A DNA stretch of 47,107 nucleotides from Meyerozyma guilliermondii (GCA_051546255.1 CP128816.1:1922001-1969107), one strand, 5' to 3'; counted from the first letter of the stretch, positions 1-47,107 are shown. Notes: generated from the sequence alone by a model not told the origin. Made by a program: numbers and translations.

Positions 1-51
1 CCGATCTTGGCGTTATTAGCACCACGCCTTAACCAACTGGGCCAAGGGACC
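1..51 (-). tRNA. tRNA-Ile(AAT), 5' part; truncated by window edge
   Basis: Reverse complement reads GGTCCCTTGGCCCAGTTGGTTAAGGCGTGGTGCTAATAACGCCAAGATCGG. It has a D-arm with A-box and anticodon loop CTAATAA (AAT at 15-17), closely resembling yeast tRNA-Ile(AAU). Confidence 0.93.
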
Positions 52-87
52 TCTTCTGATGGAACTTCTCTAAAGTGCACCAAAGAG

Positions 88-930
88 CTAGCCGGTTGAT
101 TGTTCCTTGGTTTTCTTGGTTTTCTTGATTTCCTTGGTTCTCTTTGGACCCCGTTTCCATGCTCCCGGAGGTCTAAAATTGAATATTCCGGTACAGTTGG
201 TGTATGGAACATAATCATCAGGTAATCTAGTATCATCTCTTTTTAGCATTCCTAATGCTTGATAGATTGAAACCGGTTTCCAATTTTTTTTTGACATGTG
301 TTTGGTTTTGCTTCTCAAATCTTTAAAAAAATTGCTCCAAGCTTGATCTTCTAAATCCCAAGTTTGCTCCGTTTTTCTCAGCTGAACGGCAGCATCAAAG
401 TCGCCTTTCATGTCGCTAATGTCCCACCTCTCCCGCCAGGGCGTCCAGCCCTCAGTGCCGTCATTGGGATACATAAACATGGTGCCCTTCGGTACGTTTT
501 CGTGAGGGTAGGACAAATCTCTCAGCAGCTCAAAGTGAGCCGAATGTTCCTGGGTAAATGAATTAGTATCGGTGCTTGGAACCCTCGAAGAATTATAAGT
601 TGGGTGGGATTCAGCAGATGGTAATGCTCCCATTGATTCCAAGGGAAAGTGGCTTTGCATGCCGTGAGTAGGTTCCATTGAGCTCGTAAAGTCATATAGG
701 TATTCACAATGAAGGGATAAATCTACACTAGCAAGTTCTGCCGCTGTGGGTAACGATACTAGTCGTGGAGTTTGAGACTCCGGGTCTTGAGCATGTAAAA
801 ACTCTAGTATTGGGTCTTGCTCTCCATTATTATCACCACCGCGCAGCCGACGCTGATCACCGAGATACTGCGGTCTGCTATTAATGGCTGCAACAAGCTC
901 GTCGATATCATTATAAATTGGGAAGCTCAT
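88..930 (-). CDS. Hypothetical 280-aa protein with Lys-rich C-terminus; no recognised family
   Basis: ATG-initiated 843-bp ORF; no motif recognised. Confidence 0.55.
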   Translation of the reverse strand: MSFPIYNDIDELVAAINSRPQYLGDQRRLRGGDNNGEQDPILEFLHAQDPESQTPRLVSLPTAAELASVDLSLHCEYLYDFTSSMEPTHGMQSHFPLESMGALPSAESHPTYNSSRVPSTDTNSFTQEHSAHFELLRDLSYPHENVPKGTMFMYPNDGTEGWTPWRERWDISDMKGDFDAAVQLRKTEQTWDLEDQAWSNFFKDLRSKTKHMSKKNWKPVSIYQALGMLKRDDTRLPDDYVPYTNCTGIFNFRPPGAWKRGPKRTKEIKKTKKTKEQSTG

Positions 931-1226
931 AAAAAATTACTCTCCTGCTTGTTACGATATACTCCTACATGACTGATATTGTGGAGCCAAGGTCAATATT
1001 AGCAGAACAGTTGGATATAGCCTACCAGCAGTACAAATTTCCAAATAGGAAAGTGGTTGCAACCGGTTAGGTGCAGGATATCAGGAGTAGGCCAAAAAAT
1101 TAGGGAAAGAGTAAGTAATATCTGCTGATCTTGAGAAATTAATGGCCATGGCTACCAAAATGACGTCCTGAGTACATTATATCTAGAACGTTTACAAAAA
1201 TGCACTATGTTCGTCAGCTTATTTGG

Positions 1227-1233
1227 TGACTCA
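1227..1233 (+). promoter_or_regulatory. Gcn4 binding site (TGACTCA) upstream of ILV1
   Basis: Perfect TGACTCA ~65 bp upstream of the ILV1 ATG; ILV1 is a classic Gcn4 target. Confidence 0.7.
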
Positions 1234-1297
1234 TATGCCATCCATACACCATCAACTATTTCAATGCTGCGCACTCATATTCTTCAGTGGTCCCACC

Positions 1298-2986
1298 ATG
1301 AATACAGTATGGAGTCGAAAGGTACCACAGAGGCTACCTCACAGCCTTAAAACCCTTCTTGTAAATAAGAGAGCCTTATGTCAGTCATTTCCAGTCTCTA
1401 ATAGTGCGGCAAAATTTCCTGAACTTCGTCCATCCGATCTTGATGCCGATGGTAACCCGGATTATATCAAATTGATTCTTACATCGAGGGTATACGATGT
1501 CGTGGAAGAGGGTGGACTGCCCATAACTCACGCTGTTAACCTCTCACAACGCTTTAACACCAATATCATTTTAAAGAGAGATGATCTTCTTCCGGTGTTC
1601 TCATTCAAGTTGAGAGGTGCCCATAATATGATTGCCAATCTTCAGGCCAATTCGAAAAAGCCATTGCCTGGCGTTATTGCGTGCTCTGCAGGAAACCATG
1701 CCCAAGGAGTTGCATATTCGTCTCATCGTCTTGGAATACTGGCTACAATAGTGATGCCTACCACCACACCTTCCATCAAATTCCGTAATGTTTCGAGGCT
1801 AGGTGCCCAAGTTGTCCTCTACGGTGATGATTTTGACGCCGCCAAGAAGGAATGTCTTCGTTTGGCATCTATCAATGGCTTAATTGACGTTCCCCCATTC
1901 AACCACCCATATGTCATTGCCGGCCAGGGCACCATAGCATTGGAGATTACACGCCAGTTGCGGCTCGACAAGTGTGATGCCGTATTCGTTCCCGTTGGAG
2001 GTGGTGGGTTGATTGCCGGTGTCGCTGTGTATCTTAAGAAAATTGCTCCTCATATCAAGGTTATCGGAGTAGAAACCTATGATGCTGATGCCTTGTACCA
2101 ATCGCTTAAGGCTCGTGATATGAAGAAGTTGGACGCTGTGGGAACATTTGCAGATGGAACGGCGGTGAAAATCCTTGGCGATGAATCGTGGAGAATTTGT
2201 AAGGACCATGTCGATTCAGTGGTCAGGGTTCTGACTGACGAGTTGTGTGCTGCCATCAAGGATATCTTCGAAGATACTCGCCTGATAGTTGAACCTTCAG
2301 GCGCCTTATCGGTGGCTGGTCTTAAAAAGTATATTCTCGAATCTCCCGATACAGATCACAGCAGCAAGACCTATGTTCCTATCTTGAGTGGTGCCAACAT
2401 GAACTTTGATAGACTTCGTTTCGTCAGTGAGCGTGCAGTTCTTGGTGAAGGACGGGAAGTTTCATTGGCAGTAACTATACCTGAGAAAGCAGGCGAGTTT
2501 GTGAAGCTTCAGGAAATCATTGAGCCTCGGGCTATAACTGAGTTTTCTTATCGGTATTCCAAAGACCCAGCACATATCTTTGTCAGTTTCAACGTGACGA
2601 ACAAGGAGAAAGAACTTGCTGAAATTTCCTCTGCTATCGAGGCTCTTGGAAATGAAGTCATAGACATTTCGGATAACGAACTCGCAAAGAGTCATGGTCG
2701 TTATTTGATAGGAGGAAGATCTCCATCTTTGCAACGTGAAAGAATGTACCGATTTGAGTTCCCTGAACGCCCAGGAGCGCTTAATAAGTTTTTAAATGCG
2801 TTGAAAAGTGGATGGAATATAACCTTGTTCCATTATCGTAATCATGGCAATGACATGGGTAAGATTTTATGTGGGTTTGAATTACCACCAGATGCCAGTG
2901 AAGAGGACTTTCAACAATTTTTGGACAGTTTGGGTTACAACTACGTTGACGAGTCTGATAATGTGGTTTACAAACGATTCTTATAG
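1298..2986 (+). CDS. ILV1: Threonine dehydratase (deaminase), mitochondrial
   Basis: PLP motif [35 protein letters not shown] and C-terminal ACT repeats (FPERPGAL). Start placed at ATG 1298, before a presequence-like N-terminus. Confidence 0.97.
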
Positions 2987-3018
2987 TACGGTTTGTAATT
3001 AATGCAAGCTATATACAA

Positions 3019-5007
3019 TTATATTGTCCGGCGAAGAAATGCTTGATAAGCTTCGTGATTTATGTGCACCCTTCCACTAGCCTTCATTTGCTTCTTGCCC
3101 TCCTTTTGACGCAGCAATAACTTTTTCCTTCTAGAAATATCCGCTGCATGCAACTTTTGAGTAACATCCTTTCGTTTCGCCTTGATTGTCTCACGAGCAA
3201 CAACCTTATTATTAACCTTGGCCTGAATGGCAACTTCGAAGAGTTGAAATCTCAAGTACTCTTTGAAACGAACAACATATTCTTTACCTCTTGCCTGGAC
3301 TTGAGACCTGTGCATCACCTGAGTGAGTGCATCTTGCGGTTCTCCGTTGACGCAAAGTTCCATCTTAACTATATCGGATTTTTTATAGCCAGCATCCTCA
3401 TAGTCCAACGAAGCGTAACCTTTGGTACATCCTTTCAACTTTCCAAAGAAATCTTCCACCAACTGTGCCAAGGGAATTTCGTAGCGCATAAGAACTTGTC
3501 CATTAGTGAGGTATTCTAATTCTTTTTGAATGCCACGATTATTTTCACAAAGTGACATAACTGCCCCAATGTACTCATCGGGAATGGTCATAATGGCGTT
3601 GACATAAGGCTCCATAAGCTTGTCAACGTTTTGATTACGCAAATCTGAGCCTGGGAATTCATCTGGGTTGGTAACAATCTTATCAGTTCCATCTTTGTAA
3701 ACTATCTTATAGGGAACCGTAGGAGCAGTCAAAATGATCTTTGCTCCGTATTCATTTTCGAGTCGTTCCTGAAAGACAGAAGCATGAAGAGAACCTAGAA
3801 AGCCCAAACGCCAACCCAAACCAAGAGCGTTTGAAGTCTCTTTTTCTAAAGTGACAGAACGATCATTCAACACCAAGTTGGCAATGTGGTCATCCATTAC
3901 TTTGAACTCGGATCCCTCTGCTGGAAATGCCCCAACAAACACCATTGGTTTCGGCTCTTCAAAGCCGGGGAGTGCTTCAAGTCCTTCATGTTTTCCATAC
4001 TGAAAAAAAGTATCTCCAATCTTGGCTTGACTTGGGTCCTTCATCCCAGGCACAATATACCCTACCTGACCAGCACGAATGCTTTCCATGGGAACCTTGT
4101 CTGGGTACATAATGCCAACTTCTTTCACCTCGTATCGTCCTTCAGTGTGAGCCGACAATAACTTCATGCCCTTTTTGATGGTTCCTTCTTTGACGTATAG
4201 AAGCATCACTACGCCAACATATGGATCGTGCCAAGAGTCAACTAAGAGAGCCTTTAGGGGACTGTTGATGTCACAGTCAGGGGCTGGAATGTGATCGACG
4301 ATGGCAGGAAGGATAGACTTCACATTGAGGCCAGTTTTGGCACTTACTTGAAGACAGTTTTCACGATCGAGTTCAAAGGTTGACTCAACCTGGTCCATAG
4401 CTCGAGGTATATCAGCTGCGTCCAAGTCTATCTTGTTAATGATGGGTATTAATTTGAGTCCCATACTATAGGCCAAATAAAAGTTGGCTACAGTTTGTGC
4501 TTGAACACCTTGAGTTGCATCCACAAGCAAAAGTGCACCTCCACAAGAAGCGTATGACCTAGATACTTCAGCACGGAAATCAACGTGACCAGGGGTATCA
4601 ACTAAATGCAACAAGTAATCCTGGCCGTTGCGGGGGTCATTAAATATCATTGTACATGTTTGAGCCTTGACAGTGATTCCTCGCTCTCTTTCAACATCCA
4701 ACCGATCAAGAACCTGGTTCTTATCTCCAGGCTGTATGACCCCTGTTAGCTCTAGTAACCTGTCAGAAAGGGTTGATTTGCCATGGTCAACATGGGCCAC
4801 AATGCTGAAGTTTCTATAGTTCTCCGGTGGGATTTTGGCGATGCGGTCGTATACCGATTTAATATAATTGTCACGATTTAGTGCAATTTTTCTGGCTTCT
4901 ATTGTCGCTGCCGGCGAAGTGGAATATCGACCCAACACCAGTGGCCTTAGTAGGGGCGTTCGGGACCCATATCGAGCAAGTACTGTTCTACTTGAATGTA
5001 TGTACAT
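3019..5007 (-). CDS. GUF1: Mitochondrial translation factor GUF1 (LepA/EF-4 GTPase)
   Basis: [39 protein letters not shown] and LepA C-terminus KKLL..QKEGKK. Confidence 0.97.
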
Positions 5008-5122
5008 CTGAAAAATTCGCGATCAGAAACATTTGAAGTTGCACCTCTCAGAAATTTTATGGGCTCTACATATAAAAACGGGAGTACATAATCTGACTAT
5101 TATATTAATGGACCTTTATATA

Positions 5123-6295
5123 TTATGCTCTTTTCGTTGCAAACTCTTCGACAAACTGCGCTAAAGCTTGAACTGCGGCTAACAGAACCGCATTGTAAAG
5201 ACTGGCTCTCATTCCTCCTACAGACCGATGTCCTTTGAGTCCTGTCAACTTTTGCTTGGCAGCTTCTGCCACAAATTCGGCCTCAAGCTCTTCGGTGGGC
5301 AACTTGAACACGACATTCATTCTGGATCTGTCTTGAGGACGGACAACAGTGGTATAGAACTTGGGGTACTTGTCAAGTGCACTGTAGAGTATTTTTGCCT
5401 TTTCTTCATTGGTTTTCTCAATTGGTTCGACACCTCCTTCCTTGATGAGTTTGTCAGTGACAAGCTTGATCACTTGACAAGCAAAGATGGGGATAGTATT
5501 ATAAGCTGAATTATTTTTCACCACAATTGGGTAATCGAACGCTATAGGTGACAATGGAATATTGAGTTTTTTCAATTCCTCGTCGCTAGCATGCTCCAAT
5601 AAGCTCTTCTTGATAATGTAGATGGTGAGTCCGGCCAAACCAATATTTTTTTGGGCACCAGCCATAATCAATCCATACTTGCTCACATCGATCTTTTTGG
5701 ATAAAATGTTGGACGACATATCGGCAACCAATTCGACGCCTTCAGGAAGGTAAGAAGTGTCGGGAACGTCTCTGAATTCGTTACCATTGACCGTTTCATT
5801 GTCGCAAATGTACAAGTAGGCAGTCTTGTTGGCATCAATTGGTGCCCATGAAGAGTATGGAGGGATCTCTGTGTACTTGGACGACTTTGTATTCACGACC
5901 ACATCCACGTCAAACCCAAGTCTCTTGGCTTCCTCAGCGGATTTCTGAGACCATGAGCCAGTAATGGCGTAGGCAGCTTTACCTTTGGTGCCTGTCTTTT
6001 TGGCGTAGTTAGCAAACATGTTGTAGGCAATGGAAGAAAAACCGGTAGTACCTCCACCTTGCATGAAGAAGACCTCATGGGTATCAGGAATATCGAGAAG
6101 CTTCGTCAAGTTTGCCTTTGTATCGTCAATTACTTTAATGGCTGGCTTGGATCTGTGGGAAATCTCGCCAATTCCCAAATTTTCACCACCATAGGTAATC
6201 AAGTCCAACGCCGCTTCTTGAAGTACTGAAGTAGGCAATAACGCCGGGCCAGCACCGAAATAGTATGGATCTTCTCTTTCTAATGAGCGAGCCAT
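5123..6295 (-). CDS. SER1: Phosphoserine aminotransferase
   Basis: YFGAGPA, EISHRS, ADMSS, AGAQKNIG, KGHRSVGGMRASLYNA; start at ATG 6295 (MARSLERE). Confidence 0.97.
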   Translation of the reverse strand: MARSLEREDPYYFGAGPALLPTSVLQEAALDLITYGGENLGIGEISHRSKPAIKVIDDTKANLTKLLDIPDTHEVFFMQGGGTTGFSSIAYNMFANYAKKTGTKGKAAYAITGSWSQKSAEEAKRLGFDVDVVVNTKSSKYTEIPPYSSWAPIDANKTAYLYICDNETVNGNEFRDVPDTSYLPEGVELVADMSSNILSKKIDVSKYGLIMAGAQKNIGLAGLTIYIIKKSLLEHASDEELKKLNIPLSPIAFDYPIVVKNNSAYNTIPIFACQVIKLVTDKLIKEGGVEPIEKTNEEKAKILYSALDKYPKFYTTVVRPQDRSRMNVVFKLPTEELEAEFVAEAAKQKLTGLKGHRSVGGMRASLYNAVLLAAVQALAQFVEEFATKRA

Positions 6296-6344
6296 AATTG
6301 TTAAGATTGAGAAATCAAATGAAAGCAATTTGGAAATTTCGCAC

Positions 6345-6360
6345 GAGTCACCATGACTCA
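6345..6360. promoter_or_regulatory. Paired Gcn4 sites (GAGTCA + TGACTCA) upstream of SER1
   Basis: gagtcaccatgactca, 50-65 bp upstream of the SER1 ATG. Confidence 0.65.
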
Positions 6361-6428
6361 GAGTTCTGTTACGGCTCGAATTTTAAAGGACCAATAACAG
6401 TAAAGACTTCTGGTGAGTTATAGACGAG

Positions 6429-7358
6429 TTAGTCATCATCGTAACGAGCAGCCATGATATAGTATACCACTTCGACATCATCGGAGTCTTTGAGTAGTCC
6501 ATGTACCACGCATGCCCGGTTCAGTGACATCAAGAAGATAACATTTTGACAGGTGGAAACGATTTTGGAAGCCATTGTTAAGTCCTTGATATGTACGAGG
6601 ATATCGTGCTCTTCATTCTGGCCCAATTGACTATGGTCTATTGTCAGTCGAAGTGATTCTCCCTCTCCAATATCAGCCGGGTTGTAGATCTCTAACTTAC
6701 TATTCCAACGTATTATAACCTTGATCTTGTTTTCCTGGTCCACTATGAACCGAATTGAACCCCCATCTTTGCCTTGGGCTTGTATTTTCACCAATTGGTT
6801 ACTGTCGAATTTATCAAGTCGTCGAAACGCACCGCTAAAATGCTGTGGAAGCTTCAACATCAAGTCTACATCCAGTATCTGCGGCTCCACATATTCCTGG
6901 CCAGCAGATTTTAAGATTTTCACGGGAATTTTGAAGGTGTGGTTCACCGGGCGCATTCCAACAGAAGTGTTCGTGTAGAAAAGTGCCAATGATGCATTTC
7001 TTCCGCTGGAACCAGAACTCCCTTCTTCACCATTTGAGTCCTTCTTTTGTAGTCGAATATTAAGAATGTCGCTGCTTGCTTTATCGTAATTTCGGAGGGT
7101 TTGTAGAAATAGATCAATGTTGACTTCGAGCAGAATCACGTTTTCATGTAGCGATTGTATTTCAATACTGTCAAACACAGACTTTACGTTGAGTTTGCAC
7201 CATGCTTGGGGCTCGGGGACCATGGCAGTAGGATGAACCAGAATCACTATCAATTTTTCTGGGGTGAATCGTAGTACCACAAATTTGCGAAGCAGACTGA
7301 CAAGCGAAAGTGTAGTCCTGATTGTCTCGGTATTTCGAGCCTGTAGTTTGAGTTTCAT
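6429..7358 (-). CDS. MEC3: 9-1-1 checkpoint clamp subunit (Hus1/Mec3 family)
   Basis: MKLKL...LRKFVVLRFTPEKL, PQAWCKL, ILLEVNIDLFLQTLR and HTFKIPVKIL fit the Hus1-like family. It lies near GUF1, as MEC3 does in S. cerevisiae. Confidence 0.8.
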   Translation of the reverse strand: MKLKLQARNTETIRTTLSLVSLLRKFVVLRFTPEKLIVILVHPTAMVPEPQAWCKLNVKSVFDSIEIQSLHENVILLEVNIDLFLQTLRNYDKASSDILNIRLQKKDSNGEEGSSGSSGRNASLALFYTNTSVGMRPVNHTFKIPVKILKSAGQEYVEPQILDVDLMLKLPQHFSGAFRRLDKFDSNQLVKIQAQGKDGGSIRFIVDQENKIKVIIRWNSKLEIYNPADIGEGESLRLTIDHSQLGQNEEHDILVHIKDLTMASKIVSTCQNVIFLMSLNRACVVHGLLKDSDDVEVVYYIMAARYDDD

Positions 7359-7390
7359 ATTATGGATTGGCGCGTTATAAAGAGGGCAAT

Positions 7391-7490
7391 TGTGATGCAA
7401 CTGTGATGCGATGGTGGTGAATTAGATGCGTTGGTGATGAGTTAGATCCGTTGGTGATGAGTTGGTGATGAGTTAGATAAGTTTATGATG
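7391..7490. repeat. Degenerate ~20-bp minisatellite TTAGAT(G/C)CGTTGGTGATGAG
   Basis: Near-identical units at 7422-7441 and 7442-7461, plus partial copies on both sides. Confidence 0.7.
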
Positions 7491-7656
7491 TTAACAAGTA
7501 GACTTCAATACGTAAAGTAAGGCTGTCCTATTATTGTAGTGAGCTTTTAACCTCAGAGAAATATGTGTGAGAAGTTGAAGAGAGCGAGAATCTTGAGCGA
7601 CCAACTCTACCTAAAAGCGAACAAGTTCATTTACATTTCTATGCTTCTAATATACA

Positions 7657-8039
7657 CTATGCTTTCACCACAATCACCACCGAGTCGCCTCTCAAAAACA
7701 ACTTGGACACAAATCTCTCCTTCGACACAGAATTCACTACCTTACCTTTGCCATTCTTGACGCTTTCCGTCCATAATTCTTTTACATTTTCCAAAACCAT
7801 GTTACAATGACGGTCGAAGGCTTTCACCCTGGCCACCATCTTGTGGTTATTTCGACACGATATTACTACTGGTGTATTATTATCCAAAGCGTTTTGAAGC
7901 AACGACATAGGGCCGTGAGCAAACTCAAACTCTTCGAGTTTCTGAAGCTCGAGCTCAGTAAGTTCTGATCGTGGTCTGTCGATTAAGTCACTGGGTTAGT
8001 ACGAAGTTGCAAATATGGTGCTGCTAATACTTACGACAT
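7657..8039 (-). CDS. SMD2: Sm D2 snRNP core protein; 2 exons (8035-8039, 7657-7990), 112 aa
   Basis: Sm motifs [29 protein letters not shown]. Splicing GTAAGT...TACTAACCCAG (7991-8034) restores [31 protein letters not shown]. Confidence 0.95.
7991..8034 (-). other. 44-nt spliceosomal intron of SMD2
   Basis: 5' splice site GTAAGT, branch point TACTAAC (7995-8001), 3' splice site CAG. Confidence 0.92.
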
Positions 8040-8148
8040 GGTTATATTGTGAGAGTTGTTTCAATGTTAAAAGGTGATTTTCGCGCGATGAATGCAACAG
8101 CTGCGATGGCTGCGAATTTAAACTACAATTACCATAAACTAGTATACA

Positions 8149-10461
8149 TTACTTTTTCTCGTATTGACTCAAAGGAGCGGTAAGCCCACATCCCCGCTTG
8201 ATTATGTTCTCAATCCGGCTCTTAAGAAACCCAGAACCACAGTCTACTTGCAAATCAAGCAAATTCACCGTGGCTTCATTCTTGCCTATCTTGATTTTGG
8301 CACTGTTTCCGTTATCCAACATGTTCAATGTGTCACCAAATTGGGCTCGGAGCAATGCAGATATACGTGCTAAGCGCCCAGAGATCTGGTTGTCGGCATG
8401 TGCAAATTTGGGCAGAGGTGGAGGTTTTTCTGGTTCCGCTTCTTCTCCATTTTCTTGCTTTACCGAATGCGAGTGTGGTTTAGACGACAACTTTACCGAC
8501 GCTGGAGACGAGTCTATCGAGTAAAGGATGGCTACCACGCTATCAGCCAACGAATCAGCCATCAAGTTATCGTTAATCCATTCCACCGTTATGAATAATC
8601 CACCTCCAGTGGTCTTTGTTCGATCCACAAGCACTTCGATTTTATCCATTATGAGACACTCCCATTCTTCCTCGTCGTCGTTAACTATATTGATGTATCC
8701 AAACATTTGCTCCAAATGCCACTTCATCAACGAGATGTCAGCATTGATCTTTAAGCTTATCTTTGACTTGAGAATCGAGGTGGAAAGCTGGGTATACTCA
8801 TGCAAATCTTGCATTTGGAGGAAGCTGAGGTCAAAGTCCTTCGATACAAGCACACCAGCTATGGTATGACCGGTTTTGATTGGTTCTGAAGTGTCACCAT
8901 TAACTTCTCCATCAGTCGTCTCGTCCATCTTTGACTCGTCTTCCTTTAGTTTTTTGCTGATATCCTTCTGGAGCTTGGCCAATTCTTCCTCGGCAAGATT
9001 GCCCAAGACTTTAGCAATCTTCAACCCTCGAATTCCGATCAGAAGCTCGTCACAATTTCTGGGATTGAAAACCTTGACCTCCTGTTCAGTGCCTTTACGA
9101 CTCGAATATTTACTCAAAAGAGCAGATTTCAACCGACCCATGGGATTACTCTCACCGTGAACGAGAATGATCTTCAGTGGATTAATCATGTCTATAAAGC
9201 CTGCATTTTCCTGAAAGTCAACATGAGCTGCAAATGAAATCTCCTCGATGGCCATACGCCTGGGAATCGTTACATCAGCATTCTGCAGTGACTGGATTGT
9301 GTGAGGTTCGGTCAAGAGCTCTTTGGCCATAGTTCCCTCTACGGAGTATCCAGTCATGATCACCGCATTTTTGGCATCTGGAGCCCACCGTTCGAGAAGC
9401 TCACGAGAAACGCCATTCTGAAGCATACCAGGCGCCGCTACCACAACACAGGGTCCGATATCCTGAAACTTGTCAAGACTTCTAATCAACTTGATATGCT
9501 TAAATTGAAATGGGTTCAGTTTTCCTCCTGAAGCAGAAGACACCCCGTGACGAATGTTATCGTTCATGATATTGGTGTAGGTCTGGTATACTGCCATACA
9601 CTTACGGGCCAAAGAAGATGCGAAGAACACATTTATGTTGTGGAGGTCCTCGTTTTGCAGCCAGTACTCCTCGAGAATCAACAACAATTCCTGAGCTCGA
9701 CCCAAGGCAAACACCGGCATAAGTATACGGCCTCCCTTAAGTAGGGTCAGATGAATTATTTTGGTCATTCGGGCCTCTTTCTCAAGACGAGGTTCATGAG
9801 TGGCAGTTCCAAATGTGGACTCCGTGATCAAGATATCTGGTCTCATAGGCGGGACCTCAGCCACCTGCAAATGTCTATCTTCCTCTCGTGAATAGTCACC
9901 AGTAAACAACACTTTCAACCCTCCGATCTCGACAAAGTACATACAAGCACCCAAGACGTGACCAGCATGGTAGGCAGTAAATCTAATTCCTTCCACTTCG
10001 ATTGTGGAGTGGTAGTCTATGGTTTCGATTCTGTCGAATGATCGAATCAAGTCGTCATCCGTATACAAGTTGCTACTGGTAGCAGTTTCATTACCTGAAT
10101 TCAACCGTGAGTCTCCTCCACCACCTATTGATGTGACTCGAACAAAGTCACTGAGTAACCATCTATAGATGGCTTTTGTAGCATGAGTCATGAACACCCG
10201 TCCATTGAAGTTTGTGTGTTGCATGACATACGGTAACGAAGCAGCGTGGTCCAAATGGAAGTGACTAATGAGCAAAATATCGACTTTTGACAAATCGTAT
10301 TCGTCGTAGAACGGAAGTGAACTAAGACCAGCGTAACCAGGATGGACACCAGCGTCAAGCATGATCACCTTATTCTTGTATTCGATGATATGACATGACC
10401 GACCCACTTCATTACATCCTCCAAGTCCGAAGAACCGGAAGTTGTCGTCGTCCACAGTCAT
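8149..10461 (-). CDS. YSH1: CPSF73 pre-mRNA 3'-end endonuclease (MBL/beta-CASP)
   Basis: [43 protein letters not shown]; start at ATG 10461. Confidence 0.96.
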
Positions 10462-10590
10462 GGTGAAGAAATGATTTTCGCGAGAAGAATTGAGAAGTGA
10501 GAAATGAGAAATGAGAAATGGCTGCGAGATTACAATGATGCGGTTGCCCAAAAATATTCGTTTCAATATCTTACTCTTTTCTAATATTAC

Positions 10591-12786
10591 CTATACTCCC
10601 ACTCTCAACACATTTTGCCTTTGGTGACGAAACTTGATCACTTCATGTCGCTCAAGTATGTACAATGCCTTGTCAAGAGCAGCTATACTGGCCTTACCCG
10701 AATCAACAATTTCTCTGCGTAAAGTACGGTAGGCCGTCGACCACCCAATAGGCAAGCGCCTACGGAGCTCATTTTCCACTCTTTTGATCTCTTTGCTCAT
10801 TTCTCCCGAAGTAACCAATCCTCCACTGGAGACACCTTGATCCACAGCGTCCATAGTAGAGGCAGTAAACAAACGAATTGCCTCTTCAACATGATCCTCT
10901 GTTGCAACAGGAGACAATTGCAACTTGGCGAGCGATTCCGTTATACGAATAATGGCTTCGAGTTGTCTCACTGTGATGGGAATCGACGACCTCTCATTCA
11001 TATCGGCTTCATTAAGTTGTAAGCGTCGCCTTATAGCAACAAAATGGGAAGATAATCTCTCGGATGCATCGGCGCTCAATCGAGGAGCACACCGCAATTT
11101 GCAGTATTGGATATATCTCTTCATCTTGTCCACTGATATTTCACCTTCTTGTAAGGAATCCTGATTATTACTGTTGCCAGTGTGTACGTTCATCACATGT
11201 CTGGCAATAGACAAGTCTCTAGCCTCGTTATGGTCGTCCTTTACAATGAAAATCATATCGAAACGAGACAAAATTGTGGTTTGAAAATCAATGTTCTCAC
11301 CGGGACTCTTGAGATCATCGTAACGACCGAAAATGGGATTAGCTGCAGCCAATACTGAAGTTCTCGAGTTCAAAACGGTAGTGATACCAGCTTTGGCAAT
11401 GGAAATAGTCTGTTGTTCCATAGCTTCATGAATGGCAACTCTATCTTCATCTCTCATTTTATCAAACTCATCAATACAGACAACACCTCCATCTGCAAGG
11501 ACCATGGCACCACCTTCCAAGTAGAAATCTCTGGTCTGAGGATCACGTTGAACCGAGGCGGTTAAACCAGCAGCAGAAGAGCCTTTACCCGAAGTGTAGA
11601 CCGCTATAGGGGAGATTTTCTCCACAAATTTCAAAAGTTGAGACTTGGCGGTACCTGGATCACCAAGAAGAAGTACATTGATATCACCACGCAATCTCAT
11701 ACCGTCGGGTAAGACTTTCTTGGACCCACCCATCAAAAGACATGTTATAGCCTTCTTGATATCATCGTTCCCGTAAATCGAAGGAGCGATAGACTTTGCA
11801 AAGATATCATAAATGTTTGGCGTCCTAGACAACCTAAGAAATTCCTCTTCTTCCTCTTCGGTGAAAGTCAAACCCTGGTCTCCGGGACCACCCTCGACAT
11901 CTGTTTGGAAACTGAGTACACGAAGGTAAGGGTTTCTGATAGCCACCGTTGAAACATTAGCATTGGCTTTCTGCCTGGACTGGTATATACTGTAGATTCC
12001 AACAATTGATACTCTTGTACCTGGAACCACCTGGTTGGTCATATATCTGTCTGCTTGAAGAATAATGTGCCGTGGCATTTCACCCACGGGGACCATATCG
12101 GGAGATTCTTGGAGTTTGAGTACTTGCTGGTCCACAAATGTCGATTTATCATGGACAATGGTGTAGGGTTCAGGAGGACACTTTGTCTGAGTTGTAGATT
12201 CGTCGAAATTGTGAGCACCTTGGCACCTGTTGGGCATGCTTATTTGGCCAAACCCACTGGCAACTTTGATTCTCATCGTATGTTTGCAATTGCGGCATAA
12301 GAGTTGGACTTGGGTTGCTCTGGAAGACAAGACTGACGATGAGATTATTATTCCACTAACTCTGACAATCCTGGAGATATGGTCCGAGTCCAAGTGACGG
12401 ATGGACACATTGCCTGCGTTGGAGTATAAAATGAGCTGGCATATGGGGAAGTTTGTGGGAACTTCTTCGTTACTTAAATAAGCGATTCTTTTTGCAATTT
12501 CTGTAATGGCTGCCTCGAAGAGAGGAATCATCTCTGTAGGTTCATCAGCCAACTTCTTGTTGAGTTCATCGTTGAATCCAATTAGATGGTCTGTGTTTAC
12601 GCGCAAAAAGTAGTTTTTGATCAACAAGTTTTCTCGGAGTTGGTCTCGGTAAATGAACTGGGAATTGAGACGAAATTCAAGAATAAAAGACCTGAACGCC
12701 TTTGTGATTTCATTAAACGAGTTGTCTTGGGGTTCTTCTCCTGGAAGGACCTGGGCACCGAATACATCGCCTCGTTCGAAAGACAT
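10591..12786 (-). CDS. MCM5: Replicative helicase subunit MCM5
   Basis: [12 protein letters not shown]alker A, IDEFDKM, SRFD arginine finger, MCM5-type PVGEMPRH and RRRLPIGW; start at ATG 12786. Confidence 0.96.
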
Positions 12787-12921
12787 GATATTGGATGAAG
12801 AAAACGAAGGGAAGAGATTATGATGCGCGGGACGTGTACGTTGGCCCAAAAGGGAAAAATTACGTGCATTTTGACGGATATGTAAGTGCATGCAGGTTTA
12901 CTCAATTCTACTATAGACGTT

Positions 12922-13437
12922 ATGCTACGATTTAGACACTTTTGTGGGAGCCTGCGCCATATATCAACTTCTGGTCATCTCTTCAAACTCCTCAAGAAGA
13001 ATGAGCTTCCGCCTCGGCCAAAATGGCTTATAGTGGAGGAAGAAATCAAAGAGGTATTTCTAAAAGGTGGAAGAGGACCAGGAGGCCAAAAGATCAATAA
13101 AAGTAATAGCAAGGTCCAGCTCACCCATATACCGACCGGTACAGTCGTCACATGTCAGTATTCTCGATCTCAGGAGCAGAATCGGAAAAAAGCTCGAGAA
13201 ATATTGGCTCTCAAACTTGAAGAGCTTCAGAACCCACAGGGTTGTAGAACTGCCGTTCTCCGAGATCGTGAGTCAAAAGTTAAGCTCAACAAGGCAAAAA
13301 AATCTTCAAGAAAGTATAGGACAATAGAAGAACAACGGCGACTAGAGCAGGCCATCGAAGATAAAGAGAATGAAACTTTGATAGATATCGAAGAAGAGTT
13401 TGAATCTCTAAGAGAGAAACTCACTAAAAGACTGTAA
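12922..13437 (+). CDS. Mitochondrial class-I release-factor-like peptidyl-tRNA hydrolase (C12orf65/YLR281C-like)
   Basis: FLKGGRGPGGQKINKSNSKVQLTHIPTG..VTCQYSRSQEQNRKKAR (GGQ domain), basic C-terminus, presequence-like N-terminus. Confidence 0.88.
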   Translation: MLRFRHFCGSLRHISTSGHLFKLLKKNELPPRPKWLIVEEEIKEVFLKGGRGPGGQKINKSNSKVQLTHIPTGTVVTCQYSRSQEQNRKKAREILALKLEELQNPQGCRTAVLRDRESKVKLNKAKKSSRKYRTIEEQRRLEQAIEDKENETLIDIEEEFESLREKLTKRL

Positions 13438-13464
13438 TATACACTATTCTACACTACTATACAT

Positions 13465-14634
13465 TTACCCACCTTTGTATTGTTTCCATTCTTCCAACGT
13501 TTTGAGCGAATCTTGCCAATTCTTGCGTACAATTTCCAATTCCTTCTCAAGTTTGTCAACAGTTTCACTGGAGTAAGCTCCTCCATAATTGGCCATCTTT
13601 AGCTCCACAAGCTCAACGACGTTATGATAGTGTTTGTAGATGTTGTTCAAAAATGGCTTTGCGAGTGGCTCGAACGCTTCTATGTCATTGTTGAGATCTT
13701 TTGAGCTGACACTATTGAGGGCCTCAGAAGTGAGTTCTCGCAAGTCAACTATTTCAGATGGGCTGGGGACGTCCGCTAGCGTGCTGCTCATGCCATTGTT
13801 GAGATTCAGGACGTAGTTGTTGATCAGTGATAAAAATTTGGAAAACTTGTAGTTTTCTCGTATCAAATTCTGGACCATTTCTGTCAACAGATTGGCAATT
13901 GTCTCATATTCTTGGCTCACAATTGGTGTGAGCTTTCGAGGCAGAAGCGCTGTACTTGAAGCAGCATTATTGACAATGGGAGTGTTATTGTAGATGATAT
14001 TGGGGTTTACGGTCTCATTCAAATCATGTGAACTGGTTGCTGTATCTGGTGATGGATATGGAAGTCCCATTGTCAATGTCGACGACAAGTTCCTCTTCTC
14101 CAAAAGCTTTGATTTTAAAGACGTTATCTCGATATTTCGACGCCTTATTTCGACTCCATACTTGGTTTTGATGTCCTTGCACCAGTTATTGAGTCGATTT
14201 AAATCTTGTGATTGGAGTTTGTTTATCTGAGTCAAAGATTGTACCTTTTTGTTCAATTGGGTATGGTCAAACTGGTAAAGCTTACTGATTTGCATCTGTT
14301 GTTGCGATACTTGGGTGGTTAACTGGTCGATTTTTTTGTTCAAGTTGGCAATGGTGGCATCTTTCTGGGACAATTGGCGATTGAAAGCCTGGTTCTGTGC
14401 TTTATTTCGCTCTATTGACTTTAAAAGCGAAAAAACAATGTTTATTATGTTTTTGTCATTATTGTAAACAACATCGGTGGTCTCAAGGGAGACTTGTTGT
14501 GGTTGATCTGACAGCAAATGGGACCAATCAATGGTATTAAAGTAAAGCTTTTCGTCCACATAGCCTTTGGAAAGAAGGGTAGAGTTTATTAGGTCTGCAG
14601 CGTTGCGGAGTGACTCGATATCTAGATAAGACAT
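13465..14634 (-). CDS. Coiled-coil protein, probably ADIP (afadin/alpha-actinin-binding, Msd1/SSX2IP/Atg25-like) family
   Basis: N-terminus LRNAADLINSTLLSKGY...IINIVFSLL followed by a long heptad region. Family assigned from memory. Confidence 0.6.
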   Translation of the reverse strand: MSYLDIESLRNAADLINSTLLSKGYVDEKLYFNTIDWSHLLSDQPQQVSLETTDVVYNNDKNIINIVFSLLKSIERNKAQNQAFNRQLSQKDATIANLNKKIDQLTTQVSQQQMQISKLYQFDHTQLNKKVQSLTQINKLQSQDLNRLNNWCKDIKTKYGVEIRRRNIEITSLKSKLLEKRNLSSTLTMGLPYPSPDTATSSHDLNETVNPNIIYNNTPIVNNAASSTALLPRKLTPIVSQEYETIANLLTEMVQNLIRENYKFSKFLSLINNYVLNLNNGMSSTLADVPSPSEIVDLRELTSEALNSVSSKDLNNDIEAFEPLAKPFLNNIYKHYHNVVELVELKMANYGGAYSSETVDKLEKELEIVRKNWQDSLKTLEEWKQYKGG

Positions 14635-14716
14635 GTTAAATTTGGTGAGAAATAAAAAATGAGAAGTTGATGAAAAAATGCTACTATGGGGTAATACCAA
14701 TAATTTTTATATCTAC

Positions 14717-15398
14717 TTAGTGATGCTCTTCTTCCTCCTCAAACACAAACCAATCCTCGGCTGGAGCGGCTTCTCCCTTTGGAGCAGATTGGGTCTCTAC
14801 TTCCGCAGACTCGTAGGCAGAAACTCCATCGGCAGAGATTTCCGATTCTGGAACAGATGGCTTAGCTGGCAATTTGAAAGGCTTGACGGCCTCTTCGGCG
14901 TCCTTGGCAGAAATTGGGGAGGGCTTGAACTCCTTGATGTTTTGGATGTACAAGTCAGAAACCAAGTTGCATCTTCTTGATGCGACAGAGAAGGATCTGG
15001 TTAAGCGCTGAGTTAGTATGAGCGAGAGATAAGGGGAAACACTGAATCAAGGAAATGAGGGTCTTTGCAATTGCATGAAATATGGGCCATGTTCTGGAAG
15101 TGAGTAATCATAAAGATTGGTGAGGTTAAACAAATAAATGACAAATATGACGATGAGAATACCAAAAATTGAACGGTAATTGTACTATAATTGTGTCAGA
15201 AACCGATGGTTTTGTTCATATTCGAGATCTTATTCAACTTTCAAGTCATTGACTTATTTTCCGTTTCAAAGAAGCGCCTCTTTGACTTTTATAACCACAA
15301 ATTTTCATGCATACACCTCTTCCCCAGCATACGCGCAGTCAACATAATAGAACTGTGTAGCCCCCTGTTTAGCTACTTACCAATGACTGTCTAAACAT
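14717..15398 (-). CDS. ATP14: Mitochondrial ATP synthase subunit h; 2 exons (15381-15398, 14717-15007)
   Basis: LVSDLYIQNIKEFKP, KPFKLPAKP, EDWFVFEEEEEHH. Exon 1 MFRQSL joins in frame to RLTRSFSVASRRCN (presequence) across GTAAGT...TACTAACTCAG. Confidence 0.92.
15008..15380 (-). other. 373-nt phase-0 intron of ATP14
   Basis: 5' splice site GTAAGT (15375-15380); TACTAAC immediately followed by TCAG. Confidence 0.85.
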
Positions 15399-15476
15399 GG
15401 TGTCTGTGAGCGACTCAATGATTCTTCACCCGACTTCGGGTCGCGGGCGTGCGCACACCGCTTTTGTGAGAGTGTC

Positions 15477-15483
15477 TGATTGG
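15477..15483 (-). promoter_or_regulatory. CCAAT box (Hap complex) upstream of ATP14
   Basis: TGATTGG (=CCAATCA) ~80 bp upstream of a respiratory gene, in the short divergent ATP14/YHC1 promoter. Confidence 0.5.
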
Positions 15484-15510
15484 CCGGTTTCCGGATGTCT
15501 TTACTAGGTG

Positions 15511-15861
15511 ATGCCCAAGTACTATTGTGACTATTGTAAGTCATACCTTACACATGACACCTTGAGTGTTCGTAAGTCACATTTGTTAGGCAAGAACCAT
15601 ATTAGATACTACTGCAATTACTACGAACAAAAAGCAAAAGAATCAGGTATATGGGATCCTGTCGATAGTCCATATGAAGTCAACTTGGATTATATACAAA
15701 ATGGAGCTCCAGGAACTTCCTACAGTAAACCCCAAAAGTTTATGCTTCCCCCACCTCCATCTCTAGGTGGTTTTCCCGCTCCTCCACCGCAAGCGGTAGA
15801 TTATACCAAGGAAGATGATGCGGCTGTTGCAGCCATGCGAGAAGCAGAGAATCAATGGTAG
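15511..15861 (+). CDS. YHC1: U1 snRNP protein C
   Basis: MPKYYCDYCKSYLTHDTLSVRKSHLLGKNH zinc finger and Pro-rich tail. Confidence 0.95.
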   Translation: MPKYYCDYCKSYLTHDTLSVRKSHLLGKNHIRYYCNYYEQKAKESGIWDPVDSPYEVNLDYIQNGAPGTSYSKPQKFMLPPPPSLGGFPAPPPQAVDYTKEDDAAVAAMREAENQW

Positions 15862-15877
15862 TAGAATTAAAGCGTAG

Positions 15878-15991
15878 AGCGCTCAGATTAACAAGATTTT
15901 GGTAAGGGAGACAAATGTATAACTAGCCATCAATACAGGTCAAAAGGCTGACCCACTAATAGAGATCAATAAAGTTACATCATCATAATTC
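15878..15991 (-). ncRNA. Box C/D snoRNA candidate (U30/SNORD30-like guide plus a second 25S antisense element)
   Basis: Box C ATGATGA (15980-15986), box D CTGA (15883-15886), C'-like TTGATGG (15927-15933) and flanking inverted repeat GTAGAATT/AATTCTAC. Carries 13-nt and 15-nt complementarities to conserved 25S rRNA sequences. Confidence 0.75.
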
Positions 15992-16100
15992 TACACGCAA
16001 TTAATTGATTATTGATTGCTATTTATTCTGAACGATGCCAATGTGGCTACGGCGCCTCATAGACCCATTGTCATCACGCAGACGGCGCTCGCTGAGGAAA

Positions 16101-16745
16101 CTACAAATCAGCATCATCCTCATCGGGCAATGGCAAAGCCGTGGCCTGGTCCATCTCTTGCTGGTATTTTTGCATCAACTCGGCATCCACCTGGACCTCA
16201 GGAGGAGCCAAGGCTGGGGCAGCCACAAAGCTCAATTGTGGGTTACCGACCAACTTTCTGGCTAACCACAAAAATGGCTTTTCAAAGTTGTAGTTGGATT
16301 TGGCGGAGATGTCGTAGTATTGCAAGTTCTTCTTTCTGTGGAATGTGATGGTCTTGGCCTTGACCTTTCTTTCCTTGACATCGACCTTGTTTCCACACAA
16401 CACAATTGGAATGTTCTCGCAAACTCTCACCAAATCACGGTGCCAGTTGGGAACATTCTTGTAAGTGATTCTAGATGTAACGTCAAACATGATGATTCCA
16501 CATTGACCGTTGATGTAGTAGCCGTCTCTCAATCCACCAAACTTCTCTTGTCCAGCGGTATCCCACACATCAAATTTCAATTCACCAAAATCGGTGTGGA
16601 AACCTAAAGGATGCACCTCTACACCCAAGGTGGCGATGTATTTCTTTTCAAATTCTCCAGTCAAGTGTCTCTTGACGAAGGTGGTCTTACCAGTACCTCC
16701 GTCTCCGACTAACACCAATTTAAATGTTGGAACTTCTTGGGCCAT
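16101..16745 (-). CDS. GSP1: Ran GTPase
   Basis: [33 protein letters not shown] and acidic tail DEDDADL; start at ATG 16745. Confidence 0.98.
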
Positions 16746-17676
16746 GGTTAGTGTTGCTGAGGAGTGTTGTTTTTTTGTGATCGAAAATTTTTCGCACACA
16801 CCCCGATGATTTGTCAGGGACAACCGCGGCTTATGTCAGCCGTCTCACTCCGCGAATTTTCCACTGCCCCTCGTGGTGGTTGGGCCGGAAGCGAAATTGC
16901 GCGCCTAATCAAGGGTCGCGGCTGCCGAGGGCCGCCTTCGGGGTACAACTTTGTGCGTTTCGGTGCATCGTTTTTCGCAAACATGCCTACTGCGGTATTG
17001 ACGATCTTTCGTTTCGCGCCTTGCACGGACGAAAAATAATCCCACGCACTTGACCTCAGTCGTACCGAACTAGTTCCCCGCGCCGCAACCAATAACTTCG
17101 CACCATAAAATTCCCGCCTGATGCTGGTGTCTAAGGGTGCAATATGCGTTTGCAAATCTTTGCAAGATATGAATACTTGAGCTAGTGTTGTAGTCTTATG
17201 TCGTTCATGTAGTTTCCGTCTCTTTTGATATTACTTTCCCTGTTTCACCTAGACTGTAGTTGCGGTGGTTACTGGCGGGGCGACATTTTTTTCTTTTTCG
17301 CGACTATAGAAACCTCACCGTTATTCTTTACTTGGCGTCACCTTATTGTTTTTTGGCATAGCTTCGTCACCTTAGGTCTGCAGTTGCACTTTCCAGCACC
17401 TGACCCTTGTCTTTCGTTGTACTTCTGGCGACTCTTCATTCAGACTCAAAACGATATCTGGATACGGGTTGACGATTTCTTCGTAACTACCATTATTACC
17501 CACGTACTCACGACCGCCGCCAGGCATTGATACCAGCGTGGAATACAAACACACGTCCGTTTGTTCACCTCTCGTCGACTACAAAATTACACATTCGCCG
17601 TTTTTTCAGTGGAAAGTTACAGCCAATTTGAAAATATCACCAACTGAAAATTAACACTTTTGGCACTTCATCTTCT

Positions 17677-20601
17677 ATGATGTATCCATATCAACCATAC
17701 TACCAGTACTACCCGTACCAGGGCTACCAGCAGCATCCAAATCCTCAGCCATACCTGTCTTATCCATATGAGCAACCTTCCGTGGATCCTCTTCCCCCAC
17801 AGCCCATGCTCCCGTCGAACTTATTTTCGCCCTATGTTCCAGCGGTTCCTTCTATGCCACTGTCGCAGTCTATGGCACCATCGCCTATGTTGAGACAGTA
17901 TATTGCCAACATGCCGGTGCCCCAGCAGCCACAAACTGCTCCACAATCGCCATATCTCACCCCGCTTAACAACAACAATAGCTTGGACCAGCTCAATCTC
18001 TCACGCACGGTGGTGCTCAAGAACATTGACAAGGAAGTGTCGCTTAACCAGCTACTTGGTGAAATTGACCATGGGCCCATTGAATACTGTAAGATGTTCG
18101 AACGCCCAGCCCCGAAGCATATCACCGATTGCGACACCGTCAAGTACTGTTACATTTCATTCATCAACTCAAAAGTTTCTATTTGCTTCCACTTGAAATA
18201 CTCCAAGAGCAATTACAATCTCACCAAGTTAAAAGAGCGCCTTAATGACTCTAAGCACCTTAAGATTCTTCTCAATGAGACGTACCAGAATCAGGGTGGT
18301 ATAGGCGGTCGCAGCACCAACAAACAAGACTATATCAAGCTCAAAACCCTCAATTACATCATGGAGTTCAACGCCACTCGTTGTGTACTTATCAAGTTTG
18401 ATGTGTCTCCTGCTTTCTCTGAAAATGATCTCGAATTTAACAGTCTCAAAACTAATGTCAAAGAAACCTGCTCCAAATATGGCGAGGTGGAGGACTACAA
18501 GGTTACGTTCAACAAGGAAAAGCGCGAGTTCAAAGCAACGGTCCATTTTACTTCGATTGATGCGGCCATCAAGACCTATGAGTACTTCTTGAAACGCATT
18601 CTGGTGGAAAAAATGGATAGGGATCACGACGACGTGGATTTAGTTGTGGACGCTAAAGTTACGGCTATAAATTTCCACAAAGACCGTTGTGACCGTACTG
18701 ACTTGGAGAAGCGCCCTCAGAGTAGCATTCCTCGAAGTATGATGTCAGAAACGTCGCTATCGAGCAATTCTCCCCATCCTCTTCGGGAAGAGGTAACTAT
18801 CAATGAAAAAACCAAAAATGTGACTTCGGAGGACTCAGTTCAGAATGCCGATACCACCCTGCTGGAATCTGCGGGACCGGTTGATGGTGATTTGACATTT
18901 GAAGATTCGCAAGATCTTCACATTTCCCCTCCAGGATCCCCCATATTTAGGAATGAAGGTGTCATTCTCACTCCTCAGTCCACCGCTGCATCGGAAACTC
19001 ACCTGTACAATAGAAATCCAGTCAGAACCCACGGTTCCGCACCATTCCCTTATAATCCCGATCCCTTCAATATCGGTAATAGAACTATTTACTTGGGTAA
19101 CCTTCATCCAAGTTCCACTATTGAAGAGATTGCTAATAACGTACGTGCTGGAGGACTAGTTGAGTCGATTAATTATCGCCCCGAGAAACGTGTGTGTTTT
19201 ATTACATTTGTGGACCCTAACATTGCTCTCAAGTTTTACTTGAATCATCAAGTATTGCATCAGCTTATTATACATGGATATGACATTACAGTTGGCTGGG
19301 CCAAGAATCATTCTGGTCCCTTGAGCAGAGAAGTTTCGTTGGCGGTGACTGCTGGGGCATCTAGAAATGTCTATATTGGGTTCAAGCTGAAAAGGGATGA
19401 TATGGACCCGACATTAAGCACCAAAATTGATCCGGAGAATCAAGTGCCATTGCCAAGCGAGGAACAATTGCGAGCAGATTTCTCCAAGTTTGGTGATTTG
19501 GAGCAGATCAACTTTTATCACAACCGCGATTGTGGGTTCTTAAACTTCTTGAATATTATTGATGCTATTCATTTGGTCGAGATGTTTGAATCTCAAGATA
19601 TAGAGAAGATCAACAGCATTGCTCAAGATGAGGGCCAGTTTTACGAAAGGTATGGAAAATTCAAAATAAGTTTTGCAAAGGACAGATGTGGAAATCCTCC
19701 AAAGTTTAGCTACAAGAAGAGATCAAGAAGACGTGAGAGAATTGATTTCACCTACAATGGCGAAGAATTGCCAATTATTGGAGAAAGATCGTCAAGAGCA
19801 GGGAATGAGATTTTCCGTGAAAATGGCATTGATATCAGTGAATCGAACCAAAAAATTCCCAAGGAAGCAGCTATGGTATTTGGAATTACTAGCAAGGATA
19901 GTGATTCCGAGAAAGAAACTTTTAATGAGCCGGATTTGCCTGCTGTCAAGGGCTTACTGCTTGGTGGAGAATCTAGTGACGAAAAAGGCGTCGATTCCAC
20001 AAAACAGGCGTTTGAGGGAGATTCCAAGCATGATGGGAAAGCTGGAAAGGAACATAAAATTACAATTGAAGAAGAAGAAAAAGCTTACGAAGAGGAGGAA
20101 GACGACGAGGAAGAGGAGGAAGACGATGATGTTTCCATCATTATAGGATCTGATGACACTGCTTCCACTACGGCTAACAATAGCAACAAGGAGGACACAA
20201 AAAGGTCAAGTTATTTCAAGAACAAAACAAACACCAATGTCAGAAAGCCATATCGCAACCTTTCGAGTTCTTCCCTCAACTCGCAGGGCCACTATCATAA
20301 ACCCTACGAGCCTCATTATAGCAAGTTCCCTCCTGCTCCATATCACCACCAACAGCCACACCATTACTATATGCCTCCGCAAGGCCCTCCACGCATGAAT
20401 TACGGTTACTATCCTCCTACGCCGGCGCCAATGCCTCCGCAGTATCCTCAATATCCTGCTTCTCGAGGACAGTATTCTTCTTCAGGATCGCAAGTTATGG
20501 CGCAGTACCTAGCCAAAGCTCAACATGACAATTTGCTTTATGCAGCTAGCGTTCTTTCTCATGATTACGATTTTGAAGGAGACTATAATTATGGTCGTTA
20601 G
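17677..20601 (+). CDS. Multi-RRM RNA-binding protein, Nab6/Mrn1 family, with Pro/Tyr/Gln-rich termini
   Basis: SRTVVLKNI, NRTIYLGNL...CFITFVDP...VGWAK and GASRNVYIG...CGFLNFLNI...ISFAKDRCG RRM pairs. Confidence 0.8.
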   Translation: MMYPYQPYYQYYPYQGYQQHPNPQPYLSYPYEQPSVDPLPPQPMLPSNLFSPYVPAVPSMPLSQSMAPSPMLRQYIANMPVPQQPQTAPQSPYLTPLNNNNSLDQLNLSRTVVLKNIDKEVSLNQLLGEIDHGPIEYCKMFERPAPKHITDCDTVKYCYISFINSKVSICFHLKYSKSNYNLTKLKERLNDSKHLKILLNETYQNQGGIGGRSTNKQDYIKLKTLNYIMEFNATRCVLIKFDVSPAFSENDLEFNSLKTNVKETCSKYGEVEDYKVTFNKEKREFKATVHFTSIDAAIKTYEYFLKRILVEKMDRDHDDVDLVVDAKVTAINFHKDRCDRTDLEKRPQSSIPRSMMSETSLSSNSPHPLREEVTINEKTKNVTSEDSVQNADTTLLESAGPVDGDLTFEDSQDLHISPPGSPIFRNEGVILTPQSTAASETHLYNRNPVRTHGSAPFPYNPDPFNIGNRTIYLGNLHPSSTIEEIANNVRAGGLVESINYRPEKRVCFITFVDPNIALKFYLNHQVLHQLIIHGYDITVGWAKNHSGPLSREVSLAVTAGASRNVYIGFKLKRDDMDPTLSTKIDPENQVPLPSEEQLRADFSKFGDLEQINFYHNRDCGFLNFLNIIDAIHLVEMFESQDIEKINSIAQDEGQFYERYGKFKISFAKDRCGNPPKFSYKKRSRRRERIDFTYNGEELPIIGERSSRAGNEIFRENGIDISESNQKIPKEAAMVFGITSKDSDSEKETFNEPDLPAVKGLLLGGESSDEKGVDSTKQAFEGDSKHDGKAGKEHKITIEEEEKAYEEEEDDEEEEEDDDVSIIIGSDDTASTTANNSNKEDTKRSSYFKNKTNTNVRKPYRNLSSSSLNSQGHYHKPYEPHYSKFPPAPYHHQQPHHYYMPPQGPPRMNYGYYPPTPAPMPPQYPQYPASRGQYSSSGSQVMAQYLAKAQHDNLLYAASVLSHDYDFEGDYNYGR

Positions 20602-20637
20602 ATTCCAATATATACAAATGCGCTTCATGGTATTGTC

Positions 20638-22200
20638 TTATGTTACAATAGAAATTGATGCGATTGTACCCACCACAGAACATACGAAACCCACTGCCAC
20701 GCCAATATACAATAATGTTCTTTGGAAACTGGTGATTTGATCTTTCATCAACACGAGATAGAACAAGAGTGGGCAAGTCATACACATGGTGAATACCACG
20801 GCACTTCCCAAAAATGCAAGAACCTTGCCAAACAGTGTGAACACGAGCGACATGGCTAACATGAACGCAAAGAAGACCATTCGAGAAACTATTTGACCAG
20901 TGGAATAGTTTTCCTCTCTTTGGCCGTTTTTGACGACAATAGTGGAAGATCCCAAGTGGAAGTAGCTTTCATAAACGTTTACCACTGGTTTAGCAAGTAA
21001 TGGTATCTTTGAAATAGGCAATAAACCCATGAGTATACATATAGCTGGAGTAACCCACAGTGGGAAATTTGCGTTGGACATTAAATTTTTGGTGATGGAA
21101 TCTTCACATTGAGATCCAAACATGAGGTAGCCAGCTACCGCAACCAAGTAGTTGAGATCAAAAACCAAAAAGAATGAAGTGTTGGCCACTTTAGGATACT
21201 TCAACGGATGTCTCATGTCACGATAGAGTTCTGGAAACACAGGATGACCACCCCATGGAGCCATAAAGATGCCAAGGCTCATAAATACTTCCATTGCACT
21301 TTTAGGCCACCAGGATGTAGCGGAAGGGTGGAGTAAGGAGCCTGGAGAATTGGAGGTGAAAAACCCACAAATTATGAGGATGACGATTAATGCGTTGGTG
21401 CAAAGAAGGCCCAACAAACTAAGAAATGAAAGGGTGGAAAGCAGGAGAAATGAGAGGCAGAAGCTTGCCAAAATCAATATTGCTTTATAGGCTGGTTTGG
21501 GAATTTGTGGGTACAAAAGAAAGAATGAGTCTCCGAATAAAATAACCAATTCCACCAAGGCACCCAATAAATCCACAATGAATATCGCTGTGACCACATA
21601 ATGAGCAGTTTTACTTCCTATGCTCGACTTGTGGCCAGTTTGCTCAGCAATGTCCCCATAGCTGTTCAATGAAGGGTATCGTTTTAAAATTCTTCCGAGC
21701 ATCTTGGCAGTCATTCCTGTGATGTACGAGCTAGATGCGAGGATAATCGTACCAAAGATCCATCCAGAAAGTCTAAATCCAAACGGAAGAGATAACATGC
21801 CAATTCCTATCAATGTGTTCATCGAGTTGAATATCGTTTGTGGTACAGTGGACTCTCCAGTGCGAGCAATGGTTGAGCTGGAATGACTCAGTCGTCTGAT
21901 CAACGTAGTAGTTTCATCATGAGGAAAGTCAAAAGTGTCAATTCGATTAAATTGATGAGGCAGATTGCCCACAGACGATTCTTCGTCATCTATAGCACTT
22001 TCTGACTGTCCGGATGGTCGAATTGAAATCAGTCCTTCGGCCGCGGGTGTTTCTGGAGACGTACAAGGCGAAAGATCTTCTTCAGAAGGGCCCCTTTCGA
22101 CCGCTAGAAACTTCTGAGCTCTGGTGTATGACGAGGCGAAGTTGCTAATTGAGTTACGACCTCCTGCATTGAGAAATGACAGTCTTCGTGACGACGGCAT
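20638..22200 (-). CDS. Vacuolar amino acid transporter (AVT1-like, Aa_trans family)
   Basis: STVPQTIFNSMNTLIGIGMLSLPFG, GGHPVFPELYRDMRHP, multiple TM segments and a Ser-rich N-terminus. Confidence 0.88.
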   Translation of the reverse strand: MPSSRRLSFLNAGGRNSISNFASSYTRAQKFLAVERGPSEEDLSPCTSPETPAAEGLISIRPSGQSESAIDDEESSVGNLPHQFNRIDTFDFPHDETTTLIRRLSHSSSTIARTGESTVPQTIFNSMNTLIGIGMLSLPFGFRLSGWIFGTIILASSSYITGMTAKMLGRILKRYPSLNSYGDIAEQTGHKSSIGSKTAHYVVTAIFIVDLLGALVELVILFGDSFFLLYPQIPKPAYKAILILASFCLSFLLLSTLSFLSLLGLLCTNALIVILIICGFFTSNSPGSLLHPSATSWWPKSAMEVFMSLGIFMAPWGGHPVFPELYRDMRHPLKYPKVANTSFFLVFDLNYLVAVAGYLMFGSQCEDSITKNLMSNANFPLWVTPAICILMGLLPISKIPLLAKPVVNVYESYFHLGSSTIVVKNGQREENYSTGQIVSRMVFFAFMLAMSLVFTLFGKVLAFLGSAVVFTMCMTCPLLFYLVLMKDQITSFQRTLLYIGVAVGFVCSVVGTIASISIVT

Positions 22201-23415
22201 CACACCGATACTTGATTGAAAGGCCTAGATTGTGGCAGATATTGTAGACTTTGTGACGTCAAGTAGCTTGCAGCGAATATCTGAGACACTATACAGTTGC
22301 ACAAACACAACTGGAATTCCTCGATACAGTTCAGTATTAATCTGCAATGAGATTTTGCTGCTATATTTTTTTCGTCACTAAGCCAAGACGCCGCATCTAT
22401 CAATGTCCTGCAGGCAAACTGTTCCATGCATATGGTGATAAACTTCGAACCCTCGGGCTGGGTAAGCATTGTGGCTGAATCAAGCGATGGCCAAGCCGAC
22501 GGCGAAATCCGAAGTTTGCATGATCAATAGTCGCTCGTACATCGAATTTCACCGAAGGGTTTGAGGCATGGGTAATGTTTTGACGTGCTAGTGTCTCCTT
22601 TTAGAAGCAGAGAATAAGATCTGTAAATTTAAGAAATTATACAAAACTTTTTCCATTCCACAAAACTGAAACTCAGCCAGAATCCCGAAAATCTCATCTC
22701 CATGACACATGAAAGTGAATCGTGGAGACAGAAGTCTGTGCATCGGATAATTATCTAACATTGAGCATTATACTCTCGGCATTAGGCGCTTCGTATTTTC
22801 ATAGTCTCTTGTCGTCCCTGCCTCCGAGGCTGCAAGTTAATGTATATCGTGCATGGATTGCCGAGGAGCATTAGGGGAATCAAGCTGGGTCTAGAAATGC
22901 GCCAAGTTCCAAATTTCACCGCACTTACTACAGTGCATATCGGAAATATTCAAATCGTGAATAGTCCCTAAAACAATTTGGAGATGTGGAGAATAATCTT
23001 CTAGAACTTGCCGTACTTTCCGGTGCACAATTGAAGGTTTCTCGGACTTGCGTAAATTTTTCAGTGAGCCGTGCGGCAATTAACTATATTGGAATTTCGC
23101 AGCCAACGAGGAAACTTTAAGTACCAGTTTCGTCTGACCAAGTCGATTACTCTCATTCTGTCTCATCTACTATTGATACTCTGATATATCGTGGTTACTA
23201 GTTTCCAACTTGCATGACCCATATTTTTGGACTTGCACTATCGTGCCTCAACTTGCATGAGCTCACATCAAGATTGGATCGGATATGTACCGCTTCTTCA
23301 TATGAACCTTGAATCACCAGCGGTACTTCCTAATTACACTGCCGTTTACGAACATAAAGTAGTGGACTAAAAAAAGAAAAGCGGAGAAAGTGTCGAGTAT
23401 ATAATCACTGATTGG

Positions 23416-24360
23416 ATGGCTTCAAAAAAGGAAATGTCAATCAAGCAGGATCACCTCCCTAGTGCTGATGCCCAAACTTTACATTTACCTATTAGTGAAT
23501 CCATAAATGTGATGTTCCAAGGCTCCCATGAACCCACTCAGCCAAGACAAGTTTACGACAACTCGGGTGCCGCATTTAATCCACTTTCTGCTCGCCGCAC
23601 CGTCAACTTGGCTTATGGAGATGTAGTTCAGCCGTATTATGAAACCTACGCTCAACTACCAAATGACAACTACCACTCTGATTACCACCATGAGCTAGCG
23701 CCAGATGGGCACTCGCGGTTTACACCAAAGGGAGAGTTGGTACAACAGCGCCATGATGGGAACTTTTTGCAGCAGGCTGCTACCCATCACAGTACAATTC
23801 TTCCATCCAACAGACGAACTGTGTCGACAGAGACACTGCTTCTGTCTCCACAACCACAATCAGCTTCTAGTATTGGTAATGTTCCACTACCATCTGAACG
23901 AATTGGCCATGAGTTCCCGGAACCAAATCACCAGTCGAAATACCCAATTCCAGTAAAACCGAGAATAGCTACCACATACTGGAATGACGAAAAGACGTTA
24001 TGTTATCAAATGGAGGCTCGAGGGGTGCTTGTGTCGAGAAGAGAGGACACAAACTATATTAATGGTACCAAATTACTAAACGTTGCTGGGATGTCTCGTG
24101 GAAAGAGAGATGGAATATTGAAGACAGAAAAAGATCGATACGTTGTGAGAGCAGGCGCCATGAGCTTGAAAGGAGTTTGGATACCTTATGAGAGAGCCAA
24201 GGAAATTGCTCGCAATGAGGGGGTGGACAATTTTTTGTTTCCTCTTTTTGTTGAAGATATAAAAGAGTTCTATCTGACCAAAGGCTCACAATTGAAGAGC
24301 GATTGTGCACCAACGGATTCTTACGACTCTTTTATAAACCAAAGGTTTTTAGGCCCTTAA
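23416..24360 (+). CDS. EFH1: APSES transcription factor Efh1
   Basis: APSES domain VSRREDTNYINGTKLLNV..RGKRDGILKTEK..LKGVWIP..AKEIARNEGVD matches Efh1-type rather than Efg1-type residues. Confidence 0.8.
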   Translation: MASKKEMSIKQDHLPSADAQTLHLPISESINVMFQGSHEPTQPRQVYDNSGAAFNPLSARRTVNLAYGDVVQPYYETYAQLPNDNYHSDYHHELAPDGHSRFTPKGELVQQRHDGNFLQQAATHHSTILPSNRRTVSTETLLLSPQPQSASSIGNVPLPSERIGHEFPEPNHQSKYPIPVKPRIATTYWNDEKTLCYQMEARGVLVSRREDTNYINGTKLLNVAGMSRGKRDGILKTEKDRYVVRAGAMSLKGVWIPYERAKEIARNEGVDNFLFPLFVEDIKEFYLTKGSQLKSDCAPTDSYDSFINQRFLGP

Positions 24361-24417
24361 GGTGAAATTTACGTTCTGTAGTTCTTGTTGTGCTCGAAAT
24401 TTAGACTCCTCCCTTAT

Positions 24418-25968
24418 TTAGATATCAACTAAAGTTCCACGCTTTTCTTGTTGTTCTTCGATCGACTTGAAGAGACCCTTGAAAGTGCCTTTCCCGAACC
24501 CATTATGATGATGACGCTGAATGATTTCAATGAACAAAGTTGGACGATCATGTAGAGGCTTGGTGAAAATTTGCAAGATGTAATTGCACCCTTTATCCTT
24601 TTTGCGACGACTGGAGCTATCATAGTCAACCAAGATGTTGAGCCGATGAAGTTCCGAAAGATCTTCTTTCAAAATAATGTCGTCGTTGTGTAAGCGTTCA
24701 CGAAGTTCGTCATAGTACTCATTGCCCATACTATTGAAAGTTACCCCTCTTTGAATAAGCAGACCAACGGTACTGATAATGTTGGTTGTCAGCAACGCAA
24801 TATGTTGAACCCCAGGTCCACCATTGAAATCATAAAACTCTTCAATTTGTCCCCGTTTCTTCCCCTTGAATGGTTCATTAATTGGAATCTTTATTCTTCC
24901 ATTGCTCGACGCCATGACAATAGATCTTAACGCGGTGTTTTCTGTCGCTACGTCAGTCTCATCAACCGACCAATACTTGTGTAGTCCAAATATTCGAGTA
25001 TAGAGTCTTGCCTTGTCCATCATTTGATTCCAAGTGTAGTTCTGAACACAGTGATCTATACGACAAAGATTGACAGCTGGTAATTGAGAAAGCTGGTCGG
25101 TATATTCCACAGACTCTTCTTCAATATTGCCAACATATCCAGGTAAAAATGGACCCGAGTAATCGATATGCTCAATAAGAGTATGACATATATCGGTAGA
25201 TGGCAACCTAACAGTAGCTAGTTTCAACAGCCCGTTTTCGTCACTCAAAATCCTAGGTTTGAATATTGCTACTGCTCCTTCTCTAATTGCTTTTTCGTAG
25301 ATGAAGTCGACATCTTGAACACACAAGGAAATATCAAATACTCCATCACCGTGCTTTGACACAAATAATTGAATAATCTTCTGGATAATCATATCATGAA
25401 TAGTCGTCAGAGTATCCAGTGCAATATCCTTTAAAAAAGCATTGTAGGATTGAATCTGTGATCTCTTGACTCTCGATGCAGCTACTGCTTCTTCAATGGC
25501 CATTGTGAAATCACTGAATTCATTTTTACCAAGGTGAGCTTCAACGACCTCGTGTATAAAGTCACTGATAAAAGAATCAAAGTGTTGAACTGCTTCCTCT
25601 CTAATTGGATCTAGATTAGGGTTATCGACAGTCGACGGAGCTGAGACATCCTCAGAGAATCCTAATGTGTTCACCAATTCAAATATGACATCGCCATTAC
25701 TGACAACATGGGAAGCAATATTTCTTGAATCACTCTCGAGTCCCCGATAAGCTACTTGTTTGAATCCCATAGAATACTCTAGAAAGCGAGCCATTTGTTT
25801 TGCGTTGGAGCAACAAATCTTGAGCGAGTGAAATGATACAAATCCATCACGAGGAAACTTTTGGTTTTGAAATCCATCAAGCAACAAATCTTCTTCAGCA
25901 ATACCGAGTAGCTCATCATCAGTAGCCGAGAAGAAAGGCAACTCGGCAAGGACAGATGTTTCCGACAT
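24418..25968 (-). CDS. 4-hydroxyphenylpyruvate dioxygenase
   Basis: KHGDGVFDI, IDHCVQN, IKIPINEP, QIEEFYDFNGGPGVQHIAL, LQIFTKP, FIEIIQR, GFGKGTF. Start uncertain (ATG 25968 or 26133). Confidence 0.92.
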   Translation of the reverse strand: MSETSVLAELPFFSATDDELLGIAEEDLLLDGFQNQKFPRDGFVSFHSLKICCSNAKQMARFLEYSMGFKQVAYRGLESDSRNIASHVVSNGDVIFELVNTLGFSEDVSAPSTVDNPNLDPIREEAVQHFDSFISDFIHEVVEAHLGKNEFSDFTMAIEEAVAASRVKRSQIQSYNAFLKDIALDTLTTIHDMIIQKIIQLFVSKHGDGVFDISLCVQDVDFIYEKAIREGAVAIFKPRILSDENGLLKLATVRLPSTDICHTLIEHIDYSGPFLPGYVGNIEEESVEYTDQLSQLPAVNLCRIDHCVQNYTWNQMMDKARLYTRIFGLHKYWSVDETDVATENTALRSIVMASSNGRIKIPINEPFKGKKRGQIEEFYDFNGGPGVQHIALLTTNIISTVGLLIQRGVTFNSMGNEYYDELRERLHNDDIILKEDLSELHRLNILVDYDSSSRRKKDKGCNYILQIFTKPLHDRPTLFIEIIQRHHHNGFGKGTFKGLFKSIEEQQEKRGTLVDI

Positions 25969-26141
25969 CACTAGCCTGTTTTGATTTTGTGTTTGTGGTG
26001 AGATTTTCTCGGGCAATTTTGCACCCAACTTGTTACATTTGTGTTCGATGAGAATGCAACTGAGAATCCCTCCATTGACTCTGCGCCAATAGGTTGTCGT
26101 AGAGTACCGATTGTGAGGCTTTATAATCTTCATTTCTTATA

Positions 26142-27296
26142 TCAAAGTTGAGAATATGGTGTCGAAAATAACTTGGGGGGATAGGGAGCATCGCTGATAG
26201 CCTCAAAATCCTTATAAACACCAAACAAGTACTTTTCAATATCTTTGCAGAAATCGATGGTTTGGACTTGATCAAACTTTTCCTTTTTCTCATAGTTTTC
26301 CATAAGGTTGATTCTGAACTTTCGGAGTCTTTGCTCGATTCTCTCAAACTTGTAGTTGACATAATTGGGGTAGAACTTGTCGTTTAAGAACGAAGGAGTT
26401 GCCGATGGACTCTCTGAAACCGCTACAGTTGTATCTGGTGTGTCCACTTCTTCTGGTATAAATGACACAACAAGTGATATTCTGTCTGCGTTATTCAAGG
26501 GTTTGGTTGCAATATGCTTAACGACTCTTCCTTGAAGTAAGGTAGCGTGACCTTTACGGGGACCGTCGACTCTAAAGATTTCTTCGTTTCCCATTCTTAG
26601 ACATGTTTCACCTCCAATCATATTTGAAGGCGCTTCGAGCATCAACACGCACACCAAGGGGGTACTATCGTAGTGCCAGGACACAGAGCTAGGAATATTA
26701 TCAGCATTGGTATTCTGTTCCCTCAACTTTTCTCTTAAGTCTTCATCGGTTTTTACGGACGTTTCGTTTCTACACTCTTTTAACGAAGCATTAATGTGAG
26801 CCATGCTGTAGACATGAGGTATCTTCAACGGCAAGCCGGCGAGTTTGCTCATAATTTGAATGGTTCTGGGGTGAGAGATCGCTGCCTTGATAAACGGAGT
26901 ATTGTCTGCAAAACCAGAAACTTGAAAGTCTTTCGAACTTGAGCCCACGGCTAGATTTACACGCCTACCATACTCACGAATTATATCAGGGTTCAGAAAG
27001 AGCTCCCATTTCATGATTTCAATGGCATCTTCAGTAAATAATGGAAAAGGTTCAACAACAGCAACGTCAGTGATAGTTTGACAATGAGTTCTTTTGATCC
27101 CCAAATCTTGCAATCTGTGTATTTTGGTGGTTTGTGTTTCGTCAAAGGCAAGATGAACATCCGGATCAAACTCAAACTTGTCGGAGAAATTTGGCTTCTG
27201 TTTGATTTCTTCAGAAACCTTGAGTATATCGTGAGTCAATACATCCTCATCAATGTCATAGTCATGGTTTCCATTTATGATTTCTTCTGTTAGCAT
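26142..27296 (-). CDS. Putative Fe(II)/2-oxoglutarate-dependent dioxygenase, substrate unknown
   Basis: WHYDS (HxD), GGET, LLQGRVVKH (distal His), RISLV (RxS). Confidence 0.75.
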   Translation of the reverse strand: MLTEEIINGNHDYDIDEDVLTHDILKVSEEIKQKPNFSDKFEFDPDVHLAFDETQTTKIHRLQDLGIKRTHCQTITDVAVVEPFPLFTEDAIEIMKWELFLNPDIIREYGRRVNLAVGSSSKDFQVSGFADNTPFIKAAISHPRTIQIMSKLAGLPLKIPHVYSMAHINASLKECRNETSVKTDEDLREKLREQNTNADNIPSSVSWHYDSTPLVCVLMLEAPSNMIGGETCLRMGNEEIFRVDGPRKGHATLLQGRVVKHIATKPLNNADRISLVVSFIPEEVDTPDTTVAVSESPSATPSFLNDKFYPNYVNYKFERIEQRLRKFRINLMENYEKKEKFDQVQTIDFCKDIEKYLFGVYKDFEAISDAPYPPKLFSTPYSQL

Positions 27297-27617
27297 TTTT
27301 TTTGGAACGAATTACGATTTGCGCCCTTTTGACTTCATTGTATTATTTGCGACAATGAATCCTTATCGCTAGAGGATCTCGTGAATTTTGACCTAAAATA
27401 AATGTTCGGGTGTAACCGTTTCCGGAACATTTCCCGATTAGGATTTTCAATGCGTACTATGAACAGAGGTCGTAGATTTTAAGCGAGTATAGAAAGTGTG
27501 GTTCATATACATATAATTATGAATAGCAATAAATTTAATTGAGCAGCATTGAAGCATTAGGAGCAATCTCTCATTGTCGTGTATAAAAATTATCTTCCAT
27601 CACCGATTATGATACAA

Positions 27618-29051
27618 TTAATAAGGAGTAATAGACCCCGATTCGCCTGATTGAGAAGCCGGTCCTCTTTCATGATTCGGGTTTGTATTGCCATTAGCAC
27701 GCACCTTCTCATCTGTGTTCTGCTCCGTAAGCTGGTCGTCAACCGACAGCTTCTCGCGTTCAGAGCTATCACCTTCATTGCTAAAATCTTCTTCGTCTTT
27801 GTTGGCCTTGATAACCTTGACCTTGATAAGATTGGTGGTACCATAAGACCAAACTGGATGCAATGGGACAAATATGAGACCACAAATTGCAATCATTAGA
27901 GCATCTAATGTCATCAAGTACACCTCGTGAGTAATAAGGTATCCACTGAATCCTTGGGCTAATTCAACCACACGATAAATACAACGAATGTACACGGCAA
28001 TGACTGCAATGGTAAGACCCAATGGCATGTATGGCATAAGTTTACGCGAACGAATGGATTCGAACTTTGGGTTGTACACTGGTTCTCTGTACAACGATTT
28101 GTACTCTCTTGCCGACTTTCCATGGAAAAGTAATTTGAAAAAGTGGCCAACCGATGGCTTTGCAAGTGGGTGCTCCTTATAATCAGCGGGAAGGCTATCC
28201 ACGTTAGACTTTTTAAAGTAAAGTCTTCTTAAAAACTCAAACCAAAACGTAAGGAAAACAGTCATAGCAACAACTTGGAATACGATACCAGCAATCATAG
28301 TATTGGTACCAGGTTTAGTGTCATCATGTCTGTTGGTAGCAATGGAAGCAGCAGCACCACCTCCCGCTTGAATCACCAACGAAAGCACATCGCAACCAAT
28401 AAAAAAGTAGGAGTACCACATGGGTTTCAAAACGGAAAATTGTCGACCATGAATCACTACACATTGTGCAAATAAAAAGTATATCCCCGCCATAATGAAT
28501 GCGGGAGCAATTGTCAACGACACGAATTGAAGCAAATAGTAGTTCATATCGGTGTTATCTTTGAAACTGAGAACTCTACCAAGGAAACCAGCAAATTCGA
28601 GTCCATAACCACAGAAAAATGTAATGTTGTACCAATGGTAGCGAGACTTGACAAACATACCTATAATGTAAAAGAAAATGGCAGCGAACACAATCAAGTA
28701 TATGATATTAGCGGGACGATCAAGATGTGTTCCATACAAGTTTTCGTCTTCTGCTAATGCCTTCAAGTTGAGAGTCGCATCGAAGATTGCTTGTGTTGCT
28801 TTCGCTTGAACTTGTTGAGCAGTTGCTGTGGCAAGTACTTTTTCTGCCTCAATAATGGTGAGCGATGCTTCTGCTCCTCTAATTACCTGAGAGAGGGAAT
28901 AAAAGTCATAATTTTCAGTCACAACTGAAAGCGAAGAAACTGCAGCCACTAAAGATTCTGATAATGCTGGGGCATAAGTAGTTGCAATGCTTGAAAGTGT
29001 GGTTGTAGCCGGGATCTTACTCGGAGTCCACAGTGAAATAGAAAAAGACAT
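27618..29051 (-). CDS. RTA1/RSB1-family long-chain-base transporter (copy 1)
   Basis: GYGLEFAGFLGR, LTIAPAFIMAGIY, CDVLSLVIQAGGG, IRCIYRVVELAQG, LDALM..HP; Ser/Thr/Ala-rich N-terminus. Confidence 0.92.
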   Translation of the reverse strand: MSFSISLWTPSKIPATTTLSSIATTYAPALSESLVAAVSSLSVVTENYDFYSLSQVIRGAEASLTIIEAEKVLATATAQQVQAKATQAIFDATLNLKALAEDENLYGTHLDRPANIIYLIVFAAIFFYIIGMFVKSRYHWYNITFFCGYGLEFAGFLGRVLSFKDNTDMNYYLLQFVSLTIAPAFIMAGIYFLFAQCVVIHGRQFSVLKPMWYSYFFIGCDVLSLVIQAGGGAAASIATNRHDDTKPGTNTMIAGIVFQVVAMTVFLTFWFEFLRRLYFKKSNVDSLPADYKEHPLAKPSVGHFFKLLFHGKSAREYKSLYREPVYNPKFESIRSRKLMPYMPLGLTIAVIAVYIRCIYRVVELAQGFSGYLITHEVYLMTLDALMIAICGLIFVPLHPVWSYGTTNLIKVKVIKANKDEEDFSNEGDSSEREKLSVDDQLTEQNTDEKVRANGNTNPNHERGPASQSGESGSITPY

Positions 29052-30231
29052 GGTCTGGGTGATCTTGTCGTTTTTTTGTTATCAAGGTTTCTCTCCTTAT
29101 AAACTTCGCGGACCTTTATTTCGGTACGAACTACGGAGATATTCCTGTGTGTAGCGGGGCTGTGGCGGTTTACGATTCTTTGCATCGCCCGCAAAGATTA
29201 TTTATGTAAGCGCGTGGTGGCTGACACTTGCCAAAATGGATAACATAGTACTTGGGAGACAATTGTGAGACAATTGTGACACCAATAGTGACAATAGGTG
29301 TCAAGATTCGAGGTGTCAAATTTTAACTGTGCCGTATAAAAATGTAAGGCACGTGGCTTAGCGAGGCTGATGAAGAGAGGGGCAAACTTCGCTTCTAGAA
29401 ACATTGAGAGGTGTGTTTTAAACTTTTCGTTTAAACGGTTCGATTTTTTGCATAGCCGTCGCAATTTTGGAAATTGAGTACTGAGAAAAGAGAGGAACGA
29501 CAAAAAATAGTGCGAACTGAAAAGGCTGTCTTATTTTTTCCGGTGAGTTGCTCAATTATGTCAGTAAATAGGAGGGGCAGATGACAGCCATCGAGGGGTA
29601 CATGACAGGCATACGTAAATTATACGACAAGAAAGTTTTTGTGTGTTCATGTTTTTCTTTTGCATTTTAAGTACTAGCGATCATTACAGTAACTTGAGAT
29701 AGTGATCAGCTCACGAAATTTCGCCTTCTTTTGCTAAAATGCCAGATTGAATTTGCAGCCATTTACCGCGCTAAAAATAGTCATACCCCACAAAATCGAT
29801 ATTGTAGGCTCAATTAGACAGATACTTGGCAAAAGAGGAGTAGAGAATTTTTGCAGTTGTTTCGACGGACGTTGGCGTCTTTCCAGCATTGAGGATAAGA
29901 TTGAAGTTGTGGCTGGATAAGAATACGTAGTGGCTCTTTAGGACTTCTTGAAGTTGCTCATAAATTCAGATTTTTTGATGGTTCTTTCACGTAGTGTTAA
30001 TAAGCGAGATATGGTTGCAAATGGAAAAATTTGAAAGACAATTTCTGGTCCTAGCTCATACTCAGACAGCAACGTTTTCAAACAGGTACGATATCGTCGT
30101 TCCTAATGCGTAGCTTTTGTGGAATACACTTTGGGGCGTAGACATATCCCAGAAAGCCGAGGTAATCTTGCTCTTTCGTTCCCAGAGTCTAAGAGGCTTC
30201 TCTCATGGTTCACCGTATCATTGGGTCATCA

Positions 30232-31554
30232 TCAAGAATGGTCTTTTAAAAACCTTCCATACCATGCTGCTGCCTTTTCCGCATCTTGTATCTGTTGGTC
30301 TTTGTTCTGGTGAATTGTCTTCCTCATGATGATATTTTCTGGGCCAAAGGTCCATACTGGGTGCAACGGAAAGAAAATAAATCCACATATTGCAATCATC
30401 AACGCATCCAATGTCATCAAATACACCTCGTGTATCATCAAGTGGCCTCCAAAACCTTGGACTAATTCCACCACTCTGTAAATACACCGTATGTATATCA
30501 TGATTACAGCAACTGTGATTCCCAATGGTAAGAAATGAAACCTTTTTCTTTCACGTATCGAAGCATACTGTTGGTTGTAAAGTGGTTCTCGATATTGTAT
30601 CACATACTCTCTTGCTGATTTAGTGTTGAAGAGCATATTTGCAAAGTTCAATGGGGTAAATTGTACCATTGGGTGGGATCGAAAATCGGGAGGAAGTTTT
30701 TTATCAAAAAATGGCTCAAAATAGCACTTTTTCATAAACCAGAACCAAGAACCAAGGAATATGGTCATTGAAACTACTTGAAACATTATTCCAACAACCA
30801 TGGTATTTTTACCAAAGTTGGAATTCAGATTGGTGTTGGCTTCAGTGGATGCAATTGTACCTCCGACAGCTTGAATCAACAAAGAAACAACATCACATCC
30901 AATAAAGAAGTAGGTGTACCACATTGGTTTCCATACCGAAAACTTGCGACCATATATAACCACACATTGGGCAAATATGAAATAAATTCCTGCCATGATG
31001 AATGCTGGTGCGATCGTCAATGCAACAAATTGAAGCAAATAGTAGTTCATATCTGTGTTGTCTTTGAAACTGAGAACCCTTCCTATACATCCAACGAGCT
31101 CCAATCCGTATCCAAAGATAAAAGTGATGTTGAACCATTGAAATGAAGACTTCCAAACCATGATAATAAAGTAGAAAGCTTGCATTGTGAATAGCACGAG
31201 ATATATGATATTGGGAATCTTGTTCAAGGGAAGAGTGTACAAGTTTCCTTCGTCAGCAAGCTGTTTCAAGTTGAAAGTAGCAGCAAATATAGCCTGAGTA
31301 GCCTCGACTTTAATGGTTTCGTCAGTAGCGGTTGCAAGTACATTTTCAGCACTTATGATGGTAAGCGAAGCCTGAGCTCCCCTGGCAAGTAACGAATAAT
31401 AATGAAGAGCTGCTGAGCCTGTAGCAGTAGCAGCAACTTCCATGGCAGAAGATAACGTAGCAGAGAGGCCAGAGGTATGAGTAGTTGCAATTGACTTCAA
31501 AGTGGTTGTAGTAGGTGTATGGCTTGGAACCCAGGAAGCGAACGAAAATGACAT
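30232..31554 (-). CDS. RTA1/RSB1-family transporter (copy 2)
   Basis: Same motifs as copy 1; start MSFSFASW at 31554 aligns with the other paralogues. Confidence 0.9.
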   Translation of the reverse strand: MSFSFASWVPSHTPTTTTLKSIATTHTSGLSATLSSAMEVAATATGSAALHYYSLLARGAQASLTIISAENVLATATDETIKVEATQAIFAATFNLKQLADEGNLYTLPLNKIPNIIYLVLFTMQAFYFIIMVWKSSFQWFNITFIFGYGLELVGCIGRVLSFKDNTDMNYYLLQFVALTIAPAFIMAGIYFIFAQCVVIYGRKFSVWKPMWYTYFFIGCDVVSLLIQAVGGTIASTEANTNLNSNFGKNTMVVGIMFQVVSMTIFLGSWFWFMKKCYFEPFFDKKLPPDFRSHPMVQFTPLNFANMLFNTKSAREYVIQYREPLYNQQYASIRERKRFHFLPLGITVAVIMIYIRCIYRVVELVQGFGGHLMIHEVYLMTLDALMIAICGFIFFPLHPVWTFGPENIIMRKTIHQNKDQQIQDAEKAAAWYGRFLKDHS

Positions 31555-32323
31555 TTGATTGCTGAAGCTTGCTATGATTGGGAACTGAAGTGTATATATT
31601 ACATGGAGGGGTGAAAAGGCTGAGTAGTTTCTCATCTTGACTTCATTGTTAATGGTTGCAATTTTACGAATGGTAACGGCGCAGCCATGCACGCTGACGT
31701 AAGGAGATGGTCCGATTTGTCGATTGATGAACCAAAATGCAGATGCGCACCAATAAAGCATATGCACAGCCTGGCTCACAAGCGCAAACTTGTGTTTGAC
31801 GTATTTGGCAGTAGCAAAACACTTTTCGTAAACTGTGAGAATTACTATGCGGTAAGTCACGGTTTAGTTGCCAATCTATTTTTAGAAGAACTTTGTTAAT
31901 GGTTCAACGCCAATGGGAAACTACCATGTTATTCGTCGCTTCTTAATTAGCCGTAAAATCTAACAGTAGTAACTCCACGCTGCATTGTCTGCTGGGCTTG
32001 GCATTTTTAGATCTGCCCCGCTTTAAGGTAAAAGTTGCTGCAGCCGCTCGATATAAATAGATAGCCGCATGCAGAGTAGCGATTGAATGTTCCGAAGATT
32101 TGAAACATGAAATTAAATCAATGGCTGCGAATTCGTTACAGAATATCTCGATTCACTTCCTAGCTTTAAACAACGTCAAATGAAAGAAGAGTAGCCTGGC
32201 ATCAAATACTGGATAATACTGCTCAATCTACAACCAAATCAATCATCACTTGTCATATTTGGTGCTAATTCCATAATCTTGGCCTGGTAAAGCATGTTTC
32301 AATGGCTAAGGCTTGTTTCATAT

Positions 32324-33631
32324 CTAAACGCTGGAAACCGTTTCAGACCACTCTTCCTTCTCCTCAACCTTCTCGTCTTGGTTCTGGGTAATCATTCTTC
32401 TCTTGATGACATTTTCAGAACCAATAGCCCATACTGGGTGCAAAGGAAGGAAGATAAACCCACATAATGCAATCATAAGAGCATCTAAAATCATCAAGTA
32501 AATCTCATGGGTCATCAAGTAGCCGTCAAAACCTTGGATCAATTCCACCACTCTATAAACGCAACGAATGTACACCACAATCACTGCCACGGTGATTCCC
32601 ACAGGAAAGACTTTGAATGCGGCTCGTTGACGTATGTTTGCATATTTGGGGTTGTAAACTGGCTCACGATAAGTCGCTGAATATTCACGAACTGAGCGAC
32701 CATTGCAAAGCATCTTAATATAGTTGGCAGGTGTGGATCTGGCCATGGAATGCATAGCGTAGTCTGGAGGAAGGTCTTCATGATCCACAACTTTGAAAAA
32801 GCATCGTTTTAAGAACACAAACCAAAAGCCAAGAAAAACTGTCATGGCAAACACCTGGAACACAATACCAACAATCATAACGTTTTTCCCCGTAGTGGGA
32901 TCTTCATTGCTACTGGAAGCAGTGGATGCCATGGCACCTCCAATGGATTGAATGATCAAGGAAAGTACATCACATCCAATGAAGAAATAGGAATACCACA
33001 TTGGCTTTAACATGGAATACTTTCTTCCAAATATAACCACACATTGGGCAAATAAAAAGTATATTCCTGCCATTATGAATGCTGGAGCAATGGTCAATGT
33101 CACGAATTGAAGTAAGTAAAAGTCCTTGTTAGTATTATCGCTGAAACTTAAAACTCGACCAAGAAACCCGGCAAATTCCAAACCGTATCCACAAATAAAT
33201 GTGATGTTAAACCAATGAAAACGAGATTTCCACACCATGACCAAAAAGTATACGAATTGAATGAAGAATACCACAAGATAAATAATGTTAGCAGGACGGT
33301 TAAGTGTGGTATCATACAAGTTTTGTTCATCAGCCAATTCCTTTAAATTTGATGTGGCTGCAAAGATAGCTTGGGTGGCTCGAGCCTTAACTGACTCTTC
33401 CGTTGCAGTGGCAAGCACCTTTTCAGCACTAATGATGGTAAGAGAAGCTTGGGCACCTCTAATTTGCTGAGAAATATCATAAAGATCTGCCGTAACGGTA
33501 GCAGTGGACGCTTTCGCAAGGGCAGAAGTCAAAGTAGATGAAAGTCCTGGGGCATGGGTGGTGGCGATTGATTTCAAAGTGGTCAGAGTTGGAGTATGAC
33601 TTGGTATCCAAGATTCAAGAGAAATTGGCAT
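32324..33631 (-). CDS. RTA1/RSB1-family transporter (copy 3)
   Basis: Same motifs; start MPISLESW at 33631 aligns with the other paralogues. Confidence 0.9.
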   Translation of the reverse strand: MPISLESWIPSHTPTLTTLKSIATTHAPGLSSTLTSALAKASTATVTADLYDISQQIRGAQASLTIISAEKVLATATEESVKARATQAIFAATSNLKELADEQNLYDTTLNRPANIIYLVVFFIQFVYFLVMVWKSRFHWFNITFICGYGLEFAGFLGRVLSFSDNTNKDFYLLQFVTLTIAPAFIMAGIYFLFAQCVVIFGRKYSMLKPMWYSYFFIGCDVLSLIIQSIGGAMASTASSSNEDPTTGKNVMIVGIVFQVFAMTVFLGFWFVFLKRCFFKVVDHEDLPPDYAMHSMARSTPANYIKMLCNGRSVREYSATYREPVYNPKYANIRQRAAFKVFPVGITVAVIVVYIRCVYRVVELIQGFDGYLMTHEIYLMILDALMIALCGFIFLPLHPVWAIGSENVIKRRMITQNQDEKVEEKEEWSETVSSV

Positions 33632-34250
33632 AATTTTCCGAATGAATTCTGAGCCACATGCCACCAATATAAATATTTGCAATTACGAGTATCGATAATG
33701 CAGCTCAGCCTTGTATGATCTCTGATTCTTGCATGTTCTAAAAATGGCTGCAACCTCCTTATTGATCTATATCGTCGACACCGACGCACGATTATCTAAG
33801 CGCGTAAGTGCAGAAATGCCAAGACTTGAATGCTGAGGATGTGTCAGATAGCGGTATATGCAGAGTAGAGCACTGCCGTAGCCGTGCGGATGCATGACCC
33901 GCCGCACTGATCTGACTTACAAATTCGTATGTAGTAACGAAATAGCCTATTCTATTGTCTATCGGATATAAGCCGGCTTCTTCGGGCATAATCGGGCATA
34001 ACGGCATGGCGCAGCGTGTTGACAAACAGCCGGTGCGCGTTTGGTTCAAATATAGATTTCTAGACAGCCTTTCCATGCAGCAACGAGGCGTTGCAAGTGA
34101 ACTTTTGATGGAAGAAAAATGAAAAGAGGACAAGATGAAAATAGCTGAAACTGTATACCTTATTTGCGAAAATCTATAATTTTGCAACCGAACGAACAAC
34201 ACTTGAACAAACTGAATCTAAAATTTTTTTTATCTTTTCAATCTTTTTCC

Positions 34251-35207
34251 TCAGTAGAATGTAGGAAGACCAGCAAATTCCCACGCATCGTTGAAACGAA
34301 TGTTTCTGTCCAATTTTTCAATTGCAGCCAAATCTTCAGCACCAAGGTCAAAATCGTTGACTTGCAAATTCTGTGCCAATTGCTCAGGAGTATCACCTTT
34401 TGGAATGACAGCTATTTCGTTTTGAGTAGACCATCTCAAAAGCACTTTTGCTGGTGAAACATTATGGGCTGCTGCGATTCTAACTATGTCTTCTTGTTCA
34501 AACAAAGGTTTACACTCAAGTGCTCTAGGATTTTTCAATTCAAGAAATGATTGAGGACCAAAAGATGAATATGCAATCACCTTAATACCATTGTTTTGAA
34601 CCCATTTTATCAATTGTGGTTGCTGCAAATATGGATGATGTTCGATCTGCAAAACTGCCGGACGAATTTTGGCACTACTAAGCAAATCCATCAAGACTGC
34701 ACCATTAAAATTGGATACCCCAATGGACTTCAATTTACCCTTTTCAACCAACGTTTCCATCACTCTCCAAGTATCAATGATGGGCACATTCTCTAAAATG
34801 ATCTTATCACCATCTCCACAGTAGGTCCCGGCAGGATACTTTTCCTCAAATGGAACAAATTTGAAAGCAATTGGAAAATGGATCAAAAATAAATCAATGT
34901 AGTCAAGCTTCAAGTCCTTCATTGTGACATCAAGTGCTTTTTCAACGTTATCAGGGTGATGATAAGAGTTCCAAAGTTTGGAAATAACAAACAATTCTTC
35001 TCGTTTCACCAACCCATCATCCATGGCTCGTTTCAAACCATCTCCAACTTCTTTTTCGTTGGCATAATCTTGAGCACAATCAAATAAGCGGTAACCGGAT
35101 TTCACTGCCTGATAGACTCTGTCCGCGCACACATTGTGGGGTATTTTCCAGGTTCCATAACCTATAATTGGCATTGAAAGGCCAGAGTTCAATCTGAGTG
35201 GAGCCAT
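34251..35207 (-). CDS. Aldo-keto reductase, xylose/aldose reductase (XYL1/GRE3) family paralogue
   Basis: Catalytic tetrad context [51 protein letters not shown]; atypical IPKGD loop. Confidence 0.92.
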
Positions 35208-35292
35208 TGAGTGAATTGATGAATAGAACAGCTCACATCCTTTGGGTTTCCTTTTATATTCGAAAAATCTCTCCGATAGATGTTGCGAAAAA

Positions 35293-35320
35293 CGGCCGAA
35301 AACGGCTCCGAAAAGTGGGG
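35293..35320. promoter_or_regulatory. CGG/CCG triplets and Mig1-type AAAAGTGGGG box upstream of the reductase
   Basis: cggccgaaaacggctccgaaaagtgggg; TATAAAAG on the minus strand at 35251-35258. Confidence 0.45.
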
Positions 35321-35862
35321 TTGCTGGATTACTATGGGTGCAAAAAGTTGAGCGATAAGTTGATGATTGTTGCTTTTTATCATTCCAAAACCAACAATTA
35401 ATGCGGGTTTATCCTCAAATACGTTGAGCAGAGGCTCAGTTTTCAAAAATAGCTTTCTCCTGATTTCTCTGGCAAAGAGAGAGGTTGTCTTTACCAAAAG
35501 AAAGAAGTGACCACAGAGGTATTGGCTCCCCTTGAGAATACCAGAGTATCACTTGCTTGCTCAATCTCTGCTCATGTTGCTCACTCTCTGCTTTAAAGCT
35601 ATGCGATTCTTATTGATCGGGCAATGAATGGAATCCATACTACCTCCTTCAATTGTGGATAGCACTGGAAAAGTCGTTGAATGAATTGAACTTTACCGTC
35701 CCTTAAGTACAGTGTTCTACTGGTTTTATTATGTCTAAGAATGAGGTCTCATTCAGCAACTGCCCAAAGAATTTCAAGTTCTCTATCAAAAGTAGCTAGA
35801 GGCATTGGTTGCGAGGATAATTTTCCTATTATAATATGCAATTAGATACTTATGAACCTCCC

Positions 35863-36762
35863 TTACGAAGTCGCTATGTTGGTCAACGGCTCTCGTTCTT
35901 GCTCCTGTTCGTATTCTATTTCCACTCTTGGACGTCTCTTTCTCTTCTCATTAGATTCTGGTGCCTTCCGCTTTCCACCACTTACTTCGTCATCACTGCT
36001 ATCAGATTCCGAATCTTCTGACGAGTCTCCAAGCCACTGTTCCAAGTCTTCCAAATCAACCAACTCATCCTCTCCATCATCTTCAACATATTCAACCTCA
36101 CCCACATCACTCTCGTCATCACTAATAAGATCAACTTCGTCCTCATCATCAAATTCCTCTTCCTCGTCTTCAGCTTCGTCAACCTTCCCAAGAACTTTTT
36201 TCCAGATGTTTTCATCTACATTCAATGGCTTGTCACCATAAGCTCCACTCTTTAATCTTTCAAGTAATTCTTTTTCGATGGCCTTCTCAATCTTGGCGGC
36301 TGCAAGTGCCTTACGTTCACGATTTTCCTCTCTTCTCTTGACCTTTGGTTTCACACCAACGTAGTGTCTCTCCTCCTCCTTTAATGCTAGTCTCCTCTCG
36401 GTAATGGCCACCTGGGTCAACCTTGTTAATCTCTGTTTGCACTTGTGGATCAAGAATTTTTGCCAATATTGCAATCGTCCATCTATTTGTTCAAGAGCTT
36501 TATTATAGTTTTTCAGAAGACGGATCCTCTCCCACCATTTCGATGGCATGTGTGCTCTCTCGGCTGTTTTCATATACAAGTATAGTTTCCCATCTACATT
36601 TTTCACGGTTGCATAACGAGCATTTGCAAGTGGACACGATTGACGATTACACAAACCAGACACATTGTATTCGTTCCTGCAAAAGTTCTGGTTCGTGGTT
36701 GTTTTGATCTTGAAGGCGCAGAACTGGTGGTTGATAACCTGCCAAATAACCTCGTCAGACAT
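35863..36762 (-). CDS. MAK16: 60S ribosome biogenesis protein Mak16
   Basis: [50 protein letters not shown]; acidic tail. Confidence 0.97.
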
Positions 36763-36788
36763 GATGGGGATTGAAAGATTTCGAGATG

Positions 36789-36796
36789 CTCATCGC
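36789..36796 (-). promoter_or_regulatory. PAC element (GCGATGAG) upstream of MAK16
   Basis: ctcatcgc ~27 bp upstream of the ATG of a ribosome biogenesis gene. Confidence 0.65.
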
Positions 36797-37362
36797 AAAA
36801 AATGTACCCGGTTACGTAAGCGGCACATCGAAATCATTTCCATATCGCGGTTCAGAGTTAAGGCCGGCACAGATCACGCATGGATATGGTTTGACTGTTG
36901 ATGAATCTTTTTGGCAGAACCCCTTGGTGCTATCATTAAATGCCACTTGAGAAAAACTGTATGAAAGGGTGTCAAGAAGGCTGGAATTGACTTCGAAGAA
37001 CACCCTAGTAGGTTGTGAAAGATGGATGGTCGGCGATGATGATGGTGCAAACCTCGGCCTCGTAGTCTCCGGTCTGGTTTGAGACGGTAAACGACGCTCA
37101 AACAATCTTCAAACTTGTTATTGAAAAACGAACAGGAAATTTGCAACCAATATCGACTAGTGTCGTCTTGTGATACTGTTATCATAACCAAGAAAGACAC
37201 GAAGAACGATTCTCCGATGACTCAAATTGACCGTTATGTTCCTTACAATAAAGGCTGAATAAGCGGTATGCAAAAGGTATTGGCCGCTTCATCTTCAACT
37301 GGTATCGATGATGGCAATTACCTTTAACTCTACAACAAACAAGAACACACTAGATTCACTAT

Positions 37363-39870
37363 TTAAAGACCATGCCAGTACTTGGTTTCCTTCACGGTGA
37401 ATTCCGCGATCAACTCAATATCATCACTACTTGATCCAACGTGAACCTCATAGTTACCCTTCTCAGCACACCAAGCGTTCTGGTACTCGTCAAAGTAAGA
37501 AATGGAATCCTTCAAGGACAATGTAAATGAAGCAGTAGCCAGCTTGCCCAGTTTGATTGGTAACTTGGTGAATTCCTTCAATTCTTTTACTGGACGATTA
37601 ATCGAAGAAGATTTGGGTGCAATGTAAACCTGTACAGCTTCTGCTCCGTCGATGTCACCTGTATTCTTGATGGTTGCAGAAACCTTAATTTCCTTGTCGT
37701 CTGCGGTCACCTTCAAGTCGGAGTACTCAAACTTGGTGTATGATATACCGTAGCCAAAGGGGAATGCCACCTGTTTCTGCAACTTTTCGTAGTACCGGTA
37801 TCCAATAAAGACGTCTTCACCATAGAGAACTCTACCCTTTTCAGTTCTGAAATTGAGGAAAGTAGGGTTGTCCTGAACACGAAGTGGCCATGATAAGCCT
37901 AATTTTCCACTGGGGTTGACATCGCCGAAAAGAACATCGGCAATTGCATTTCCAGTCTCATTACCACCGAACCAAGCATGCACTAATGCCTTGGCTTTCG
38001 AGAGCCAAGGGAACTCGACGGGAGTTCCCGACTGGTTTACAACCACCGTATTCGGATTGGCTTCAAGAACCGCACTAACCAAGTCGTTGGTGTAACCAGG
38101 CAAGTCCATATTAGGTCTGTCAAAACCTTCACTTTCCCATTCTTGAGTCAATCCAATCGATAAAACCACCTTGTCGACGGACTTGGCAATTTCAACTGCC
38201 CTGGCGATTTCCTCCTGTGGATCGATAATCTGGGCGAACCCAAAACGCACAGCTCCACCTCCACCGAAATCAACTGAATCTTGAGTCTTGATGGTGGATG
38301 TAGGAGCAGAACCGAACTCCACTCTTATCTTATTGTTTGCACCTTTTTCCAACTTGATGGTTCCCTTCTGCTCAATTGTGCCTAAGTTGAAAAACGCATC
38401 TCCTCCAACTTGGTCCTTGGTGTTGTCTACCACAAGTTTATTGTTAACAAACAATTGTGCACTTCCCCACACCGTCAAGCCAAACTCATGCTCGCCAGAT
38501 TCATCCACTTCAAATTCACCTTCGATATCGGCCCAGAACAAATTTCCTTTTAAATTTTTGTTGTAGTAGTCTGCCAAAAATGCCTGAGAAGTGTCGATAT
38601 CCACCTCGTCAAATTGAGTTCTTGTCTTTTCTGTAGGAGGCTCGTGGAAGAACTTCATGTTGAGTCCCATTCCACCGGTTACAGGGTTTTTGGTGATTCT
38701 TCCCATATCTGGCAAGGTTTTGTGGCTATGAGCACCAGTGGTATATGGAGGCTCTTTTCCCAATTTTTTGGTGATACCCTCGTATGGGGTCACCGTATAG
38801 TAAGCTCTCAATGAAGCAGAACCACCTCCGCAGTACGCAGCTATCTTTGCGTTGGGACCAATAACAGCAATTTTTTCATTTTTTTGCAATGGTAAGATGC
38901 CCTCGTTTTTCAATAACACAATACTCTCTCCAGCAACTTCACGAAGGTGCTTTGCTGTTTCCTCAGTGTTGTTTTTTTCGTCTTCAGGACAATCCTCAGG
39001 AATTCCAGAGTCAAGCGCATACTTGATTATTTCCAACACATTACGAACTCTGGCATTGAGATCGTTAATGTGCAACTCTCTGGTTTGGATCATATGGCCC
39101 ACAGCAGCTTGAGTTCTGAATCTGGTAGGACCAGGCATTTCCAAATCCAATCCGTTTTCAATCGAGGTGTTCGTGGTATAAGTTCCGAACCAGTCAGACA
39201 TCACAAGTCCATTCCAATTCCACTCTTTTCTCAATATCTCGTCAATGTAGAGTTTTGATTGAGAAACATGTTCTCCATTAACTTTGTTGTAACCAGTCAT
39301 GAAAGCCTTGGGATTCGCGTGCTTGACTGCCAAGCGGAAAGGCTCCAAGTAGATTTCACGCATTGCACGAGGAGTAACAATTGAGTCACTAGCATTACGC
39401 TCGTGTTCCAAATCATTACCAACATAGTGTTTGATGGTGGCTGCAACATGTTCGCTTTGCACACCATTGACAATGGCAGCAGATACCATTCCAGCCAAGT
39501 ATGGGTCCTCACTGAAAGACTCGAACCCACGGCCCCCTAAAGGTCCTCTTTGCATATTGGTGGTAGGTCCCAACAAAATATGGGCACCTTTATGTTTGGC
39601 TTCTTCTCCCATGAGCTTACCACTTTCATTTAACAACTCCTTGTTGAAGGTTGAAGCCAACGCAGTTCCACATGGAAAGCAAGCGGACTTTACTCCATTA
39701 AAAAATCTGGTTCCTCTGACACCATTGGGGCCATCACTAGTTCGAATCGATGGAATATTTAACCGCTTGACTGGTACTGTATGCCAGAAATCCCGACCAG
39801 CCAACAAGCTAATTTTCTCATCCAAAGTCAATTGCTGTAAGATTTCTTCAACATCAAAGTTTTTCGACAT
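37363..39870 (-). CDS. Intracellular GH3 beta-glucosidase with PA14 and FnIII domains
   Basis: SDGPNGVRG, RGFESFSEDP, IKHYVGND, VMSDW (nucleophile), WESEGFDR, FPFGYGISYT; no signal peptide. Confidence 0.94.
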   Translation of the reverse strand: MSKNFDVEEILQQLTLDEKISLLAGRDFWHTVPVKRLNIPSIRTSDGPNGVRGTRFFNGVKSACFPCGTALASTFNKELLNESGKLMGEEAKHKGAHILLGPTTNMQRGPLGGRGFESFSEDPYLAGMVSAAIVNGVQSEHVAATIKHYVGNDLEHERNASDSIVTPRAMREIYLEPFRLAVKHANPKAFMTGYNKVNGEHVSQSKLYIDEILRKEWNWNGLVMSDWFGTYTTNTSIENGLDLEMPGPTRFRTQAAVGHMIQTRELHINDLNARVRNVLEIIKYALDSGIPEDCPEDEKNNTEETAKHLREVAGESIVLLKNEGILPLQKNEKIAVIGPNAKIAAYCGGGSASLRAYYTVTPYEGITKKLGKEPPYTTGAHSHKTLPDMGRITKNPVTGGMGLNMKFFHEPPTEKTRTQFDEVDIDTSQAFLADYYNKNLKGNLFWADIEGEFEVDESGEHEFGLTVWGSAQLFVNNKLVVDNTKDQVGGDAFFNLGTIEQKGTIKLEKGANNKIRVEFGSAPTSTIKTQDSVDFGGGGAVRFGFAQIIDPQEEIARAVEIAKSVDKVVLSIGLTQEWESEGFDRPNMDLPGYTNDLVSAVLEANPNTVVVNQSGTPVEFPWLSKAKALVHAWFGGNETGNAIADVLFGDVNPSGKLGLSWPLRVQDNPTFLNFRTEKGRVLYGEDVFIGYRYYEKLQKQVAFPFGYGISYTKFEYSDLKVTADDKEIKVSATIKNTGDIDGAEAVQVYIAPKSSSINRPVKELKEFTKLPIKLGKLATASFTLSLKDSISYFDEYQNAWCAEKGNYEVHVGSSSDDIELIAEFTVKETKYWHGL

Positions 39871-40159
39871 TGTAAGTCAATTGGTACCAAAATGATGGAA
39901 AAAGTGCCACTTTATAGTTGATCGGCAAATACGATACCCCGATACCCGCGGGGGCCAAGACGCACTGCTTGCGGTAACTTTCCCAGAAGCCGTCCCAAAA
40001 GGGAATGTTTGCCGCAAGTGGGACAAATGCGCGGAATAATTCCCCCGATTATCGGGGTAATGTGGGGAAATGTTGAGCTGCGATCCGAAAATTATACGAG
40101 CATTAAAGCGAAGTACCATCTGAATATTTGTAATCGTGTGTTGTCGCCGTGGACCATGA

Positions 40160-42301
40160 TTATTCCAAGTCGTGAATTTCGGAATCTAAACTTGCGAAAA
40201 CATTGTCAAAGTTAATCATAGTTTCGTTTCTCCACATTTCTTCAAGATTGAAAAATACATCATTGAATTGATCAGGCAAAACCAGTTGGTCATTAACATC
40301 CATTAGGATGGGGTAGTGGGCTCGGAAATAATTCAATACGTGTTTCATACCCCAGGAAACACTGTAGCCTGTAAAATATGTAGAAGCCAATTCTTTACTA
40401 GAGTCGTGAAGATGCTGTAACTTTTTAAGCAAATTGCGAAGTCCAACTTGTTCGTTATCAAAATCAATGTCCAACCATGTAACAAGCCCGGAAGAGTCAG
40501 GAGATCTGAAATTTTTCATTGCACTGTTCAACGAAAGTGTTCCATCCATGGATCGTAAAATTATCGAACTTGTAAATACCATGGTTCGATACAATGATAG
40601 AAATATACTTTGTGCAATCAACTTTTCCAATTGAGGGCCGAAAAATGAACATGGTGTGTCACAGAATGCAAGTCCTATCCTGAGAATAATAAGACAATTT
40701 TCAATCACAGTAGTGAAATACATTTCCTTCAAATGTGACTCAAGGAAATCATCAGCAGAAGCGTAGAGTAAAAAATTGATGATGAAGATCTTGTAGGTTA
40801 AATCTAACCGTAAGCAGAATTCAAGCGCTCGATCACAAGCATTGTTATCTACCACGTCTTCAACATGATATAGTTGGTCGAACATTCGGATTTTGTTACA
40901 CAATAGAAGCTTGATCTCGTTGGCCAGTTCTAAAAGTGATGACCTTTTGGTGGAGTCACCTTTTCCCGTTGCTTTAATAAGTTTTCTTATGATTTGGGAT
41001 ACCTGAGCTTTCAATGCAAAGTTCCTTAGAATAAGTGGCTGTTCTTCGACGACTGAAAAATTTGGTGTGTCCAAAAATGGGAAGTTGTCCTCTTCATGAA
41101 TTATTAATTGACCTCCCAAATTGAATGTTTGTGATGCATCCATGAACACTAGTTGAGCCCATATCTTGCTCCACAAATGTTTTGTTTCCTCATCAACAAT
41201 GCTACACTCGTATGATTTAGGATCCCTATGAATTCCATGAATTCTCGCCATCTGTACTAGAGACCCTGTCAAAATACTAGACTCAGTTCCTGATTCGTTT
41301 GATTCAGGGCAGTACAGTCTGTATGTTCGTAATAGGAGGGCAGCCTGAATTGCTCTGAGAGTTAATTTGTTAAAGCATCCAGCAGCGAACACGAGGATAT
41401 TGGCTCGACTGATATATGAGGGTCGGATTTCAATCAGCAGCCCTATCATCTCTTTCATCATTTGGTGGATATTCCCTTGAAGATTGTTGGAATAGTATCG
41501 TTTAAAAGGAAGCGTGAGATAAGCGAACCTCATCATGATCAAGACCAAAGCAATTGTACTTTGAAACAGTCTGCCTTCCAGTGTAAGTACTGTGTGGCCT
41601 CCCCTTTGAACGAGTGCTATCTTTACCTCCTCCATGAAAGAAGACTTGTTTATGAATGGAGCAAAAGGATAGCATATCTCGAAAAAACGATCCAAAAGAA
41701 ACATGACAATGTTTAATGAAGGTAAATCAGAGACAACTTTAGACGCATCCGGGGGCTTTCCACTATCGGAGCATAGTTTTCTGGGGCAGGGAATCTCATA
41801 TTGTTCTCTGTAGCCTTGTAATTGTTCTCTCGTATAGTCCTCGAACATTGTTTTGGAATAAGTGTCATTCATAAAGATAGATGTGTGCGAAGTGGGGCCA
41901 AAATAGAAGAGGATCGAATTCTTCACTGTGAGACCATCAAATGCCTTGCTTAATTCGAGTGTTATATCATCTTTTTCCGGTTGATCATTGACCAAAGTAT
42001 TGTCTGAACTGAATGAAGAAACGTTCAATTGTTGCTGTTGCATTTCCACGATTTGTTCTAATGTCCTCACCTTGTCACGTAGCTCGTCGAGTTCTTTCTG
42101 GGTTTCCAGATCGTGGTCCATTGACATCCATGGATGCTTCTCATAAGTACATAAATCGGTATTTCCAAAAGTGATACAACTATTGCAAAAAGGCTTGTTT
42201 TTATCGCATTTTGTTTTGCGCCTTCTACACATGTAGCATGATATGGGGACCCTGGCTCTGGCCCTTCGTCTTTTTTCTTGATCACTTCGAATACTCGCCA
42301 T
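40160..42301 (-). CDS. Zn(II)2Cys6 transcription factor with fungal middle-homology region
   Basis: SCYMCRRRKTKCDKNKPFCNSC..C zinc cluster, coiled coil, YFGPTS, ARIHGIHRDP. Confidence 0.92.
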   Translation of the reverse strand: MASIRSDQEKRRRARARVPISCYMCRRRKTKCDKNKPFCNSCITFGNTDLCTYEKHPWMSMDHDLETQKELDELRDKVRTLEQIVEMQQQQLNVSSFSSDNTLVNDQPEKDDITLELSKAFDGLTVKNSILFYFGPTSHTSIFMNDTYSKTMFEDYTREQLQGYREQYEIPCPRKLCSDSGKPPDASKVVSDLPSLNIVMFLLDRFFEICYPFAPFINKSSFMEEVKIALVQRGGHTVLTLEGRLFQSTIALVLIMMRFAYLTLPFKRYYSNNLQGNIHQMMKEMIGLLIEIRPSYISRANILVFAAGCFNKLTLRAIQAALLLRTYRLYCPESNESGTESSILTGSLVQMARIHGIHRDPKSYECSIVDEETKHLWSKIWAQLVFMDASQTFNLGGQLIIHEEDNFPFLDTPNFSVVEEQPLILRNFALKAQVSQIIRKLIKATGKGDSTKRSSLLELANEIKLLLCNKIRMFDQLYHVEDVVDNNACDRALEFCLRLDLTYKIFIINFLLYASADDFLESHLKEMYFTTVIENCLIILRIGLAFCDTPCSFFGPQLEKLIAQSIFLSLYRTMVFTSSIILRSMDGTLSLNSAMKNFRSPDSSGLVTWLDIDFDNEQVGLRNLLKKLQHLHDSSKELASTYFTGYSVSWGMKHVLNYFRAHYPILMDVNDQLVLPDQFNDVFFNLEEMWRNETMINFDNVFASLDSEIHDLE

Positions 42302-42862
42302 CAGTGTGTTAGATTAATCAGTTGCGAAAATATATCTAGTTTGCATATAATATTAGACAAATCGCGAAGATTTGGGAAGATTAAGATTCATGCCATACTG
42401 CTCGAAGATTCAATTGATTTTCATGAAATAGTCTCTATCATCCTTTAGCCACTAAATTTTCAAATCTGAAGAGACACAAGTTCCCTAAATTCAATTTTTT
42501 CTCTGAATTTGACGTACGGCACATGTACGGCGCCTATATGAACAAGGACAAACTGTAGGAGATAAGTTTACGTTCTTCCACTCCATGTCAGCACAAATGG
42601 AGAATTACAACTTCAAGTTGATGATGAAAAAGTGGCATCAAGCTGACAAAAGAAGCAAGAATTTGAACCAGGTTAAACATTCCAAGCTCCATTCACGTCA
42701 AAACAAACTGCCTTCTTGAAAAGCCGTTGTGCAGAAAATCGTTATCTTATCTCTATTGCAACCGATGTTGAAGTGCTGTTACGGAGTAAGATTCCACATT
42801 TGGCTGAATATCAATGGCTTGTATCGTGGTATATATTGAGAAAACATGCTTGACCAAAACTA

Positions 42863-44034
42863 ATGCAGCTTAACATTTTTTTTTAGCTTCTGCAATTGTC
42901 AATGGCTTACTTGCAGTCTCAGCAATAGTTCCTGTCGAAGCCCCATCAATAGATATTGGTGGATTTATTGAGCTTGATTTCGACAAAGTTAATGCTACAG
43001 AATTGGCAGAAGACCATCCTCTCCGGAAGCGTGATGTGTATACTGACAGCTTGATCAATAAAGAGACCTACTATATTACCTGGATTGAGTTTGGTTCAAA
43101 CGAACAAAAGTTGGGTGTTGATGTCGATACCGGGTCTGCTGATTTGTGGGTGCCATTCGTTGGTGCTGTTGGGACCAATGGAATCTACGAGTTTGGCAGT
43201 TATGATCCCAGTACATCTTCCACGTCACAGAGACTCCAAGACCCTTTTCAAATTAGCTATCTTGATGGAACAAAAAATTCGGGACACTTTTACCAAGATA
43301 CACTCAAGCTCTCGGAGAGTAGTGCTACTATTACGAATTTTCAATTTGCAGTCGCTGACCAACTTACCATGGGGTATGGTGTATTTGGCATTGGGAACAA
43401 TCTTCATCTGTGGGCTAGTGTGAGATATCCCAATTTTATTGACGTGTTGAAAGATCAAGGGTTGATTCGGCAAAGAGCATAATCCATATACTTGGACCTA
43501 CCCAAAGCCGAGAAAGGTAAGGTGATATTTGGGGGTATAGATTTGGCCAAGATTGATGGACCTTTGGTTGACTTGCTCATCATTGATGAAGCATTACTGG
43601 GTGTTAATATGGATTCCGTCACCATCAATGGAGAGACCATTACGGTGAACCAAAAGGCCGTTTTTGATACGGGAACAACCTTGGTAGCTTTCACTCCCGA
43701 GGTGGCAAAGTTTGTCATGCTGCACTATGATAATGCTCAGTATCATCCCGAGGCAAACGTATGGACGGTTGATTCCGACAAGAATAAGGACCAGATTATC
43801 AATTTGAACTTTAATGGAGTCAGTGTTCCATTTAAATTGACTCGCTCATATTTTCCAAACTTTCTAAAAAATGGAATCAATTATGGTAAAGTTTTCAGAA
43901 TCAGACAGTTCGAATTCAATCTACTTGGCGACATCTTTCTCTCCAACGCTTATTGTGTGTTCAATTACGATACCAATATTGTATCGCTTGGGCTTGCGCG
44001 GCACACAACTGAATCGATTATTGTTGCAATATAA
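42863..44034 (+). pseudogene. Secreted aspartyl protease (SAP/yapsin family) pseudogene
   Basis: Signal peptide, pro-region ending KR, DTGSADLWV and FDTGTT catalytic motifs, LLGDIFL. Frameshift in the T9 run (42876-42884) and in-frame TAA at 43480-43482 in the A[Y]SIYL motif. Confidence 0.85.
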
Positions 44035-45033
44035 GTAATAAAACTTTCCAATCAAGTGTTGAACACCAATGGTTTGTAGACCTAAGTTTCTCGGATTAAT
44101 TCTTCATTTTACAAAATTTATAGTTTTTGCAATTTGCAGCCATGGGTCCTGTATCTAGAAGTTTTGAAAGGTTTGTGAACGTTATATCCGATCTCCACTA
44201 TGAAGATTTCGGTATAATGATGTTCGAGGCAATAGCACGAATTCCAACTGACAAAATTTAAAGAAATCTGTGTAGAATAGGTTGTCGTATTTGAGTACTG
44301 AACAAAATATGAATCAGGTTCAAAGCTGTATATCCAAAAGAAACTCGGAACAGACAGCAAGAGCAATAACCTTGATTCGTGGGCCACAACATCTTAATTG
44401 CTCTTAAATCAAGCCAACAATGGCTGATTCAGTATAGACGATTTTCTGGTGGTTATGTAATAACTTTACCCATTATGTGACAAAAGCGCGCTCAATTCGC
44501 TTATTGTTCACCTACAATTCGGATCTACAAATCATGTGATGAATATTGATACCAGCAGGGTGGAAGTAGGTCATGTTTGCGATCAGGAAGTTTCCAAAAA
44601 GGTCTGCAACATAATTGTCGTTTTCACTAGATATCAATAGAATTCTACCAGTATAAATTGCACTCGGGATGAATTGAGCAAATTAATTTCCACTTCCATC
44701 ACCTCTTCAAAACGGTATTTTTCAAAAAAAGATCCTGTCGTTATTGTGGGTCATTTATTCTTGTCAAGCGTTGTTGGAGAAGAAGAACACATGCCGTTCT
44801 AGAACGAAGCTCAATCAGTTTTCAGTGAACGATTTTTGAGCCATACGAGGCTTTTATGAGCGCAAGCGAAAATACGTCATTAGTGCATGACGGCCAAAGA
44901 CAATGAGCAGTTAAGCCTCGAAAAGTTATCTGATCAAGTTCATAAGCCATTGGTGGCTTTAAAAAAAACTCATGGCCAATCATTCAAAACAGCGAGTTAA
45001 TCCTTTCTTATAATTGAGCAGATATTCAACGTT

Positions 45034-46533
45034 ATGGGAATCAAAAGAGTACTTTGTAATCCTGGAGAAAGATCACCGGTTGCTAGTGAGCCTCATGTTA
45101 TCACAGATGATAATGAAGAGGATAGAAATTCTGAGCTCCAATATACCAACGAAATTGATAAATTTTGGATCATTCGGGGCCTTGATTTTACTGTTTCCGT
45201 ATCGGGTTCCAGATCGTTTTTGATATTCATGGTCGCTGTCATGATCATTTGGATTGTTCTTGGAATTGTATACCAAGCTCCACAAGTTTGGCAAGTGGTA
45301 ATGCAAGACGGTCAGTCCATTCAGTGTTATCTATGGGATACCATTTTGATGAGACACCAGCTAAAGGAACATACTTCGTACCTAATGTTTTGTGCTACTT
45401 CGAAATCTCGTCTACTTACGTTTCAAAGATTGCTTAAACAATACGAAGACAAAAAATTTGCCGAGGTGAACGAAGCTAGCGTCGATGACTCTGGAACATC
45501 TCTAGCTGCAAAGTACGATGATGTTGCTGTGACAAATTGGTTTGACAGCCTTTCCAACGCAGTTGGTGAATGTTTGGGATCTATTGTTCTGGTCATTGTA
45601 TACTGGGCGGGAATCTTTGTATGGTTGGGTTGTGGAGCCATGTATATTCTGTCAGGAAATGATGCTCCATTTACAGGCAAATACTCTGGATCAAATCCAG
45701 AATATACCAAATGGGGGAATAATTGGCAATTGTATATCAACACAGGAACAGCCATTGTGCTTTTGGTGACGTCTGTCTTTCTACAGAATATGAGGTACCG
45801 CCATGAGAAATATGTTCAGGATATTATGAACCGGATAGTCAAGATTGAGCGTCAAATTGAAGTGGTTTTGAGGGACCAAACAGAAGATATCTTACTAAAC
45901 CCATTGGTGGAAATTGGGCGAGAAAAAAGAAGTCCTTTGGAAAAGGCTATCGACGTTTATGCTGACTTGATTGGAACTGGTGTTGGTGTTGTCTTGGCTG
46001 CATGTGTTTTCGTGGCATGGCTTGTAGTAGGACATCTTATGAAGTGGAATAGCACATGGTGGTTGATTATTGGCACTTATACAGGGTTGGTGGGATTTCT
46101 TGATGGTTTTGTTTTACGACTGGTTTACTTGAGAATATCCGCTCATGAAAATGTCATTTTTCAGGATTTATTCGAAGAATCTGCCAAAGTTATGCACATT
46201 GATCCTCCACAGAAAACTCCAAGTCATCATTCAAAGATGTCTTTTTGGGGCTACAAAGCATCAGTTTGGATTAACATAATCTGCTCCTCGCCTTATGCTG
46301 TCCTTGTATCAGTTTTGGTTATCATTGGCTTGATAGTTGCTGCCAGCATAATGCACTGGACAACCACAGGTCAATTGATAGCAAATACCCCAACTATGAT
46401 TATTGAAGGGTTTATGTTGATTATCTTGATCCAGGCTCATAATTGGGATGACTATAGGCGTCGTGAGTACCTCAGGTCATTTTATAATGGAAGTTGTAGC
46501 TTGCTATCATACGCCAAGTCACTTAAATTATAG
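45034..46533 (+). CDS. FET4: Low-affinity Fe(II)/Zn permease
   Basis: WQVVMQDGQSIQCY.WD, WQLYINT, WWLIIGTYTGLVGFLDG, TTGQLIANTPTMIIEG, QAHNW. Confidence 0.92.
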   Translation: MGIKRVLCNPGERSPVASEPHVITDDNEEDRNSELQYTNEIDKFWIIRGLDFTVSVSGSRSFLIFMVAVMIIWIVLGIVYQAPQVWQVVMQDGQSIQCYLWDTILMRHQLKEHTSYLMFCATSKSRLLTFQRLLKQYEDKKFAEVNEASVDDSGTSLAAKYDDVAVTNWFDSLSNAVGECLGSIVLVIVYWAGIFVWLGCGAMYILSGNDAPFTGKYSGSNPEYTKWGNNWQLYINTGTAIVLLVTSVFLQNMRYRHEKYVQDIMNRIVKIERQIEVVLRDQTEDILLNPLVEIGREKRSPLEKAIDVYADLIGTGVGVVLAACVFVAWLVVGHLMKWNSTWWLIIGTYTGLVGFLDGFVLRLVYLRISAHENVIFQDLFEESAKVMHIDPPQKTPSHHSKMSFWGYKASVWINIICSSPYAVLVSVLVIIGLIVAASIMHWTTTGQLIANTPTMIIEGFMLIILIQAHNWDDYRRREYLRSFYNGSCSLLSYAKSLKL

Positions 46534-46785
46534 TTTAGAGAAAGGTTGAGGTAATATAGAGAACATTTACAACAGCTTATTTTCAAAAGATTATTCTCCG
46601 ATATAAGATTGGTTTCAGCCAAATATGATATATCATTGTAAAAGTGAACATTTGCGATATACTGAGAATTTTTCAAATACAGAAAATTGAAAGAGCCTAC
46701 GAGGTCCTCAAACCAGTTAGGATTATAAGTTTAAATACTCTGCGGAAAATTACAGCTCTAGAATGATTTCTGACGTGAATATGTT

Positions 46786-47106
46786 TGGTGTACTGGTGTA
46801 CTGGTGTACTGGTGTACTGGTGTACTGGTGTACTGGTGTACTGGTGTACTGGTGTACTGGTGTACTGGTGTACTGGTGTACTGGTGTACTGGTGTACTGG
46901 TGTACTGGTGTACTGGTGTACTGGTGTACTGGTGTACTGGTGTACTGGTGTACTGGTGTACTGGTGTACTGGTGTACTGGTGTACTGGTGTACTGGTGTA
47001 CTGGTGTACTGGTGTACTGGTGTACTGGTGTACTGGTGTACTGGTGTACTGGTGTACTGGTGTACTGGTGTACTGGTGTACTGGTGTACTGGTGTACTGG
47101 TGTACT
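46786..47106 (+). repeat. Telomeric repeat (TACTGGTG)n, ~40 copies
   Basis: Perfect 8-bp G/T-rich tandem array running to the end of the sequence. Confidence 0.97.
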
Positions 47107-47107
47107 A

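What the first reader, a model, noticed from the sequence alone, without database searches (positions are those of the whole stretch)
15861..15994. Dual-antisense box C/D snoRNA in the YHC1/GSP1 gap, predicting a U30-type 25S methylation not known in S. cerevisiae
Seen on the minus strand: GTAGAATT-ATGATGA (box C)...TCTCTATTAGTGGGT...GGTCA/TGACC hairpin...TTGATGG (C'-like)...AATCTTGTTAAT-CTGA (box D)...AATTCTAC, so the flanks form an 8-bp inverted repeat. From recalled rRNA sequence: the element abutting box D pairs (13 bp, one G-U) with 25S GAUUAACGAGAUU. The D+5 rule points to the A equivalent to S. cerevisiae A2321, the site methylated by U30/SNORD30 in vertebrates and plants and not, to my knowledge, a known S. 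cerevisiae 2'-O-methyl site. A second 15-nt element (15951-15965, one G-U) pairs with ACCCACUAAUAGGGA in helix 92, just 3' of the A-loop, but is not followed by a canonical D' box. Inference: a snoRNA that both methylates and chaperones, possibly bridging domain IV (near H71) and H92 during peptidyl-transferase-centre assembly.
Basis: partly seen in the sequence, partly recalled or inferred. Interest (0 to 1): 0.75.

Follow-up and report, generated by a model that had tools for sequence, protein, structure and literature searches.

The report
Probable unannotated box C/D snoRNA gene
A short stretch between two yeast genes has the hallmarks of a small nucleolar RNA gene that would guide a ribosomal RNA methylation known from plants and humans but not from baker's yeast; this is plausible but unproven.

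Summary
Box C (AUGAUGA) and box D (CUGA) are exact, and an 8-bp inverted repeat flanks them.

I numbered a stand-in eukaryotic LSU fragment (L024) with 26 of 26 testable yeast modification sites. The 12-nt element abutting box D puts S. cerevisiae A2321 at the fifth position. That site is Am2322/U30 in Arabidopsis and Am3825 in human, with no yeast entry. The 15-nt element pairs with 2926-2940, directly 3' of the A-loop.

Chance controls:
- D guide plus box C: 16 of 100 shuffled windows.
- 15-mer: 5 of 2000 shuffles.
- Inverted repeat: 327 of 200000.

No Rfam family matches. Relatives' genomes and expression data were not available.

- The D element also fits 18S beside ac4C1773.
- The 15-mer sits in an internal hairpin with the C'-like box and runs imperfectly to a CUGU D'-like box.
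- The repeat lies 14 nt from box D.

Verdict: probably a real, unannotated snoRNA. U30-type methylation is plausible. The chaperone idea is untested.

The parts
15987..15994 (-). 5' arm (GUAGAAUU) of the 8-bp terminal inverted repeat; it abuts box C
15980..15986 (-). box C, AUGAUGA (exact RUGAUGA)
15951..15965 (-). 15-nt antisense core, 15 bp with one G-U to 25S 2926-2940 (S. cerevisiae numbering): the 3' strand of H92 and the next 10 nt
15939..15965 (-). Extended imperfect antisense stretch, colinear with 25S 2940-2914 (19 WC, 5 G-U, 3 mismatches; duplex -29.6 kcal/mol)
15938..15953 (-). Internal hairpin GGUCA/UGACC. In the MFE fold it extends so that the C'-like box pairs with the 15-mer (-12.5 kcal/mol)
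15935..15938 (-). CUGU, a possible degenerate D' box, 2 nt before the C'-like box
   Evidence: CUGU is named as the S. cerevisiae snR45 D' in PMC5464676
15927..15932 (-). C'-like box UGAUGG
15887..15898 (-). D antisense element AAUCUUGUUAAU. It gives 12 bp (one G-U) to 25S 2317-2328, with the fifth nucleotide opposite A2321. Alternative: 11+5 bp to 18S 1761-1771/1774-1778
15883..15886 (-). box D, CUGA
15872..15878 (-). Proximal UCUACGC, which can pair with GUGUAGA (15996-15990). This is an alternative 7-bp stem 3-4 nt from the boxes
   Evidence: pairing read from the sequence
15861..15868 (-). 3' arm (AAUUCUAC) of the terminal inverted repeat, 14 nt after box D. Its last base overlaps the YHC1-like stop codon
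16101..16745 (-). GSP1/Ran-like gene upstream on the same strand. Its stop codon lies 106 nt before the 5' arm, and AAUAAA sits at 16027-16022
15511..15861 (+). YHC1 (U1C)-like gene, convergent with the candidate. A plus-strand AATAAA starting at 15968 lies inside the candidate

Best explanation
[quoted passage not shown] The mature RNA would be about 105-134 nt. It lies on the minus strand in the 239-nt gap between the convergent GSP1-like and YHC1-like genes of a Meyerozyma-like CUG-clade yeast.

Shown by sequence:
- Exact boxes C and D.
- A flanking 8-bp repeat.
- A C'-like UGAUGG preceded by CUGU.
- Two elements complementary to conserved 25S rRNA.

Inferred:
- The RNA assembles with Snu13, Nop56, Nop58 and Nop1.
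- The 12-nt element that ends at box D pairs with 25S 2317-2328, so Nop1 methylates the ribose of the A2321 equivalent. This is the site served by U30 in plants and SNORD30 in humans.
- The upstream element pairs with the 3' strand of helix 92 and beyond (2926-2940, imperfectly back to 2914). No box lies in the register that would put a Watson-Crick paired nucleotide at the fifth position. I therefore read it as a non-methylating, auxiliary rRNA-binding element, or a decayed guide of the Gm2917 type. It must first open a -12.5 kcal/mol internal hairpin.
- There are no splice signals around it and it starts about 30 nt after an AAUAAA. It is therefore probably made from GSP1 read-through or downstream transcripts, or from a compact promoter of its own, and trimmed by exonucleases.

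My odds:
- Real snoRNA: about 0.75.
- Methylates the A2321 equivalent: about 0.45.
- The H92 element is functional: about 0.5.
For: - Motifs and coordinates.
- Terminal pairing and a structured fold: MFE -28.6 kcal/mol, z -2.6, 4 of 200 shuffles as good.
- An anchored 12-bp guide next to CTGA with box C upstream was the only such site in the window (1 of 6 sites with 12 bp).
- The 15-mer complement appeared in 5 of 2000 shuffled interiors.
- An 8-bp flank repeat appeared in 327 of 200000 random flank pairs with 12/30-nt flanks, and in 1212 of 200000 with 20/40-nt flanks.
- Numbering: 26 of 26 testable anchor sites fit.
- Arabidopsis A2322 is guided by U30. The table row reads Am2322 / human Am3825 / no yeast entry. 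Human snoRD30 targets LSU-3804.
- The candidate is intergenic, with no long ORF over it and no intron signals.
- Precedent: C/D snoRNAs that are present in Candida species but absent from S. cerevisiae (CD39, LSU-C2809, LSU-G1431) are documented. Annotation of other budding yeasts is by homology to S. cerevisiae, so a snoRNA like this would be overlooked.
Against: - No Rfam family matches, not even SNORD30 or plant U30 at E up to 10.
- The D guide is short, A/U-rich and has a G-U two positions from the target (-11.6 kcal/mol).
- With box C, such a guide arises in 16 of 100 shuffled windows. The target set was inflated to about 12.8 kb, which raises this count.
- 145 of 150 shuffled guides reach -11.6 kcal/mol somewhere on the rRNA when pairing is not anchored.
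- The same element fits 18S at -15.4 kcal/mol.
- The terminal repeat is 14 nt from box D, which is not the canonical arrangement.
- The D' box is at best CUGU, and the fifth nucleotide upstream of it faces G2918 in a G-U pair.
- The 27-nt extension is no rarer than the core: 35 of 2000 shuffles score as high.
- The 15-mer is sequestered in a hairpin.
- The 239-nt gap must also hold two 3' UTRs. The probable YHC1 poly(A) signal lies inside the candidate on the other strand.
- No expression, conservation or methylation data could be obtained.
- The organism's own rDNA was not available. Contaminant eukaryotic rDNA of unknown origin served as a stand-in, and 18S positions before model position 925 were not examined.
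Confidence: 0.6

Rival explanations
1. The RNA is real, but the element next to box D acts on 18S rRNA and not on 25S. It pairs with 18S 1761-1771 and, across a 2x2 loop that leaves C1772-C1773 unpaired, with 1774-1778. It could then help acetylation of C1773 in the manner of snR45/SNORD13. Alternatively it could methylate A1763, which faces the fifth position with two unpaired nucleotides next to box D.
For: -: 11 bp (one G-U) plus 5 bp at -15.4 kcal/mol, against -11.6 for the 25S site. The unpaired CC is the acetylation motif.
- PMC5464676 (passages): the second guide sequence (GS2) of snR45 binds 18S 1760-1767; the target is looped out; a gap of 2 nt next to D is tolerated.
- PMC9226516 (abstract and passages): fly SNORD13 works with a single antisense element and looks like an ordinary methylation snoRNA.
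Against: - 33 of 150 shuffled guides reach -15.4 kcal/mol somewhere on the rRNA.
- No snR45-type first guide sequence (GS1) lies before box C: the 5' flank against the 18S 3' end gives only scattered pairs.
- snR45 of Candida species is listed at other loci and is about 200 nt long.
- The two rRNA sites resemble each other, so a guide for one partly fits the other.
- The bulge is 2 nt here, against 9-11 nt in snR4/snR45.
Confidence: 0.12
2. Chance constellation. The stretch holds only the overlapping 3' UTRs and poly(A) signals of GSP1 and YHC1. They happen to contain box-like words, an inverted repeat and rRNA-like complements. No stable RNA is made.
For: - The D guide with box C is found in 16 of 100 shuffled windows.
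- No Rfam match.
- Non-canonical stem and D' box.
- Poly(A)-like signals on both strands lie in or next to the element.
Against: Taken as independent, the rates are about 0.18 sites per window, 0.0025 and 0.0016-0.006. The fold is also more stable than shuffles (z -2.6).
Confidence: 0.13
3. It is a real snoRNA whose working guide is the long H92/A-loop antisense. This guide directs a ribose methylation within 2914-2940 through a degenerate D' box (CUGU, CAGC or UUGA). The A2321 complement is incidental.
For: - The 15-mer is the statistically strongest feature (5 of 2000).
- Methylations exist in this stretch elsewhere: Arabidopsis G2918 (SnoR34) and A2935 (SnoR18), and N. crassa Gm2875, which is S. 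cerevisiae G2917, by CD17 through a non-canonical D'.
- CUGU directly follows the 27-nt colinear stretch.
Against: - With CUGU the fifth position is a G-U pair at G2918, one off the conserved G2917.
- With UUGA the fifth position faces U2923, again in a G-U pair, with two mismatches nearby.
- With CAGC the fifth position faces A2930, which no table I saw lists as methylated.
- None of these three registers gives a known site in a Watson-Crick pair (and reading of the sequence).
Confidence: 0.12

Closest known systems
U30 / SNORD30 (plants, vertebrates)
   Same: Predicted target is the same nucleotide: Arabidopsis 25S A2322 guided by U30, human LSU-3804 guided by snoRD30. The table aligns Am2322 with human Am3825.
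   Different: - No detectable sequence or structure similarity: no Rfam match at E up to 10.
- Human snoRD30 uses the D' guide for this site and its D guide for SSU-1383. Here the guide sits at box D and the other element is directed at H92.
- At about 105-134 nt this RNA is longer than U30 as I recall it (length recalled, not from a call).
Candida-clade C/D snoRNAs absent from S. cerevisiae (CD39, LSU-C2809, LSU-G1431)
   Same: Same kind of case: methylation guides kept in CUG-clade yeasts and lost in Saccharomycetaceae.
   Different: Those are intronic (including 3' UTR introns) and have other targets. This candidate has no splice signals around it. No entry in the C/D lists for four Candida/Lodderomyces species is named for this site, but those lists give no targets or sequences.
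N. crassa CD14 (U79 type) and CD17 (SnoR34 / HBII-210 type)
   Same: Fungal guides that bind the neighbouring or overlapping rRNA stretches. CD14 targets 26S Am2288, which is S. cerevisiae A2326. CD17 targets 26S Gm2875, which is S. cerevisiae G2917 in the 5' strand of H92, through a non-canonical D'.
   Different: The registers and target nucleotides differ. CD14 and CD17 are 73-75-nt intronic RNAs. The N. crassa table has no guide for Am2283, the A2321 equivalent (0 hits).
snR45 / SNORD13 acetylation guides
   Same: A box C/D RNA with complementarity to 18S on both sides of C1773, overlapping the target of the snR45 second guide sequence GS2, 1760-1767.
   Different: No first guide sequence (GS1) lies before box C. 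The loop is much smaller. The element abuts box D. The pairing is not statistically unusual.
Non-methylating rRNA-binding C/D snoRNAs (U3, U14, snR190; role recalled from the literature, not checked here)
   Same: A long rRNA complementarity that is not in register with a D or D' box.
   Different: Nothing here shows a role in processing or folding. The element is partly buried in a hairpin.

Membership tests
box C/D snoRNA | Box C (RUGAUGA) near the 5' end | tested here: met
   AUGAUGA at 15986-15980
box C/D snoRNA | Box D (CUGA) near the 3' end | tested here: met
   CUGA at 15886-15883, 93 nt after box C
box C/D snoRNA | Terminal 5'/3' stem that brings boxes C and D together | tested here: inconclusive
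   The 8-bp repeat abuts box C but lies 14 nt from box D. An alternative 7-bp stem lies 3-4 nt from both boxes
box C/D snoRNA | Antisense element of 10 nt or more ending at box D or D', with the target opposite the fifth nucleotide | tested here: met
   12 bp (one G-U) ending at box D, with A2321 at position 5. As a single feature it is weak (16 of 100 shuffled windows)
box C/D snoRNA | Internal C' and D' boxes | tested here: inconclusive
   UGAUGG at 15932-15927 and CUGU at 15938-15935, 2 nt apart. Neither is exact
box C/D snoRNA | Stable expression and binding of Snu13, Nop56, Nop58 and Nop1 | not testable with these tools
   No expression or crosslinking data on hand
box C/D snoRNA | Conservation of boxes and guides in related species | not testable with these tools
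   No eukaryotic genome collection was available.
SNORD30 / plant U30 (Rfam families) | Match to the family covariance model | tested here: not met
   0 matches at gathering score in the window. These families are not among the 5 matches at E up to 10 in 15750-16110
SNORD30 / plant U30 (function) | Guide for the LSU adenosine equivalent to Arabidopsis A2322 / human 3804 | tested here: met
   Prediction only, from the fifth-nucleotide rule and the numbering. Sites
snR45 / SNORD13 | A first guide sequence (GS1) before box C that pairs with 18S 1781-1798 | tested here: not met
   The 5' flank plus box C against the 18S 3' end gives only scattered pairs, -12.3 kcal/mol. Definition from PMC5464676
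snR45 / SNORD13 | A second guide sequence (GS2) pairing 5' of C1773, with the cytidine left unpaired | tested here: inconclusive
   11+5 bp flanking an unpaired CC, but 33 of 150 shuffled guides bind rRNA as strongly

The most novel reading that the evidence does not exclude
This is a single snoRNA with two unrelated jobs on the large subunit. It methylates the A2321 equivalent, which lies 11-12 nt 3' of helix 71. With a 15-27-nt non-methylating antisense it also holds the 3' strand of helix 92 and the A-loop open until a late step of peptidyl-transferase-centre assembly. On this reading it is a methylation guide that doubles as a folding chaperone for the A-loop. A further twist is that its D element is a compromise sequence, also able to dock beside ac4C1773 of 18S.
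Probability: 0.1. Interest if true: 0.7.

Novelty: new member of a known kind. Interest (0 to 1): 0.4.

Why it matters
If real, it adds a guide RNA and a predicted 2'-O-methyl group (the equivalent of plant Am2322 and human Am3804) to the ribosome of a CUG-clade yeast. It would show that this site was lost in the Saccharomyces lineage and was not absent from budding yeasts as a whole.

It is also a reminder that homology-based snoRNA annotation of non-model yeasts misses guides that S. cerevisiae lacks.

The H92 complement would matter more if it is functional. The A-loop is methylated by a protein enzyme (Spb1) and by snR52 in S. cerevisiae, and no snoRNA is known to me that masks its 3' strand.

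Taken alone, the finding is an ordinary addition to a well-known class.

Tried and rejected
- **Rfam.** The whole window at gathering score gave 0 matches. The local search at E up to 10 gave 5 weak matches, all far below gathering score (snoZ266, RsaH, DdR16, GlsR6, Yar_1). I took them as chance.
- **My own doubt about the numbering.** From memory I first suspected snR47/A2220. The anchor test rejected this.
- **Intronic origin.** No 5' splice site words were found between 15400 and 16900. The only branch-point-like word is CACTAAC at 16753. Rejected.
- **snR45 orthology.** No first guide sequence (GS1) before box C. Rejected as membership and kept as a rival for function.
- **A second candidate from my scan.** The D box at 35109 (+) lies antisense inside a 385-aa ORF. 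Chance.
- **Other D' readings.** UUGA at 15969-15966 gives only an 8-bp complement (read from the sequence). CAGC and UUGA after the 15-mer give no known site.
- **Literature.**
  - PMC5824354: supplements not readable.
  - Mitrovich 2010 (PMC3496775): not held.
  - Term searches in PMC9045821, PMC6171561 and PMC2377427 found nothing.
  - Motif searches of the paper library returned only rRNA primers and unrelated text.
  - Searches turned up no paper on a fungal guide for this site and no RiboMeth-seq of a CUG-clade yeast.

Full report
**What is there**

On the minus strand the window reads, 5' to 3':
- GUAGAAUU (15994-15987)
- AUGAUGA (box C, 15986-15980)
- a 15-nt element UCUCUAUUAGUGGGU (15965-15951)
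- a GGUCA/UGACC hairpin (15953-15949 and 15942-15938)
- CUGU (15938-15935)
- UGAUGG (15932-15927)
- AAUCUUGUUAAU (15898-15887)
- CUGA (box D, 15886-15883)
- 14 further nucleotides
- AAUUCUAC (15868-15861)

All items in the finding are confirmed at the stated coordinates.

The stretch lies between two convergent genes. A GSP1/Ran-like ORF ends at 16101 on the same strand, and a YHC1 (U1C)-like ORF ends at 15861 on the other strand. The exact YHC1-like protein sits in a 90% cluster with a protein named from Meyerozyma sp. JA9. The GSP1 cluster is full of CUG-clade yeasts. The organism is therefore Meyerozyma-like.

**Getting an rRNA to test against**

No eukaryotic genome collection was available and the window has no rDNA. 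I submitted the 17 shorter ones to Rfam, and 13 of those 17 carried eukaryotic LSU rRNA. They are contaminant contigs of unknown origin.
- L024 holds LSU model positions 2233-3401.
- L004 holds a full LSU with group I introns, plus SSU model positions 925-1831.
- L017 holds LSU model positions 334-2671.

These served as stand-ins. Both target stretches lie in the conserved core. 18S before model position 925 was not examined.

**Numbering**

- With the second A of the UUAAC motif set to 2321, all 15 testable S. cerevisiae modification sites between 2256 and 2351 have the right base in L024. Two of the 17 sites lie off the contig.
- With the 15-mer target set to 2926-2940, all 11 sites between 2865 and 2975 fit.
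- Ten of these sites are in the table of PMC11542601 (passages). The pseudouridine and m5C positions and A2280 are recalled.

Alignment to E. coli 23S (L034) gives these equivalences:
- A2321 corresponds to E. coli A1978, 17 nt after the hairpin 1945-1961. The name helix 71 for that hairpin is recalled.
- 2926-2940 corresponds to E. coli 2557-2571. This is the 3' strand of the A-loop hairpin (helix 92; Um2552 corresponds to Um2921) and the next ten nucleotides.

**What the two elements predict**

*The D element.* It forms 12 contiguous pairs with 2317-2328 (one G-U at guide position 7), or 13 if the C of box D pairs. A2321 lies opposite the fifth nucleotide.
- In Arabidopsis this nucleotide (A2322) is methylated and assigned to U30 (whole section 12 of PMC8053127).
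- The comparative table aligns it with human Am3825 and lists no yeast site.
- Krogh et al. state that human snoRD30 targets LSU-3804 through D' and SSU-1383 through D (passage).
- The N. crassa table has no guide for the equivalent Am2283. It does have one for the neighbouring Am2288 (U79 type, CD14).

*The 15-nt element.* It forms 15 pairs (one G-U) with 2926-2940.
- In the same register the pairing continues with 3 mismatches to 2914: 27 nt, 19 Watson-Crick pairs, 5 G-U pairs, -29.6 kcal/mol.
- It ends exactly at CUGU, which sits 2 nt before UGAUGG.
- CUGU is the D' form reported for S. cerevisiae snR45 (passage).
- With that D', the fifth nucleotide faces G2918 in a G-U pair. This is one position off the G that is methylated in Arabidopsis (G2918 in its numbering, S. 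cerevisiae G2917), in human (Gm4494) and, by prediction, in N. crassa.
- No reading of a D' box puts a known site in a Watson-Crick pair at position 5. I therefore do not predict a methylation from this element.

**Is it more than chance?**

- *D guide.* Across both strands of the window, 6 CTGA sites have a 12-bp complement (at most 1 G-U) ending 0-1 nt before the box. Only this one also has RTGATGA 40-250 nt upstream. Among 100 dinucleotide shuffles of the window, 16 had at least one such site (mean 0.18). The target set of about 12.8 kb holds introns and duplicated segments, which inflates that rate. When pairing is left unanchored, the D guide is not special: 145 of 150 shuffled guides reach its -11.6 kcal/mol somewhere on the rRNA.
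- *15-mer.* It is rarer: 5 of 2000 shuffled interiors. The 27-nt score is not rarer than that (35 of 2000).
- *Flank repeat.* A perfect 8-bp flank repeat arose in 327 of 200000 random flank pairs (12/30 nt) and in 1212 of 200000 (20/40 nt).
- *Fold.* -28.6 kcal/mol, z -2.6.
- *Combined.* Taken as independent, the features multiply to about 1e-6 per window. I judge pure chance unlikely, even though the features were picked after looking.

**Features that weaken the simple picture**

- The terminal repeat abuts box C but lies 14 nt from box D. A second UCUAC copy allows a 7-bp stem (15996-15990 with 15878-15872) 3-4 nt from the boxes. Neither is the canonical stem.
- In the MFE fold the 15-mer is paired with the C'-like box in a 15-bp hairpin (-12.5 kcal/mol). 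Binding to rRNA at -25 to -30 kcal/mol would still be favoured.
- The D element has a second good partner in 18S: 1761-1771 (11 bp, one G-U, two unpaired nucleotides next to box D), then 1774-1778 across a 2x2 loop that leaves C1772-C1773 unpaired (-15.4 kcal/mol).
  - That CC holds ac4C1773. Its acetylation in S. cerevisiae needs snR45, whose second guide sequence (GS2) binds 1760-1767 (passages of PMC5464676).
  - In flies a SNORD13 with a single antisense element suffices (abstract and passages of PMC9226516).
  - The candidate has no snR45-type first guide sequence (GS1) before box C, and 33 of 150 shuffled guides bind as well. I keep this as a rival and not as the main reading.
- There are no splice signals on either side, so unlike most Candida C/D snoRNAs it is not intronic.
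- An AAUAAA lies at 16027-16022, about 30 nt before the 5' arm. A plus-strand AATAAA starting at 15968 lies inside the candidate. The RNA would therefore share the gap with both 3' UTRs.

**Comparison with what is known**

- No Rfam family matches, so it cannot be filed as a member of SNORD30 or plant U30. It would work like them at one site.
[quoted passage not shown] They give no targets or sequences, so an overlooked equivalent cannot be excluded.
- The fungal snoRNAome survey started from five species' sets (sections 22, 25 part 1 and 27, plus passages). Its supplements could not be read, and they may bear on whether such a family is already catalogued.
- Genome papers on other budding yeasts annotate snoRNAs by homology to S. 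cerevisiae (passages).
- In the searches I found no paper on a fungal guide for this site and no ribose-methylation map of a CUG-clade yeast.

**Verdict**

The reading 'box C/D snoRNA with a U30-type guide' is plausible, and I put the RNA being real at about 0.75. The methylation of the A2321 equivalent (about 0.45) and any role of the H92 element are predictions only. The 'methylates and chaperones' idea has no support beyond the complementarity itself. It is a new member of a known kind, of moderate interest.

Noticed in passing
window 16045-16090, minus strand: Just after the GSP1-like stop codon there is GCGCC (16088-16084) ... GUGAUGA (16077-16071) ... AUGA (16060-16057) followed directly by GGCGC (16056-16052). 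These are box C-like and box D-like words inside a 5-bp inverted repeat, about 40 nt in all. That is too short for a snoRNA. It might be a K-turn-like hairpin in the 3' UTR, or chance. It folds as a hairpin.
   Followed up: no
window 16747-16753, minus strand: CACTAAC, a branch-point-like word, ends 2 nt before the likely GSP1 start codon at 16745. No 5' splice site word was found nearby, so it is probably chance.
   Followed up: partly
window 34956-35112, plus strand: My scan found a second site with box C, box D and an 11-bp LSU complement: GTGATGA at 34956 and the D box at 35109. It lies antisense inside a 385-aa ORF (34254-35408, minus strand) and is taken as chance.
   Followed up: yes
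loci L002, L006-L008, L010, L014, L017, L022-L024, L026, L027, L033 and L004: Contigs filed under bacterial genomes and MAGs carry eukaryotic LSU rRNA: 13 of the 17 short loci tested. L004 carries a full rDNA unit with two group I introns. In L024 a 5S gene follows the LSU on the same strand. These look like contaminants in public assemblies.
   Followed up: partly
window 15899-15908, minus strand: CUUACCAAAA, directly 5' of the D guide, is a perfect 10-bp complement to an LSU segment present in both L004 and L017. Complements of 12 bp already occur in 446 of 2000 shuffles, so this is probably chance.
   Followed up: partly
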